Assembly (NCBI GenBank): GCA_964464605.1
Contig: CAYXJN010000002.1
Span: 248,001 to 312,000 of the forward strand
Source: an uncultured Ignavibacteriales bacterium
GTDB taxonomy: Bacteria > Zixibacteria > MSB-5A5 > GN15 > FEB-12
Direction: 5' to 3'
Length of the DNA stretch: 64,000 nt
The translations under genes and the position numbers were made by a program. This document shows, one piece after another, positions 1-64,000 of the stretch; position 1 is the first letter of the stretch, and each line of letters opens with the position of its first letter. A model generated the notes under the pieces. That model saw only the letters and a program-made list of their open reading frames with translations. It had not been told where the DNA came from and made no database searches.

Positions 1-394
1 AGGCATTCGCAGTTCCAACTGCTCGCATCGCCCGCGGGTGGCCGATAGCATCTGCTATATCACCATAGGTCATTGTTTTGCCGTATGGGATCTTCGCAAC
101 ACGCAGTAATACTTTCGTATGAAAAGCGGAAGCCTGTATATCAAGCGGAAGTGAAAAACTCGTTCGCTTCCCTAAAAAGTATTCCTGAAACTGCTTTTGA
201 GCATTCTTATTGGTTGTTCCACCCTGTTGAATATCATAATCAGGAAACAGCCGGGTGATACTGTCTGCGAAACGGGACTGGGTTTCATGCGGCAACGTTA
301 CTATCGCTAACCCCTTGTTCGTGGCCGCCGTATGAACAGTGCCCGCCTTTGTTGTAAAGGAATGAATAAAAAGCTGCTTCGAATTTCGTTTCAT
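1..394 (-). CDS. ogt: Methylated-DNA--protein-cysteine methyltransferase, 3' end runs out of the window
   Basis: Not in the ORF track. Manual translation from ATG 394 gives MKRNSKQLFIHSF...EYFLGKRTSFSLPLD...AKIPYGKTMTYGDIADAIGHPRAMRAVGTANA, containing the Ogt motifs IPYG/TYG/RAVG. Starts 2 nt after the HAD stop. Confidence 0.9.
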   Translation of the reverse strand, partial: MKRNSKQLFIHSFTTKAGTVHTAATNKGLAIVTLPHETQSRFADSITRLFPDYDIQQGGTTNKNAQKQFQEYFLGKRTSFSLPLDIQASAFHTKVLLRVAKIPYGKTMTYGDIADAIGHPRAMRAVGTANA

Positions 395-396
395 AG

Positions 397-1032
397 TCAA
401 TTTTGTAAATGCTGCAATAAATCAGACAGATGATCGATATGAAAATCCGCTTCCGGCCGCGCATGTGCATACGGCGATGGTACCGTGACTGAACGAATAC
501 CGGCTTTTCTGGCGGCCTGAATGTCGTTGTCGGTATCGCCGACCATCAGCGTCGAATCGGATGAGGCATTCATCCGATTCATGGTCAAATGAATCATTTC
601 CGGGTGCGGTTTCTGGTGGGTTACTTCATCCCCGCCTACTGAAGCTGCAAACAATTCTCGCCAACCAAGCTTGTCGACAATTGCGGAGATATGAAAGGCT
701 ATTTTGTTTGTCGCAATGCCGAGTTGGTACCCTTTCGCGTGGAGTTCACGTAGCGCGGCATCGACACCGTTTAAGGCAACAGTCGCATCGACCACTGAAG
801 TCGTCGCATGCTTTTGAAAATGGCAGTACAATTCGGGGTAGGAAGCATCAGTGAAATCAGTGTACATCTGCTTGAGCGGATATCCGATATATGGTGTTAT
901 TTCATTACTTGGGCGTTCTTTTTCTCCCATGCAGCGCAATGAATAATTAACTGCCTCGACGATCCCCTGCGAGGAATCGATAAGTGTGCCGTCTAAATCG
1001 AATATAATATGTCGAACCGGGCTTGAACTCAC
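397..1032 (-). CDS. HAD-superfamily hydrolase (phosphoglycolate phosphatase-like)
   Basis: FDLDGTLIDS motif I, ATNK motif II, KPHPE and VGDTDND motifs. Confidence 0.88.
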   Translation of the reverse strand: MSSSPVRHIIFDLDGTLIDSSQGIVEAVNYSLRCMGEKERPSNEITPYIGYPLKQMYTDFTDASYPELYCHFQKHATTSVVDATVALNGVDAALRELHAKGYQLGIATNKIAFHISAIVDKLGWRELFAASVGGDEVTHQKPHPEMIHLTMNRMNASSDSTLMVGDTDNDIQAARKAGIRSVTVPSPYAHARPEADFHIDHLSDLLQHLQN

Positions 1033-1805
1033 AACAACCTTCGTACCTTCCCAAACGGAGCATCAAGCGGAATCTGCAATACCGTATCGATACCGCCTGT
1101 TTTCATCACCGCGACTAACATAGCGTACTTCCCGACCTTGGTCAACGGCCAGTCCCCGCCCGTCATTCGGCTCCCTTTTTCCGTCAAGAGGTCAGGAGTA
1201 CCGTCCACCACCACAATACCGCTTTGGATTTCGACATCCTCCCCGGGCATACCGACAACCAGACCGGTGTGAGCGTTACCGTCGGTATCTTCGACGCGGA
1301 TGATATCAAACCGTTCGGGCAGAGCGTGAAGGATTACTTTTTGAAAGGCGAGAAAGCGTACCTGAAAACTAAGATTGTCCGATATAAGCACCGCTCCCTT
1401 GGTTAACTCAGGCGCCAAACCGGTTGATTCCATGCGGTAAATATCCGGACGGTTAATAATGAGAAAATTCCCTAAAGCAACTGGCGCCAAAAGCTGATAC
1501 GTGATACCGGCAATAACAAAGAATCGAAATCCGTTTATCGGCGATCTCTTTTTGGCGGATTCACTTTTGATATTTTTATAAAGATCGACGAATGAAAACA
1601 GATAGAAAAAAAGCGGCAGACCGAACATCACCAACCGCGCCAAACCGGGAAGCGACAAAAAAAAGGATGCGGCAAAGAGTAACGCCGCCAGAAGCATGAC
1701 AAGAAAGACAAACGCGCCGAAAAGCCGTTCCCGAATATAGAAATGCCCCATCCCCGGCAGCAGTAACTGCAATAAAGCCGGCTTCCAGAACGGTTCGTTA
1801 ATCAT
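1029..1805 (-). CDS. Membrane protein with a C-terminal signal peptidase I (S26)-like domain, apparently lacking the catalytic residues
   Basis: N-terminal LLLPGMGHFY plus several TM helices, then MESTGLAPEL...PERFDII...GLVVGMPGEDVEIQSGIVVVDG, which resembles the LepB boxes. Confidence 0.65.
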   Translation of the reverse strand: MINEPFWKPALLQLLLPGMGHFYIRERLFGAFVFLVMLLAALLFAASFFLSLPGLARLVMFGLPLFFYLFSFVDLYKNIKSESAKKRSPINGFRFFVIAGITYQLLAPVALGNFLIINRPDIYRMESTGLAPELTKGAVLISDNLSFQVRFLAFQKVILHALPERFDIIRVEDTDGNAHTGLVVGMPGEDVEIQSGIVVVDGTPDLLTEKGSRMTGGDWPLTKVGKYAMLVAVMKTGGIDTVLQIPLDAPFGKVRRLL

Positions 1806-2100
1806 CAGATTGCCTGCGTTCGTAATAGCTGTTCAACATTCATACAGAATGTACGCATTCCCATACGGAATAAAAACAGTAAGCCGATACAAGACCATAA
1901 CTTAAAGTTGCCATACTGATATAGTGTACGGTTTGCCGGAAAACAAAGTTGCATGATGAATTGAGATCGCACAGATAACTCACTATCGGCTATGGCATTA
2001 GATAATGTTAGTGCGGAGGCATATTCGGCCGGGAACTTTTGCGGACCCATAAGCGTATTACTGACAAATAGATACACGGTACTTGCCCGGTCATCCCGAC

Positions 2101-2128
2101 TTGACAATCAGCGTGCTTCCGATAGATT
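2101..2128 (+). promoter_or_regulatory. sigma70-type promoter of ctpA
   Basis: TTGACA-16 nt-TAGATT, about 40 nt before the ATG at 2167. Confidence 0.55.
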
Positions 2129-2166
2129 GACACAGATGTTTTCTTTGCGTAGAAAGGACGGATAGA

Positions 2167-3993
2167 ATGTTCCGCTACACGCTCCAGTTATTTGCGGTTA
2201 CCGTTTTTGCACTTGGATTAATTTGGTTTGCCGGTACAGGCGAAGCGACTCAGAATGTTGCTTCGGCGGAACCGATACTCTGGGCAGATACTATTCATAT
2301 CGATACGCAGGAAAAACCGTCGGGCAAAACCGCTGATTCCCTTGCCACCGTACAACAGAAGAATGATGCGTTCCTTCGCAACATCAGACGGCTGCAGCAA
2401 GCGGCTTTCGAAATTCGCAATCAGTACATGGAAGATATCGACCCGGATCAACTGCTCAAAGCCGGAATCACCGGCATGCTTTCTGATCTGGATCGTTTTT
2501 CGGTGCTGATGGAAAAAACACAGTATGACGCCTTGATGGAATCGACGCACGGCAAATATTCCGGATTGGGAATGCAGATCGACGCCCGCGATGGACGAAT
2601 CATTATCATCACCCCCATCGAAGGTACCCCCGCCTATCGCCGCGGTCTTCATGCCGGTGATATCATCATGTCAATCGGCGATAAGTCAACCGAGGGATTA
2701 AGCACCAGCGATGCCTCCAAACTGATGCGCGGTGAAGCGGGAACATCGGTAAAACTGATGATCCAGCGTCCCGGTGTTGAAGAAACGATGGAATTCGAAG
2801 TCGAACGCGCGGTTATTGAACTCCGTTCGGTTAATTATGCCGGAATGATACCGGGTACTACGATCGGCTATGTCCGCTTATCGAAATTCGCTGAAGAAAC
2901 CAGCCGTGAACTGCGGGAGGCTATTAATGCCCTGAATGCACAGGGAGTGACTGGCTTAGTATTTGACCTCCGCTCCAACGGCGGTGGATTGCTGGAACAG
3001 GCGATCGAAACATCCGAACTCTTTTTGCCTGAAGGAAAAGAAATTGTTTATACCAAGGGCCGCCTTGAATCAAGTGAACGACATTACAAATCGAGCCGTC
3101 CCCCGATTTTTCCGGATAAACCGCTTATTGTGTTAGTCAACGAAGGTACCGCCTCAGCCTCTGAAATCGTCGCCGGCGCTATTCAGGATTGGGATCGCGG
3201 AATTATTCTTGGCAACACCACCTATGGTAAAGGATTGGTTCAACAGATCTTCCCTGTTGCCCAAGACGGTTCTATGCAAGTAAAACTGACCACTGCGAAA
3301 TATTATGTCCCCTCCGGTCGTTGTATCCAGAAACCGGAAACCCAGGATAAAGATAAACCGGGTCAGGAAGATGCTGAAGAAGCGCATCCTGCCGCCGATT
3401 CAATGAGCCTCAATGACAAGCCGCAATTCTTCACCAACGGCGGCCGGATTGTTTACGGCGGCGGCGGTATTGTACCGGACGTTATTTTAGAACGTGAGCT
3501 CTGGAAGCCTATTGAAATTAACTTGGAACGCAAATCGATGTTCTTCGATTTCGCCGTCAAATACGTTGCGCAGCATCCCGACGTGAAACCGGATTTCGAA
3601 GTAACGGCTGAGCTCGTCGGTCAGTTCCGCGCTTTCATCAAAGAAAAGAAATTCGACTATAAAACTTCATCGCAGATCGCTTTGGAAAAACTGGAAGAAA
3701 CAATCGCCGGTGACACCGATGAGGACAAGTTCAAACCGCAGATCGACAACATGAAGACGTTGATTGCGGCTGAAAAGGAACAGGATTTCGACGAATCGAT
3801 CGACTACATCAGACGCTCGATTAAATCGGAAATCGTTGCGGCGATTGCCGGTGAACGCGGCGTGTATGAACAAATCGTACTGAAATCCGACAAGGCCGTA
3901 CAAAAAGCGGTAACACTCTTGGGCAAGCCGGATGAATTCGCGAAACTAATGACCAAGTCTCCCACGCAGAAAAAGGCTTCGGTCAACAACTAA
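2167..3993 (+). CDS. ctpA: S41 carboxy-terminal processing protease (PDZ + S41)
   Basis: Signal/TM segment, GLG PDZ motif, DLRSNGGG, TASASEI catalytic Ser, TYGKG catalytic Lys. Confidence 0.93.
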   Translation: MFRYTLQLFAVTVFALGLIWFAGTGEATQNVASAEPILWADTIHIDTQEKPSGKTADSLATVQQKNDAFLRNIRRLQQAAFEIRNQYMEDIDPDQLLKAGITGMLSDLDRFSVLMEKTQYDALMESTHGKYSGLGMQIDARDGRIIIITPIEGTPAYRRGLHAGDIIMSIGDKSTEGLSTSDASKLMRGEAGTSVKLMIQRPGVEETMEFEVERAVIELRSVNYAGMIPGTTIGYVRLSKFAEETSRELREAINALNAQGVTGLVFDLRSNGGGLLEQAIETSELFLPEGKEIVYTKGRLESSERHYKSSRPPIFPDKPLIVLVNEGTASASEIVAGAIQDWDRGIILGNTTYGKGLVQQIFPVAQDGSMQVKLTTAKYYVPSGRCIQKPETQDKDKPGQEDAEEAHPAADSMSLNDKPQFFTNGGRIVYGGGGIVPDVILERELWKPIEINLERKSMFFDFAVKYVAQHPDVKPDFEVTAELVGQFRAFIKEKKFDYKTSSQIALEKLEETIAGDTDEDKFKPQIDNMKTLIAAEKEQDFDESIDYIRRSIKSEIVAAIAGERGVYEQIVLKSDKAVQKAVTLLGKPDEFAKLMTKSPTQKKASVNN

Positions 3994-4012
3994 GCCCTTA
4001 GCAAACAGACAT

Positions 4013-4049
4013 AAAAAAAACGGACGCCGGGAGCAAGCGTCCGTTTTTT
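4013..4049. terminator. Bidirectional intrinsic terminator
   Basis: A-tract-CGGACGC...GCGTCCG-T-tract between convergent genes. Confidence 0.8.
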
Positions 4050-4068
4050 ATTTGTGCTGTCTGTTTAA

Positions 4069-4497
4069 CTACTGCGCGTTGTTTGCGCCGCTCGTGCTGA
4101 ATTCCAGCAGCAACCAACGCTTGTCTTCATAGGAGAACAAAAGGCGTATCCCCCCGTTTGTTTTACCGGCATCATCGGTTATCTGACAGTTGCATTGTGC
4201 GCTTGTGTTCGTAAAGCTGATATCGCAATCAGAAAAGCGGGCGAACCGCTGTATCGGTATACTTCCCCAGACAAACGACAGCAATGAATCGCTGGTAAGA
4301 TTTTTATCAAGCATCCGCACCGACATCAGCGAATCAAGCGCCGGCCGGTTACGTTCCCGCACAGCCGTTTCTACCTGAGAAATTGCCGCTTTGATAAGCG
4401 GTATTTCGGTTCGCGCCGGCAGTTTTTCCTTGGCGCAAGAAATTGCTAACACTACCAAAAAAAACAGGACTGCTAAGCTATGGGCAGCGGTTTGCAT
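4069..4497 (-). CDS. Hypothetical lipoprotein (possibly NTF2-like fold)
   Basis: Hydrophobic N-terminus with lipobox LAISC, co-oriented downstream of rlmN. Confidence 0.65.
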   Translation of the reverse strand: MQTAAHSLAVLFFLVVLAISCAKEKLPARTEIPLIKAAISQVETAVRERNRPALDSLMSVRMLDKNLTSDSLLSFVWGSIPIQRFARFSDCDISFTNTSAQCNCQITDDAGKTNGGIRLLFSYEDKRWLLLEFSTSGANNAQ

Positions 4498-4508
4498 AAC
4501 GCGAGAAC

Positions 4509-5903
4509 TTACATCGCCTGGAACTGATAGTGGCCGTTGCCACGCCGGGTTATCACTTTGTTACTAACGAGCTTTTCCAGCGTTAATGTTGCCGTCCAGT
4601 TCCAGAACCAGTACTTGGGACCGTACGCGAAATTCTGAAATCCGAGCGTTTGCGTCTTTTTGTCGAATTCTTCTTTCATCCACGCCATAATGTTTTCTGT
4701 GCCGGTACCCAGTGAGCGCATCGCAAATCCGGTTACATACGGAGAATAAAAGAATCCTTCAAAGTTATCCGCTTTGGCGAACTGCCAGACAATCGGTTTC
4801 CTCGTTGCAAGTTTTTCGCGATAATTTGCTTCACATTCGATTCGCGGAATGAAATCGGCGAACGCTATGGTCGGATCATTGACGGAAACGGAGAAGAAAT
4901 GATGCCCGTTCATATCGGCATCTCCCTGAACCGCGTACATATAAAAGGGCGTGAAGGCGTTGCAAAAATCGGTTCCTTCAAAAACAGCGAAATTCCGCTT
5001 GCCGGCCACGAATTCACGACCAAGAAAATCCCATAAGAACAAAGCAGAAATAGTCGGATATTCATAAAACAAAACAGAGCCAGGATTCATAAAATCGACC
5101 GTATCAGCGCTCATTGCGCCGCTTTTGACTAAGCTGTCACGGGTATTTCGATATGCAGTCAGGTTACGGATGATAATATCCGCCAACGAATCTGAAACCG
5201 TTTCGGCCAACTGGCGATACTGCGAGGCCTCGCTTTCGAGAATGACGGCAAACGTAGGTTGATAGGTAGTGCTGTCAATCTTCTTAAGCGCCGTTTCCGC
5301 GACCAGCGCATCGGCGGTACGCTGAATGAATTTTTCGTCTGCATCCGCAAGTTTCGCTATTTGGGCAATCGATTTATTTTCCCGGGTTAACACCAACAAC
5401 TGACGGCTGATTTCATTGTCCCAGTTGCCGCTGCCGTCGACAATCGGCGGCAGCGTTACCCGCTTGGTCGTATACGGCAGGATCTGGTCCGGCGTATGAT
5501 ATTGTATCGTTATCGGCTGTTCGAAAATCTTTTGCCTCGGCAAAAGAATGTCGGCGGTATCGACAACGTCATACAATTGCACCAGTATCGATGCTTTCCC
5601 GAAGTTACCCGGCACGAATATCCACGGTGTCAAAATTTTAGACTCAAGCGGACCGAGCACGAAATTGGTACGTGCGGTTCGAACTGGTTTAAAATAGGAA
5701 TCAGTAAAGGAAATCGTGGTAACAACGGAAATAAATTTGAGGTATTCCGTTTTGTTGGTCACTTCGAAATTGGCCTGTTGTGATCCCCAGCGAAGATTGG
5801 GCAGGTGAATTTCACCAATCGACACTTCTGCCCCATCCTGGGCAAAAACGGTTTGGGTAAGCAGCGAACAGACGGCAAGCAGCAGAATACGCAGCAACTT
5901 CAT
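4509..5903 (-). CDS. Hypothetical exported protein
   Basis: 464-aa ORF with Sec signal peptide (MKLLRILLLAVCSLLTQTVFA) and ATGA overlap with the rlmN stop. Confidence 0.75.
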   Translation of the reverse strand: MKLLRILLLAVCSLLTQTVFAQDGAEVSIGEIHLPNLRWGSQQANFEVTNKTEYLKFISVVTTISFTDSYFKPVRTARTNFVLGPLESKILTPWIFVPGNFGKASILVQLYDVVDTADILLPRQKIFEQPITIQYHTPDQILPYTTKRVTLPPIVDGSGNWDNEISRQLLVLTRENKSIAQIAKLADADEKFIQRTADALVAETALKKIDSTTYQPTFAVILESEASQYRQLAETVSDSLADIIIRNLTAYRNTRDSLVKSGAMSADTVDFMNPGSVLFYEYPTISALFLWDFLGREFVAGKRNFAVFEGTDFCNAFTPFYMYAVQGDADMNGHHFFSVSVNDPTIAFADFIPRIECEANYREKLATRKPIVWQFAKADNFEGFFYSPYVTGFAMRSLGTGTENIMAWMKEEFDKKTQTLGFQNFAYGPKYWFWNWTATLTLEKLVSNKVITRRGNGHYQFQAM

Positions 5904-6949
5904 TTCATTTGACTCCTGTTTACATTTCGGGCTGCCAGTTGTCCGCAGGCAGCGTCAATATCTCGTCCTCGACTTTTTCTTACAGTCACGGTTACACCGG
6001 CCTGATGTAACTGTCTGGCGAACCGGTTCACTTTGTCATCTGACGGCCGTTCAAAGGGAAGGCCGGGAACCGGATTATAGGCCAGAATATTGATTTTACA
6101 CGCAAACCCGGAAACGAGCCGGGACAATTGTTCAATATCTTCCGGCTTATCATTGAAGCCGTCAAACAAAATGTATTCGAAAGTCACCGGTAAACCGGTC
6201 ACATTAGCATAGTACTTGGCCGCGTCAATAAGCTTAGGAAGCCCAAAGGTCTTGGCGATAGGCATAATTCTGAGCCGTTTTTGCTGGTTGGCCGCATGCA
6301 GTGAGATCGCAAGGCGAACGTTTAACCCGGTATCCGCAAGCTTTTTGATTTTTGGAGTAATCCCGGATGTCGAGAGGGTGATACGTTTCGGACTGACACC
6401 CAAACCGACCTCGCTTGTTATAATACGCAATGCTTCAACCACTGAGTCGAAATTTAATAACGGTTCACCCATCCCCATCATCACAATATTCGAAAAGGCA
6501 TCAGATCCGAATTCATCTCTCAGTTGCAATAACTGACCGACTATCTCCCCCGGTGTTAAATCTCTGAGTAATCCCATCGTTCCGGTAGCGCAAAAGGCGC
6601 ATTTTACGGCACAGCCAGCTTGAACCGAAATACAGGCGGTTTGCCGTTTGTCTTCATCCGGAATGAGTACACTTTCGACCGGGTGGCCGTCATGGAGACG
6701 AAACAGCAGCTTGCGGGTACCATCCCTTGAGTGATAGTTCCCCTCTAACTTCAACTGATCGACAAAACAGCGCTCAGCCAGTTCAGTGCGCATTTCACGG
6801 GATAGATCGGTCATGCGGGCAAAGTCATATTCACGGGAGGAGTAAATCCATTTGAACACCTGCCGCCCGTGAAACGACTGTGCGCCAAGCGAGGTGAGCA
6901 ATTCCTCCATTTGCGGCATGGAAAGGCCGAGAACATTCACTTTTGACAT
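5900..6949 (-). CDS. rlmN: 23S rRNA (adenine2503-C2)/tRNA methyltransferase RlmN
   Basis: CISVQAGCAVKCAFC radical SAM motif, MGMGEP, DIDAACGQL; start reassigned to ATG 6949. Confidence 0.95.
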   Translation of the reverse strand: MSKVNVLGLSMPQMEELLTSLGAQSFHGRQVFKWIYSSREYDFARMTDLSREMRTELAERCFVDQLKLEGNYHSRDGTRKLLFRLHDGHPVESVLIPDEDKRQTACISVQAGCAVKCAFCATGTMGLLRDLTPGEIVGQLLQLRDEFGSDAFSNIVMMGMGEPLLNFDSVVEALRIITSEVGLGVSPKRITLSTSGITPKIKKLADTGLNVRLAISLHAANQQKRLRIMPIAKTFGLPKLIDAAKYYANVTGLPVTFEYILFDGFNDKPEDIEQLSRLVSGFACKINILAYNPVPGLPFERPSDDKVNRFARQLHQAGVTVTVRKSRGRDIDAACGQLAARNVNRSQMK

Positions 6950-7017
6950 CCCCCAATCTACCGGAAATATGTGAATTGGCAAGCCTTTGTCAGCCAATGG
7001 AAAGCCCAAGTCTATTC

Positions 7018-7047
7018 TTGACTTATCAGAGAAAATGGAAGTATTAT
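7018..7047 (+). promoter_or_regulatory. sigma70-type promoter of tRNA-Pro
   Basis: TTGACT-18 nt-TATTAT, 11 nt before the tRNA. Confidence 0.6.
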
Positions 7048-7058
7048 CCCGTTAACTT

Positions 7059-7132
7059 CGGGGTGTAGCGCAGCCTGGTAGCGCGCTTGCTTTGGGAGCA
7101 AGATGTCGCAGGTTCGAATCCTGTCACCCCGA
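7059..7132 (+). tRNA. tRNA-Pro(TGG), CCA not encoded
   Basis: CGGGGTG acceptor stem, anticodon arm CTTGC-TTTGGGA-GCAAG, GTTCGAATC T-loop. Confidence 0.95.
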
Positions 7133-7160
7133 TAAAAATAAGCCTGACAGATCCAACTTT

Positions 7161-8348
7161 GTGTATCCACAGCTAACCCTTACAACGCTCGACATTCCGA
7201 CGATTTCCGCCCGTCACCCCTGGGTGCTCAAACGACAGATTGAACCCGCATCCGCGGACATTCTACACGGTTCGCTGATTACCCTTTGTGATCCGGATGG
7301 GAATTTTATTGGCAACGGTACCTACTCCGCTCACGGTAACATTTCAATTCGCTTACTAACCAGACAACAGGAAACAATAGACCGGACATGGCTGGTTAAT
7401 CGTATCACTGAAGCGAATAATGTTCGCTTGCAGCTTGGGTACGGCCCGAACACAAATACCACAGGTTATCGCGTTCTGTTCGGAGAAGCGGATTTTCTAC
7501 CGGGGTTGGTAATCGACCGATTCGACAATAGTATCGTTTTCCAAATCGCCACGGCGGGAATTGATAATCTGCGCAATGAAGTCATAACCGCTATTCAGCA
7601 TGTCTTCTCCCCTTCGGTGATTGTCGAGCGCAGTGAAATGCCGGTTCGCAAAGAGGAACGGCTGGAGCCGGTCAGCCAATTACATGTCGGCGAATCTGCA
7701 GCAGTCACATTTTTACAGCATGGGGTCAGATTCAGTGCTGATCTGTTACTCGGACAGAAAACCGGTTTCTTTTTAGATCAGGGAACATTACGGCAAGTAG
7801 TAACGAAATTAGCTCGAAACAAAAGTGTGCTCAATCTCTTCTCATATACCGGCGGGTTTACGGTTGCAGCGTTAGCGGGTGGCGCGAAAGGCGTTATCAA
7901 TGTCGATTCCTCGCAAAGCGCGCTTGATCGAATACCAGAACAACTATCACTTAACAATCTCACACCTGCCCTGTCAACTCAGGACTGTTCTGAAGCATTC
8001 GACTGGCTTTCAAAACGGAATGACCCGGAATTTGACATGGTCATTCTCGATCCTCCTGCGCTGATAAAATCAAAACAGGATGCCGCTTCCGGCCGGAAGG
8101 GATATCATTTTCTCAATCGCGCGGCTTTACGACTGGTGAAAGATGGCGGCATATTGGTTACCAGCAGTTGTTCGGCGCACTTTTCGGAGGATGATTTTTT
8201 GATAACGCTCAGACGCGCTTCGATGCAGGCCGGGATATCTTTACGAATCGTACAGCGGGTCTACCAAAATCCGGATCATCCGATTGTTCCCTATTTTCTT
8301 GACGGCTCTTATCTCAAATCGTTTGTCTGCACGGTGAATCGCCCATGA
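7161..8348 (+). CDS. rlmI: Class I SAM-dependent rRNA m5C methyltransferase (RlmI family)
   Basis: HPWV PUA domain, GEADFLPGLVID, GQKTGFFLDQ, VLNLFSYTGGF, ILDPP, SSCS; start moved to GTG 7161, downstream of the tRNA. Confidence 0.88.
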   Translation: MYPQLTLTTLDIPTISARHPWVLKRQIEPASADILHGSLITLCDPDGNFIGNGTYSAHGNISIRLLTRQQETIDRTWLVNRITEANNVRLQLGYGPNTNTTGYRVLFGEADFLPGLVIDRFDNSIVFQIATAGIDNLRNEVITAIQHVFSPSVIVERSEMPVRKEERLEPVSQLHVGESAAVTFLQHGVRFSADLLLGQKTGFFLDQGTLRQVVTKLARNKSVLNLFSYTGGFTVAALAGGAKGVINVDSSQSALDRIPEQLSLNNLTPALSTQDCSEAFDWLSKRNDPEFDMVILDPPALIKSKQDAASGRKGYHFLNRAALRLVKDGGILVTSSCSAHFSEDDFLITLRRASMQAGISLRIVQRVYQNPDHPIVPYFLDGSYLKSFVCTVNRP

Positions 8349-8420
8349 CACGGTTTTTGCTTGTGCCGAAACCGATTACCGCTGTTCTTGCGGCCGGAAC
8401 AAAACAGTAAAAGCGACACA

Positions 8421-9074
8421 ATGGAAACAATCAAGCATCTGATCGATTTCTTTCTGCATTTAGACAAACATCTGGCCGAACTCATCAGTTCATACGGCGC
8501 ATGGACCTACGGCATACTCTTTCTGATTATCTTTTGCGAAACCGGATTAGTGGTAACGCCGTTTCTACCCGGAGATTCACTCCTGTTTGCGGCGGGGACA
8601 TTTGCCGCGTCGGGAAGTTTGAACCTTTGGTGGTTGATGCTGTTACTGATTATCGCCGCGATCATCGGCGACGCGGCCAATTACTACATTGGCTACAAAA
8701 TCGGCGCCCGGTTATTACAAAACCAGAACAGCAAAATTTTTCGGAAAGAATACATCGACCGTACCCATGCCTTTTATGAAAAGTACGGCGGCAAGACAAT
8801 CATCTTCGCCCGTTTCGTCCCGATTGTCCGCACCTTTGCGCCGTTTTTAGCCGGTGTCGGAAAGATGAATTACTGGCATTTTGCCATGTACAATATCACC
8901 GGAGCAATCGCGTGGGTTGTTATCTGCGTTCTGGCCGGGTATTTTTTCGGCAATCTGTCGTTTGTGCAAAACAACTTCTCGCTCGTCGTTCTTGCGATAA
9001 TATTTATTTCCATCCTACCGGGAATAATCGAATTCATTCGTTATCGCCGCGCGAAAGGGACGACGCCCCGTTAA
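8421..9074 (+). CDS. dedA: DedA family membrane protein
   Basis: [19 protein letters not shown] and [13 protein letters not shown] motifs. Confidence 0.93.
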
Positions 9075-12000
9075 TTTTCTTTTCTCTCTTAATCTGCCAT
9101 AACCGCCAGTATGTATACACAACTGGAATAATTTCCAAGGTAAGAAACGCAGACGTAATCAGCCCGCCGACCATCGGCGCCGCGATTCGCTTCATTACAT
9201 CCGCGCCGCTTCCGGTTGCCCACAAGAGCGGCACCAAACCGATGAGCATGGTCGAAACGGTCATCAATTTCGGGCGGACGCGCATGACGGTTCCTTCCAT
9301 ATGCGCCCAGATAATATCGTTCAAATCCCGAATCTTCCCGGCTTTCTTCCGTTTTTCATATGCCTGGTCTAAATAGAGAGTCATCACGATTCCGGTTTGG
9401 GTCGCCAATCCGACCAAGGCAATAATCCCGACAAGTGTTGCCGTCGAATAATGGTAATCAAGGAAATACATCAGCCAGATCGATCCGACTAATGCAAACG
9501 GTACTGAGGCGAGCACAATCAATGTTTCGGTGAAGTTCCGGAAATTCAGATAGAGCAGGATAATGACCAAAATGAAGGTTATCGGAATAACCACTTTCAT
9601 CCGCTTGGTCATCTCCTCAAGCAGTTCATATTGACCTGTCCATTTCAAGTAGGAACCGGCAGGAACGATCACTTCATTTTTTGCGACTTCTTTCGCTTCA
9701 GTAACATAGCTGCCGATATCCCGTTGATTTTGATCGATATCGATATAGACATAGCCTACCAACATTCCGTTTTCATCACGGATCATTGAGGGACCACCGG
9801 ATATCTTCACATCCGCCACCTGCCCAAGTGGTACAGCGCCAACGGCACTTCTCGTATTGGAGGTTTCAACTTGCCCGGACATACTCATCCCTTCCGACGT
9901 ATTCGAACTGTTTCCGGTGAATGGAATAATGACCTGCTTGAGTTTTTCAACATCGTTACGCAGGTCGCGCGGATAGCGGACATTGATTGTAAACCGGTTG
10001 CGTCCTTCGACCGTCATTTCAATCGGCATACCCCCTATTGCCGTTTCGATAACTTCGTTCACGTCCGCAATACTCAACCCATACCTGGTTAAGGCATTTC
10101 TGTTCGGAATGATATCAATATAAAATCCACCGACATTCCGATCCGAAAACACCGAGCGCGTCCCCGGAATTTTGGAAAGGGACTTTTCGAGTTCTATTCC
10201 GATTCTTTCGATCTCATTCAAGTCATCTCCGAAAATCTTGATACCGATAGGCGTGCGGATGCCGGTCGAAAGCATGTCGATACGGGTCTTGATTGGCATC
10301 GTCCAGGCATTCGTCCAGCCCGGCATTTGCAGGGCGCTGTCCAGTTTTGCGTTCAGCTCTTTCCAGTTCATGGTCCGTTCTTCCGGCCACACCCATCGGA
10401 ACGGCGGCTTAACTGCATCCGGTATCCAATTCGAATACCAGCGCCCTTGCTGTACTTTTCGCCATTCGTCCGGCGGCTTTAACTGCACTACCGTTTCAAA
10501 CATCGAAAGCGGTGCCGGGTCGGTCGCCGTTTCGGCGCGACCTGCTTTGCCGTAAACAGATTGTACTTCCGGAAATGAGCGAATCACTCGGTCCTGCACT
10601 TGCAGGTATTGCTTAGCCGCTTCTATAGAGATGTTCGGAAACGTCGTCGGCATATAGAGAATATCCCCTTCGTTGAGCGGTGGCATAAACTCCGAGCCGA
10701 TTTTTTGAATCATCGGAATAGCGGATACAATTGCCAGCAGGCCAATCGCGACGGTTGTTTTCGGATTGCGAAGCGCGACATACACAAATGGTTTGTAGAG
10801 CCTGATAATAAACCGGGAAATCGGATGCTCAGACTCGTGGCGTACTTTCCCTTTTAAGAATGTCGTCATCAAGGCCGGAGCAATCGTTATCGCCGTCATC
10901 GCGCCGAAGAACATGGCGAAAGTTTTAGTATAGGCAAGCGGCGTGAATAGTCGCCCACCCTGACCGGTCAGGGCAAAGATAGGGAGAAAGGCGATTGTGA
11001 TAATCAGGAGTGAATAGAAAATCGAAGGGCCGACTTCCTTCGCCGCAGCAATTACTACTTCTTTTCGGTCTGCCTGCGGCGGCGCCTTCTCCAGTCGCTT
11101 ATGCGCGTTTTCCACCAATACAATCGCCGCATCAATCATCGCCCCAATCGCAATCGCAATTCCCCCAAGGCTCATGATATTAGAATTGATACCGAGCGCG
11201 TACATCGGCACAAAGGACAACCCGACCGCAACCGGCAGGGTAAGAATCGGGACCAGTGAACTGCCGAAATGAAAGAGGAACAGCAAGATGATGAGCGCAA
11301 CGACAATCCCTTCTTCGATCAGGGCATGCTGTAAAGTTTCAATCGAACGGTCAATCAATCCACTTCGATCGTAAACAATCTGATAACTGACTCCTTCAGG
11401 AAATGACAGTTTGAGTTCTTCAAGTTTTTGCTTCACCCGCCCAATTACATCAAGTGCATTTTCGTTGTAGCGCATAATAACAATTGCGCCGACCGCTTCG
11501 CCGATACCATCCAGCTCGCCGACACCCCGGCGGATATCCGGCCCGAACGATACATTGGCGACATTTCCCAATAGAATTGGTGTGCCGGTTGCAGATGTGC
11601 CAAGGCTGATTTTACGGATAGCATCAAGGTCTTGGATATATCCCTTACCCCGGATGTAATACTCACGTTCTGACAATTCCAGCATTCGCCCGCCGACATC
11701 ATTGTTACTGGCGCGAATGGCGCGAGTGATATCGTTTACCGAAAGATTGTATCCCCGGAGCTTATTGGGATCAACTTCGACCTGATACTGTTTCTGATAC
11801 CCGCCGATACTGGCGACTTCCGCCACACCGGGTACGGATGACAAGGCGTAACGAAGGGTGAAATCCTGAAAGGTTCGCAAGTCGGCCAGATCATAGTTGC
11901 CGCTTGAATCGACTAAGGCATACTGAAAGACCCAGCCGACTGAAGAGGCATCCGGACCGAGTGAGGGAGTCACCCCTTGCGGCAGTTTCCCTTCGATCTG

Positions 12001-12345
12001 TTTCATGTACTCAAGTACGCGGCTGCGCGCCCAATAGATATCGGTGTTTTCTTCGAAGATGACATAGACAAACGACATCCCGAACATTGAATACCCGCGA
12101 ACCGCCGAAACACCGGGGGCAGCAAGCAAAGAAGTCACTATCGGATAGGTAACCTGATCTTCAACCAAATCCGGACTGCGCCCCATCCACTCCGAATAGA
12201 TAATAACCTGCACATCGGATAAATCGGGAATAGCATCCAGCGGGATATTTTTAATCGCATACCAGGAAACGAAAATGGCGAAAGTCGTGGCGACAAACAC
12301 TACCGCCCGGTTACGCGCGCAAAAGTCTATGATTGCTTGAATCAT
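9034..12345 (-). CDS. cusA: CusA/CzcA family heavy-metal RND efflux permease
   Basis: [30 protein letters not shown] motifs. Confidence 0.95.
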
Positions 12346-12348
12346 GGC

Positions 12349-13962
12349 TTACTTCCCGTGTCCGGCATGTTCATTGGTGGTGTTACCCATACCGGCAATC
12401 GCAGCCTTAAGGCGGCTTTCCGAATCGATCAGGAAATTGGCACTGGTGACAACGGTTTCACCTTCGGAAAGTCCCGATAAAATTTCCACCAACTCATCAC
12501 TCTTTGCCCCGACCGTTACCAAACGGGGTTCAAAATGAGTTCCTCCATGCACGACGAACAGATAATCCCGGTCACCGTTCTCCATTAATGCTTCCCGTGC
12601 GACAGTTAGCACCGGATCACCGGAACTTCCCAACTGGACTTCGGCAAACATACCCGGCTTTAATTTAAGTAACGGGTTTTGAAAGTGCAGACGAACCTGC
12701 GCAGTGCGTGTTAGCTCCGAAACAGTCGGATATACAAACGCAACACTGCCATGAAACTGATCGCCGGGGAATGCAGAAAGGGTGATGGCGGCATCCTGTC
12801 CGATTTCGACATCCGCTAAATCTGATTCATAAACATCGACCAGCACCCAGATTTGCCGCAAATCAGCAACGGTAAAAAGAGATTGATCCGACATAATCGC
12901 CTGTCCTTGCGTCACGTTCTTTTCAATCACGATACCGGTAATTGGGCTGTGAATCGGAACTTCGGTCGATGCCTTCCCGTTCTTTTCCAATTGCGAAATT
13001 TCATTTTCAGCAAGGCCGAGCAAGTTGAGCCGCTGTTTTGCGGCTTCGACCAATTGTTTTCTCGTTTCGACCAAGAATGGATCACTGCCTGTCTGCTTAG
13101 TGCTGTTCAATGCACTCAAGTAATCCTGCTCCGCCTGATACAAATCCTGACTGTACAGGGTAAAGAGTGTTTCCCCCTGCTTCACTTCCTCACCGGTTTT
13201 GTTGACGTATAATTTCTGTATCCAGCCTTCAGTGCGAACGCTTATTTTTGCAATCTTGCTTTCATCGGCGGTAATAGTACCGGGGTAACTGCTCGATTGC
13301 GTGACTGTCCGCATTTCGGCAGTACCGGTACGAACGCCGATAAGCTGCACCCGTTGAGATTCAAGCGTCACCGGGACTAAACCGGGAACACCGGAAGTTA
13401 CCCCAGCGTCAGTAACCTGTTCCAAAAACATATTACACTCAGGACATCTTCCCATTGTGTCCGAAACTATTTCCGGATGCATCGGACAGGTGAATTTCCC
13501 CGGCGCTGCCTCCGGCCTGGCGCTCATGGCAATCAATTCCAAATTCATTCCGCATTTCGGGCATTGACTGGGCGTATCGGAAACGACTTCCGGGTGCATC
13601 GGGCATGCGTATCGGTTCTTTGCCTGCAGCGTGTCAGGGGTCATGGGATGAGCAGCATCAACGGCAACCGTATCTGCGCTGTTTTTCATCGGTACCAAAC
13701 TCATACCGCAGATTGGGCAATCTCCCGGCTGGCTGCTGATATAAGTCGGATGCATCGGGCAATGATACTGCACGCCACCTGTCTCACCGCCCGACCAGGG
13801 AGCAAGATCAAAATAAGAAAGCAGCATTACTAAAGCAAAAACACCCATCGCTGCTAAAATCCCCCAGCGCACTAAGCCCATTGTTTTGGTCAAAGGCGGT
13901 GCTTTTTCTTCCCCTTCGGGCAGCGGCTCATGCTCGTGCGGGTCGTATGTATGGTTAGTCAT
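12349..13962 (-). CDS. cusB: CusB-type RND periplasmic adaptor with three heavy-metal-binding domains
   Basis: Three CPMHP...CPxC domains, MFP core (LKPGMFA), C-terminal FLIDSES. Confidence 0.9.
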   Translation of the reverse strand: MTNHTYDPHEHEPLPEGEEKAPPLTKTMGLVRWGILAAMGVFALVMLLSYFDLAPWSGGETGGVQYHCPMHPTYISSQPGDCPICGMSLVPMKNSADTVAVDAAHPMTPDTLQAKNRYACPMHPEVVSDTPSQCPKCGMNLELIAMSARPEAAPGKFTCPMHPEIVSDTMGRCPECNMFLEQVTDAGVTSGVPGLVPVTLESQRVQLIGVRTGTAEMRTVTQSSSYPGTITADESKIAKISVRTEGWIQKLYVNKTGEEVKQGETLFTLYSQDLYQAEQDYLSALNSTKQTGSDPFLVETRKQLVEAAKQRLNLLGLAENEISQLEKNGKASTEVPIHSPITGIVIEKNVTQGQAIMSDQSLFTVADLRQIWVLVDVYESDLADVEIGQDAAITLSAFPGDQFHGSVAFVYPTVSELTRTAQVRLHFQNPLLKLKPGMFAEVQLGSSGDPVLTVAREALMENGDRDYLFVVHGGTHFEPRLVTVGAKSDELVEILSGLSEGETVVTSANFLIDSESRLKAAIAGMGNTTNEHAGHGK

Positions 13963-13986
13963 ATCTGTTCCATCCTTTATAGTGAT

Positions 13987-15336
13987 TTATTTTATCACTT
14001 CGTCTTCAACTAAGTGTTTGGGATCGTTGATAAGGCTTTGAATCTCCGCGCTCACCTGTGCGAACTGATTGCTGAACTGATTGAACATCCGCCGATCTTT
14101 GTAAATCATCTGGACATACTCAAGCAGGTCTGTAAACATCACCCGGTTAGCGGTATATCCGGCCAGCGCGCTTTGGAATGCCTCCTGATCGGCGGGAATG
14201 ATATTGGTTTGATACAGGTTAACCGATATTTCCAAATGCTGCGCCGTCAGATGCAAAAGCCTCACTTTCGATTCGATTTCCCGCTTCAACAGTGTCGATT
14301 CAGCCCCTACGCTCTTTTGCATCGCCTCCATTGATGCCGCCATCCGATTGTTGCGGCTGCGTGAAAAAATCGGGAGTGAAACTGAAGCGCCGATACTGAC
14401 CATATCATCCCGTTCCGTAGACAGCCCGGTATGATCGGTCGAATAACCGCTTCTAAATCCGTAGCTTGCCGAAACGCCGAACATCGGCCAGTTCATCCGC
14501 CGCGATGCCGCTCCGAAGAGTCCGTATGCTTCCGCCTTTCGTGACAGGGTTTGCAATTCCGTACTATTGGCAAATGCCTCCGTAATCCATTCATCAGGAA
14601 GCTGCGGAGGAATAATTGTCGCCGGTGGGGCAGCGAGTGAAACAACGACATCCACATCGGCCCCGCGCAAAATGTTGAGCATATGGCGCGCTTCATCGAC
14701 CATATGGTCTGCTTCGTACAATTCAGTCTGTATTCGCCATTGCTCTGCCTGAGCGGCAAGAACTTCAGCCTGGCTTCCCTGATTAGTCGTCAATCTTGAT
14801 TTCGCTGATTCGATCACCAGTTTCATTAAGTCGTACTGCGCAGAAATATCTTTCAGAATATTGGAGCGATAATAAAAATCAGCGTATGCCATTTTCGCCG
14901 CACGTACCATGTCGACCTGCCTGCTGTGCAGTTCAAATTGTGCCGCCGTTGCTTCTGCTTTTGCCGCTTTTTTGGCCAAACTGCTTTGGCCGGAGTATGG
15001 AATTGACTGACTGATGCCGACCATCCGCATCGTCATATCATCCATATCGAGATCAAAACTTGTCGGGGCATTTTCAATGCCGAGCATCAGCATCGGGTCT
15101 TCCCACCCGCCTGTCGATGCTGCCTTGCGTTCCGCCGCCAGCTGCATGAATCCGGCTGCGCTAATTCGATCATTACGGCGAAGCACCTGAGCAATGACCT
15201 TTTCAATCGTGAGCGTATCGACAGCAGGCGACGTAACCGGCATCGGTTCAATCTGTGCATTCACAAATGAAGTATGTAAAAGCAATACTGCTGTCAAACT
15301 GATGACACGCGGTACGGCTATGGATACAAAACGCAT
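13987..15336 (-). CDS. TolC/CusC family outer membrane efflux protein
   Basis: Signal peptide, SQSIPYSG and SLPIF OEP motifs; position in RND operon; RBS GGAG before ATG 15336. Confidence 0.88.
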   Translation of the reverse strand: MRFVSIAVPRVISLTAVLLLHTSFVNAQIEPMPVTSPAVDTLTIEKVIAQVLRRNDRISAAGFMQLAAERKAASTGGWEDPMLMLGIENAPTSFDLDMDDMTMRMVGISQSIPYSGQSSLAKKAAKAEATAAQFELHSRQVDMVRAAKMAYADFYYRSNILKDISAQYDLMKLVIESAKSRLTTNQGSQAEVLAAQAEQWRIQTELYEADHMVDEARHMLNILRGADVDVVVSLAAPPATIIPPQLPDEWITEAFANSTELQTLSRKAEAYGLFGAASRRMNWPMFGVSASYGFRSGYSTDHTGLSTERDDMVSIGASVSLPIFSRSRNNRMAASMEAMQKSVGAESTLLKREIESKVRLLHLTAQHLEISVNLYQTNIIPADQEAFQSALAGYTANRVMFTDLLEYVQMIYKDRRMFNQFSNQFAQVSAEIQSLINDPKHLVEDEVIK

Positions 15337-15459
15337 AACATCTCCACCGTCTTCCAAACGGTCTACATGAATCGTTCCCTGCTGATATATCACCAGCAGT
15401 GTTAGTTAAATGATAAAAAGGAAATAGTACCGGGATACCCGGTCAGATATGACGGGATG

Positions 15460-15906
15460 TCAGATACGTAAAATTGGATTGAACGATGCGTGAGAAACAA
15501 TATCGGGAGGGTGTACACTCCAGTATGCTTTCGCTTGTGCGATATCAAGAGTATACGATGTCGTTTGAACCAACGCCGGAGCAAGATCGATTGCACCGAT
15601 TGCTTTATCTATCCGATCGAGCGAAGCAAAGTCGGCTGTTTTGATATAATAAAACCAGTTGGAGCAGCACTTGTCCGAAGAGCAGTTTTTGACCGGCGCT
15701 TGCGGCTGTTCAGTTTCGGTTGATTTCGACGCACAGCAGCTATGCTTCGACGTTTCAGCAACCACCGGCTTTGCACTGCAAGAATGCTTGGATTCGGCAC
15801 TGAATACGATGCCGCAAATACATGGCGTATGAACCATGTTAATCATCAAGAGAACCGCGAAGATTGCGGTGAATGATTTGGATATTTTGCTCATACTCTT
15901 TTTCAT
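15460..15906 (-). CDS. Cys/His-rich exported small protein heading the efflux operon (alternative start 15894)
   Basis: Hydrophobic N-terminus, CICG/HSC/HSCC/CC clusters, C-terminal HPPD...LRI. Confidence 0.7.
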   Translation of the reverse strand: MKKSMSKISKSFTAIFAVLLMINMVHTPCICGIVFSAESKHSCSAKPVVAETSKHSCCASKSTETEQPQAPVKNCSSDKCCSNWFYYIKTADFASLDRIDKAIGAIDLAPALVQTTSYTLDIAQAKAYWSVHPPDIVSHASFNPILRI

Positions 15907-15933
15907 ATATCGGCAATGGTCTTACAAAGGTCA

Positions 15934-15974
15934 ATACAAAAAGTTCCTCCGGGTATTCCTGAGGAACTTTGTAT
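15934..15974 (-). terminator. Probable terminator hairpin of the beta-barrel gene
   Basis: AAAGTTCCTC...GAGGAACTTT inverted repeat with adjacent A-tract. Confidence 0.5.
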
Positions 15975-16028
15975 CTCTATGTAATATAATAAAGTATAGA
16001 CGAAAATTAAAGTGTGTCAACAGGTCGG

Positions 16029-16511
16029 TTAATTACCGAAAGTCCAACCTATGGTGAACTTGGCGTCTGGCGCATCGACCAAGCCGAGCTTTCCTTCTAT
16101 AAACAAATGCCCGGATTTACCTGTTGCCGAACCCTTGCCAATTCCGGCTTGCAGGTACAAAGCAAGGTCGGAGCCGTCGGCGCCATCAGTTGACCAAAAG
16201 ATCGGACCGATGCCGCCACCTAAATACGGCGTCCATTTTCCCCAGTCGGAATTGAAGCGATAGTCCATTTCAAACGACGGCGCTATAACCGTGATATCAT
16301 CACCGAATCCTGCTTCGAGATTGGCTAGCATCATCAGATTATCAGCAATATCGCCGAAATCGATATGACCACCTAAATGGATCTGATCCGGGTTAATTGT
16401 TAACCCTCCTCGCAGTCCTATTCCCTTGAAGCCTGCACCGCGATTGGCGGCCATGGCCGGCGCCGCGCAGAGCAAACCAAGTATAACGGCGAATACAATA
16501 CTCTTTTTCAT
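16029..16511 (-). CDS. Small outer membrane beta-barrel protein
   Basis: Signal peptide, alternating beta pattern, PYLGGGIG, C-terminal IGWTF. Confidence 0.8.
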   Translation of the reverse strand: MKKSIVFAVILGLLCAAPAMAANRGAGFKGIGLRGGLTINPDQIHLGGHIDFGDIADNLMMLANLEAGFGDDITVIAPSFEMDYRFNSDWGKWTPYLGGGIGPIFWSTDGADGSDLALYLQAGIGKGSATGKSGHLFIEGKLGLVDAPDAKFTIGWTFGN

Positions 16512-16578
16512 GCGTAATCCTTGTTAAAGGGTCAAGTTACGACTCTACATTTCAGCGTAGTTTGAAACGCAATGTCTG

Positions 16579-17355
16579 TTATTTCACGGCGATTCGTTCT
16601 GATTCTTTCAGAATGAATACAACTTCGGTACCGGCCGGATAGACGATATCTTGCTTGCCGGTTAAGGCTGCGGCTGCAGTTCCGGCTGCGGCACCGGCAA
16701 CAGCACCGATTTCGGTACTCCCCTTTTTATCAATTACTTTACCGATAATACCGCCGACAATAGCGCCGCCGCCGATCATGGCAACTTGCCGCTTGGTGTG
16801 TGAGCCATGCTTTTCCGCTAAAACATAGGTGTCGATATTTACCCAGTCTCCATTCTCATTCTGGATTGCAGTCAGATGATATTTTATCTCTGCCGGGGTT
16901 TTCATGTGTCCCGATTCGATAACAGTATCGAGTACACCTTCGGCATTAGCGCCTAACGAAAACAACGTTGTTCCATTCACGATTACGGGATGAGCCAGAA
17001 CTGCTCTGAATTTCTCGCCGGTGGAATCGATATCGGTATCGATTGAATCGACAAGCTTTACCATAATAGCGGTACTCTCCGGCATCGTTACATAGGTCGG
17101 TTCAGGTTTCGGTTTTGCTGCAGGCGGCGTGGTTGCCTGCCCGGATGAAGATTGACCCGACGAGTGATCCGATGCTGGTGGTTCGGATGGTATCTGCTGT
17201 TCATTGTTCGACGCTGTTTGATCCGGGGTTGTATTCTGAGTTGTGGTATCGGTCGATGTTGTCTCCCCTGTCTTGCCTTGATTGTCATTGCCACCGCATG
17301 ATGCGATAAACAACGCCGACAGAAGAAACAAAAACGAGCTTCTTAGTAAATGCAT
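16579..17355 (-). CDS. Lipoprotein with TrbI/VirB10-like beta domain and glycine zipper
   Basis: Lipobox IASC, low-complexity T/P/S linker, GGGAIVGGIIG...GAVAGAAAG glycine zipper. Confidence 0.65.
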   Translation of the reverse strand: MHLLRSSFLFLLSALFIASCGGNDNQGKTGETTSTDTTTQNTTPDQTASNNEQQIPSEPPASDHSSGQSSSGQATTPPAAKPKPEPTYVTMPESTAIMVKLVDSIDTDIDSTGEKFRAVLAHPVIVNGTTLFSLGANAEGVLDTVIESGHMKTPAEIKYHLTAIQNENGDWVNIDTYVLAEKHGSHTKRQVAMIGGGAIVGGIIGKVIDKKGSTEIGAVAGAAAGTAAAALTGKQDIVYPAGTEVVFILKESERIAVK

Positions 17356-17546
17356 ACTAACTCCTTGTTAATATTTAATTTTACAGTGAAGAAAACTCTT
17401 TCTTCTTAGACACGCCATATGTCTATTGAGTTCCCTGCCAATTTAGCCCGGTTTGCCCGCCACAACCAAGCAAAATTTTGTGCTTGAAAATAATTTTTCA
17501 CTCTGCTACCCTGTAATGTCGTTGCGTATGAGAAGAAAACATTCTT

Positions 17547-17620
17547 GCCCCCGTAGCTCAGTCGGATAGAGCATCTGCCTTCTAAGCAGGTGGTCGCAGG
17601 TTCGATTCCTGCCGGGGGTA
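17547..17620 (+). tRNA. tRNA-Arg(TCT), CCA not encoded
   Basis: GCCCCCG acceptor, anticodon arm TCTGC-CTTCTAA-GCAGG, GTTCGATTC. Confidence 0.95.
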
Positions 17621-17641
17621 TTTTTAATTCAAGACAAGTGA

Positions 17642-17670
17642 TTGACCAACGGTAACAGACAACATAGTAT
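17642..17670 (+). promoter_or_regulatory. sigma70-type promoter, probably giving a leaderless mRNA
   Basis: TTGACC-17 nt-TAGTAT, 7 nt before ATG 17678. Confidence 0.55.
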
Positions 17671-17677
17671 TGTTGGT

Positions 17678-18513
17678 ATGAATACATTCTCACCTACTGT
17701 TACGCGATTCCGTGAACTTCATCACTCAGGTTGTTTTCTAATTCCCAATCCGTGGGATATAGGTTCAGCGAAAATTCTCCATTACATTGGCTTCCAAGCA
17801 CTCGCGACAACATCGGCAGGATTCGCTTTCTCCCGCGGCTTGCCGGATCAGGTATCGGCGCTATCACTTGAAGAAGTGCTTGTACATTGCAAAGAGATAG
17901 AACATGCAACACCACTACCGGTGAATGCAGATTTTCAATCCGGCTATGCCGATACTCCTGAAGATGTCGCTAAAAGCGTAATCCGTTGCGTGCAGACCGG
18001 AGTTGCGGGATTATCGATTGAAGATTCTACCGGCAATGATTCATCTCCTCTTTATGATTCAACGACAGCAATCGAACGGATAAAAGCAGCGCGGCAAGCA
18101 ATTGATGTTACGAAATCCGGCGTCATCCTTACCGCCCGCTGCGAAGCGGTATTAGTCGGTGCTCCAAACGGAGAACGCATTGTTCTTGAGCGGCTGGCGA
18201 CATTCGCCGAAGCAGGCGCAGATTGTTTGTTTGCACCGGGAGTTAGAGATCCGAAGCTGATTACAGAAATCGTAAACACGGTTGCGCCAAAGCCGGTCAA
18301 CGTGTTGATGTCTGCATCCGTACCGGGAATATCTGTTTCACGGCTTGCTGATTTGGGAGTACGAAGAATATCTGTTGGCTCAGCTCTTTGTCGCGTGGCA
18401 CTCGGTGCTTTTATTCGATCAGCGGAGACTATTTTGAAAAGCGGTGAATTTGATTCACTTGCCGATGCCGCCACATTCAAAAGCCTCAACGATATTTTTG
18501 CAGGCAAAAAATA

Positions 18514-18514
<1 letters not shown>
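17678..18514 (+). CDS. Isocitrate lyase/PEP mutase family protein
   Basis: PNPWDIGSA, ATTSAG, PVNADFQSGY, GLSIED, AGADCLFAPG. Confidence 0.9.
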
Positions 18515-18585
<71 letters not shown>

Positions 18586-18676
18586 ATGAGATTGTTCACT
18601 GAACGTGAAGCTACGCGGGGTATTCCCCATTGTCAATATCGAGGATCCGGTAACAATAACCCGATAACTATAATAT

Positions 18677-19062
18677 AAAACCCCCTCGCAGCGATTTGAT
18701 ACTCACCCGTATGTGCTTCTTTCATACCGGCATCCATATCTTCTCGATGCTCCCTGCGTGGACCTCTTACGGTCTTTACTTTTTTTGAGGGGCAGGGATA
18801 CCCGCCGTATCCCTACCTCCCATTCCCACAAGCTGCGTTATTCCCGCAGTCCTGTGTTATGTATGTAAAAATCAGTGCCGATCTCCACGATCGACAGTGA
18901 TGGTGCACACACAACATCACGTTGTTTGTTTGAATCCGAACTTTCGCGATAACAGCAGAAAATTTCCGCCGGGTAAGCAACTTCTTCGCTCGCGAAGTCC
19001 GACGGTGAGCGATTGGCTCACGTTTATTAAGAACCGTCCTCTTCCCCTATAGAAAAGGCAGC
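18677..19062 (-). ncRNA. Candidate large structured non-coding RNA of about 385 nt, family unknown
   Basis: ORF-free, about 10 helices with G-U pairs favouring the minus strand, TATAAT at 19069-19074, U-rich 3' end. Confidence 0.6.
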
Positions 19063-19147
19063 TACTCTATTATACAAAAAAGTTTTGAGATGGCACGATA
19101 TTTTTTACCCCGTCACGTGTTCGGCCGCACAACTAATCAAGGGTGCA

Positions 19148-19903
19148 TTACGGGTTCTTTTTCTTACCGGTGAAAAAGACAATCAGAATCGAGGCTTCAT
19201 ATAAGAGATACAAAGGGACCGCGAGCATCATTTGCGTGGCAACATCCGGCGTCGGGGTCAGTATTCCGGCAACGATAAGAATAATAACGACTGCATACCG
19301 CCGTCCTTTGCTCAAACTCCGCGCACTGATAAACCCGATCTTCCCCATATAAAAAGCAACAACCGGTAGTTGAAAGCAAAATCCAAAGGCCAATAGCAGC
19401 ATACCGGCAAAGCTGATATAACTTCCGACCGTAATAATCGGGCTGAACAGATCCCCGGAAAACCCGATCATGAATTTTAACGCGAACGGCAGCACAATGT
19501 AAAAGCAAAATGCCGCGCCGGACAGAAACAGAATGGTCGAAACGATGACCATCGGAATCACCGCCCGCTTTTCCTTTGCATATAAACCGGGTGACACGAA
19601 TGACCAAAGCTGATAAAATACGAACGGAATAGCCGCTAACATTCCGGTTATAAGCGCCATCTTAAAATAGGCGTAAAATGAACCCGTTATGTCGGTCACA
19701 TAGAGTTTGATATCCCCAAGCGGTGAGATAAAGAACCGAATTATCGGATCGGCGAAGTAAAAAGCTGCCGCAGTAGTAATCACGACTGCGAGTACGGCTT
19801 TCAGCAGCCGTTTGCGCAGTTCTTCAATATGATCAAGAAAAGGTAAACTGAAAAAACTCGGTTTATTGTTTTCAGATTCTGTTTCGGGTTGGTCAAGCGG
19901 CAT
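19148..19903 (-). CDS. tatC: Twin-arginine translocase subunit TatC
   Basis: FLDHIEELRKRLL, YQLWSFVSPGLY, FQLP, LTPTPD, LYEASI. Confidence 0.95.
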   Translation of the reverse strand: MPLDQPETESENNKPSFFSLPFLDHIEELRKRLLKAVLAVVITTAAAFYFADPIIRFFISPLGDIKLYVTDITGSFYAYFKMALITGMLAAIPFVFYQLWSFVSPGLYAKEKRAVIPMVIVSTILFLSGAAFCFYIVLPFALKFMIGFSGDLFSPIITVGSYISFAGMLLLAFGFCFQLPVVAFYMGKIGFISARSLSKGRRYAVVIILIVAGILTPTPDVATQMMLAVPLYLLYEASILIVFFTGKKKNP

Positions 19904-19918
19904 AGGCAAATCGTGGGC

Positions 19919-20371
19919 TTAATCTCCCAGCGCCCTTTTCATCTCTTCAAAGAATTCGGTTTTGTCTTTGAATTTGCGGTATACTGAGGCGAACCGGACA
20001 TAAGCAATCTCATCGACTTTACGCAATCTCTCAACTACCAACTCACCAATTTCCTGGCTGGTGATTTCATTGCGTCCCTGCGAATTGACAGCCGCTTCGA
20101 TGTCGTCAACAAGCGAGTGCATTTCTTTCGACGACACCGGCCGCTTGTTGCAGGCGAGCTTGAGTCCGTAGAGCACCTTGTTTCGATCGAACGGTTCCCT
20201 TCGTCCATCGGACTTTACCACCACAAGGTTGTCCTGTTCGATATATTCGTAGGTCGTATAGCGCTCTTTGCAGTTGAGACATTCCCGACGGCGGCGTACC
20301 GAACGGCCGTCCTGAGCCGGACGGCTGTCGACTACTTTATCTTCTTCATATCCGCAGCGTGGGCATTTCAT
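19919..20371 (-). CDS. nrdR: Transcriptional repressor NrdR
   Basis: MKCPRC...RRRREC zinc ribbon, ATP cone, AYVRFASVY. Confidence 0.97.
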   Translation of the reverse strand: MKCPRCGYEEDKVVDSRPAQDGRSVRRRRECLNCKERYTTYEYIEQDNLVVVKSDGRREPFDRNKVLYGLKLACNKRPVSSKEMHSLVDDIEAAVNSQGRNEITSQEIGELVVERLRKVDEIAYVRFASVYRKFKDKTEFFEEMKRALGD

Positions 20372-20399
20372 AATAGTAGAGAAACAAGAGTATCAGCAG

Positions 20400-20741
20400 T
20401 TAATCCTCTTCATCCTCAAAGGCGTCAGGATTAGTCGAGGCGAGTATCCATTCCGCATATTCCGGCAGTCCTCCCTCGATTGGGAGTGCGAGGATTTCAG
20501 GAAGTTCATAGGGGTGCTCTTCTTTGACAAACCCCATCAGTTCGTCGAAGCGCAGTTGGGTCGTTTTGATAACCAACAATGATTCCTCATCGACCTGCAC
20601 TTTCCCTTCCCAGCGATAGAACGAGGTGATTCGGGGAATGACATTAACGCATGCCGCCAGCCGTTTTTCAACCAACAGTTTCGCCATCCCTTCCGCTTCT
20701 TCTTTCGGGATAGTTACCAACACGACTCGGATCGTTTTCAT
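20400..20741 (-). CDS. cutA: Divalent-cation tolerance protein CutA
   Basis: LAACVN, SFYRWEG, HPYELPEI. Confidence 0.92.
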   Translation of the reverse strand: MKTIRVVLVTIPKEEAEGMAKLLVEKRLAACVNVIPRITSFYRWEGKVQVDEESLLVIKTTQLRFDELMGFVKEEHPYELPEILALPIEGGLPEYAEWILASTNPDAFEDEED

Positions 20742-20742
20742 T

Positions 20743-21051
20743 TTAGCTGCGCACCTTTCGTCTGAGTTTCCGTTCAACTGATGCAATCTTTCCGGTCAGC
20801 CGGTTTTTCGCGTCCTTGCGATCATCTATTACGATACTGATATAGACTCGATCATGCGACCGCCGCAATGTCCGGCGGGCTTTGTCGATTAAAGTCATCA
20901 CACCATCCCAATCCCCTTCAATCGCCGTTGACATCGCCCCCAATGTGTAGGGATAGCCGGAGCGGTCGATAAGATCAATCACTTTTGCGACTGACGCTGA
21001 ACTGCCGACTGTCGCTTTTCCGGTCGGGAACATGGTAAGTTGAAACAGCAT
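20743..21051 (-). CDS. MTH1187/YkoF family thiamine-binding protein
   Basis: SGYPYTLGAMSTAIEGDW...DDRK...RLTGKI pattern. Confidence 0.85.
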   Translation of the reverse strand: MLFQLTMFPTGKATVGSSASVAKVIDLIDRSGYPYTLGAMSTAIEGDWDGVMTLIDKARRTLRRSHDRVYISIVIDDRKDAKNRLTGKIASVERKLRRKVRS

Positions 21052-21053
21052 GA

Positions 21054-22310
21054 TCAGGCGTGCTGTAAGTGTTCTGCGTAGAGTGGGAATTTTTCACAGA
21101 AGACACGAACCTCTTCCGCAATCTGCGCAAGCATTGCTTCATCGGTACGGTTTTGAATCGCACGATGAATAAAGTCGCCGATCTTCTGCATCTCCTGCGT
21201 TCCCATTCCGCGTGTGGTAATAGCCGGTGTGCCGATACGAATGCCGGATGTTACAAACGGTTTTTCCGGATCGAACGGGACAGTGTTTTTGTTCACTGTA
21301 ATTCCTGCTTTATCGAGCGCGTTTTCGACTTTCTTACCGGTCAGCCCTTCAACACTGACGAAGGAAACTAACATCAAGTGCGTGTCCGTTCCACCGGCTA
21401 CTAATTTATAGCCATGCTCTTTGAGTCGATTGGAAAGCGCTTTCGCATTTTCGACAATACGACGCTGATAGGTATTAAATTCCGGCTGTAAGGCTTCCTT
21501 GAATGCGACCGCTTTGGCTGCGATAACGTGCATGAGCGGGCCGCCCTGAATACCGGGCATGATCATTTTGTCGATAGCCGCCGCATGCTGCTCCTTACAC
21601 ATGATTACTCCTCCGCGCGGGCCGCGAAGGGTTTTGTGCGTCGTGGAGGTAACGAAGTCCGCCATCGGCACCGGGGACGGGTGTATTCCCGCCGCGACTA
21701 ATCCGGCGATATGCGCGATATCGACCATCATCAGTGCACCGCAGGCATCGCAGGCTTCACGAATTTTTTCGAAATTCCAAAAACGGGGATAAGCTGATGC
21801 TCCCGCGACAATCAATTTCGGTTTAACTTCTTTTGCCTGCGCAATGAGTTTATCGTAATCGATAACTTCTGTACCCGGCTCGACACCGTAGGCAACAAAC
21901 TTGTACAGCATGCCAGAGAAGTTGACCGGATGGCCGTGCGTCAGATGTCCACCATGCGAAAGGTCCAGTCCCATCACCGTATCGCCCGGTTTTAAGACCG
22001 TGAAATAGACTCCCATGTTCGCCTGTGATCCGGAATGCGGCTGGACATTGGCGTGATCACACTTGAACAACTGCTTCAACCGCTCACGTGCGAGATTCTC
22101 CGCTTCATCCACCCATTCGCAGCCGCCGTAATAGCGTTTGCCGGGGTACCCTTCGGCGTATTTGTTCGTCATCACCCCACCCATTGCTTCAAGCACCGCC
22201 TCGGAGACGAAGTTTTCCGAAGCGATAAGTTCGAGCTTGTCGTTCTGACGAGTGGTTTCTTTGATCATCAGTTCAAAGATTTCCGGGTCTATCTGCTGTA
22301 AATATGACAT
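21054..22310 (-). CDS. glyA: Serine hydroxymethyltransferase
   Basis: [32 protein letters not shown]. Confidence 0.98.
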
Positions 22311-22388
22311 ATGGGTACTCTTATGTTTCCTTTGACTATAATCTATTCGGGAAAGAAAGGAAGGTCAACGGAATCTAACTGTTACTGA

Positions 22389-22838
22389 TTAGAGTTTGCT
22401 GGCGAGTTCTTCGGCGCTGATTTTTTCGACACGGCGTTCGTGGCGGCCCCCTTCAAACGGGGTATTGATAAATGCAGTGAGAATCGCTTCGAGCTGGTCT
22501 TCTGGGGTATATTTCTGGGAAAGTGCCATGACATTGGCGTTGTTGTGCGCGCGGGTGAACTGCGCCATTTCCGAATTGAGCACTAACCCTGAACGTATCC
22601 CCTTCACTTTGTTCGCGGCGATATTCATCCCGTTGCCAGTCATGCAGACCGTGACGCCGAAATCCGCACCGTTTCCGGCGACCAGCTTTGCGACTTTGAC
22701 GCCGAAATCAGGATAATCGACCGATTCGGTGGAATAGGTGCCGACATCGACAATCTCATACCCCATCCGGGTCAATAGTGCTTTGACTTTTTCTTTGAAA
22801 GCAAACCCGGCGTGATCTGCGCCGACTGCAATTTTCAT
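22389..22838 (-). CDS. rpiB: Ribose-5-phosphate isomerase B
   Basis: GADHAG, DYPD, C-x-TGNG, AHNNAN, FEGGRH. Confidence 0.93.
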   Translation of the reverse strand: MKIAVGADHAGFAFKEKVKALLTRMGYEIVDVGTYSTESVDYPDFGVKVAKLVAGNGADFGVTVCMTGNGMNIAANKVKGIRSGLVLNSEMAQFTRAHNNANVMALSQKYTPEDQLEAILTAFINTPFEGGRHERRVEKISAEELASKL

Positions 22839-23785
22839 TTGTAGGCGGGAACCGTGGCGTTAGCCGGTATATGCGTCAGCCAGCCGAATTTGTCAGGCGC
22901 GGTCCCGTTCACGATACCAAAAAATGCGCTTTGCAGCTTCTTGGTAATCGGCCCGATTTTTCCTTCCCCTACCTGTACCTGATCGACGCGGGAAATCGGT
23001 GTGACTTCAGCGGCGGACCCGGTGAAGAAGACTTCGTCGGCGATATAGAGTAACTCGCGGGGGATTTTCGTTTCTTTAACCGTTAATCCCATTCCCTGCG
23101 CGAGCTGAATAATGGAATCACGGGTAATACCGGCTAAAATAGCGGAATCAAACGACGGCGTTAACAGTTCACCGCGGTAAACGACGAAGATATTTTCGCC
23201 GGAACCTTCGGAGACATAGCCGTAAGAATCAAGCGCGATCCCTTCAACGTACCCGTGCCGTTTCGCTTCCATCTTAATAAGCTGGCTGTTCATATAATTC
23301 GCGCCGGACTTTGAAAATGACGGCATGGTGTTCGGAGCGAACCGATTCCATGAGGATACGCAGACCGAGACACCGTTATCGACCGCATCAGGGCCGAGAT
23401 ACTGTCCCCATTGCCAGGTTGCGATAGCGACATCAATCGGTGAGCCTGTCGGGTCAACACCGCGACGGCCATAGCCGCGGTAGACCAGTGGACGAACATA
23501 GCACTCTTCAAAATTATTTGTTTTCACCAGTCCGAGAACCGCGTTGTCGATCTCTTCGTAGGTGTAGGGGATATCCATGTAATAGATTTTGGCGGAGTTA
23601 AACAGGCGGATAGTGTGGTCGCGTAGACGGAATGCGGCCGGACCATTTTTGGTCTTGTACACACGGAAGCCTTCAAACACCGATGAACCATAATGGATCA
23701 CGTGCGAAAGAATATGAATACGGGCGTCATCCCACTTCACAAGTGAGCCGTTCATCCAAATGTATTCGGCTAATGGTGCTGACAC
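22835..23785 (-). CDS. ilvE: Branched-chain amino acid aminotransferase
   Basis: HYGSSVFEG, EGSGEN, LAGITR, ADEVFFTGSAAE. Confidence 0.95.
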   Translation of the reverse strand: MSAPLAEYIWMNGSLVKWDDARIHILSHVIHYGSSVFEGFRVYKTKNGPAAFRLRDHTIRLFNSAKIYYMDIPYTYEEIDNAVLGLVKTNNFEECYVRPLVYRGYGRRGVDPTGSPIDVAIATWQWGQYLGPDAVDNGVSVCVSSWNRFAPNTMPSFSKSGANYMNSQLIKMEAKRHGYVEGIALDSYGYVSEGSGENIFVVYRGELLTPSFDSAILAGITRDSIIQLAQGMGLTVKETKIPRELLYIADEVFFTGSAAEVTPISRVDQVQVGEGKIGPITKKLQSAFFGIVNGTAPDKFGWLTHIPANATVPAYK

Positions 23786-23973
23786 AAATCCTCCAGTTTA
23801 CGGCTCCTCCTGCCGTTATGGTTATCGTCACTCCCCTGAGTTCGTTAAGCGAACATACGTGCGATTAGTGCATCACACAAGCATTCGCTAAAAAATATAA
23901 TGGCTAAGCTGAAAAACGCTAACGTTTTCCATCAAAAAAGCGCCCCAACTGCTTAAAAATCAGTAAGTAATGG

Positions 23974-24543
23974 CTACTCTGTCCGGCGACCGACAAACTT
24001 CCAAACGGTGGGCAAAACGACCGCTGCAGCGGCAGTTTTGATACCCGTCCCGATCAAAAACGGAGTCAGCCCAGCAGCCAGTAAACCTTCCGCCGGAACG
24101 AACCGAGAAAGCCAGGCTAAACCGGCGGTAAAAATCACCGCATGGCCAATGGTCATAGCGAAAATCGATTTTAGGTAGCCGCGATCCCATCCGGAATCGG
24201 CTAAGAACCCGACTATCCAGGCAGCCGCTGCAAAGCCGATTAGATAGCCTCCGGTCGGGCCGACCAGATGGTGCGCACCCGCCGCACCTCCGGCAAAAAC
24301 CGGCAATCCGGCAGCACCTTCAAGCAAGTAGGCAACTACCACACCGGTGCCGCGCACCCGTCCGAGCGCCATCGCGATCAAGAGCACGCCGAAAGTTTGT
24401 CCGGTAATCGGGACCGGCGAAAAGGCTAACGGGATTTCGATATAGGCGGTCAAAACCAACAACAGGTTGGCGCTGATCAACAATGGGATTTCCAGCCACC
24501 TATTGGCCAGTCTGACGAGAGTAGCATACATTGAATGCATCAT
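23974..24543 (-). CDS. bioY: Biotin transporter BioY
   Basis: PVPITGQT, GLPVFAGG, GPTGGYL. Confidence 0.93.
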   Translation of the reverse strand: MMHSMYATLVRLANRWLEIPLLISANLLLVLTAYIEIPLAFSPVPITGQTFGVLLIAMALGRVRGTGVVVAYLLEGAAGLPVFAGGAAGAHHLVGPTGGYLIGFAAAAWIVGFLADSGWDRGYLKSIFAMTIGHAVIFTAGLAWLSRFVPAEGLLAAGLTPFLIGTGIKTAAAAVVLPTVWKFVGRRTE

Positions 24544-24604
24544 TACACCTATTCGTTATGTTCTTCTGACCGTAATCTATACCGCCTCAGCACTTGAGCA
24601 AGTT

Positions 24605-25744
24605 TTACTTTAACTCTTTCATCAACTCACGCGCGATAACCATCCGCTGAATTTCGGAGGTTCCCTCACCGATTTCGCAGAGCTTCACATCCCGCCACAT
24701 CCGTTCGACCGGGTACGGTCCGGTCAAAAAGCCGATACCAGCTAACACGCTAAGCGACGTTTCGCAGACACGTCGTCCGACTTCGGATGCGTAGAGCTTA
24801 CAAATAGCCGAGTACTTGGTGAACTTTTCGCCGGAATCTTTGCGTCGGGCAGCATCATAAATAAGCAAACGCGCCGCCTCAATTTCCGTAAACATATCAG
24901 AAAGCTTATGCTGAATCGCCTGATTCTCGACAATCGGTTCGCCGAACTGCTTGCGTGTGGATGCATAGTGCAAAGCGCACTCGAACGCACCCTGCGCCAA
25001 GCCGAGCGCCATCGCACCGATAGAAATGCGGCCGCCGTCGAGCGTGATAAGCATCTGCTTGAAACCCTGCCCTATTTCACCGAGCTGGTTTTCAAACGGA
25101 ACATGCATATCATCGAAGTGCAAGAAGGCGGTATCGGAACCGCGTAGACCGAGCTTGTTTTCTTTTTTGCCGACCGCGTATCCCTTCCACGCTTTCTCAA
25201 CAATGAAGGTCGTGATCGCTTTGTCATTCGGGTCTTCGGTTGTTTTTGCAGTAGCAACAGTACAAAACGCCTGCGGTGCGGAGGTAATCCAACACTTGCT
25301 GCCGTTGATTACCCAGTCAGTCGCCGTTTTACGCGCATAGGTACGGGTACCACCGGCATCAGATCCGGCATCTGGTTCGGTTAATCCGAACGAAATGAAT
25401 TCACCTTTGACTGCACGCGGGAGATATTTTTTGCGCTGTTCATCGGTGCCAAAGCGGTAAATCGGAAAGGTGCCAAGCGAGTTATGCGCGGCAACAATAA
25501 TCCCCGTCGAACCGCAGACACGACAGAGTTCTTCGATAGCAATTGAATAGGAAATCGAATCAACTTTTGTACCGCCATACTCCGGCGGGACAAGCATGCC
25601 GAGAAAACCCTCATCAGCTAACGGTTTGATATGCTCTACCGGAAAGCGCTGCTCCTCATCGAGCCTGTTCGCCAGCGGTTTGACCTGTTTTTCAGCAAAT
25701 GCCCGGACTCGTTCACGCCATTCATGATGTTTTGTTTCGAGCAC
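24605..25744 (-). CDS. Acyl-CoA dehydrogenase
   Basis: FGLTEPDAGSD, NGSKCWIT, RKQFG, EIGEGTSEIQR. Confidence 0.93.
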   Translation of the reverse strand: MLETKHHEWRERVRAFAEKQVKPLANRLDEEQRFPVEHIKPLADEGFLGMLVPPEYGGTKVDSISYSIAIEELCRVCGSTGIIVAAHNSLGTFPIYRFGTDEQRKKYLPRAVKGEFISFGLTEPDAGSDAGGTRTYARKTATDWVINGSKCWITSAPQAFCTVATAKTTEDPNDKAITTFIVEKAWKGYAVGKKENKLGLRGSDTAFLHFDDMHVPFENQLGEIGQGFKQMLITLDGGRISIGAMALGLAQGAFECALHYASTRKQFGEPIVENQAIQHKLSDMFTEIEAARLLIYDAARRKDSGEKFTKYSAICKLYASEVGRRVCETSLSVLAGIGFLTGPYPVERMWRDVKLCEIGEGTSEIQRMVIARELMKELK

Positions 25745-25747
25745 TGC

Positions 25748-26890
25748 TTATCCTTTCAACACGTCACGGGAAATAGTGAGTAATTGCGCTTCGTTGGTAC
25801 CTTCAAAAATCTCGGTACCACGGGCATCACGGTAATAGCGCTCAACGGCATATTCCTTGATATAGCCGTAACCGCCATGAATCTGCACCGCTTCGTTGCA
25901 GACATAATTGGCTGCGCGGGAGCAGAAGAGTTTGGCCATAGATGCTTCCCGGTGAAACGGCTGTCCGGCATCTTTGGCAAATGCCGCCTTATATGCCAGC
26001 AGTCTTCCCGCTTCAATACGGGTGAGCATTTCAGCGAGTTTGAATTGTATCGCTTGAAATTCGCTGATCGATTTACCGAACTGTTTGCGTACCTGCGAAT
26101 ATTTTAAGGCTTCTTCATAAGCTGACCGGGCAATACCGAGTGATTGAAACGCCACACCGATACGGCCGGAATTAAGAATCGATAAAGCCATCTTGAGACC
26201 GTCACCGCGTGAACCGAGTAAATTTTCAGCCGGAACTTTTACGTTCGTGAAAGTCACATTGCGGGTATCAGATGCTTTCAAGCCACTTTTATTCATCGGC
26301 GCGCTTAACGTGATACCAGCAGATTTAGCATCAACTGCGAAACAGCTAATTCCTTTGCGCCCTTTGTCCGGATCAGTTTTTGCAAATACGATATAAAGTC
26401 CGGCGAAATTCGCGCTGGTCACATACCATTTGGTGCCGGAGATGATATACGAATCCCCCTGCTGTTCCGCTTTGGTGACAAGTGAGGATGCATCAGTACC
26501 GGCCTCTTCTTCCGTCAGGCAATAGGCACCGATCAAATCACCTTTAGCTAACTGCGGCAAATATTTCTTTTTGGTATTGTCTGTGCCGTACTCTTTGATA
26601 ATCTGACACACCAGTGAATTATGCAGCGATACCATCAATCCGAACGCTGCGCTGGCAGCGGCAAACTCTTCAAGCATCCCCATAAAAGAAACTGTGCTCA
26701 GACCTAAGCCGCCGTAGCTTTCATCGACTAAGCAGCCGAAGTAGCCGAGTTCAGCGGTTTCTTTGATCAGTTCATCCGGCAGTTTCTGATGTTCATCGAA
26801 TTCGATTGCCTGCGGATACAATCGTTTATCGCAAAAATCACGAGCGAGTTCTTTAAGTTCCTGATCTTCAGCAGTTAAGGAAAAATCCAT
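25748..26890 (-). CDS. Acyl-CoA dehydrogenase
   Basis: CLTEEEAGTD, RKQFG, QIHGGYGY, EIFEGTNE. Confidence 0.93.
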   Translation of the reverse strand: MDFSLTAEDQELKELARDFCDKRLYPQAIEFDEHQKLPDELIKETAELGYFGCLVDESYGGLGLSTVSFMGMLEEFAAASAAFGLMVSLHNSLVCQIIKEYGTDNTKKKYLPQLAKGDLIGAYCLTEEEAGTDASSLVTKAEQQGDSYIISGTKWYVTSANFAGLYIVFAKTDPDKGRKGISCFAVDAKSAGITLSAPMNKSGLKASDTRNVTFTNVKVPAENLLGSRGDGLKMALSILNSGRIGVAFQSLGIARSAYEEALKYSQVRKQFGKSISEFQAIQFKLAEMLTRIEAGRLLAYKAAFAKDAGQPFHREASMAKLFCSRAANYVCNEAVQIHGGYGYIKEYAVERYYRDARGTEIFEGTNEAQLLTISRDVLKG

Positions 26891-26898
26891 TAGGTATC

Positions 26899-27762
26899 CT
26901 ACTTGTTGTAGACATAAAACCCGCGACCGCTCTTGCGGCCGAGGTATCCGGCTTGCACCATTTTCTTAAGCAGCGGACAGGGGCGATATTTCGGATCACC
27001 CAATCCCTCATGCATCACTTCGAGAATTGCGAGGCAGACATCCAAACCGATAAAATCAGCCAGCGTGAGCGGTCCCATCGGATGTGCCATGCCGAGCTTC
27101 ATCACTTCATCGATGCCTTCAGCCGAAGCAACACCTTCCTGAAGCGTAAAAATCGCTTCGTTGATCATCGGCATCAAAATACGGTTAGCGACAAAACCGG
27201 GATAATCATTTACCTCAACGGGTGTCTTCCCCAACTTGACAGAGAGATCACGTATCAAAGCGTAGGTGTCGTCAGTGGTAGCCATACCGCGAATGACTTC
27301 AACAAGTTTCATCATCGGAACCGGATTCATGAAATGCATGCCGATAAACTTATCAGCGCGTTTCGTTCCCGAAGCTAGCTTGGTAATCGGCAGCGATGAT
27401 GTATTCGAGGCGAAAATGGTTTCCGGCGGGCAGATAGTTTCAAGCTGTCCGAATATTTTTAATTTGATATCGAGATTTTCCGAAGCTGCTTCGATTACCA
27501 ACTGCGATGTCTTCGCTTTTTGCAAATCGCTGGTCGCTTCGATCTTTTTGAGCGTATCAGCTTTGGCTGTTTCAGTGATCGCTTCTTTTTTGACCAGGCG
27601 ATCAAGCGAACCTGAAATAGATGCGACCGCTTTGGTCAAGGCTGCTTCGTTGATATCGACTAATTTTACCGAATAGCCGGTCATGGCAAATACCTGGGCG
27701 ATACCGTTCCCCATCGTACCGCTGCCGATAACGGTCACTTCTTTTATAGCATCAAGAGTCAT
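26899..27762 (-). CDS. hbd: 3-hydroxybutyryl-CoA dehydrogenase
   Basis: GSGTMGNGIA, SNTSSL, GMHFMNP, HPMGPL; start reassigned to ATG 27762. Confidence 0.93.
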   Translation of the reverse strand: MTLDAIKEVTVIGSGTMGNGIAQVFAMTGYSVKLVDINEAALTKAVASISGSLDRLVKKEAITETAKADTLKKIEATSDLQKAKTSQLVIEAASENLDIKLKIFGQLETICPPETIFASNTSSLPITKLASGTKRADKFIGMHFMNPVPMMKLVEVIRGMATTDDTYALIRDLSVKLGKTPVEVNDYPGFVANRILMPMINEAIFTLQEGVASAEGIDEVMKLGMAHPMGPLTLADFIGLDVCLAILEVMHEGLGDPKYRPCPLLKKMVQAGYLGRKSGRGFYVYNK

Positions 27763-27775
27763 CTGTTTTCCCGCG

Positions 27776-28966
27776 TTATACGATTTCAATTCCCATCGCG
27801 ACCGCGTTACCGCCGCCGAGACACAACGTTGCCATACCGTTTTTCTTGCTGCGATCTTTGAGCGCGTAAATAAGCGTGGCCAATACGCGCGCGCCGGATG
27901 CGCCGATCGGATGCCCGAGCGCAATGGCACCGCCATTCACGTTTACCCGGTTCCAATCCCAACCGAGCGCGATACCATCAGCCAGTGCCTGTGCGGCGAA
28001 CGCTTCATTCGCTTCGATCAAATCCCAATGGTTGATATCAACGTTCATTTTCTTCATCAGCTTTTGCACGGCGGTAATCGGGGCGAAAAATAACTCTTCC
28101 GGCGTCATTCCGGAAACCGCGTAGTCGACAATCCGTGCTAAGGGACGCAGTCCCTTTTGTTTCATAAAAGTCCCAGACACTACAACTACCGCCGCAGAAC
28201 CATCATTCAATCCCGGCGCGTTGCCGGCAGTGACGGTGCCATCTTTTTCAAAGGCCGGTTTCAGTTTGGCGAGCGCTTCGATAGAGATAGTAGCGCGCGG
28301 AGATTCATCAACACTGAATGCGACCGATTCTCCTTTACCCTTAGGAACATCAATTGCGAAGATTTCCTGATTGAATTTTCCGGCGGCCTGCGCGGCGAGT
28401 GCCTTTTTGTGAGAGTTAAGCGCGAATTCATCCTGCATTTCACGGGTGATATTCGCTTTTTTACGGGTAAGCTCGGCGGCGCTTCCCATATGAAAATCAT
28501 TAAAGCTGTCCCAGAGACCGTCGGTAATCATAATGTCGAGCATCTTCTGATGACCAAACTTAAATCCGGTCTTGGCACCCTGCAAAATCAGCGGCGTTTG
28601 GGACATCGATTCCATCCCACCGGCTACGATACAATGCTCATCCCCGGCGCGAATCGCCTGCGCCGCGAGCATAACTGCTTTTAATCCTGATCCGCAAACT
28701 TTGTTGATCGTAATAGCAGCTGCTTCTGCCGGAACACCGCCGTGGATTGCGGCCTGACGGGCGGGCGCCTGACCGGCCCCCCCCTGCACGACCTGCCCCA
28801 TGATGACTTCTTCGACATCGGTAGGAGCGATACCGGCGCGTTTGATGGCTTCTTTTATGGCAAAGGCTCCCAGTTTTGGAGCCGGAATAGATCCCAATGA
28901 ACCATGAAGTGTGCCGATTGCGCTGCGGCAGGCTGAGACTATATACGCATTTTCTCGTTGTGACAT
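27776..28966 (-). CDS. Acetyl-CoA C-acetyltransferase (thiolase)
   Basis: NKVCGSG, NEAF, GHPIGASG, CLGGG; start ATG 28966. Confidence 0.95.
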   Translation of the reverse strand: MSQRENAYIVSACRSAIGTLHGSLGSIPAPKLGAFAIKEAIKRAGIAPTDVEEVIMGQVVQGGAGQAPARQAAIHGGVPAEAAAITINKVCGSGLKAVMLAAQAIRAGDEHCIVAGGMESMSQTPLILQGAKTGFKFGHQKMLDIMITDGLWDSFNDFHMGSAAELTRKKANITREMQDEFALNSHKKALAAQAAGKFNQEIFAIDVPKGKGESVAFSVDESPRATISIEALAKLKPAFEKDGTVTAGNAPGLNDGSAAVVVVSGTFMKQKGLRPLARIVDYAVSGMTPEELFFAPITAVQKLMKKMNVDINHWDLIEANEAFAAQALADGIALGWDWNRVNVNGGAIALGHPIGASGARVLATLIYALKDRSKKNGMATLCLGGGNAVAMGIEIV

Positions 28967-29198
28967 CTTTATCCTCGTTAGTAAGTGACTTAGCATATCT
29001 ATATACCGTATGCGCCATGGGAAATCAAGTAAACCGGGGGATAAATCTCTCTTTCCAAATCCCCGATAAGTCGTTTAACTGCAACGAGAACGACGATGCC
29101 GGCTTGCTTCATTCTGAAACACCGGTCGGATCGGCCGGTAAATAGAATTTCCGGTCCGTCCGATATATATGTCGTACCCCTTAACGTGGAGAAAATGG

Positions 29199-29801
29199 AT
29201 GAAAAAGCTCTTTTGGTCTTTGATTATTCTGTTAACCCTCACCGCCTCTGCTTTCGCCCAGGCTCCGAAACCGACCCCGTTTAGCTTGTATGCTGGCGGC
29301 GCAGTAACGATGCCGAATTCACCGGATGGTTTCAGTGAAAACTATAATACCGGCTACCACTTCTTTGGCGGCGTCGGTATGAAAATGATGGCGATGATGC
29401 AGCTCATCGGTAAAGCCGAATACACTAACCTCTCTTTCGACTTCGGTGATGAAACCGGTGTTGAAGGCGGCAACGCGGCGATCTGGATGTTCGGTGCCGA
29501 CAGCCGTTTCTCATTCGGCGCTCCGGCCGTTCCGTTCAAGCCGTTTCTTTTTGGCGGCGCCGGTATGGCCAATATCAAAACTTCAGAATTTTCAGGCAGC
29601 GACGATGTTCTGGTCACCGCTTACAACGATGAAGCCGGTGATGTTTCCATGAGCGATTTCTATTGGAACGTCGGTGCCGGTTTTGAATTCAAAACCAGCC
29701 CGATGATGAGCTTCTTCGTGCAGGGACGCTTTGTCAGCATCGCCACTGAAGGTGATCCGACCGTGATGATTCCGTTCAGCTTAGGATTGAAATTTTTCTA
29801 A
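29199..29801 (+). CDS. Outer membrane beta-barrel protein
   Basis: Signal peptide MKKLFW...AFA, beta-strand pattern, C-terminal GLKFF. Confidence 0.8.
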   Translation: MKKLFWSLIILLTLTASAFAQAPKPTPFSLYAGGAVTMPNSPDGFSENYNTGYHFFGGVGMKMMAMMQLIGKAEYTNLSFDFGDETGVEGGNAAIWMFGADSRFSFGAPAVPFKPFLFGGAGMANIKTSEFSGSDDVLVTAYNDEAGDVSMSDFYWNVGAGFEFKTSPMMSFFVQGRFVSIATEGDPTVMIPFSLGLKFF

Positions 29802-29836
29802 CTCATCCAAGATGTGTGGATGCGTTTCTCTTGCTC

Positions 29837-29865
29837 GGACCGGGTGCGTTACCCGGTCCTTTTTT
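29837..29865 (+). terminator. Intrinsic terminator
   Basis: GGACCGGGT-gcgtt-ACCCGGTCC followed by a T tract. Confidence 0.8.
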
Positions 29866-30355
29866 ATTGTGCTAATTCCAGTTCGATAATCGGCTGGTCG
29901 GTTCCGACCTGATCCCCTGACACAAAATGCACCGCTTTGACTTTCCCCTTGGCAGCCGACATGACATTGTTTTCCATCTTCATAGCTTCGACAATTACGA
30001 GCGGCTGCTTTTCGATTACGTCATCGCCGACCGCAACCAGCACTTTGACAATTTTGCCGGGCATTGGAGCGAAGATTTTATCTTTAGCACCATGGCTGCC
30101 TGCTGATGCAGCAAAATTGTCAGTATTCGGTTCAGTGACTTCTATCTGCGTTGAATCGATATCGAGATAATAAACGTCTTTGTGCTTAACAGCGGCAATG
30201 TGAAGTTGCTCACCGTTTACTTGCGCTGAAAAGAGATTTCGACCGATTACCCGAAATGCTACCGGCACACCGTTGATAGTCGCGTTCCAGCCATCAGTTG
30301 TTTTTTCAACGGAAGTGGTCACGACTTTATCACCGACTTTAAACTCCTGACTCAT
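29864..30355 (-). CDS. Biotin carboxyl carrier subunit (BT+BCCP) of an acyl-CoA carboxylase
   Basis: APMPG...EAMKMEN biotinylation motif; ATGA overlap with the biotin carboxylase gene. Confidence 0.9.
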   Translation of the reverse strand: MSQEFKVGDKVVTTSVEKTTDGWNATINGVPVAFRVIGRNLFSAQVNGEQLHIAAVKHKDVYYLDIDSTQIEVTEPNTDNFAASAGSHGAKDKIFAPMPGKIVKVLVAVGDDVIEKQPLVIVEAMKMENNVMSAAKGKVKAVHFVSGDQVGTDQPIIELELAQ

Positions 30356-31860
30356 CGGATACTTCCTCCGACTTGCCACGTTCCCACCTGCTCCCACACC
30401 GAGGGCAGCGTCGCTGCCTTTGAACCGGGTGAACAGGCTGGTTTTGTTTGAGAGGTTATTGAAGCTATGGCGGCAGCGATATCGACAACCTCATCCACTT
30501 GTGATGAGCGGCTCGACAGATTTTTCTCGATAAAATTCGTGTACGTTCTCCCTGCTTTGAATTCAGCATGCGACAGACAATCGATCATGAACTTTTTGGC
30601 ATTACGAACACCGAGTACTTTGTAATCATTCAGCGCGGTTATCATCCGCTCGATTGCCAATTCACGAGTCGGCGCATGCACAATCAGCTTCGCCAAAATA
30701 GGGTCATAATGAATTGTTACCTCAGAGCCTTCCCAAATGCCGGAATCAACCCGAATCCCCGGCCCGGTCGGTTCAGAGTAATGCAGAATCTTTCCCGTCG
30801 AAGGAAGAAAACCGTTCTCGCCATCTTCGGCATACAAACGGCACTCGATAGCGTGACCATGTTGTGTGGCCAGTAATGCAGTATCGGAAATCGGAAGTCC
30901 GGCTGCTATACGAATCTGCTCAACCGCTAAATCGACACCGCTGGTTTCTTCGGTAATCGGATGTTCTACCTGCAAGCGGGTGTTCACTTCGAGAAAATAA
31001 TAACTGCCTGCTTCGTCGAGCAGAAACTCGACCGTTCCGGCATTGGTATATCCAGCAGTCTTGGCGACTTTGACTGCATCAGCACCCATCTTGTTTCGTA
31101 ATTCAGCTGTTAATGCAACAGAAGGAGTCTCTTCGATAATCTTTTGATGTCTGCGTTGAATGGAACATTCCCGTTCGAACAGGTGAATCACATGTCCGTG
31201 TGTATCAGCTAAAATTTGAAACTCGATATGGCGAGGGTTGACTAAGTATTTTTCGAGATAAACGGAATCATCATTGAAGGCGTTTTTTGCTTCCCGCTTG
31301 GCGGCGTCGATTGCAGCAGGGAGTTCATCACGTTTGTTCACGACTCGCATCCCTTTGCCACCGCCACCGGCAGCCGCTTTGATAAGCACCGGATACCCTG
31401 CTTCATCGGCTGCTTTCACATAATCATCAAGTTTGTCACTGTTAGTTTTCATACCGGGGATAAGCGGCACACCGACTTTCGCCATGGCCACGCGGGATTC
31501 GACTTTGTTGCCGAGCAAACGAATCGCTTCCGGCGATGGACCGATAAAGGTGATGCCCTCTTTTTTACATCGCGCGGCGAACTCAGCATTCTCAGATAAA
31601 AAGCCATAACCGGGATGAATTGCATCCGCACCGCTTTTCCTTGCAGCATCTATAATCGCGTCAATCTTCAGGTATGATTCCCGCGGTGAGGCTGCACCGA
31701 TATGGACTGATTCATCGGCTAGCAAACGATGCTTGCTTTGCACGTCGGCATCACTGTACACCGCGACCGTTGGAATACGAAGAGTACGGCAGGCGTTGAT
31801 GACCCGCACAGCAATTTCAGACCGGTTGGCGATCAGGATTTTTTTGAACAATGGTTTCAT
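30352..31860 (-). CDS. Biotin carboxylase subunit (methylcrotonyl/geranyl-CoA carboxylase alpha-type)
   Basis: ANRSEIA, HPGYGFLSEN, GGGGKGMR, RECSIQRRHQK, EVNTRLQVEH. Confidence 0.93.
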   Translation of the reverse strand: MKPLFKKILIANRSEIAVRVINACRTLRIPTVAVYSDADVQSKHRLLADESVHIGAASPRESYLKIDAIIDAARKSGADAIHPGYGFLSENAEFAARCKKEGITFIGPSPEAIRLLGNKVESRVAMAKVGVPLIPGMKTNSDKLDDYVKAADEAGYPVLIKAAAGGGGKGMRVVNKRDELPAAIDAAKREAKNAFNDDSVYLEKYLVNPRHIEFQILADTHGHVIHLFERECSIQRRHQKIIEETPSVALTAELRNKMGADAVKVAKTAGYTNAGTVEFLLDEAGSYYFLEVNTRLQVEHPITEETSGVDLAVEQIRIAAGLPISDTALLATQHGHAIECRLYAEDGENGFLPSTGKILHYSEPTGPGIRVDSGIWEGSEVTIHYDPILAKLIVHAPTRELAIERMITALNDYKVLGVRNAKKFMIDCLSHAEFKAGRTYTNFIEKNLSSRSSQVDEVVDIAAAIASITSQTKPACSPGSKAATLPSVWEQVGTWQVGGSIR

Positions 31861-31869
31861 TGCAGGCAA

Positions 31870-32652
31870 TTATTCAGCCCAGCGCGGTTTTTGTTTGGCT
31901 AAGAAGGCGGCCATTCCCTCCTGCCCTTCTGCAGAATTTCGAAGCTTGGCGATCATTTCGGCAGTGAACGGCTTGTATTCCGCCGCGCTCATGGCCGGTA
32001 CTTTGCTTACTAATTCCTTCGCCATGCTAATTGCATGGGGACCGGAGGTAAGAATTTGTTGTAAGAGTTCATCGATTGTTTTGTCGAGTTCGGCATCCGG
32101 TACGACTTTATTCAGCAACCCGACTTCTTTAGCGCGATCTGCCGTTAACCGCTCGCCGGTGATGAATAGTCCCCGCGCTTTCCCCTCGCCGATTTTCTTA
32201 ATCACATACGGACCGATACAGGCAGGCACTAACCCGATTTTCACTTCCGAAAATGAGACGACTGACGACTGCGCGCCGATAGAAATATCGCACACGGCTA
32301 CAAATCCTGCCCCACCGCCGATAGCGGCGCCGTTGATACGTCCGATTACCGGACGGGTGCAGGTGTATATATCATTAAAAAGTTCAGCCAGCTCACTCGA
32401 TTCAGCGAGATTCTGGTCATACTTGTATTCAGCAACCGCCTTCATCCAGTTCAAATCGGCACCGGCACAGAATGATTTCCCTTCTCCCGTAATCACCACC
32501 GCGCGAATTTCCGGTGATTTGGCAATTTCGGCAAACACCTGACGCATCTCTTTGATAACGCCGGAATGAAAGGCGTTATGTACTTCCGGGCGTGAAAAGG
32601 TAACCCGTGCGATACGATTGCTGATTTCAAAACGAAGGGTCGTGTAACTCAT
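31870..32652 (-). CDS. Enoyl-CoA hydratase (methylglutaconyl-CoA hydratase LiuC-like)
   Basis: FCAGADLNWM, AIGGGAG, SEVKIGLVPA; liu-like gene context. Confidence 0.85.
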   Translation of the reverse strand: MSYTTLRFEISNRIARVTFSRPEVHNAFHSGVIKEMRQVFAEIAKSPEIRAVVITGEGKSFCAGADLNWMKAVAEYKYDQNLAESSELAELFNDIYTCTRPVIGRINGAAIGGGAGFVAVCDISIGAQSSVVSFSEVKIGLVPACIGPYVIKKIGEGKARGLFITGERLTADRAKEVGLLNKVVPDAELDKTIDELLQQILTSGPHAISMAKELVSKVPAMSAAEYKPFTAEMIAKLRNSAEGQEGMAAFLAKQKPRWAE

Positions 32653-32653
32653 T

Positions 32654-34261
32654 TTACATTCTGAAAACGCCGAACTTGGCGTCGGGAATCGGCGCATTGA
32701 GGGACATCGAAATCGCCAATGCCAATGCCTGCCGTGTTTCTGTCATACCGATCATGCCGTCATCCCATAATCGCGCGCCGGAAAAATAGGGTGTCGATTC
32801 GGATTCATATTTTTCAATAATCGGTTTACGAATTTCTGTGATTTCCTGCTGAGTGAGCGTTTTTCCTTCCCGCTGCAGCTGCTCGATTTTCACCTGCGCT
32901 AACACATCAGCAGCCTGCTCACCACCCATGACACAGATTTTCGCGTTCGGCCACATCCACAACACACGCGGGAAAAAGCCGCGACCGCACATGGCATAGT
33001 TACCGGCGCCGTACGAACCACCAACCACAACCGTAAACTTCGGTACCTGCGCATTGGCGACGGCATGGACTAACTTTGCACCATCACGAGCGATCCCCCC
33101 TGCTTCATATTGACGGCCAACGATAAACCCTGAAATATTCTGCAAAAAGATAAGCGGGATTTTCCGCTCTGAGCACAACTCTATAAAATGCGCACCTTTC
33201 TGCGATGATTCCGAAAACAGCACGCCGTTGTTTCCGATAATCCCGACCGGGTATCCCATGATTTTAGCGAAACCGGTAACTAACGTTGCACCGTACAATT
33301 CTTTGAATTCATGAAAACGTGAGCCATCGACTATACGCGCGATTACTTCCCGAATATCATACGGCTTACGCAAATCATTCGATACGACTCCGTACAACTC
33401 CTCTGGGTCATAGTACGGCTCTTCTGATTCTGACATTTCCAACTGAAATGATTTCGGACGGTTCAGATTAACGATGATATTGCGTGCGATCTGCAACGCA
33501 TGTTCATCGTTTTGCGCATAGTGATCCGTCACACCGGATTTACGGCAATGCACATCCGCTCCACCCAGTTCTTCAGCCGTTACCACTTCGCCGGTCGCCG
33601 CTTTAACCAGCGGCGGGCCGCCGATAAAAATCGTTCCCTGATTTTTGACAATCACGCATTCATCCGACATCGCCGGTAAATACGCGCCACCTGCCGTACA
33701 GGAACCCATCACGACGGCAATCTGCGCGATTCCCTTTGCAGACATCCGCGCTTCGTTGAAAAAGATTCTTCCGAAATGATCTTTGTCGGGGAATGTTCCG
33801 GCTTGCAGCGGCAGATAAATACCACCGGAATCGACAAGATAGACACACGGCAGATTATTCGTTTCGGCAATTTCCTGAGCACGGGCATGCTTAAGAATCG
33901 TCATCGGATAATAGGTGCCGCCTTTGACTGTTGCATCATTGGCGATAACCATCACTTCCCGGCCATGCACTACCCCGACACCGCAGATAATTCCTGCCGC
34001 TGGAGCATCGTTATCGTACATATCAATAGCAGCAAGCGGACTGATTTCCAAAAACGGGGTATTTTTATCGAGCAGTCGCATAACCCGTTCACGCGGCAGC
34101 AATTTACCGCGTTCAACATGACGCTGCCGTGCTTTTTCCGGGCCGCCTAATTTGATCTGTTCAAGCCGTTCTTTGAACTGACGATGCTGCTCACGATTAA
34201 GTTTATCGTTCAGTTTGAAGATATCGGACTTAGTATCGATTTTTGATTCTATACGAAACAT
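32654..34261 (-). CDS. liuB: Methylcrotonoyl-CoA carboxylase beta (carboxyltransferase) subunit
   Basis: [48 protein letters not shown]. Confidence 0.88.
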
Positions 34262-34264
34262 GAG

Positions 34265-36136
34265 CTACCGTTTCTTCGGTGACTTCGTCACTTTTGGTGG
34301 CTTTGCCACTTTTGTTTTGGGTGACGTCGTCACTTTTCTTTTTGACAACAGTTCTTTCGGGGCTTCTACTTGCATCTGCAGTAATGCCTGCGCGAGTGTT
34401 TTGCCTTGCGGGTCAACCATCAGCGACTTCGTTCCACCGCCGCCGAGCGTTTCTTCCAAAAGAAAATTCAGCCCCATCAGATTGTCGAGTTCGTAGCGAA
34501 CAACTTTTCCTTTGCAAATCCCTTTGAAAAAGCTCTTCACTTTGCTCTCGGTTAAATAGCCGCACAGCCAATGATAAATTGCTTCCGAGCGGGCTAACAC
34601 GCCAATATTACAGGTATCCCCTTTATCACCGGAACGTGCATAACACAATTCGCGCAGCAAAACCGGAGTAGTTCTACCGTATTTGCTTCTTTGGCGTGGC
34701 TTTCCCTTTTCCTGTTCCTGCCCGCTCGACATATTCACATACAGACGAGGCGCAACGGTAATGTGCTCGACAATCCCGTCGGTCGAAAGCGTATCGACAT
34801 ACGAAGTTACTTTTTCCCGCCGTAACAATGCTGGCCAGTAGGCAATCACCGAAGATGGCTTCGGTCTTCCGCCGCCGGTTACCGCCATTCCGGATGGTCC
34901 GGAGAGAATAACGGTCGCGAGTGATTTACCGAAGGCGTCGAACTTTTTCGCATCCTGATCCCGCGCGCTTAAGCGCAGGAACACTTCATTGCTTTCACCG
35001 CTATTGAGCGCAGATGGCCAGATAGAACCCGAACCAATCAATTCAGTTTTGGTCTCTTCAAATGAATGCCCGACTTTATTCCAGAAGATATCGGCGATGA
35101 TTTTTCCTTTTTTGTACGTATCAGGCCCGGAAATCAAAAGTGTCCCGCTTGCCTTCCAACCATCTTCATAGGAAATCGACACTTTCAAAAACGGTGTGGC
35201 CGGTTTTCCTTTGACGCCGAACACTTTTACGCGGTTGAGACCATCTGCTTTTAACTGAATCGAATCGAAACGGGCGACCCCATCCGGCGTGATATAATTT
35301 TCCGGATCCCCCATTTCATAGACCAACTGCTCTTTGACACTTTTGAGCGAAACCATCCCGCCGGTTTTTTCATGCTTGGTCACTACAAACTCACCCGATG
35401 CTGACATTTCAATAATCGGATATCCCATTTTATGCCAGGCTTTGATTTCTTTCCAATCGGTGAGATTCCCACCCGAAGACTGACAGCCGCACTCGATAAT
35501 ATGCCCCGCTACCACCCCGGCTGCAATTTTATCCCAATCGGTCATCGACCAGCCGAATTCATAAATCATCGGCGCGACAGTAATACCGGTATCAGTCACA
35601 CGACCGCTGACTATTATCTGACATCCCGCTTCAAGTGCTTTTACTACCGGTTCAGCGCCTAAATACACATTCGCAGATGTTACCTGCGACCTCACCGATG
35701 ACAACGGCGCACCGGTTTCCATATTGGCGAGTTTTTCACCGGACGAAATCAATGAATCGAGTGTTTCCATGATATCATCACCGGTAATCACACCGACTTT
35801 GATTTTCAGATTTTTCTTTTTGGCGATTTCGATAATTTTTTTGCCGAGCGCCTGCGGATTCACCCCGCCGGCATTGGTAATGACTTTGACATTTTTCTCG
35901 ACGATCAACGGCAGACAGTCTTCCATCTGTCCCACAAAATCGGTGGCGTACCCAAGCTCCGGATTTTTTTTGCGCTGCCCCTGCAAAATCGACATGGTAA
36001 TTTCAGCCAGAAAATCGATCGTTATGTAATCAAGCTTGCCGCCTTCTAACTGACGCTTTAAGGCGGAGAGATCATCCCCCCAATACCCGCCGGCATTGCC
36101 GATTCGAATCATTTGCTTTCCGGATTGTCCGGTCAC
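34265..36136 (-). CDS. Acyclic terpene utilization AtuA family protein (N- and C-terminal domains fused)
   Basis: RIGNAGGYWGD, DFLAEITM, ANVYLGA, GHIIECG, EQLVYE, ARSGDKG, DPQGK. Confidence 0.9.
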   Translation of the reverse strand: MTGQSGKQMIRIGNAGGYWGDDLSALKRQLEGGKLDYITIDFLAEITMSILQGQRKKNPELGYATDFVGQMEDCLPLIVEKNVKVITNAGGVNPQALGKKIIEIAKKKNLKIKVGVITGDDIMETLDSLISSGEKLANMETGAPLSSVRSQVTSANVYLGAEPVVKALEAGCQIIVSGRVTDTGITVAPMIYEFGWSMTDWDKIAAGVVAGHIIECGCQSSGGNLTDWKEIKAWHKMGYPIIEMSASGEFVVTKHEKTGGMVSLKSVKEQLVYEMGDPENYITPDGVARFDSIQLKADGLNRVKVFGVKGKPATPFLKVSISYEDGWKASGTLLISGPDTYKKGKIIADIFWNKVGHSFEETKTELIGSGSIWPSALNSGESNEVFLRLSARDQDAKKFDAFGKSLATVILSGPSGMAVTGGGRPKPSSVIAYWPALLRREKVTSYVDTLSTDGIVEHITVAPRLYVNMSSGQEQEKGKPRQRSKYGRTTPVLLRELCYARSGDKGDTCNIGVLARSEAIYHWLCGYLTESKVKSFFKGICKGKVVRYELDNLMGLNFLLEETLGGGGTKSLMVDPQGKTLAQALLQMQVEAPKELLSKRKVTTSPKTKVAKPPKVTKSPKKR

Positions 36137-36281
36137 TCTATCTCCAATTCTCCCAACGGGTTTGACCCGTCCTGTTTAACTGGGCAAGAATATACTGCCC
36201 GGTAACTGGACTGTAAAGCGGGAAACAGAAACCGAAAGTTTTCCTGTATTCTGTGGTTTTTGAGGTCGATAATAGAAGGGT

Positions 36282-36863
36282 ATGCGTAAATCATGGGCTT
36301 TTTATCTCTTATTGTTTCTGTATTCTCTTTGCATTGTCAGCGCACGGACAGAAACGGTTACCGATGACAACTCCGCCTTTTTTCAGGGAGCAAAACGGAA
36401 CTATATCTTCTCTCCTCCTCCCGGCTGGCAGTTATTGATCGAGGAACCGGGACAGGATGGTTATTCCTTTGCCTTTATCCCAAAAGAGAAATCATACGAC
36501 TCTTCTGATGTCCTGATTACCATAACTATCTACACCCTGAATAATCATACGTATCAGCAGTTGATAGAATCCGATACTGCTTCCCTGCGGGAACATTACG
36601 GTAAGGCAATGACGATTGTGCAACACACTACTTTGGCCGGTAAGAAGCTGGAAAACATGAGCGCGTTTTCGCTGACCGATAAAGAACAGTTTGTACCGAC
36701 CGCCATGCTCTCGTATTACAACGGTGAACAGGAAATCGTGATTTTTGAATTGACCCTTTTACCACAGAGTAACCGGAAAAAAGCTGAGACCGCCTTTGCG
36801 AGCTGCGTCACCCAATTCCGAACCCTGGTTCGAAAAGAACTCGGTGTAACTACCAAAAAATAA
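36282..36863 (+). CDS. Hypothetical exported protein
   Basis: 193-aa ORF with signal peptide, ends at a bidirectional terminator. Confidence 0.65.
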   Translation: MRKSWAFYLLLFLYSLCIVSARTETVTDDNSAFFQGAKRNYIFSPPPGWQLLIEEPGQDGYSFAFIPKEKSYDSSDVLITITIYTLNNHTYQQLIESDTASLREHYGKAMTIVQHTTLAGKKLENMSAFSLTDKEQFVPTAMLSYYNGEQEIVIFELTLLPQSNRKKAETAFASCVTQFRTLVRKELGVTTKK

Positions 36864-36894
36864 AAAAGCCGGTTGTTAACCGGCTTTTCTTTTT
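36864..36894. terminator. Bidirectional terminator
   Basis: AAAAGCCGGTT-gtt-AACCGGCTTTT between convergent genes. Confidence 0.8.
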
Positions 36895-36908
36895 ATGTGT
36901 AAATCAAT

Positions 36909-39536
36909 TTAATGATTTACTTCTTCTGCTTTTTCAACTGAACTGTCGATACGAAACACCAACCCATCTCGCCCAGCCGTAATCAACAACGACTGATCCG
37001 GTTTGAGTTCACCTGACAAGAACATCCTCGCTATCTGCTGACTCAGTTCTTTGTTGATAAGCCGTTTGAGCGGACGTGCTCCGAAGGTCGGGTCGTACCC
37101 GGTTCTGGCAAGATGCTCCATCGCTTCATCGGTTAGCTCAAGTTTCACTTCCTTCTCGGCCAACAGTTTTATCAGTTTGCCGAGCTGGATACGCACGATC
37201 TGTTTGACCTCGTTCTCCGTCAGCGGCGTAAAGACAATAATCTCATCGATACGGTTCAAAAACTCCGGCCGTAAAGTCCGTCGTAAGGTGTTCAGCACCT
37301 GCTTACGCACTGTCTCAAGCACCATCGAACGGTTGCGGTCTTCGATTTTCGAAGCCTCATCCTGAATATATTCCGCCGCGATATTAGAGGTCATGATCAG
37401 AATGACATTTCTAAACGATACGACTCGTCCCTGATTGTCGGTGAGGCGACCATCTTCAAGTACCTGTAAAAGCACATTGAAAACGTCTTGATGCGCTTTT
37501 TCGATTTCATCGAGCAGTACGACTGAATAAGGACGGCGGCGAACCGCTTCAGTCAACTGACCACCTTCATCATAACCGACATACCCGGGAGGGGCGCCGA
37601 TTAAACGGGAGACCGAGTGCTTCTCCATATATTCCGACATGTCGATTCGCACCATCGCCTCTTCCGAACCATACAGAAACTCAGCGAGGGCACGCGCTAA
37701 TTCCGTTTTACCGACACCGGTCGGGCCGAGGAACATGAACGAGCCAATAGGTCTGTTCGGATCAGTTAATCCGGCGCGGGACTGACGGACGGCATCGGCA
37801 ACGGCGGTTACCGCTTCATCCTGGCCGACTACCCGTTTACGAAGTTCATCTTCCAAGCGCAGTAGTTTTTCCGTTTCGGTTTCATTCAACCGTGTTACCG
37901 GAATACCGGTCCACTTGGAAACGATCTCGGCGACGTCTTCAGCGTCGACTTCCTCTTTCAGAAGCTGGCGTTTCGATTGAATCGCCGTAAGTGAATGACT
38001 CAAGAATTGCAGTTTCTTTTCGGCATCGGAAATATCACCGTAACGTAACCGGGCAGCGTTTTCATAATCAGCCCGGCGTTCCGCTTCGGCAGCCTGATGT
38101 TTCAATCCCTCGATTTCGATTTTGAGACCGCGAATCGAATCGACGGCATCCTTCTCTTTCTGCCACTGCGTACGGACATCATCCCGCTGCGCATACAATT
38201 CTTTGAGTTCCTCTTCAATCGGGCGAAGACGAATGGCGGCATCCTTTTCCCGCTTGATTCCTTCTTTTTCGATTTCCAACTGACGAATCCGCTTCTCCAG
38301 CGAATCAAGTTCTTCTGGAAGTGAATCGATAGAAATGCGCAGCTCGGCTGCTGCTTCATCGATCAGATCAATCGCCTTGTCCGGCAAGAACCGGTCGGCG
38401 ATATATCGGTCGGACAACTTCGCCGCCGCGACAATTGCTGCATCGGAAATTTTTATCCCATGAAACGCTTCATACCGCTCGCGCAGTCCGCGTAAAATCG
38501 AAACCGTATCTTCGACAGATGGTGGTTCGATCAACACCGGCGCAAAACGGCGTTCTAAAGCAGCATCCTTTTCGACATGCTTGCGATATTCATCGAGCGT
38601 GGTCGCACCGATAAAGCGAATTTCTCCACGAGCCAGCGCTGGCTTAAGCATGTTGGAAGCATCAAGCGATCCGCCAACAGCTCCGGCACCGACAATGGTG
38701 TGCATTTCGTCGATGAACAAAATAATTCCGCCTTGCGCTTTCTCAACTTCCTTGAGAATCGCTTTAAGGCGTTCTTCAAACTCACCGCGATATTTGGAAC
38801 CGGCTATCAATGCACCTAAATCTAAAGCGACAAGTCGCCGGTCTTTGAGTGTTTCCGGCACTTCGCCGATAGCAATTTTCTGGGCGAGTCCTTCGACCAC
38901 CGCAGTTTTACCGGTACCCGGTTCACCGATAAGAACCGGATTGTTTTTAGTGCGGCGGGATAAAATCTTGATCACCCGGCGGATTTCATCATCACGGCCG
39001 ATAACCGGATCGAGCTTTCCTTCCCGCGCCATCTTGGTTAGATCTCGGGAATACTTTTCGAGCACTTCATATTTCGATTCCGGATTATCATCGACTACCC
39101 GTGTTCCGCCGCGAATCGTATCAAGTGCTTTCAGCACAGTATCCCGTTTTGCGCCGGCGGCACGAAGCAGTTCCGAAGCTTTCCCTTTGACATCGATCAA
39201 TGCCAACAGCAGATGCTCGACAGAAACGTATTCATCATCGAATGTTTTCAATTCCTGTTCAGCCTTGGTGAGCACTTGGGTAAACTCAGATGATGCATAC
39301 AACTGACCGCCGCTCTGTTTCGGCAGCGTTGTCAACGCTTTAGTAACTTCAGTTTCAAGTGCAGTGACATCTACATCGACTTTTTTTAGTACCTGACTGA
39401 CTAAGCCTTCTTCCTGAAAAAGCAGAGCCGAAAGCAAATGTATCGGCAGTATCTGCGGATGTGTCCCGTTCTGCGCTATGGTTTGCGCTTCGGTGATCGC
39501 TTCAAGCGATCGCTGTGTAAATGTGTTCGGATTCAT
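36909..39536 (-). CDS. clpB: ATP-dependent chaperone ClpB
   Basis: Clp N repeats, two Walker A motifs ([16 protein letters not shown]), coiled-coil middle domain. Confidence 0.97.
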
Positions 39537-39542
39537 ATATGT

Positions 39543-40418
39543 TTACTTCTCCCATTCTTCCAATAGTTTGCGCTGTTTCTCGGTGATTGTTTTCGGAATG
39601 TTTACCACTACTTCTACAATCATATCACCGACAACCGTTCCCCGTTTTACTCCCTGCCCGCGCAATCGCAGCAATGCGCCCGGCTGTGTTCCGGCCGGAA
39701 TTGCAACCGCAATCGAACCGCCGGATAATGTCTTCACACTTACTTTGCTTCCCAGTATCGCCTCTTTGAACGACACAACTGCTTTGGTATACAAATCGTT
39801 TCCTTTGCGCGAAAATTGCTCATTCGGCATCACGCGCACGGTAATCAGCAAATCACCATTCCCCGCCTGCGCGCTTTCCCCCTGACCGGCGAGTCGAACC
39901 ACTTCCCCATCGCTGATACCGGCCGGAATCGTTACCCGCAGGCGATGATCTTTCCCTTGCAATGAAACGGTTCGGGTAACACCCTCAACTGCTTCGGCGA
40001 GCGTTAAGGTTAATTCGGCTTCGATATCCTGCCCTCGCTGCGGCTTGCGGCTTTTTCCCCGACCGCGAGTTCGTCCTCCGCCGAAGAATGATTCGAGAAT
40101 ATCTTCCATTCCATCGAATCCTTCGGTGTGGACGGTGTAATTTCCTTGTCCGCCGAAATCATACTGCTGCTGCCTGCCGCGCGGCTGTCCGCCGGTGAAT
40201 GCGCCGTAGCGAAGCATTTCATCATATTGTTTCCGCTTCTGCGTATCCGACAATGTGTCGTATGCCTCGGAAAGCTCTTTGAACTTCGCTTCCGCCGCTT
40301 TGTCCCCTTTGTTACGATCCGGATGATATTTCTTGGCCTGCGAACGAAACACTTTTTTGATTTCGTCAGCGGATGCGTTTTGGCTTACGCCAAGTATATC
40401 GTAGTAGTTTTTACTCAT
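39543..40418 (-). CDS. Class B J-domain protein (DnaJ/CbpA-like, no zinc finger)
   Basis: YHPD J-domain, G/F region, DnaJ_C domain. Confidence 0.92.
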
Positions 40419-40490
40419 ATCGTTTCATCACCATAATCGTAACTCAGGCGCGGTATCGCATCAGTTATTTTACGCCTGCGTTCTTAGAAG

Positions 40491-40522
40491 AAAAATAAAA
40501 GGCCGGACATCGCTGGCCGGCC
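40491..40522 (-). terminator. Possible intra-operon terminator or attenuator between hsp20 and dnaJ
   Basis: GGCCGG...CCGGCC hairpin followed by a U-rich tract on the minus strand. Confidence 0.5.
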
Positions 40523-40570
40523 CTTCGCTGTTAAGAACACAGGTGTCCCGCTGTCCGATACGACACCCGT

Positions 40571-41002
40571 TTAGGATACTTTCACTTCCACTTCGCGCGG
40601 TTTGGCTTCCTCACGTTTCGGGATACGGACTTCAAGAATACCGTTCTTGTAGTCAGCTTTCACGTTGGCCGCATCGACCGTGTTCGGGAGCGTAAACGAA
40701 CGGCTGAACGAGCCTTCGTGGAACTCGCGACGCACGAACTTTTCGGTTTTCTCTTCTTTGTTGAACTTGCGTTCGCCGCTGATCGTCAGGACATCATCCT
40801 GCACCACAACTTTTACTTCTTCCTTTGACACGCCCGGAATAGCAAGCGAGAGAATTAATTCCTTTTCACTTTCCAAAACGTTAACGCGCGGAGTCAACCG
40901 GCCGTTACCGGCACCAGTGAACGGAAAAGCAAATTCATCAAACGCACGCTCGACTTCACGAGCTACCCGATTCGGGTTGAGAATCACAGAATTGAACGTC
41001 AT
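40571..41002 (-). CDS. Hsp20/alpha-crystallin small heat shock protein
   Basis: LTISGER, GSFSRSFTLP, ADYKNGILEVRIPK; RBS GGAGG before ATG 41002. Confidence 0.95.
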   Translation of the reverse strand: MTFNSVILNPNRVAREVERAFDEFAFPFTGAGNGRLTPRVNVLESEKELILSLAIPGVSKEEVKVVVQDDVLTISGERKFNKEEKTEKFVRREFHEGSFSRSFTLPNTVDAANVKADYKNGILEVRIPKREEAKPREVEVKVS

Positions 41003-41052
41003 AGTTTTGACCTCCATGTTGGTTAGTGTTCTTTTTGTCTTACCAATACATA

Positions 41053-41068
41053 ATCAAAGTCCATGCCG
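41053..41068 (-). promoter_or_regulatory. Putative sigma54 (-24/-12) promoter of hsp20-dnaJ-clpB
   Basis: CGGCAT-GGACT-TTGAT, with correct spacing but TTGA in place of TTGC. Confidence 0.5.
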
Positions 41069-41220
41069 AGCTTAATAAGTCACTGTCATTCAATTTATTA
41101 TGATTTTCAGCTGATTTCGACAAGACAGAATACTGACTATTTGACGGAAAACATGCCAATTAGGCCTAACGGAGTGCGTCAAAATGAGCGAACTCACGCC
41201 ACTATGACAGCCTCGTGAAA

Positions 41221-43401
41221 TTAACGCTTGGAGAGGATTTCTGAGAGAGTGCGGTGAAGCTCTGAGTTGCGGAAAAGCAGCTTCTGTGCGCCGGAGAGCC
41301 GCTCCTGAAAGTCTCGAATTCGCTCTATCGCCTGCGTATCACCGATATGAGCCAGACCCTTCACGGCGGCTAAATAGACATCGTCCTTGGAAAGCCCGCT
41401 TCCGGCAACTACCGATGAATCGGCGTTGAGAAGTTGGCTAAGGTAGCTGCGGGCCTCATCCCCGCCGATCCGGCTGACCGCCCCGATAACGCGTAGAAGC
41501 GCCTCAGGATGGCGTTGGGCGATATCGATAATCAATGGTACAGACTCGGTATTTCCGATTGCACCAAGCGCGGCGACGGAGGATTCACGAATTTCCCGGT
41601 CACTGTCATCAGCCATCAGACAGAGCAGGTCTACCGATGATTCAGTGCCGATCTTTTCAAGCGCGCTGACGATTTCCCGGCGGACGCGAACATCCCGGTC
41701 GGATATGTGCTGACGCAGCGGTGCGATACCGGCCTGATCCCGAAGACTGCCTAAGACAAATATAGAATTTCTGACAATAAACCATTTCGCATCCGGCAAC
41801 TCATGGCGATCCGGCGGACGCACGAATAGACTGCTGTCGGAAAGCATCCGCGAAAATACGACTAACGCACCCTTGCCCAATTCAGAAAGGATTTTGAGTG
41901 CGCCCTGGCGTACTTGGCGAATCGGGTGCGAGATAATTTCAGACAATGCAGAGGCAACTTCTTCCGAGCCGATTGTCGTTAACACTAAACGAATCTGCTG
42001 GGCGTGCGCATGATCCGCTTTGACCAGATCATCAACTAAGGCGGAGATAACTTCCGGACGGTTCAAATTCTCGAACACCTGCTTGATTGCGATTGAGTCA
42101 TAGATAGTAACGCCATCCTGAATCGACTTGCGTTCGTTTAAGGCGTTGCTGATATCCGCAAGCAGGCCGTATTGCTTTTCGGCAAGGGTACGACGGAACA
42201 ATGACCAGATTAGCGCGGAGTACTCGAAGGTTTCATCCTTCCAGTTAATCTTGTCGATGATCCGCTGGAAAACGGTCTGATAGACCGGTTCATCGACTTG
42301 TATACGGACAGTTTCAATTGAACCTAACAGCAAATCCAGTGCGGTCTGACGGGTACGCGGCTGTGCGGAAGAAAGCATATCGACGAGGTCGAACAATGTC
42401 TGGTTCGCTTTTCCTTTTTGCCCCGTTCTGAGCAAGCGCATGAAAGAAGACGAAAAGGTTGCGACGCTGTCGGTATACGCGCCATCTTCTTTCAGGGTAG
42501 CAAGCGTACGTTCGATGAAGCCAAACGCTTCATTGTGCAGCACATCCACTTTACCGGTTTCGCCGGCAGGCTGTGTCGACGCTTTATTAAACTGATTGAG
42601 ATTGAGCGCTTCTAAGATAGTATTCTTTTCCGGGTGGTAGTCGGTCAAGCGTAAGAGTGCACGGGTCTGTTCGGAAGGATTCTCGCCATCATTTGATTGC
42701 ATACTCTTTTTTAGCGCTAACTGAACATCCGCCGCTTTCAATCCGGCAATCCGTTCCGGCAGAAGATAGAGAATGATATCGTGATCAAAATCGATTCGTA
42801 CTTCACTTAAGGCTGTTTCACCGCGAACAAGGAAGTCGGCAAGTCGAAACGGATCATCACCGAGAGATTGCATCAAAATCGTTTTAGCGGAAAAATCACC
42901 GTTCACATCACCGCGGTACTGCTTGAAATCTTCAAAGAAATGAATCCCTGCTTCGCTGTTAATAGTCACCGAGGTGATTTTGTTACTTTTCAGCCAATTG
43001 TCGATACTGTTTCTCGGATCGTTTACATTGACACGGGTAACGAACCGGTCGAGGAAACGACAAAACTCTGTGGCGTTTAATGTACGCTCGAACAACAGAG
43101 AGCGAATTTCCAGAAGCTGCATATAGCGGATAATTTCCTCGGTGAAGACGCTTTCCTTCAAGCGAAAGTTCATCACGTACAGATGCCCTTGAATCAGATA
43201 GAAATGAACAAACCGGCGATAACGGAACAGCCAGTCTAATTCCAAGAACGGCTTTTCCGCCGCTTTGGAGGTCATCGGGTGATTGGCGCCGTAGATAGAG
43301 GCCTTGCGGCAGGCCATCGCCAACTCGCGAACGCAGTTATGCGCCGCTTCATTGAGATCAGGCGCTAAAAACTTATCTGATATCTGCCGAGGCGTTTTCA
43401 T
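41221..43401 (-). CDS. Large cytoplasmic HEAT-repeat protein
   Basis: C-terminal HEAT repeats (VRQGALKIL, VRREIVSALEKIG, IRESSVAALGAIG); start uncertain (43401 or 43461). Confidence 0.8.
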   Translation of the reverse strand: MKTPRQISDKFLAPDLNEAAHNCVRELAMACRKASIYGANHPMTSKAAEKPFLELDWLFRYRRFVHFYLIQGHLYVMNFRLKESVFTEEIIRYMQLLEIRSLLFERTLNATEFCRFLDRFVTRVNVNDPRNSIDNWLKSNKITSVTINSEAGIHFFEDFKQYRGDVNGDFSAKTILMQSLGDDPFRLADFLVRGETALSEVRIDFDHDIILYLLPERIAGLKAADVQLALKKSMQSNDGENPSEQTRALLRLTDYHPEKNTILEALNLNQFNKASTQPAGETGKVDVLHNEAFGFIERTLATLKEDGAYTDSVATFSSSFMRLLRTGQKGKANQTLFDLVDMLSSAQPRTRQTALDLLLGSIETVRIQVDEPVYQTVFQRIIDKINWKDETFEYSALIWSLFRRTLAEKQYGLLADISNALNERKSIQDGVTIYDSIAIKQVFENLNRPEVISALVDDLVKADHAHAQQIRLVLTTIGSEEVASALSEIISHPIRQVRQGALKILSELGKGALVVFSRMLSDSSLFVRPPDRHELPDAKWFIVRNSIFVLGSLRDQAGIAPLRQHISDRDVRVRREIVSALEKIGTESSVDLLCLMADDSDREIRESSVAALGAIGNTESVPLIIDIAQRHPEALLRVIGAVSRIGGDEARSYLSQLLNADSSVVAGSGLSKDDVYLAAVKGLAHIGDTQAIERIRDFQERLSGAQKLLFRNSELHRTLSEILSKR

Positions 43402-44521
43402 TTCTCTTCCCGAAACAATGGATATATCCTTTATCAGTCGCAACAAAGACTGACTGTTCATTGGCAATCGGAGCTACCGAAATCGCGCCGATAAGCTGAC
43501 GCTGGTCTATTACACTTCCGTTCACAGCATTGAGCGTCAGCAAGCGGCCGGTCATCGAACCGATTACTACGACTTCACCGACAACGATCGGAGATGCTTT
43601 GCAGACATCGATAACTTCGCATTTCCACCGTAATGAACCGGTCTGCGCATCCAACGCTAAAATTGAACCGGTGCTGGCGACAAGATAGATCATGCCATGA
43701 TCAACCGCCGGAGCCGACCAGATTGTCGCGCTGGTTTCGACCTGCCAGATGATACTGCCGGTGGCTGGATTGATGCTGTAGACCGTTCCCGTAACATCCG
43801 AGCAGTAGATTGCATCATCGACGACGACATTGTTGACGACATCACCATTCAATTTGGTTTCGAATACCAGCTTACCGGTTTCGCTGCTGATACCGTATAT
43901 GACGTTGTTATCAGCCGGCTGAATGATTGTTTCGTTATGAAACACCGGCGGAGCGGTAATACGGCCTTCGGTTTGGTATGTCCAGTTTACTTTACCGTCG
44001 ATTATTCTAAACGAAGTCAACGCACCGTCTCCCGTACTCAGAATGAGGTTATTCTTTACTACTATCGACCCGGCAGAAGCATCCTTTACTCCCCTCTTCC
44101 AAAGTAATCTGTTCTTTGAAAGTCTGATCGCCCGAAGCATATTTTTAGGCGGTGAGGTAGCGAAGAGTAACAGAGTATCAGCAAACATGGCGCCGGTCTG
44201 GGGAGCGCCGGAGGTTTTGACCGAGGCTATCATCTCTCCGGAGTCAGCCTGAAATAATTGCAGCTTCCCTTTGGCATTGGGGTAGACAACGCAATTGCCA
44301 TACAGCGAAAGCGGACCGCAGGGACGGCCGGAAATACGGTCTTCCCAGACGATATCTAATTTTCCGGTAAAAGAGGAAGCATCCACGCTTCCGGTGGCCG
44401 AAAGTTCGTTGCGATAATACGGCCAGGCTGATGCCTTATCTGAAATCGGCACCTTGCTCGGTACACAGGAAACCAGGAGCTGCATCAACCCCAAAAAACA
44501 AATCAGCTGAAACCTGTTCAT
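43373..44521 (-). CDS. PQQ-like beta-propeller lipoprotein (BamB-like)
   Basis: Lipobox LLVSC, repeated A/G-x-x-x-W propeller motifs; TAATG coupling to the upstream Omp85 gene. Confidence 0.85.
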   Translation of the reverse strand: MNRFQLICFLGLMQLLVSCVPSKVPISDKASAWPYYRNELSATGSVDASSFTGKLDIVWEDRISGRPCGPLSLYGNCVVYPNAKGKLQLFQADSGEMIASVKTSGAPQTGAMFADTLLLFATSPPKNMLRAIRLSKNRLLWKRGVKDASAGSIVVKNNLILSTGDGALTSFRIIDGKVNWTYQTEGRITAPPVFHNETIIQPADNNVIYGISSETGKLVFETKLNGDVVNNVVVDDAIYCSDVTGTVYSINPATGSIIWQVETSATIWSAPAVDHGMIYLVASTGSILALDAQTGSLRWKCEVIDVCKASPIVVGEVVVIGSMTGRLLTLNAVNGSVIDQRQLIGAISVAPIANEQSVFVATDKGYIHCFGKRNENASADIR

Positions 44522-47361
44522 TAGAAATTCCACCCGAAGAAAAAGTCAAAATCGGTGTGCGGATCAATAGTGTGAAAATCGGTCCGGTGCGTGAAATCAA
44601 AACGCAACAGGACAATCGGACCGAAGGCTACTCGGAACCCGCCTCCCATTGCACCGAGGAATTGATCGAACTCATCATCCCATGCCGATCCGGCATCAAA
44701 GTACAGGGCACCGCGAATAGCCTGAAAATCCAAGCCGCCTATGGGAAACCCGATGAGCAAAGCATCGATGAGCGGAAAACGAAGTTCGTGCGAAGCAAAC
44801 AGCACATTGCGATTGTAGAAGGCATCCCGATCATATCCACGGAATGACCAACTCCCGCCGAAATAAATCCGCTCCGGCTCTACACCGTCTGAGGTGTATC
44901 CAAACAACCGGCTGGCGAACGCGCTATTTTTACCCAAACGGAAATAGTGACGAACATCGGCGAAAGCGACCCGGTTATAATTTCTGCCTTCATTCACGCC
45001 GTTGGTCATACCGACAGTGAAATTGTAGCGGCGCCCTTCGATCGGCCCGGAAATATCCCAGAGTGAATTATCATAGACCCAACTGACGAGATTCGTGAAC
45101 AAGAATGCTTCCCGCGATCCCAAGCCATACAACCTATCCTTCTTTGAATATCGGGCATAGGTGGTGAAATCAAAGCGATGGAATTTTGAAATAGGGTAAC
45201 GGAAAATGGACAACACACCCGCTTCCCGCTCGAAATAGTAATAGTCTTCATCGTTGTAGTATTCATCGTAGAGATGGTAGGCCCCCAATCCCCAATTCAA
45301 TCGCCGTTCCCGGTTGATATACGTCACGCCGAAATTGATGGAGGACAGAATATCATCATTCGTTTCCGCGGTGTTTGCCAATAACAAATAAAATGTTTTG
45401 TTGCCGAGCATATCGGAGATCATCGCCTGCAAACCGCCGACCGAACCGTAGACCGGATCATAGCCGATACTCGACTGTGCGATATCGAAGGAATAATCAG
45501 TATCGTACTTGATAGTCGCATCACTGACTTTACCGTCGATCTTTTCAGGCTGCCAATCCCGCTCTGCGCCGACCGCGAATTGTTCGATCGGTTTCGGTTC
45601 TTCCGGCAGATCCATGTGAAAAATCTGGAAACTCATATTCTGGTATCCGGTGTAAACTAACCGTTTGCCGTCGGATGTAAGTCGCGGATCGAACGCGCCG
45701 GTAACATAGGTCGACTGACGGGTCAACGTTCCGGCTGAATCCAAGAGAAACAGATTAAACGTGCCTTCTCTGTCCGACGAAAAATAGATACCGCGCGTAG
45801 TCGGTTCGGGAGAGTCATCTTTGAATTTCCCATAAGTCAACTGCGTGACTTCGCCGGAACTTATGACGACGCGAAAAATGTTACGCGCTCCCTTTTCCCC
45901 GTCATGCGTTCTGTCAGAGGCGAACAAGATCGCTTCACTGTTCAGGGAAAAGGCGGGTTCGGCGTCGTTGTAGATATCACTCGTCAAACGCCGAAAAGAA
46001 CCGGTACTCAGTTCGACAATGTAGAGATCATAAAATCCGGAGGCTGTCGCTCCCGAAAAAACCGCCTTTGTACCATCCGGTGAAAAACGGGGAGACTGAA
46101 TCGAAACGAGACTGTCGAATTCAAAGCGGCGAACAACATCCTTTTTTGTAATATCATATAAATACAAAACATCCTGCTCTTTCGATTTCGACGAGAACAG
46201 TACGTGTCCGGTATTGTTGGCATCGATTCCGGAGCGCAGCAAGTGAAGCGATTCAAACTCGGTGGAACGTTCCCCCTTTATCAGACGATGAATCGTTTTC
46301 TCGCCGCTCAAAGGCTGCATATAAATACCGGAATAACCGTACCGGTTGGCTTTATAGACGACCCAGTCACGTTCACCGCTGCCGTCATCCCAACGGATAG
46401 GCACCGCCTTGACACAAAACCCATCCTTCGTAATCCGTTTTGATTCCATGTCTGGCAGTTCGAGTTCTTCGATTTGTGGGAAGTAGCGTTTCTTGAGACT
46501 GTATTCCCATTTCTTGGAAAGCTCGTTCAGATTGTCGCCGAGGGTGAGCTTGACCACATCATCGAAGCTTCTCCCCTTATGCCAGTTATCCCAGATGAGG
46601 GTCAGTTTGTCCGGACCGTACGCAGAGTCGATAAACCCGCAAATCGATTCCCCGAGCTTGTACATGAAATAAGAGCCCTGCACACGATAGAGATTCGGGA
46701 TGGTGACCAGTTTATTGTTTAGCACCATATCCTTGATAATCATGTCCGCTTCGGTATCCCATTTTTGCGACCAGTATTCGGCGATACCCTCCGTAAACCA
46801 AAGCGGCGGATATCCGGCGCGGACTCTTCCCCGGCGGGACAAGTTTTCGTCTAAAATCGAAAGCGTGAAAACGTGCACTAATTCATGGCGGATAACATGA
46901 TCGAAATCATGGTATGCCCCGCTGAACGGCACCACCACCCGCCCTTTGAGAAATTCGGTAAATCCGCCGACGCTTTCCGGAAGCAGCCCGCCTATAACAT
47001 TGGTCTGGCTGAAATAGCCGGGGGTGGCATAGAAAATAAGCGGGATTTTGCGGGTTACTTCATGATTGAACCGGGCGGCCAAAATGCGGTAGGAATCCTC
47101 GGCTATTTTCGCCCCCATCTGCGCAATTTCCTTTTCCTCAGGATAGTAATAGACACGGAAATGCTCGGTGGTCATCACCTGCCAGTCAAAACGGGTGTAC
47201 TGAACTTTGTTTTTTCCGTAATAAGACTGTGCCTGCAAAGCCCTGTTTATGACACAAGAAAACAACAGCGCAAAAACGACTACAGAAGCAAACGGGAATA
47301 TGCGGACGTGGGTAATACGGGGTCTCATGGTGGAATAGAGTTTGAGCCGTGTCCTGTTCAT
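44521..47361 (-). CDS. Peptidase MA-like + TolB/PD40 propeller + Omp85 (BamA/TamA-type) barrel outer membrane protein
   Basis: HELVH...PLWFTEGIAEY gluzincin motif, PRFSPDG propeller repeats, GGSWSFRGY lid-lock-like motif, ELRFPL, C-terminal FGWNF. Confidence 0.85.
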   Translation of the reverse strand: MNRTRLKLYSTMRPRITHVRIFPFASVVVFALLFSCVINRALQAQSYYGKNKVQYTRFDWQVMTTEHFRVYYYPEEKEIAQMGAKIAEDSYRILAARFNHEVTRKIPLIFYATPGYFSQTNVIGGLLPESVGGFTEFLKGRVVVPFSGAYHDFDHVIRHELVHVFTLSILDENLSRRGRVRAGYPPLWFTEGIAEYWSQKWDTEADMIIKDMVLNNKLVTIPNLYRVQGSYFMYKLGESICGFIDSAYGPDKLTLIWDNWHKGRSFDDVVKLTLGDNLNELSKKWEYSLKKRYFPQIEELELPDMESKRITKDGFCVKAVPIRWDDGSGERDWVVYKANRYGYSGIYMQPLSGEKTIHRLIKGERSTEFESLHLLRSGIDANNTGHVLFSSKSKEQDVLYLYDITKKDVVRRFEFDSLVSIQSPRFSPDGTKAVFSGATASGFYDLYIVELSTGSFRRLTSDIYNDAEPAFSLNSEAILFASDRTHDGEKGARNIFRVVISSGEVTQLTYGKFKDDSPEPTTRGIYFSSDREGTFNLFLLDSAGTLTRQSTYVTGAFDPRLTSDGKRLVYTGYQNMSFQIFHMDLPEEPKPIEQFAVGAERDWQPEKIDGKVSDATIKYDTDYSFDIAQSSIGYDPVYGSVGGLQAMISDMLGNKTFYLLLANTAETNDDILSSINFGVTYINRERRLNWGLGAYHLYDEYYNDEDYYYFEREAGVLSIFRYPISKFHRFDFTTYARYSKKDRLYGLGSREAFLFTNLVSWVYDNSLWDISGPIEGRRYNFTVGMTNGVNEGRNYNRVAFADVRHYFRLGKNSAFASRLFGYTSDGVEPERIYFGGSWSFRGYDRDAFYNRNVLFASHELRFPLIDALLIGFPIGGLDFQAIRGALYFDAGSAWDDEFDQFLGAMGGGFRVAFGPIVLLRFDFTHRTDFHTIDPHTDFDFFFGWNF

Positions 47362-47496
47362 TGACGCCTGATAGGCTGATTCCGTTCAGTTATAGATAAT
47401 CTAATCGATTCTCTCTATATCGGAAAGTACCGCTCGGGGCTGTAATGCGAACTGATGTAAATAGCTATCCCGTATAGGTAGAACAGGCCGAATAGC

Positions 47497-49104
47497 CTAA
47501 CGGGTTTCCTGAATTTGGCAAATTTCTTTAACGGCTTCTGCAAGCGTGTCGGCAACGGTGATACCCGCCAGGAACCGGTCATCTGATTCGGCTGCTTTCT
47601 GGGCTGATCGGTCGCCGTACCCGGTTCGAACCAGAACAGGCTTTCCTCCGGCCGTTCGGGCAAGGTGAAGGTCGTCGAGCTTATCCCCTATGACAAATGA
47701 CCCTCGCCGGTCGATATCCCAGCGACGTGCCGCCTCTTCTATCATCCCGGGAGCCGGTTTCCGGCGCTGGGAATGACGGGAAAACTCAGCAACTGAGCCG
47801 TCAATATAGTCAGGGCAGTAGAGAATATCATCGATACGGACTCCTGTCTCGGCTAAAAGCTGTTTTACCCGGTCATTGACCCGCTCGACATCGGTTATCG
47901 TCAAAAGTCCTCTTGCGACACCAGACTGATTGGAAACGACAATGAGACGATATCCCTTTTCGGCGGCCTGCCTGAGCGCTTCACCCGCACCCGGGGTCAG
48001 AACGACCTGATCAGGGTCTTTGAGGAAATGTTTTTCCTCAATCAATGTTCCATCCCGATCAATAAACAAGGCTGGTCTGAGTTTTTTCGAACGAGTCAGA
48101 AGCGATGTTGCGGCGTTGACCACATCTGCAGAAGTAATCGCCTCGAAACAATATTGACGGTCACGAAAACAGGGTTTGCTGCCGTGCAAACTACACGGCC
48201 GGCACCAGACCGGAGCGTCCAACACAACATCAAATTGTCCGCGCGGCGCGAAGCCGAGAGATGGATGTGTCGGGCCGAATAGAGAAATAACAGGTATACC
48301 GACCGCTGATGACAGATGCGCCACGCCGGAATCATTTGCGATAGTTACCTTTCCTTTCGCAATCACCGCCGTCAATGACGGCCACGATAGACCGGTGCAG
48401 ATATGCAGATGCGGCGGCGGGACATTCTGCGCTAACAATCGCTCGGCTCCTTCGTTGGTTTTCGTTACCAGCCATACAATTGCGACACCGGATTGCTCAT
48501 GCAGCGCTTTTGCTATCTGAATAAAGCGTTCGACCGGATATGTTTTCGCAGCGTGAGCGGCATCGGGCGCGATACAGATATAGCCATTCTCTTTTCCGAA
48601 TCCCGTCGGGATTTCTTGGTGAATGTTCCGCAATGTCCGACCGGCGATCATCGGTCGCTGCAGATATGGGTACTTTCCTAACTCGGTAATTGTGCTGTTG
48701 TACAAATCAATCGTGTGCGGCGAGCATTGCGGGTACTGTTTTGTTTTGACTATCCGACTTCGTTCGATCCTCCGTTTTGGATACACTAATTTCTGTGATG
48801 CGTAGGTCAGCGTTCGCGTCAACCATGAGCGCGGGTTGCCGTGCAGGTCAATAATCAGATCATACGAGGGGGGATCGAGCGTTAAGAATGAACGGAAATA
48901 GGAAAAGGAATCGAGATCATCGGAAATCGTGCGGAGTTCGTCGACACCGTCGAACATTTCAACCAACGACCGATACCGTTCTTTGGTTAAAAAGGTAATC
49001 TGGCTGTTCGGATAATGAATTTTAAGATTAATCAGTACCGGCGTGGTCAGCACAAGGTCGCCGAACGAGCCGAAACGAATCAAAAGAATGCGAACAGGGG
49101 ACAT
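47497..49104 (-). CDS. Fusion of a GT9 LPS heptosyltransferase and a GmhB-type heptose-bisphosphate phosphatase
   Basis: SFGDLVL, DLH, NDSGVAH, LFGPT (GT9); IDRDGTL, SNQSGVARG, RKPAPGM, IGDK (GmhB). Confidence 0.88.
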   Translation of the reverse strand: MSPVRILLIRFGSFGDLVLTTPVLINLKIHYPNSQITFLTKERYRSLVEMFDGVDELRTISDDLDSFSYFRSFLTLDPPSYDLIIDLHGNPRSWLTRTLTYASQKLVYPKRRIERSRIVKTKQYPQCSPHTIDLYNSTITELGKYPYLQRPMIAGRTLRNIHQEIPTGFGKENGYICIAPDAAHAAKTYPVERFIQIAKALHEQSGVAIVWLVTKTNEGAERLLAQNVPPPHLHICTGLSWPSLTAVIAKGKVTIANDSGVAHLSSAVGIPVISLFGPTHPSLGFAPRGQFDVVLDAPVWCRPCSLHGSKPCFRDRQYCFEAITSADVVNAATSLLTRSKKLRPALFIDRDGTLIEEKHFLKDPDQVVLTPGAGEALRQAAEKGYRLIVVSNQSGVARGLLTITDVERVNDRVKQLLAETGVRIDDILYCPDYIDGSVAEFSRHSQRRKPAPGMIEEAARRWDIDRRGSFVIGDKLDDLHLARTAGGKPVLVRTGYGDRSAQKAAESDDRFLAGITVADTLAEAVKEICQIQETR

Positions 49105-49877
49105 CAAGAGAAAAGATACATACCAAACAACCCGGCCGCAAAGCAGTAGATTGCGAAATAGATGAGCTTGGCGCGCTTGATGGCATCAAGCACTAAATAA
49201 ACTGCCAGCAGGCCGAAGAGAAACGAGCAGATCGTTGCCAGTGTGTACGGCAGTACTAAATCCGATGCAATCGCGGTAATTTTTGGAATTTCCAGCACGA
49301 TTGCTCCAAAAATAACCGGAATAGAAAGAATAAAGGAAAACTCCGCCGCTTCGCTCGGCTTTACCCCCATCAATACACCGGGAGCAATGGTCGAACCGGA
49401 GCGGGATATACCGGGAATAATCGCTACCGCCTGTCCGATACCGATTATCAACGCCTTAAAGAACGTAATCCGCTTTTCACCATGCTTCACGAATTGAATC
49501 GGCAAAAGAATAACGCCGGAGAGCACAAGCTGCCATGAAGTCGCAAACGGATCGCCGAACTGTGCCTCGAACAGATCTTTTAGCAAAACACCGGCTACTG
49601 CGGCGGGAATGGTGGCGACAATGATTCCGGCAACATAGCGGCGGCTTTCCTGTGACCGCTCACCGACCAACCCGGTCGTAAGCGCCCAGAGTTTTTTGCG
49701 GAAGTAGACCAGTACGGCCAGAAGCGTTCCGGCATGCACCAGCACTTCAAACTGTACACCCGGTTGTTTGACGTTGAGCAAAACTTCGGCAAACACCAAG
49801 TGTGCCGACGATGAAACCGGCAAAAACTCGGTTAATCCCTGGATCGTACCAAGGATTAACCCGTCCAAAATTGTCAT
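49104..49877 (-). CDS. uppP: Undecaprenyl-diphosphatase
   Basis: QGLTEFLPVSSSAH, PGISRSGST, AEFSF. Confidence 0.95.
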   Translation of the reverse strand: MTILDGLILGTIQGLTEFLPVSSSAHLVFAEVLLNVKQPGVQFEVLVHAGTLLAVLVYFRKKLWALTTGLVGERSQESRRYVAGIIVATIPAAVAGVLLKDLFEAQFGDPFATSWQLVLSGVILLPIQFVKHGEKRITFFKALIIGIGQAVAIIPGISRSGSTIAPGVLMGVKPSEAAEFSFILSIPVIFGAIVLEIPKITAIASDLVLPYTLATICSFLFGLLAVYLVLDAIKRAKLIYFAIYCFAAGLFGMYLFS

Positions 49878-49912
49878 GATTGAATCAACTGTTTCAAGTG
49901 CAGTGAATCGGT

Positions 49913-50521
49913 TTAAAATACCGCGAATTCAAGTCCTAAGAAAAGGCCGTCGTTGCCGTCAAGCTGAAACTCGGCAAAGGTATTCAGGGTTTTAGTGATC
50001 CCCCATTTCACGCCGCCGTTCAAACCGACCTCCAGATCGGAATCATCACCGCCGTCAACCAAACGAACGTTGAACCGGCCGTATGGTGCAAGTGTTTGGC
50101 CGTTGTTCAAAATAAAGTCGCGCGACCCGGCAACCGCTCCGCCTATCTGAACGACGGAAACACCGGCATCAAAATACTCCAGTAAACCGCCTATTGCTAA
50201 ATCAAACGGCGCGTTGGCGCTGCCGCCGGCGTCCATGAGCTGGTACATAACATCTGCACCTAACGCCATCTCGGTATCTCCACCACCATCGACTAAGCCG
50301 AGTTTCACACGGCCATCCAGATAATTTGCCAACCCGTATTTGAGTGTGCCGGTAAAGGAAGTGGCATCGGCAATTCCGACGCCAAACCCAAGATATCCCT
50401 GTCCCATGCCGATCGACCGTGCTGTTGATAAATACCCGAATGCGGAACCTATCGATGAACCGGCGTATGCCGAATGCGCTAAAACAATAATTACGGCAAC
50501 CGCCGAAAGAATCCGTTTCAT
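49913..50521 (-). CDS. Outer membrane beta-barrel protein
   Basis: Signal peptide, Gly/aromatic beta-strands, C-terminal Phe. Confidence 0.7.
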   Translation of the reverse strand: MKRILSAVAVIIVLAHSAYAGSSIGSAFGYLSTARSIGMGQGYLGFGVGIADATSFTGTLKYGLANYLDGRVKLGLVDGGGDTEMALGADVMYQLMDAGGSANAPFDLAIGGLLEYFDAGVSVVQIGGAVAGSRDFILNNGQTLAPYGRFNVRLVDGGDDSDLEVGLNGGVKWGITKTLNTFAEFQLDGNDGLFLGLEFAVF

Positions 50522-50634
50522 GTGCTCGTTTCCTTTATTTTTCTGTGCGAAGTTTTCAGTCTCTTATACGGAATTGTAGGCGAAAGTTCGCATAAAAGTC
50601 AACAAAAGAGTCCCGCGAACTCAGCGCACCTTCT

Positions 50635-51750
50635 CTACTCATCCCCTTGCAAATAACGTAGCGCTTCCCGCGTTAACCGCTCTTTATCAAATCCCTGCAG
50701 ATCTGCCTGCGAAAGAAAACTGAGAAAGCTGGTATCGAGCCGTCCGATAGCGCTGCGACCAAACGCAACAGGTGAGTCATCCGTTTTTTCTTTTTCGATT
50801 CGAATATCCAACGAGAAACTTTTTTGCTTTAGCTCAGCGATACGATCCCCCGGAATCGTTTGCAGCATCTCCGGCGTTGCTCCTTCCAGTTTCACCCGCA
50901 CGATTTTATCGGCGCTATCCACTGCGGCAAGCTGCTCTTCTAAAATCTTTACGACTTGGTCTCCCCGCTTCCCGGCGACATTGATACTTTTCATATCCAC
51001 CATTTCGCGGGTGTGAACCTCATGGAAGCGAACGGAAAACGGTTTGAGATCGACTTCGATAAATCCTTTCTGTGCCGTTCGCTCTGCTTGCGACAACCGC
51101 TCTGTCGAGCCGCTATACCAGGCTCGCGGAGCTACCTGACAATAGTTATGAAAATGTCCGAGCGCGGTGTAATCGAACCCGCTCATCACTTCCAGCGGGA
51201 ACTCCTGCTCACCCAGATCGAGCATTGAAAACTCCGGCATTCCTGCCGCTACGCCGTGCATAACCAGCACATTGAATTCGACATTCTTGTCCGGTACTGT
51301 TTTTTTTAATTCTTCCTTCTGAATTTCCGTGGTCAGACAATGCGGTAATGCGAAGATTTTGACATTGCCGATAGTAAACGGCACCAAACGGGATGCGCTT
51401 GCGATATGCAGATTTTCAATCTGACGGTAAATATCGAGGGCCGCGCCATAGTGCGGCTGTTTGGGAGCATCGTGATTCCCGGTGATGATCACCGTCGGGA
51501 TTTTGGCAGCTTCCGCTAAACGGTGCAGCTGCTCACCCGCGATCGCAAGAATGCGATTGTGCGGACGGACGGTGTCGAAAATATCTCCCGCATGGATAAC
51601 CACATCAGGCCGTATCGCGATAATCTTATCAATCGCTTCGATAAATCCGGCGACGATATCTTCCTGTCTGAGTGTTAGACCGCGTTCATTGCGAACCGGG
51701 TGGTTGTCCCCAGCTCCTAAATGCGTATCGGCAAGGTGGCATAGTTTCAT
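50635..51750 (-). CDS. sbcD: SbcD/Mre11 family DNA repair nuclease
   Basis: ADTHLG, AGDIFD, GNHD, MHG, ALGHFH, YSGSTE metallophosphoesterase motifs. Confidence 0.85.
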   Translation of the reverse strand: MKLCHLADTHLGAGDNHPVRNERGLTLRQEDIVAGFIEAIDKIIAIRPDVVIHAGDIFDTVRPHNRILAIAGEQLHRLAEAAKIPTVIITGNHDAPKQPHYGAALDIYRQIENLHIASASRLVPFTIGNVKIFALPHCLTTEIQKEELKKTVPDKNVEFNVLVMHGVAAGMPEFSMLDLGEQEFPLEVMSGFDYTALGHFHNYCQVAPRAWYSGSTERLSQAERTAQKGFIEVDLKPFSVRFHEVHTREMVDMKSINVAGKRGDQVVKILEEQLAAVDSADKIVRVKLEGATPEMLQTIPGDRIAELKQKSFSLDIRIEKEKTDDSPVAFGRSAIGRLDTSFLSFLSQADLQGFDKERLTREALRYLQGDE

Positions 51751-51814
51751 GCCGCCAAGATATTACTTTGTTATGTCAGAGGAAACACCCATCTGAACGA
51801 TGGGTTAAACGATC

Positions 51815-53245
51815 TTAGTAGATATTGTACCGGGCAATACGGTCGCGAAGGGTGTTGCGGGAGATACCCAAGCACTCGGAGGTCTTAACCTGATTTCCTT
51901 CGAAATGCTTCAGGCATGATGACAACAGTGCCCGTTCAAATGCTGAATCAAGTACGCCATACACCTGTCCCGGCGATGCGGAAATTAGCTGCGGTACGAG
52001 CGGATCGATAATCCTTTTGAACGCAGCTGAATAATCTTCCGACAAATTGGCGACATCCACATCCGGTTTCACTTCCGACTCGGTTATACCGGGGAAATCT
52101 TCCGGCTGCAGCGAATCTCCCTTGCACATTACCAGCGCGGTCTGAACGACGTTTTGCAGTTCACGCACATTACCCGGCCAGGAGTATTTGCCCAGCAAGG
52201 CCAGCGCTTTTTTGGAAATCGTTTTCAAGGGCTGCTGCATCTGTCCCGAGAACTTTTGCAGGAAATGATCGACCAGTAGTGGGATATCTTCCTTACGTTC
52301 CCGAAGCGGCGGCATATGAATTGAGAATACCTTTAAGCGGTAAAACAGGTCGACGCGGAATGAGCCCTCTTTCATGCAGTTAACAAGTGATTTGTTGGTC
52401 GCAGCGATAATACGGACATCGACATTGATCGAATCATTTCCCCCGACTCGTTCGAATTTCTTTTCCTGGAGAACGCGCAGGAGCTTCGACTGGGTGAGCA
52501 TCGACATATCGCCGATCTCATCCATAAACAGCGTCCCTTTGTCACACTGCTCGAACTTACCAATACGCTTGAAATAGGCTCCGGTGAACGCACCCTTTTC
52601 ATGTCCGAACAATTCGGATTCCAATAGCGTTTCATGCAGTGCAGCACAATTGACCGACAAGAAGGCATTACCGTTCCGTTTAGAGTTGCGATGAATCGCC
52701 CGCGCTACTAATTCCTTACCGGTACCGGACTCACCAAAAATCAAAACGGCGGCGTCTGTCTTAGCAACCTGGCCGATCATCTTCGCAATTTCGACTATTT
52801 CAGGGGACTTACCGATAATCTCATCGATACTATGCCCTTTGCTATCTCCTTTGGACGGGATAACCTGCGGCATCTGGTTAATCGAAAACCCACAGGCCTT
52901 ATTGACAGTCTCGATTAATCGGTCGAGCTGGAACGGCTTGGTAAGATACTCAAAAGCGCCTTCCCGCATCGCTTCGATAGCATTTTCCGTGGAAACAAAG
53001 CCCGAGATAACAATAACCGGCAGACCATGTTTGACTTCCTTGATCTGCTTTAAGACTTCGAGACCGGACATAGACGGCAGATTGACATCAAGCATGACCA
53101 AATCGATATCGGAATGTTCGCCGACATAGGATTTGACTTTGTCCCCGTCTTCTAAAAAGTCGAAATGAAATTTGCTGGAATCAAACAGATTTGCGAGTGA
53201 ACTCGACAAATCTTTATCATCATCAACCAACAGGATGTTCTTCAT
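51815..53245 (-). CDS. sigma54-dependent response regulator (NtrC family: REC-AAA+-Fis HTH)
   Basis: VDDD and LDVNLP receiver, GESGTGKE, GAFTGA, WPGNVREL, LGISRNTL. Confidence 0.95.
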   Translation of the reverse strand: MKNILLVDDDKDLSSSLANLFDSSKFHFDFLEDGDKVKSYVGEHSDIDLVMLDVNLPSMSGLEVLKQIKEVKHGLPVIVISGFVSTENAIEAMREGAFEYLTKPFQLDRLIETVNKACGFSINQMPQVIPSKGDSKGHSIDEIIGKSPEIVEIAKMIGQVAKTDAAVLIFGESGTGKELVARAIHRNSKRNGNAFLSVNCAALHETLLESELFGHEKGAFTGAYFKRIGKFEQCDKGTLFMDEIGDMSMLTQSKLLRVLQEKKFERVGGNDSINVDVRIIAATNKSLVNCMKEGSFRVDLFYRLKVFSIHMPPLRERKEDIPLLVDHFLQKFSGQMQQPLKTISKKALALLGKYSWPGNVRELQNVVQTALVMCKGDSLQPEDFPGITESEVKPDVDVANLSEDYSAAFKRIIDPLVPQLISASPGQVYGVLDSAFERALLSSCLKHFEGNQVKTSECLGISRNTLRDRIARYNIY

Positions 53246-53346
53246 ACGTCCCGAAATGTCCCTTTGTTTGCTTAGGGATAGTATCGGCGAAATCGTTCAA
53301 ATTTTGAGCGGAAGTTGAAAAAAAGAGATCGGACGGTCGACCGGGG

Positions 53347-54192
53347 TCAGCGCTCTTCGTCGTACAGGTACTTAACGGCAGTCCCTATCCATATATAGTA
53401 GACAAGCAGATCGACCAAAAGACCGCCCAAAATGTGCCAGAAGACCAGTTCGGGACGGAATTTATCGACTATAATGTCCGGACGGGACAGGATAATGGAG
53501 ATTACCGATGGGACAACCAAAAGTAAGACCGCCAGAATCAGGAAGGTAAACGGGTTCCGGATAAACATCCGCAATGACCGCTTGAGCGCCCGGAAAATCG
53601 TTTCTCTATAAATAGCAATTCTGGCAATGACTAAGTAAAAGACAGCAAGCAGAAGCATGTAGATACCGGGCAGAATTGCGTAATAGAACAATACCTGCCG
53701 CCGTGGCGAATACCGCAAAAAGGAATCAAGCCAGGTAGGAAGGAACACATTAAACGCTACCGCTAATCCGTTAATTAGCAGCCAGCCGATAGTAAGGTGA
53801 ATCCACAGCGGCATGAGGGAACGAAGGGTCGTTCTATCCTCTTTGGTCGTTCGGGTAAAGCCATCATGAAACGCTACTGCTACTCCGCCGAGTAATAAGC
53901 CTTCGATAATCATTCCGAGTATGAATCTCGCCCAGCTGAAAAAGTCAGGCATCAGTAAAAAATGACCGGGGTAGTGCATGAATCCGATCGCCCGCTGCTC
54001 GCCAAAGAGTCTTGACCAAAGCGCCATGGCGCCGGAAAAAATCGGCGAGGTAAAATCGTAATGGGCAACTAAGACGATGGTATTCAGAATAAACCAGATG
54101 AACAACAGAGCCCAAATACGGCCGCGTCCCATTTGCCGAAAGGTTTCGACAAAGAGGTCAATGAGCCGATTCAACCCCGTTACAATGCTCAT
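53347..54192 (-). CDS. Polytopic membrane protein of unknown function
   Basis: About 6 hydrophobic helices, co-oriented in the operon. Confidence 0.7.
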   Translation of the reverse strand: MSIVTGLNRLIDLFVETFRQMGRGRIWALLFIWFILNTIVLVAHYDFTSPIFSGAMALWSRLFGEQRAIGFMHYPGHFLLMPDFFSWARFILGMIIEGLLLGGVAVAFHDGFTRTTKEDRTTLRSLMPLWIHLTIGWLLINGLAVAFNVFLPTWLDSFLRYSPRRQVLFYYAILPGIYMLLLAVFYLVIARIAIYRETIFRALKRSLRMFIRNPFTFLILAVLLLVVPSVISIILSRPDIIVDKFRPELVFWHILGGLLVDLLVYYIWIGTAVKYLYDEER

Positions 54193-54226
54193 GTACGGAA
54201 ATTCCCTTTCCCTGAATGCGGACTAT

Positions 54227-55789
54227 TTAGGGCGAAACACTGCGAACAACAGACCCAGTACTTAATCCGTGGCGATCAAAAACAAAGATTCTGAAAAAGG
54301 TCTGTACCGGCGGATCTAAAAATTCCGCAGTGAACTCGGTAGTACCTACATCGGTAATAAACGAGACTAATTCACTCGCAGTGGTTACCGTAGCGTTGTT
54401 GGCGCGGTAAATCCGGTAGGAACTAAAATCGACATCCGGGCTTGCCGCCCAGGTTAGCGAAACCGTGCTGTCAGCATTTTTCACGGCAAAGAACTCAACC
54501 GCCTGCGGTGCAACGTTCACTTGTGTTTGTGCGGACACTTCGTTCGAGCCGCTGTTAAGACCGGTGTTGTCATACACGAACACTTTGTAATAGGCGGTTG
54601 TGTTATCGTTCAATGTCGAATCGGTAAACTCCAACTGGCTTTGATCATTTATCGAAATGAGCAGTTGCGAAGCCGTGGTCACATTCGGCGTTAACGAACG
54701 ATAGATACGATACGCCGTGAAGTTCCCGCTCTCCGATGAAGTCCACGTTAGCTGAATCTGGAAAGTCGACAGCGCGAAGGCAGCGACAGTCACCGGCAGC
54801 GGCGGGCTGAAGACATTCAACGTCTGCGTTGCCTGTTTTGAAACCGCATTCGTACCGGCGCGGTCGACAAATTCACCGGTGATAATGCCGTTATTAATCG
54901 TCGTGTTAATCGGAACAACCCAATTGGCTGAATAAATACCGTCGTTTGCGGTAACGTCACCATCTGCCCCTTTATCGAATAATTCGATCTGCGGTAAGCT
55001 GGGACTGGTAACTCCGGCCTGCCCCCCGGCTTCACGCGCATAAATGAAGAATGTCACGGTCACACCGGGACCGATCGGTGAACTGCTTGAAGTAAACTTA
55101 ACGGAATCAATCGTAGCGCGGGTATCGAGCGTAATCGTATCGCTCCTCAGCACACCGGATTCATTGCCGTCTTCAAATTCCAAACGGCCATACACTACTT
55201 TGGCACCGTCGCTGTCGGACAACTTAAACGACGCACTGCCGTTAAACGGCTTGAACGTTGCACCGACCATGTCGATATCTTCAGAAAGCATGATATGGGT
55301 AACGATTAACGGAGCATCGACCGTAACAGTAACATCCCGGCTGTTGGTGAATTCATCGTCATCATTAACGGCAATCGACATAAAAGCGATACGCGCTGCG
55401 ATAGCATCGGAACGTTCCCCTTCAAACCCACCCGGAGCAACGGCAGCTACGCGAAAAAACTGCACTCCGGTTTTACCGAAATCAAAAACCGATTTCGTAA
55501 AGGCGACGCCGGTGGTGGAATCGATTACCCGAAAATCGACATCGTTGGAATCACTGACATAAATTCTGAATTTTGCGATGCCGGAAGAGTCATTAGTCTC
55601 CCATGTCAAGGTTACCTGCTTATCCTCCAAACGCGCGTGCACGTTGATCGGTTTCGGCAGACTGACTTCTGTCGGCTCCGGCTCGCGGTTCGTCACATGA
55701 CGCTCACATCCGGCGCTTATTACTAAAAGAAGCATTGCTGACAAAAACAGCAACCGCTTGCGTAGGCAGGATCGTTTAGAATGCGACAC
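54227..55789 (-). CDS. Fibronectin type III repeat lipoprotein with a Ca-binding-like (choice-of-anchor X-like) module
   Basis: Lipobox ISAGC; three LTW...Y/FRIY FN3 units; LFDKGADGDVTANDGIYS motif. Confidence 0.75.
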   Translation of the reverse strand: MSHSKRSCLRKRLLFLSAMLLLVISAGCERHVTNREPEPTEVSLPKPINVHARLEDKQVTLTWETNDSSGIAKFRIYVSDSNDVDFRVIDSTTGVAFTKSVFDFGKTGVQFFRVAAVAPGGFEGERSDAIAARIAFMSIAVNDDDEFTNSRDVTVTVDAPLIVTHIMLSEDIDMVGATFKPFNGSASFKLSDSDGAKVVYGRLEFEDGNESGVLRSDTITLDTRATIDSVKFTSSSSPIGPGVTVTFFIYAREAGGQAGVTSPSLPQIELFDKGADGDVTANDGIYSANWVVPINTTINNGIITGEFVDRAGTNAVSKQATQTLNVFSPPLPVTVAAFALSTFQIQLTWTSSESGNFTAYRIYRSLTPNVTTASQLLISINDQSQLEFTDSTLNDNTTAYYKVFVYDNTGLNSGSNEVSAQTQVNVAPQAVEFFAVKNADSTVSLTWAASPDVDFSSYRIYRANNATVTTASELVSFITDVGTTEFTAEFLDPPVQTFFRIFVFDRHGLSTGSVVRSVSP

Positions 55790-56510
55790 TGAGTTGAACT
55801 CCCACAGTGTTAAAATCTGTTTGCGGCGTTATCGAAAGTTTCTGGGTAGTGATTTCTTCATCGTCATGATCATGCGGGAAAAAGAGCAGCGCGTCGAGCA
55901 CGTTCAACGCCCACACACCGGCGAAAACCCCGATGGCCACGCGGCGCATATTTTCCGCATCGTACGCGTGGTTCTGCGCTGATTGCAGCTCCGGAAACAA
56001 TTGTCGTCTCCGCTCATCGGTTGTAGCGTTGTTATATCGGTCGAGCGCAATTTCATAATCATCGAACTTGTTATTGAAGTTACCGTCAGCAATAAGAAAC
56101 CCGCCCGCAGCAAGCGCGGCACCGATAGTAAACAAGTATCCTTTCGTTTTCTTTTCACTGTATCGCTGACCCCACCCAGGAATAAAGAGTGACCTCAGTC
56201 CTGCTTTCATCGCCGACTTCGGCGTCAGCGTTGCATCAACAGTTGCTTCACGGGAAGGATCCAACACGAGTTTGGTCGAATAGCTTTCGTATCCGGATTT
56301 TTTGACCGTGATGTTGTACGTTCCGATCAATCGCTGCTGAAAACGGGTCGGTGTAACACCGGCAAGTTCCGCATCTCCCTTAACAACGACCTGCGCACCG
56401 GGAGGATTTGAGTTCACTACCAATCCGACACTCTGCGCGCACAAGTGCGCAGCAGTAGACAGCAGGAAAAATCCTGCCAAGAGCGTTATCTTTTGAATCT
56501 TCATTATCAT
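55776..56510 (-). CDS. PEGA domain protein with a DUF5683-like C-terminal membrane region
   Basis: VNSNPPGAQV...GVTP PEGA motif; SLFIPGWGQRY; WALNVLDA. Confidence 0.8.
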   Translation of the reverse strand: MIMKIQKITLLAGFFLLSTAAHLCAQSVGLVVNSNPPGAQVVVKGDAELAGVTPTRFQQRLIGTYNITVKKSGYESYSTKLVLDPSREATVDATLTPKSAMKAGLRSLFIPGWGQRYSEKKTKGYLFTIGAALAAGGFLIADGNFNNKFDDYEIALDRYNNATTDERRRQLFPELQSAQNHAYDAENMRRVAIGVFAGVWALNVLDALLFFPHDHDDEEITTQKLSITPQTDFNTVGVQLSVAF

Positions 56511-56560
56511 CTAATCTATCGGTAGGATAGCAGATAAGTCCATATAAAAACAAGTGGAAC

Positions 56561-56587
56561 AAAAAAGGTCGTGCGTGCACGACCTTT
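56561..56587 (-). terminator. Intrinsic terminator after the sugar transferase
   Basis: AAAGGTCGTGC-gt-GCACGACCTTT with A-tract. Confidence 0.7.
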
Positions 56588-56617
56588 CTGCAATTACTGA
56601 ATGGGTGAAGGGACTAT

Positions 56618-57544
56618 TTAGTGGGCGCCTTTGCCCGTAAACATCACTTTGACAGTCTTCAGAATAATCTTCAGTTCGAGCCACGGTGTCCATGTGTTGA
56701 TATACTGGCAGTCGAGTGACACTTTGCGAACCACCGAATCCAGCGATGAATCGTATCCATTCACAACCTGAGCAAGACCGGTTAATCCCGGTTTCACGGT
56801 CAGGCGATTCGCATATCCCGGCACCTGGTCGACCAGTTCTTTGACGAACTTCGGACGTTCCGGGCGCGGACCGACCAGCGACATGTCGCCGATCAAAATA
56901 TTGACAAACTGGGGAATTTCATCCAAACGGGTTTTGCGAAGGAATTTACCAACGCGGGTAATGCGCGGGTCATCTTCTGTCGCCCAGACCGGACCGCTGA
57001 CAGTTTCCGCATCCTGGCGCATGGTGCGGAATTTGATGACATCAAACAGCTTTCCATACTGGTTTTCGACACGGCGATCATTCTTTCGTTCACAAGAAAC
57101 TCCGGCGCGCTGATGATAACGGCGGGAGGCTTTACGGCGGTTAATGCCGACACGGGTCTGGGTGTAAAACGCCGGACCGCGGGACTCGAGCTTAATTGCT
57201 AACGGGATAAGTATGAACAGCGGGGAGGCAAGAACCAGCCCGACTATGGAACCGACGATATCAAGGGTACGCTTAAACACCCGTTGGAATAGGGCATTCA
57301 TTGCCCCAGCTTTTGTCAGTGAGCTTGGCATCGTCAGGATAAAGATCGAAGATAAGGCGACGAAAAGTACACCGACCACATATTCTGAATACAAAAACGA
57401 GATACTTCGGGTGATTGTCAAGGAACCAGTCGGAGCCGGCTCATATGAGGAAATCTTGGTCGCAGCACCATGTTGAACATCGTAGGTGACGGCCGTTCCT
57501 GAGCCCATTTCTACTTTATTCGTAACAGTTTTCATGCTTTCCAT
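56618..57544 (-). CDS. Polyprenyl-phosphate priming sugar transferase (bacterial sugar transferase family)
   Basis: KRTLDI, KFRTM, DDPRITRVGKFLRKTRLDEIPQ, GDMSLVGPRPE, KPGLTGLAQV. Confidence 0.92.
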   Translation of the reverse strand: MESMKTVTNKVEMGSGTAVTYDVQHGAATKISSYEPAPTGSLTITRSISFLYSEYVVGVLFVALSSIFILTMPSSLTKAGAMNALFQRVFKRTLDIVGSIVGLVLASPLFILIPLAIKLESRGPAFYTQTRVGINRRKASRRYHQRAGVSCERKNDRRVENQYGKLFDVIKFRTMRQDAETVSGPVWATEDDPRITRVGKFLRKTRLDEIPQFVNILIGDMSLVGPRPERPKFVKELVDQVPGYANRLTVKPGLTGLAQVVNGYDSSLDSVVRKVSLDCQYINTWTPWLELKIILKTVKVMFTGKGAH

Positions 57545-57574
57545 AGTTAATTTCCTCCTTCCGTGTCCTACTAA

Positions 57575-57590
57575 AGCAAATCCATTGCCA
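57575..57590 (-). promoter_or_regulatory. sigma54 promoter of the sugar transferase
   Basis: TGGCAA-TGGAT-TTGCT, a near-consensus -24/-12, about 30 nt above the start and upstream of RBS GGAGG. Confidence 0.75.
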
Positions 57591-57660
57591 TAAATCCACT
57601 TTCCCTAATAAAACAGGTACACTGGAACAATTTTTCTTAATGAAATAATTTTGCGTTGAC

Positions 57661-57673
57661 TATCAATACGTTA
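57661..57673 (+). promoter_or_regulatory. IHF binding site
   Basis: TATCAA-TACG-TTA, an exact match to WATCAANNNNTTR, about 70 bp upstream of the sigma54 promoter. Confidence 0.6.
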
Positions 57674-57820
57674 CAAGAGTGTCTCCTAATGAAATTGTTA
57701 CAATAATCACAAGTTCTTGACTGAAGCGGACAGTAAGTATCGGAGAAAGCCAACAAACTGCAGGAACTTGTGAAACAAAGTGCACTTTATTACAACTGAC
57801 CAAGAGTCCGGCTTAAAACG

Positions 57821-57847
57821 AAAAAGCCGACCTTTCGGTCGGCTTTT
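57821..57847 (-). terminator. Intrinsic terminator after the porV-like gene
   Basis: AAAAGCCGACC-tttc-GGTCGGCTTTT. Confidence 0.8.
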
Positions 57848-57877
57848 CATATTATAGCCAGCAAGGAGAAAAGGGGC

Positions 57878-58825
57878 TTATTTCTGGCCGAACTGGAAGG
57901 CCAAAGAGAACCGATGCAGGGATTCTTTGGTCTGGCTGTCCTGCATGGTGTAGGCGTAATCCAGCTCGACGGCGCGGAAGTTAACACCGGCACCGAAGGA
58001 TAAACCGGAAGCGATTGAGCGGTCCTGATCCTGGACATCGTAATCGTAACCGGTACGGAGAAAGTACTGACCGTTGTAGTTGAATTCGAAACCGTTGCGG
58101 ACAACCATATCACCGGCGAAGCGCTGTTCAACTTCGACTGAGGTACGGAGCGAATTTGAGAACGGCAGGAAGGAAACGCCAACCCGGGCAGCGCTCGGAA
58201 GCGGTTCCTTTGCATCCTGGTAGGTCATATCGGTTCCGACATTGGCAACCACACCGGCGACCGTAAAACGTTCTGCGGTATAGCTGGCGCCAAAGTCGGC
58301 AGCCAGGGCGTAGGCACCCATGTTTTCAATCTTCTGTGAAACATACTTTCCGGTAACACCGAGGGAGATATTGTCATTGATCGTGCGGGCAAGTGAGAGA
58401 CCGGCAGCCATATCATAGGCAGTGATGTCGCCGGTTTCGACGCCGTTTATGTCGCGGCCCTGAACGGAACCATAATTGAGGTAGATAACCGAAACGGACA
58501 GGGCGGTCTTTTCGTTAACGCTAAAACCGGCGGCGGCATGGTTGACCGTGATATCCTGATACCAGCTATAATGGCCGAGGGTCACTTCCCCACCTTCTAA
58601 TGAGGTCAAACCGGCCGGGTTCCAATATGAAGCACTCACGCCTTTAGACATGGCGGTGTACGCTCCACCCATACCGGCGGCCTGGGCACCCATACCTATT
58701 AATAAGAACTCGCCAGCGGACTGACCGGCATTGGAACCGGCGAAAGCTGACATGGCGGACAAGATAATGGTGGCTGCGGTAACCTTTACGGTCTTTGATA
58801 CTGTGTTGATAATCTGCTTTTTCAT
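57878..58825 (-). CDS. PorV/PorQ family (FadL-like) outer membrane barrel
   Basis: FLLIGMGAQAAGMGGAY...YWNPAGL, GVTGKY, LRTGY, DYAY, HRFSL. Confidence 0.85.
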   Translation of the reverse strand: MKKQIINTVSKTVKVTAATIILSAMSAFAGSNAGQSAGEFLLIGMGAQAAGMGGAYTAMSKGVSASYWNPAGLTSLEGGEVTLGHYSWYQDITVNHAAAGFSVNEKTALSVSVIYLNYGSVQGRDINGVETGDITAYDMAAGLSLARTINDNISLGVTGKYVSQKIENMGAYALAADFGASYTAERFTVAGVVANVGTDMTYQDAKEPLPSAARVGVSFLPFSNSLRTSVEVEQRFAGDMVVRNGFEFNYNGQYFLRTGYDYDVQDQDRSIASGLSFGAGVNFRAVELDYAYTMQDSQTKESLHRFSLAFQFGQK

Positions 58826-58865
58826 AACTCTTTCCCCTTTCGTTGTGCTGTACGCAGAAGACTAT

Positions 58866-58881
58866 TGCAAGCCGGCTGCCG
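58866..58881 (-). promoter_or_regulatory. Putative sigma54 promoter of the porV-like gene
   Basis: CGGCAG-CCGGC-TTGCA, with correct GG/GC spacing, about 40 nt above the ATG. Confidence 0.55.
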
Positions 58882-59381
58882 AAAGGCCGCGGGGATGGGC
58901 CAAATTAGGGGGGCAAAAGCAGATTTTCTTGAGTGCTTTAAGTTATTTAATTGCAACGAATTATACGGTCGCGTTTCGTTTTGGAATGAAGAAATTGAGA
59001 TGAATGGCAAGCCGCCCGATCGCCAAATTTCGGGGGTTTTGAGTAGTTCTTGAACATCCATGTAGGCTTCGTTCCCTCCAGGAACCGTAGTCCATTATCC
59101 CCATGTGAGTTATGGGTAGGTGCCACATTTTTTGACACACCTGTTTCAATTGTCGACGAAATGAACAGTTAGTTTAGCGGTGGGAACCTGTCCACTCGAA
59201 CTTTTTTTCTTAATACGACAAATCTTCCCACTTAGTCAACAAGAAACACAACAGAATGTGGTCTTTCTTTTTTTGTTTGGTTTCTGTTGTATATGCGGGT
59301 CGATTTTGGAGAGAAAATACAATGCGACTGTTTCAGGGGGAAACAGATTTATCGTTAAAATGAGCTAAGGCGAGTGATTGT

Positions 59382-60821
59382 TCAGTTTGAAACCGGTTTT
59401 CGTACCCGGTAACAGTACAAAGAGTCGATCCGCTGGGGGATCGAGTCGAACAACGGCGCTATCGCTGAATCATACATATATAAAGGCTGCTCAGTCACAA
59501 GAACATTCGCCCCGCCCGCTAACGGTACTTGCAAAGTATCCAAGAACAGCCCATGCCTGATCGGCCAGCCGTGGCGGTTCATTTGGTACAGTCGAACTGC
59601 GGTGGTCGGGTCCTCTACTATGACTAAATCAGTTTTCTGAATATGCAATTCGGCATCACGACGAATAGCGTCAAAGTTGCTTTTCAAAGTGAAACGATCT
59701 TTGATACGAACAGCAGTGACGAGTAATGCAACTATGCAAAAACCGATAACCGCTTTCTGCATGAGTGCATTCTTCTTCCATAAGAATGCCAACCCAAATC
59801 CGGAAATGGCGGCCATTGCCGGTACTATAATGAGGCCGTAATAATCATGGTTATTGGCGATCATCGAAGTCAACCCCAAAGCAATCCCCCCGGCAATAAA
59901 CCAAAGCCAGAAGAATCCGCCGCTTTTTTGACGGATTGATGCTACTACTCCTATTATGAAAGGAACCAACATCCCCCACCCCACCCAAAGCTCCGGCAAA
60001 CGCTGTATATAATGTCGCGTAAAATGCACCGCAGAAAACCAATGCTCCGGAAAGTCCCAGAATGTTTCTCCCAAATAAAATCCCGGGCTTCCATACTGTT
60101 CATTCAATGAACGTGCAAACATAAACCAGGCGAATGGCAATCCAACTGCGGCGGCTATATATAATGTAAAGGCCACCCATCGCCGAATCTCAATAGGCTT
60201 CTTACTCCATACCAAATACAAAAGCGGGAGCAAGAGCGGTACGCTAACCGGCTTTAACATAGCGGAAATCGTGAGCAGCAGAATTGAAATCAGTAAATAC
60301 CTAAGCTGCTTGGTGCTGATGAATCTATCAAAGGTATAGACCGCCCATATCGCCAGAGCAAGCATGGTGATATCCGGCATGATTTTGAATGAATAGAAAA
60401 AGAAAAGGGGGGACAGCGCGAGAGCGCATACGCCGAATGCGGCAACGGCAGTATCTTGAAATCTGGATAGCAGCAGCTTATAGAATCCCCATAATCCTAA
60501 AAGTGCGGCAATGAGTGTTAAGAGTCTTGGTATCGCATGATGAACGCCGAACAGAGTGTAGAAAATAGCGGTAATGTAACAGTAGATCGGGAATTCCATC
60601 CCGGTTATCCCCTCCCCCGCCCCACGCTGATTCACCCGGGGATGAAGAAACGTGAAGTCTTCCTGATAGTAATTCAACGCAACAGCGGCAGTATCGGATT
60701 CACGCCATTGATGATGTCCATACGGCGGGGAATCAATCAAATAAAAATGGCAAAAAGCAAAGACTGCCGCGCACACGATCGCAATTGCGATTGGATAACG
60801 GGCAGTCTTTTCAGAATTCAT
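59382..60821 (-). CDS. GT-C fold glycosyltransferase (ArnT/GT39 PMT-like)
   Basis: HQWRESDT acidic first loop, GMEFP, KIMPD, LKP, HDYY, many TM helices. Confidence 0.8.
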   Translation of the reverse strand: MNSEKTARYPIAIAIVCAAVFAFCHFYLIDSPPYGHHQWRESDTAAVALNYYQEDFTFLHPRVNQRGAGEGITGMEFPIYCYITAIFYTLFGVHHAIPRLLTLIAALLGLWGFYKLLLSRFQDTAVAAFGVCALALSPLFFFYSFKIMPDITMLALAIWAVYTFDRFISTKQLRYLLISILLLTISAMLKPVSVPLLLPLLYLVWSKKPIEIRRWVAFTLYIAAAVGLPFAWFMFARSLNEQYGSPGFYLGETFWDFPEHWFSAVHFTRHYIQRLPELWVGWGMLVPFIIGVVASIRQKSGGFFWLWFIAGGIALGLTSMIANNHDYYGLIIVPAMAAISGFGLAFLWKKNALMQKAVIGFCIVALLVTAVRIKDRFTLKSNFDAIRRDAELHIQKTDLVIVEDPTTAVRLYQMNRHGWPIRHGLFLDTLQVPLAGGANVLVTEQPLYMYDSAIAPLFDSIPQRIDSLYCYRVRKPVSN

Positions 60822-60858
60822 TATCTATTCTGCTCATCAGCAGAACAACAAACAACTA

Positions 60859-62556
60859 CTATTTGACCATCACCATCTTTTTCGTTTCAGAAAATGCACC
60901 GGCCTGAATACGATAAAAATAGACACCGCTGGCGACCTTGCCGCCGTTGGTATCACGTCCATCCCAATCAACTGTATATGCACCGGCACTCTGCGTTTCA
61001 TTAACTAACTGACGAATCTGTTGGCCGAGTACATTGAACACAGTGATCGTTACCTGAGACTTGGACGGGAGATCATAATCGATCGTCGTAGTCGGGTTGA
61101 ATGGGTTCGGATAATTCTGCGCTAAAGAGAAATTCGCAGGCAAAACATTCCCCGGACGTTCTTTCACCGGCGTCGGAGAATCAGTCGTACCGCCGACAAT
61201 GAACCCATCATCTACCCCTCCGGTCGGCACCGGGAATGGCGTGAGAGGAGTAAACGTCGTTGCGAAAGAGCCGCCGTAGTTTCCGGCAATGGTGACATTG
61301 GTCGTTGTTCTATTCACGTCCATTGCGTTGGCAGTAATACTGGGAAACGTCGAGCCGCTTTGTTTCCCCCATTGCAAAACCCCGGAGGAACTTATTTTTA
61401 ACAACAGCGCGTCACCACCCGCGGTAACGGAGAAGGTCGAACCACCAAAGGTTACCGATGTATTATAGTGAGCAAGGACTAAGATGGCCGATTCATTCGA
61501 AACGAGCCTTACATCCTTCGCTGTTGCGAAATAGATATTGCTCGGTGCGCTCCCACCCAATACCCAGACAACATTTCCGGCGGCGTCATACTTGGCAACG
61601 AACATTGACCAGAATGCTCCTCCGGCGTTAATCGTATCAGTGTCGAACACCGTACTGTCTTCGTATTGACCGACCAGATACACATTACCGCTGTGATCGG
61701 CGGCAAGACCATGCCCGGCATCGCCTAAATTGTTATCATCGCTGCCGGTGGCTTTAGCCCAGATTCCGTTCCCATCCTTGTCGAATTTAGCGATAAAAAT
61801 ATCCCATTCGCCGGGCGGACCTGCGTCCATTGTTACTCCGCCAATCGTTGCCTTACCGACTACAATACCGGTAATAAAGACATAATCTCCGGTCGGGTCT
61901 ACTTCGACATCATTAATCAAAATCTGTCCGGAATCCATTGAAGCTTGAATCGTCCAGAGCGAATCACCATTGGAATTAAACTTTCCAAGCGTAATACTAT
62001 TGCCGACATAGATTGATCCATCCGAACTATAGTCGATGCCGCCGATACTGGCGACTGACACTCCATTGGCAGGTTTTACCCACTGGATGGTACCGCTGGT
62101 ATTGTATTTTGCAATCCATGCAAAATGGCCGAGGGACTCATGAAGCATCGTTCCGCCGACATTCACCGAATCATGGAAATAACCGAGCGCGTAGGAATTT
62201 CCGGCCGGATCGACGGCGATATCGACACCCTGATCCTGATCATACGGACCAAGCATCGTTCGCACCCATTGTACCGTTCCTGTGCTATTCAGTTTTGCAA
62301 TGTAGGCTTCAAGGCCGTTGCCGACGCCGACATATTTTGTGCCGCCGAAGGTCATACTATCATTGAATGTTCCGACAATGTAGTTATTGCCGTTATCATC
62401 AATAGCTACCCCATTTACCGTGTTATCATAAAAACTCCATCCCCCCATACCGACCGGTCTGGTTCCCCATGTCCATGCAGCCTGGCTAAATGCATTGCTG
62501 AATGCGATGCATGAAAGACAGAAAACCAACACAGCAAAACGATACCTAATTTTCAT
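60859..62556 (-). CDS. Secreted SBBP-like beta-propeller protein with an FlgD-Ig/T9SS-type C-terminal domain
   Basis: Signal peptide; repeated D-x-x-GN-x-Y and AK(F/Y)D-x-x-G-x-x-x-W motifs; C-terminal QNYPNPFNPTT...SGVYFYR...KKMVMVK. Confidence 0.85.
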   Translation of the reverse strand: MKIRYRFAVLVFCLSCIAFSNAFSQAAWTWGTRPVGMGGWSFYDNTVNGVAIDDNGNNYIVGTFNDSMTFGGTKYVGVGNGLEAYIAKLNSTGTVQWVRTMLGPYDQDQGVDIAVDPAGNSYALGYFHDSVNVGGTMLHESLGHFAWIAKYNTSGTIQWVKPANGVSVASIGGIDYSSDGSIYVGNSITLGKFNSNGDSLWTIQASMDSGQILINDVEVDPTGDYVFITGIVVGKATIGGVTMDAGPPGEWDIFIAKFDKDGNGIWAKATGSDDNNLGDAGHGLAADHSGNVYLVGQYEDSTVFDTDTINAGGAFWSMFVAKYDAAGNVVWVLGGSAPSNIYFATAKDVRLVSNESAILVLAHYNTSVTFGGSTFSVTAGGDALLLKISSSGVLQWGKQSGSTFPSITANAMDVNRTTTNVTIAGNYGGSFATTFTPLTPFPVPTGGVDDGFIVGGTTDSPTPVKERPGNVLPANFSLAQNYPNPFNPTTTIDYDLPSKSQVTITVFNVLGQQIRQLVNETQSAGAYTVDWDGRDTNGGKVASGVYFYRIQAGAFSETKKMVMVK

Positions 62557-62648
62557 CAAATCCTCCCAAGACTGTTCAATTCTCTTTGGTATAATGTATA
62601 TGAGTCGGGCAGATTGGGCAAGTGACCGCTAAGTCATTTTATACCAAT

Positions 62649-62679
62649 AAAAAAGGCAGTGATCACTCACTGCCTTTTT
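62649..62679 (-). terminator. Intrinsic terminator
   Basis: AAAAAGGCAGTGA-tcac-TCACTGCCTTTTT. Confidence 0.8.
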
Positions 62680-62695
62680 GTCGGTCATGAACTGA

Positions 62696-64000
62696 CTACT
62701 TTACTAACATCATCTTTTTCGTTTCTGTGACTTCCCCGGCCTGAATACGATAGAGATACATCCCTGTCGCCGCCCGTTTACCGGCAGCGTTTAATCCATC
62801 CCACTGCACAGTGTACGCACCGGCGCTTTGGATTTCGTTCACCAAGGTGGCGACTTCTTCACCGAGAATGTTGAAGACTTTCACCGTTACCTGTGAACGC
62901 GTCGGAACACTATACTCGATCGTCGTCGACGGATTAAACGGATTCGGGTAATTCTGCAGCAGGGATACGGTAGTCGGCAGAATATCGACCGGTTTTTCTT
63001 TCACCGGAGTCGGGGAATCAGTAGTCGCAGTCGCAACGAATCCGTCGTAATTGTTTAGCGGTGAATTCAGATGATATATCCCGAATTTGGAATCATCAAT
63101 ATGCCACCCGGAAACACTCAGCGTTGATGTTGTACGGTTAACGTCCATAGAAGTAAGGCTGGTCGTTATCCAGTTGGTATCGGTTCGAAGCGCCCAATCA
63201 ACCGCGCCGGTTGCCGCATCAAGCTTAAATACAATCGGCTCAATACCGAGCAGGAGGCTATAGGTTGCTCCATCAAATGACATATTCTGCACATAGTGAG
63301 CAGCCACTAAAACAGCGTCATCATTCTCCACCACGCGAACATCGAGTCCATCTGATGTTGTACCCGCGAACGTGGAAGATGCGCCTTTCACCCATTCCAG
63401 ATTTCCATTGGGGTCATACTTGGCAACAAAGAATGCGTGACCGGAAAAGTTGGAGTAGACCGTGTCGGCATCGAAATAGGCATAATCGGCATACGTTCCG
63501 GTAACGTAGACATTCCCAGAACCGTCAACATCAACGCCAAAACCTTGATCTTGCGTTGTGGTCGTACCGCCGGCACGTTTTGCCCAGATCGCATTGCCAT
63601 TTTTATCAAATTTGGCGACAAACATATCCCTATCGGTAATCATCGGTGTCGTTAAGTGCGTGGTTCCAATTTGCGCACTCAGCCCAAACATTCCGGTAAT
63701 GTAGACATAGTCACCGCTTTCATCCACAGCGATATCATCTATCTGAAACGATGTGCTACCGCCAAGCGGAATCTGCCAGGTCCACACCGAGTCACCAGTG
63801 TTCGCATTGTATTTAGTCAACGATAATCCACAGCCAACATAGACGTGTCCGGTCGAGCTGTATGCCACTCCACCCCAAAGTCCGGTTTGGTTACCAGCGG
63901 CTCGCCGCGCCCATTGCACTGTCCCACTGCTGCTGTATTTAGCGATTGCTATCAATGTTGAGCCGGCTTCGTATACTTTCATGCCATCGAAATTAAGTGA
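62696..64000 (-). CDS. Second SBBP-like propeller protein with an FlgD-Ig/T9SS-type CTD (5' end outside the window)
   Basis: Frame is open to the window edge; paralogous to 60859-62556; QNYPNPFNPST...KKMMLVK. Confidence 0.85.
   Translation of the reverse strand, partial: SLNFDGMKVYEAGSTLIAIAKYSSSGTVQWARRAAGNQTGLWGGVAYSSTGHVYVGCGLSLTKYNANTGDSVWTWQIPLGGSTSFQIDDIAVDESGDYVYITGMFGLSAQIGTTHLTTPMITDRDMFVAKFDKNGNAIWAKRAGGTTTTQDQGFGVDVDGSGNVYVTGTYADYAYFDADTVYSNFSGHAFFVAKYDPNGNLEWVKGASSTFAGTTSDGLDVRVVENDDAVLVAAHYVQNMSFDGATYSLLLGIEPIVFKLDAATGAVDWALRTDTNWITTSLTSMDVNRTTSTLSVSGWHIDDSKFGIYHLNSPLNNYDGFVATATTDSPTPVKEKPVDILPTTVSLLQNYPNPFNPSTTIEYSVPTRSQVTVKVFNILGEEVATLVNEIQSAGAYTVQWDGLNAAGKRAATGMYLYRIQAGEVTETKKMMLVK

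Follow-up and report, generated by a model that had tools for sequence, protein, structure and literature searches.

What is encoded in the 562 bp (18586-19147) that separate tatC from the gene for tRNA-Gly(CCC) in an uncultured Zixibacteria genome? The window analysed here, i.e., the whole 64,000-nt stretch of DNA, corresponds to positions 248,001-312,000 on the forward strand of contig CAYXJN010000002.1 of assembly GCA_964464605.1. On its minus strand, tatC (19148-19909; Pfam TatC, E 7e-68) is the last gene of a housekeeping operon, and tRNA-Gly(CCC) (18514-18585, minus strand) is found by Rfam search at gathering thresholds. The neighbor genes, which code for NrdR, CutA1, SHMT, RpiB, and a member of the PEP-mutase family, are housekeeping according to Pfam, and no phage genes occur among the neighbors of the locus. 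The initial annotation of this stretch had described a gap of about 560 bp lacking any ORF of at least 60 aa, which is borne out (the longest ORF has 55 aa), and had proposed that it holds a single, independent, and possibly novel noncoding RNA of about 385 nt. Our analysis suggests that the locus is a credible candidate for an orphan noncoding RNA, probably new and restricted to one lineage.

The fold predicted for the minus strand of 18677-19074 reaches -154 kcal/mol, compared with -113.2 ± 6.0 kcal/mol for shuffled sequences (z -6.78; 0 of 100 shuffles as good), and the plus strand of the same segment has a z of -3.74. This asymmetry is due to 19 G-U pairs among the 119-128 pairs of the minus-strand fold. 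The folding score is far from background, and the suggestion that G-U pairs within stems reveal a signal at the level of the minus-strand RNA is supported by the strand bias, by the number of such pairs, and by the boundaries of the structured zone (about 19067-18680, some 385 nt), which are sharp. The spacer toward the tRNA gene (18679-18586) has a z of 0.03, the DNA between the tatC stop and the candidate promoter one of +1.2, and two controls from the tatC coding region give +1.7 and -0.2. Within the zone, the 5′ half (19062-18866, minus strand) has a z of -3.6 and the 3′ half (18865-18680, minus strand), with a z of -6.35, is the most strongly folded part. Local pairs (span of at most 70 nt) alone account for -141.9 kcal/mol, compared with -113 kcal/mol for shuffles folded without this restriction.

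The local fold of the minus strand consists of about ten helices and two three-way junctions over some 385 nt, and all 14 stem pairings that had been proposed initially exist where they had been placed. At the 5′ end, the P1 hairpin (19029-19067) combines a core of CCUUUUCU/GGAAGAGG (19058-19038) with AGCUG/CGGUU and GAG/CUU (pair probability 0.89-0.99), and is followed by the P2 hairpin GUGAGC-CAAUC-GCUCAC (19005-19021; pair probability 0.95). For P2 the stem originally proposed is retained, and its GACG/CGUC extension is not, as the predicted folds prefer a competing extension of P1 (19063-19059/19036-19032). A three-way junction (18936-19002) has a closing helix formed by 19002-18991 and 18948-18936 and encloses two inner hairpins (18990-18976 and 18971-18953) in the local fold. 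The A/C-rich linkers of the initial annotation are present as well; one of them, CAAACAAACAAC (18921-18932), is unpaired in the local fold and ACAUACAUAACA is the second one. The terminator-like hairpin H1 (18867-18901) reads AUCA-C-UGUCGAUC GUGGA GAUCGGCA-C-UGAU and then UUUU, with pair probabilities of 0.89-1.00. Beyond it lie H2 (18827-18856; CACAGG-A-CUGCG GGAAUAA CGCAG CUUGUG; pair probability 0.98-1.00), H3 (18786-18822), in which an 11-bp core of GGUAGGGAUAC/GUAUCCCUGCC (18817-18791; pair probability 1.00) is joined by UGGG/CUCA, and H4 (18761-18774; GACC-GUAAGA-GGUC; pair probability 0.98). A 3′ junction closed by CGCAG/CUGCG (18687-18758) encloses GCAUC/GAUGC (18750-18730) and GUAUG/CAUAC (18727-18709), and the tail AGGGGGUUUU (18677-18686) marks the end of the structured zone. 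In this junction GCAUC/GAUGC has a pair probability of 0.99, and CGCAG/CUGCG and GUAUG/CAUAC compete with long-range pairs of the global fold. That global minimum-energy fold contains 33 long-range pairs, closes at 18997-18684, and pairs part of the first three-way junction with 18708-18684.

A relative of the element occurs in run X20, i.e., among the assembled contigs of a soil metatranscriptome, which may include DNA and show neither strand nor ends. Over 18912-19081, an 818-nt contig (depth 18) differs by 15 substitutions and 6 gap letters, and the relative is about 88% identical; over the 85 nt of 18752-18836, a 243-nt contig differs by 2 substitutions and one gap of 3 nt, the listed changes lying in an A-rich linker. 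H3 lies within this 85-nt stretch and H4 is unchanged there; 18629-18722, 18864-18910, and everything above 19098 are outside the coverage of X20. Nine of the 15 substitutions of the 818-nt contig have listed positions and six do not. None of the nine falls on a paired position of the local fold, in which 58% of positions are paired, and only 5 of 170 circular shifts of the pattern match this result. P1 carries no listed change, the sole listed change in P2 (19013) lies in its loop, and the six changes in the region of the three-way junction are all on junction positions. When the listed changes are introduced, P1, P2, and the three-way junction persist with -49.0 instead of -50.7 kcal/mol, compared with -42.6 ± 4.4 kcal/mol for random mutants, of which 7.6% do as well as the relative. 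In the global fold, by comparison, 5 of the 9 listed substitutions hit paired positions and 81 of 170 circular shifts are as good, and its long-range partners lie outside the coverage of the relative. Since the changes of the relative disfavor the long-range fold, the local one is our choice for the 5′ module. The strand-specific G-U pairing, together with the position of the nine listed substitutions outside stems, points to selection acting on an RNA. The stretch is also carried by runs X16 and X19 (recorded as probable DNA) and X14 (of unrecorded kind), with no differences and hence no variation. Among the runs listed, eleven that are not recorded as RNA contain it completely (share of sampled words 1.00), the remaining listed holders are not recorded as RNA either, and no transcript of this organism was encountered.

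Two further features of the fold were considered and rejected. A pairing of four bp, seen by eye, between AAUC of the P2 loop and GAUU (18935-18932) meets an altered 19013 in the relative with no listed change at 18933. The sequence AGAAG appears in three loops, where 0.6 would be expected (19 of 1000 shuffles reach 3, for a motif picked post hoc); it was dropped, being a post hoc choice of which one copy is shortened by the 3-nt deletion in the relative.

How exceptional is such a fold within its own genome? A census of 126 gaps that lack an ORF and measure 250 nt or more, divided into 516 window-strands of 300 nt and noisy with its 15-25 shuffles per window, gives a mean z of -1.39 (sd 1.69), and the best window of the RNA locus, with a z of -6.11, ranks 8th of the 516 window-strands and 7th of the 126 gaps, six other gaps scoring better. 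The fold strength of the locus is thus top-tier in the genome, yet not unique. The other gaps with comparable z mainly contain hairpins of the terminator type, which is in favor of a cis-acting role, in which the hairpins would form a 3′ UTR for the tatC operon, stop the mRNA and protect it from 3′ exonucleases and, in read-through transcripts, act as a long leader that is cut from the tRNA-Gly precursor. However, one terminator hairpin would suffice for this, and the array found here comprises about ten helices and two junctions over 385 nt.

At the 5′ edge of the structured zone, exactly, sits a candidate promoter on the minus strand, with the -35-like hexamer GTGCCA (19091-19096) and, after 16 nt, the -10 hexamer TATAAT (19069-19074), from which a start near 19062 is inferred. 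Both hexamers and their spacing had been pointed out initially and are present; over 19096-19069 they match the sigma-70-type consensus in 10 of 12 positions, a match to the consensus only, and equal in score the promoter of tRNA-Pro of the same genome. In the X20 relative, TATAAT is unchanged and GTGCAA is found at the same 16-nt spacing, so that hexamers and spacing are kept, while 8 of 9 adjoining spacer bases differ (at the loose end of the alignment at 19081, read by eye). Between the tatC stop and this promoter no terminator-like site was found on the minus strand and, for this reason, read-through from tatC into the RNA locus is possible. The first terminator-like site on the minus strand after the tatC stop is H1 (18901-18871), which is followed by four U, a short run, and lies midway in the structured zone. 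At the 3′ edge (18677), GGGGGUUUU is present with no simple hairpin before it. Judged from sequence features, H1 with its U-run might constitute the 3′ end of an RNA of about 195 nt, with read-through extending to about 385 nt. Of the single independent RNA of the initial annotation, the structured zone of about 385 nt and the promoter therefore stand, and a single independent unit of this length is less certain, given the terminator-like H1 and the possible read-through from tatC.

The position of H1 suits the cis-acting role, and so does the 818-nt contig of X20, which extends 650 nt upstream of the 5′ module; since it joins this upstream sequence to the module, it is as compatible with read-through from the gene upstream as with an independent RNA. 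Against the cis-acting role stand the promoter at the 5′ edge with its retention in the relative, and the part beyond H1, which is not only the most structured but also, judged by the 243-nt contig, the best conserved one. In addition, tRNA-Gly has a promoter of its own on the minus strand (TTGACA at 18636-18631, 17 nt, TAGCTT at 18613-18608; 9 of 12 matches), and sites of the TTGACA/TTGCCA type, read by eye, lie just 5′ of tRNA-Gly(CCC) in the four syntenic relatives L010, L017, L018, and L019. Altogether we consider a merely cis-acting transcript end to be rather unlikely, and favor a structured RNA expressed from its own promoter.

How widely is the element distributed? DNA searches identify no match at E ≤ 0.001 in any of 60 relatives, and at E ≤ 1 only short stretches, none longer than about 54 nt and the best with an E of 0.009, i.e., no homolog, in 284 other genomes of the Zixibacteria phylum. 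Covariance models built from single sequences, R1 for 18758-18901 and R2 for 18930-19068, each find nothing in 107 genomes of the family at E ≤ 0.05, and R2 finds nothing in 40 relatives at E ≤ 1. With filters switched off, on 13 syntenic loci (68,811 bases), R2 reaches at best 9.0 bits (E 1.2) and R1 12.8 bits (E 0.12), both in the hairpin-repeat stretch of locus L015, and these scores are judged to be chance. The tatC relatives used comprised 80 of 124 confirmed stretches on genome contigs (best identity 63%) and 80 of 453 on metagenome contigs (best 57%). Of the 13 loci examined, four (L010, L017, L018, and L019) have tRNA-Gly(CCC) after tatC, and their intervals contain ORFs (491 aa in L010, 321 aa in L018, and about 90 aa in L017 and L019) and no sequence similar to the RNA; conservation in related tatC-tRNA-Gly regions, by which the candidate was to be judged, was accordingly not seen in these four. 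The gaps after tatC in L017, L019, and L090 have z values of only -1.3 to +0.1, and the one in L015 (z -4.6) contains a tandem duplication with perfect hairpins whose sequence is unrelated.

The region between tatC and tRNA-Gly is a variable slot, because relatives hold unrelated protein genes there. One might therefore think of the element as a functionless remnant of DNA inserted beside a tRNA gene and hairpin-rich by history, a view with which the differing inserts, the tandemly duplicated hairpin-rich stretch after tatC in L015, and the lack of homologs in the 284 genomes agree. In contrast, the element is single-copy, with no paralog in its own genome, searches of phages and plasmids and one pattern scan of viral contigs yielded no match, and its G+C content of 0.47 is close to the 0.488 of the genome. 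The strand-specific G-U pairs, the placement of all nine listed substitutions outside stems, and the conserved promoter hexamers of the relative speak against such a remnant, and we consider this origin quite unlikely compared with a functional RNA.

Does the element belong to a known family? In a search of 18550-19200 with the 4227 models of Rfam 15 at E up to 10, nothing is reported beyond the truncated tRNA and a 21-nt viral pseudoknot model (15.1 bits, E 5.7), and at gathering thresholds the whole 64-kb window yields three tRNAs only. The families covered include GOLLD, ROOL, OLE, HEARO, raiA, 6S, CsrB/Rsm, tmRNA, RNase P, SRP, and T-box, so that no family matched, in line with the novelty originally claimed. 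The genome encodes its RNase P RNA (C4:112607-112964, 273 bits), tmRNA (C1:250042-250394, 178 bits), and SRP RNA (L192 on contig C9, 72 bits) elsewhere, and 6S RNA (RF00013) has no match at the locus or anywhere in the genome, which agrees with the early view that none of these four RNAs is present here. Moreover, 6S RNA would require a rod of about 185 nt, paired at its ends and opened by a large central bubble, and the folds predicted here string hairpins and junctions together instead, so this candidate was rejected.

The tRNA-Gly gene adjoining the locus had also led to a comparison with the large ornate RNAs GOLLD and ROOL. According to passages of one report (PMC5737381), both are often located near tRNAs and in prophages. 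They measure about 580-800 nt and are rich in multistem junctions and pseudoknots (the figures for ROOL are from the same passages of PMC5737381). The locus resembles them in being a large structured RNA of unknown function beside a tRNA gene, as far as their context is described there (PMC5737381). In contrast to them, it is smaller and simpler, with about 385 nt and two three-way junctions in the local fold, lies among housekeeping genes outside any prophage without a match in phage or viral collections, and is limited to one genus-level lineage, whereas they occur in several phyla. As neither model matches at E up to 10, the analogy depends on the neighboring tRNA alone, and a distant member or analog of GOLLD or ROOL is disfavored and extremely improbable.

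A coding role was considered as well, namely as the mRNA of a small protein such as a type I toxin-like peptide, silenced by folding of that mRNA. A 34-aa ORF with ATG start (18737-18633, minus strand) ends with a hydrophobic stretch when translated by eye, and in the global fold the two ends of the region are paired across some 300 nt, which is reminiscent of hok-type mRNAs, whose ends pair likewise. However, the hydrophobic run comprises only about 11 residues, no well-spaced ribosome-binding site is seen, and the ORF passes beyond the structured zone. Furthermore, none of five small ORFs of the gap that were tested matches Pfam, the relative has single-base indels inside the 55-aa ORF, and the long-range fold is the one whose paired positions are hit by five of the nine listed changes. 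Such an mRNA is very improbable.

Another reading is that of a sponge like CsrB or RsmZ, in which GGA motifs displayed in hairpin loops would titrate CsrA. A CsrA gene exists in the genome (C6:254310-254465; PF02599, 79.8 bits), and like CsrB and RsmZ the RNA locus is a hairpin chain of a few hundred nt with unstructured linkers. The roughly 13 GGA triplets counted in the initial annotation are found, a few of them within loop sequences (by eye, GUGGA of H1 and GGGAAUAA of H2), and the sponge itself finds little favor: dinucleotide shuffles contain 10.0 ± 2.2 GGA, 119 of 1000 reaching 13, AGGA occurs 2 times compared with 2.2 in shuffles, and no Csr/Rsm family of Rfam matches at E up to 10. 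The only CsrA gene of the genome is situated directly after a gene of the flagellar hook-associated type, a setting that we take to be that of FliW-controlled CsrA, for which, to our knowledge, no sponge RNA has been described. With GGA unenriched and CsrA in a flagellar context, unlike the situation of CsrB and RsmZ, we give this reading hardly any weight.

Parallels also exist with two other groups of RNAs. CrcZ and CrcY of Pseudomonas titrate Hfq/Crc with hairpins that carry A-rich CA motifs, and the RNA locus shares with them a length of about 400 nt and hairpins parted by A/C-rich single strands. In contrast to CrcZ and CrcY, there are two such linkers only, which by eye do not follow AAnAAnAA, Rfam gives no match, and an Hfq gene was not found in the genome. 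Small RNAs from 3′ UTRs are roughly 80-300 nt long and work with Hfq through a short seed; DapZ and MicL are reportedly encoded within the 3′ UTR of the mRNA that precedes them, and have an internal promoter of their own and a terminator shared with that mRNA. At the present locus, too, the promoter lies just past the stop of the last operon gene, no terminator intervenes, and the terminator-like hairpin would be common with the upstream mRNA. Unlike those small RNAs, the RNA here is longer and almost fully folded, belongs to a genome in which no Hfq gene was found, and has a second, more structured module beyond the terminator-like hairpin.

For the lineage-restricted locus that we favor, with a structured, trans-acting noncoding RNA in two modules on the minus strand behind its own promoter, we see about an even chance. 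Transcription would begin near 19062 at the sigma-70-type promoter and produce a 5′ module (about 19062-18867, some 195 nt) composed of two hairpins, a three-way junction, a CA-rich linker, and H1 with its U-run as putative intrinsic terminator. Read-through past H1 would add the 3′ module (18865-18680), with three hairpins and the second junction, so that the longer form would measure about 385 nt. Transcripts of tatC probably end at H1 too, for lack of a terminator before the promoter, and the resulting layout would be that of a small RNA gene embedded in a 3′ UTR, with the downstream tRNA-Gly presumably transcribed from its own promoter. The product might be a stable RNA acting in trans, its most likely role being that of a regulator or of a scaffold to which proteins bind, and the shape of the stems, rather than the sequence of loops or linkers, seems to be kept.

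A more far-reaching idea, which we put forward only tentatively, is that of an undescribed family of multi-domain RNAs of about 385 nt, limited to one lineage of Zixibacteria from sludge, bioreactor, and soil, transcribed from its own promoter and serving as a stable scaffold in which helices and not sequence are selected. If this is true, it would represent a lineage-specific "ornate" RNA with a partner and a role that have no counterpart among the catalogued bacterial RNAs. A limited full-text search of the literature found no descriptions of regulatory RNAs of Zixibacteria. The narrow distribution limits the general importance of the locus, and with one partial relative it is a candidate and no demonstrated class of RNA. 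As Zixibacteria are uncultured, the locus, with its coordinates, promoter, and predicted helices, offers a concrete target for metatranscriptomic or in vitro probing, and a sharply bounded, heavily folded, promoter-driven RNA outside the catalogued families would be one more entry among the few large bacterial RNAs whose function is unknown.

The candidate RNA, a structured zone on the minus strand at 18677-19074, is situated in a 2.8-Mb genome (G000) assembled in 18 contigs, the window corresponding to C2:248001-312000. A minus-strand housekeeping operon encoding a class IV aminotransferase, RpiB, serine hydroxymethyltransferase, a member of the thiamine-binding-protein family, CutA1, NrdR, and TatC ends at 19148, the stop of tatC. 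A gap of 562 bp (18586-19147) follows, 3' of which lies tRNA-Gly(CCC) (18585-18514, minus strand), and a convergent plus-strand gene of the PEP-mutase family has its end at 18514. Among the matches listed, the closest relatives of TatC come from Zixibacteria-labelled MAGs and show at most 63% identity, which places the host among the uncultured Zixibacteria; its genus is represented in the genome set searched by this one genome only. The longest ORF of the gap comprises 55 aa, consistent with the initial annotation, which had noted no ORF of 60 aa or more, and a Pfam scan of five small ORFs gave no match; it is very improbable that the locus is the mRNA of a small protein or type I toxin. The tRNA-Gly possesses its own promoter, TTGACA-17-TAGCTT (18636-18608), and similar sites exist at its tRNA-Gly(CCC) counterparts in four relatives, so that expression of the tRNA does not need the structure.

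The top promoter-like site of the region consists of GTGCCA and TATAAT at a 16-nt spacing, as had been described, and scores 10/12; judging from its position, transcription would be expected to start near 19062. On the minus strand, the predicted 5' module is comprised of P1 (19067-19029), P2 (19021-19005), a three-way junction (19002-18936), the linker CAAACAAACAAC, and H1 (18901-18871). H1 is followed by four U. Beyond it lie H2, H3, whose perfect stem measures 11 bp, H4, and a further junction, the part with the strongest folding, and GGGGGUUUU, ending at 18677, forms the 3' end of the structured part. H1 is the sole terminator-like site on the minus strand within the gap, and termination there would yield an RNA of about 195 nt; read-through past H1 would reach the 3' part and produce the form of about 385 nt proposed in the initial annotation. 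As no terminator-like site was found on the minus strand between tatC and the candidate promoter, tatC transcripts probably also end at H1. Some sRNA genes, such as those of DapZ and MicL, are embedded in a 3' UTR, and the candidate RNA resembles them in that no terminator precedes its promoter and that tatC transcripts probably share H1.

All stems of the initial annotation were recovered in place. The minus-strand fold of 18677-19074 amounts to -154 kcal/mol, versus -113.2 +/- 6.0 kcal/mol for dinucleotide shuffles (z -6.78; 0 of 100 shuffles equal it), whereas z is no better than -3.74 on the plus strand. This difference is due to 19 G-U pairs among the 119-128 pairs of the predicted fold, which bears out the earlier proposal that G-U pairs favour the minus strand. 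Local hairpins alone, with pair spans of at most 70 nt, give -141.9 kcal/mol. The segment 19062-18866 shows z -3.6 and the segment 18865-18680 z -6.35; values are 0.0 for the 94 nt from the structure to the tRNA, +1.2 for the 73 nt from the tatC stop to the promoter, and +1.7 and -0.2 for two tatC coding controls of 301 nt. The fold signal is bounded sharply at both edges.

For a genome-wide control, all 126 ORF-free gaps with a length of 250 nt or more were converted to 516 window-strands of 300 nt (mean z -1.39, sd 1.69). The best 300-nt window of the candidate RNA locus (z -6.11) ranks 8th among the 516 window-strands, and the locus 7th among the 126 gaps. Rfam names four of the 15 strongest other gaps (16S rRNA 5' end, SRP RNA, a TPP riboswitch, and a group II intron fragment), and in most of the remaining strong gaps the score stems, as judged by eye, from one long perfect hairpin of terminator type, or two. 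Unlike these, the candidate RNA locus presents a series of about ten different helices. Its folding is well above chance and ranks in the genome's top tier, although a strong z alone is not unique here. Outside the window, the ORF-free gap L197 (G000:C2:130450-131300; z -5.9 on the plus strand, no Rfam match) contains a long imperfect hairpin rich in G/C (CCCCCCUUCCCUCCGCCGGAAGC...) plus other helices and is another unannotated structured region. Ten more ORF-free gaps of the genome (L191, L195, L196, L198-L203, and L205; L196 and L200 on two contigs of about 3.3 kb) have best window-strand z values of about -8.3 to -4.6 and no Rfam or tRNA match, and most of them show, by eye, one or two terminator-type hairpins that are long and perfect. 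At G000:C12:14850-15600 (L193), on a contig of 20 kb, there is a match to a group II intron domain (RF00029, 51.6 bits).

No Rfam family matches the candidate RNA, neither at gathering thresholds nor at E up to 10, in keeping with the novelty initially suspected, and the genome's copies of RNase P, tmRNA, and SRP RNA sit at other loci. The 6S RNA family (RF00013), defined by a rod with a central bubble, has no match anywhere in the 100%-complete genome, in which the three other RNAs are all detected; the 6S RNA of this lineage is either too diverged for RF00013 or absent. The folds predicted for the candidate RNA are not of this rod type. No second copy was found in its own genome, no similarity in phage and plasmid records, and no match in viral contigs to the hairpin pattern 18791-18817, the only one used there; a full-text literature search on noncoding RNA of Zixibacteria yielded only unrelated work. 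The locus has no match among catalogued families. GOLLD and ROOL RNAs often occur near tRNAs and in prophages (PMC5737381). The analogy drawn to them initially consists in the adjacent tRNA only and is not supported: there is no model match, size and complexity are far lower, and the surrounding genes have housekeeping roles, so that kinship is hardly to be expected. Regarding the CsrB-like option, the count of 13 GGA triplets was correct, but enrichment was not found (10.0 +/- 2.2 in shuffles, 119 of 1000 reaching 13), and a CsrA sponge is most improbable. The single CsrA gene of the genome (110-aa ORF; L206, G000:C6:252810-255965) lies directly 3' of a 465-aa flagellar hook-associated (FlgK-like) gene, a position that suggests a flagellar, FliW-type CsrA system; no Hfq gene was found in the genome.

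By word matching, the stretch is present in 20 of 24 listed sequencing runs from nine studies, the source communities being bioreactor, activated sludge, sludge, aquaculture, rhizosphere, wastewater, and soil. It is unchanged in X14, X16, and X19, runs not on record as RNA. In the soil metatranscriptome X20, two assembled contigs align with the stretch: one of 818 nt (depth 18) over 18912-19081, differing by 15 substitutions and 6 gap letters, and one of 243 nt over 18752-18836, differing by 2 substitutions and a 3-nt gap. They represent one diverged relative and give no information on strand or ends, and RNA libraries may include DNA. In this relative, the -10 and the T-run show no difference from those of the window, GTGCAA stands for GTGCCA at the same 16-nt spacing (read from the loose end at 19081), and 8 of the 9 spacer bases adjoining GTGCAA differ; the comparison is suggestive of conservation of the candidate promoter as a promoter. 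Of the 15 substitutions in the long contig, the nine listed all spare the paired positions of the local fold and lie in the P2 loop, linkers, and junction strands; 58% of positions are paired in this fold, and only 5 of 170 circular shifts of the pattern avoid stems equally well. In the short contig, the one listed of two substitutions and the deletion affect the A-rich linker between H3 and H4, and both helices are free of listed changes. When the listed changes are applied in silico, P1, P2, and the three-way junction remain (-49.0 vs. -50.7 kcal/mol); comparable random mutants have a mean of -42.6 +/- 4.4 kcal/mol, 7.6% being as good. In the global minimum-energy fold, five of the nine listed changes are at paired positions, with partner strands outside the X20 cover, and the changes count suggestively against long-range helices of that fold in the 5' module. 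On the plus strand, H4 and a subsequent T-run (18760-18790; GGACC-TCTTAC-GGTCT TTACTTTTTTT) resemble a weak terminator of the convergent PEP-mutase-family gene, a feature that is probably not conserved since the X20 relative shortens the run. An exclusively cis-acting structure, i.e., a 3' UTR, terminator and tRNA leader, would agree with the lack of a terminator belonging to tatC itself and with the RNA-library contig of X20, which bridges upstream sequence and structure; this explanation is unlikely, as it accounts neither for ten helices nor for the conserved promoter nor for the strongly folded, conserved part past the terminator.

DNA searches detected the candidate RNA in none of 60 relatives and, in 284 other genomes of the phylum, only short stretches of at most about 54 nt at E <= 1. 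Single-sequence covariance models of 18758-18901 (R1) and 18930-19068 (R2) each had no match in 107 family genomes at E <= 0.05, R2 had none in 40 relatives at E <= 1, and with filters off the best result of both at 13 tatC-syntenic loci was no better than E 0.12. The candidate RNA is an orphan among assembled genomes. In four relatives (L010, L017, L018, and L019), tRNA-Gly(CCC) is still found 3' of tatC with unrelated protein genes between them in place of the counterpart sought there, and therefore the interval is a variable slot and the candidate RNA lineage-specific. A functionless insert in this slot would suit the narrow distribution, but strand-specific pairing, a conserved promoter, and substitutions that spare stems make it quite improbable. 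Depending on the lineage, the interval harbors a 491-aa ORF, a 321-aa membrane-protein-like ORF, a small ORF of about 90 aa, or structured RNA. The small ORF, absent from the window, is conserved between tatC and tRNA-Gly(CCC) at L017:4048-4320 and L019:3988-4272, with a signal-peptide/lipoprotein-like start and the common motif GIVNSAVDFQRYMLDSVMSNN. In another relative (L015:3727-4140), tatC is followed by a tandem duplication of about 205 nt, in which the tatC 3' end is repeated along with a pair of perfect hairpins, GGUCAGGAAC...GUUCCUGACC and GUCAGGAGG...CCUCCUGAC. In the genome of the window, similar hairpins of the CCUGAC type occur on either side of the SRP RNA gene, and both sets may belong to a REP-like element family of these bacteria.

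The tatC/tRNA-Gly(CCC) interval acts as a gene-gain hot spot, and its occupant in this genome is a credible, as yet unproven, candidate for a promoter-driven bacterial structured noncoding RNA. Judging from its anatomy, chances are about even that it is a stable trans-acting RNA with selected helices, which would most likely function as a protein-binding scaffold or regulator.
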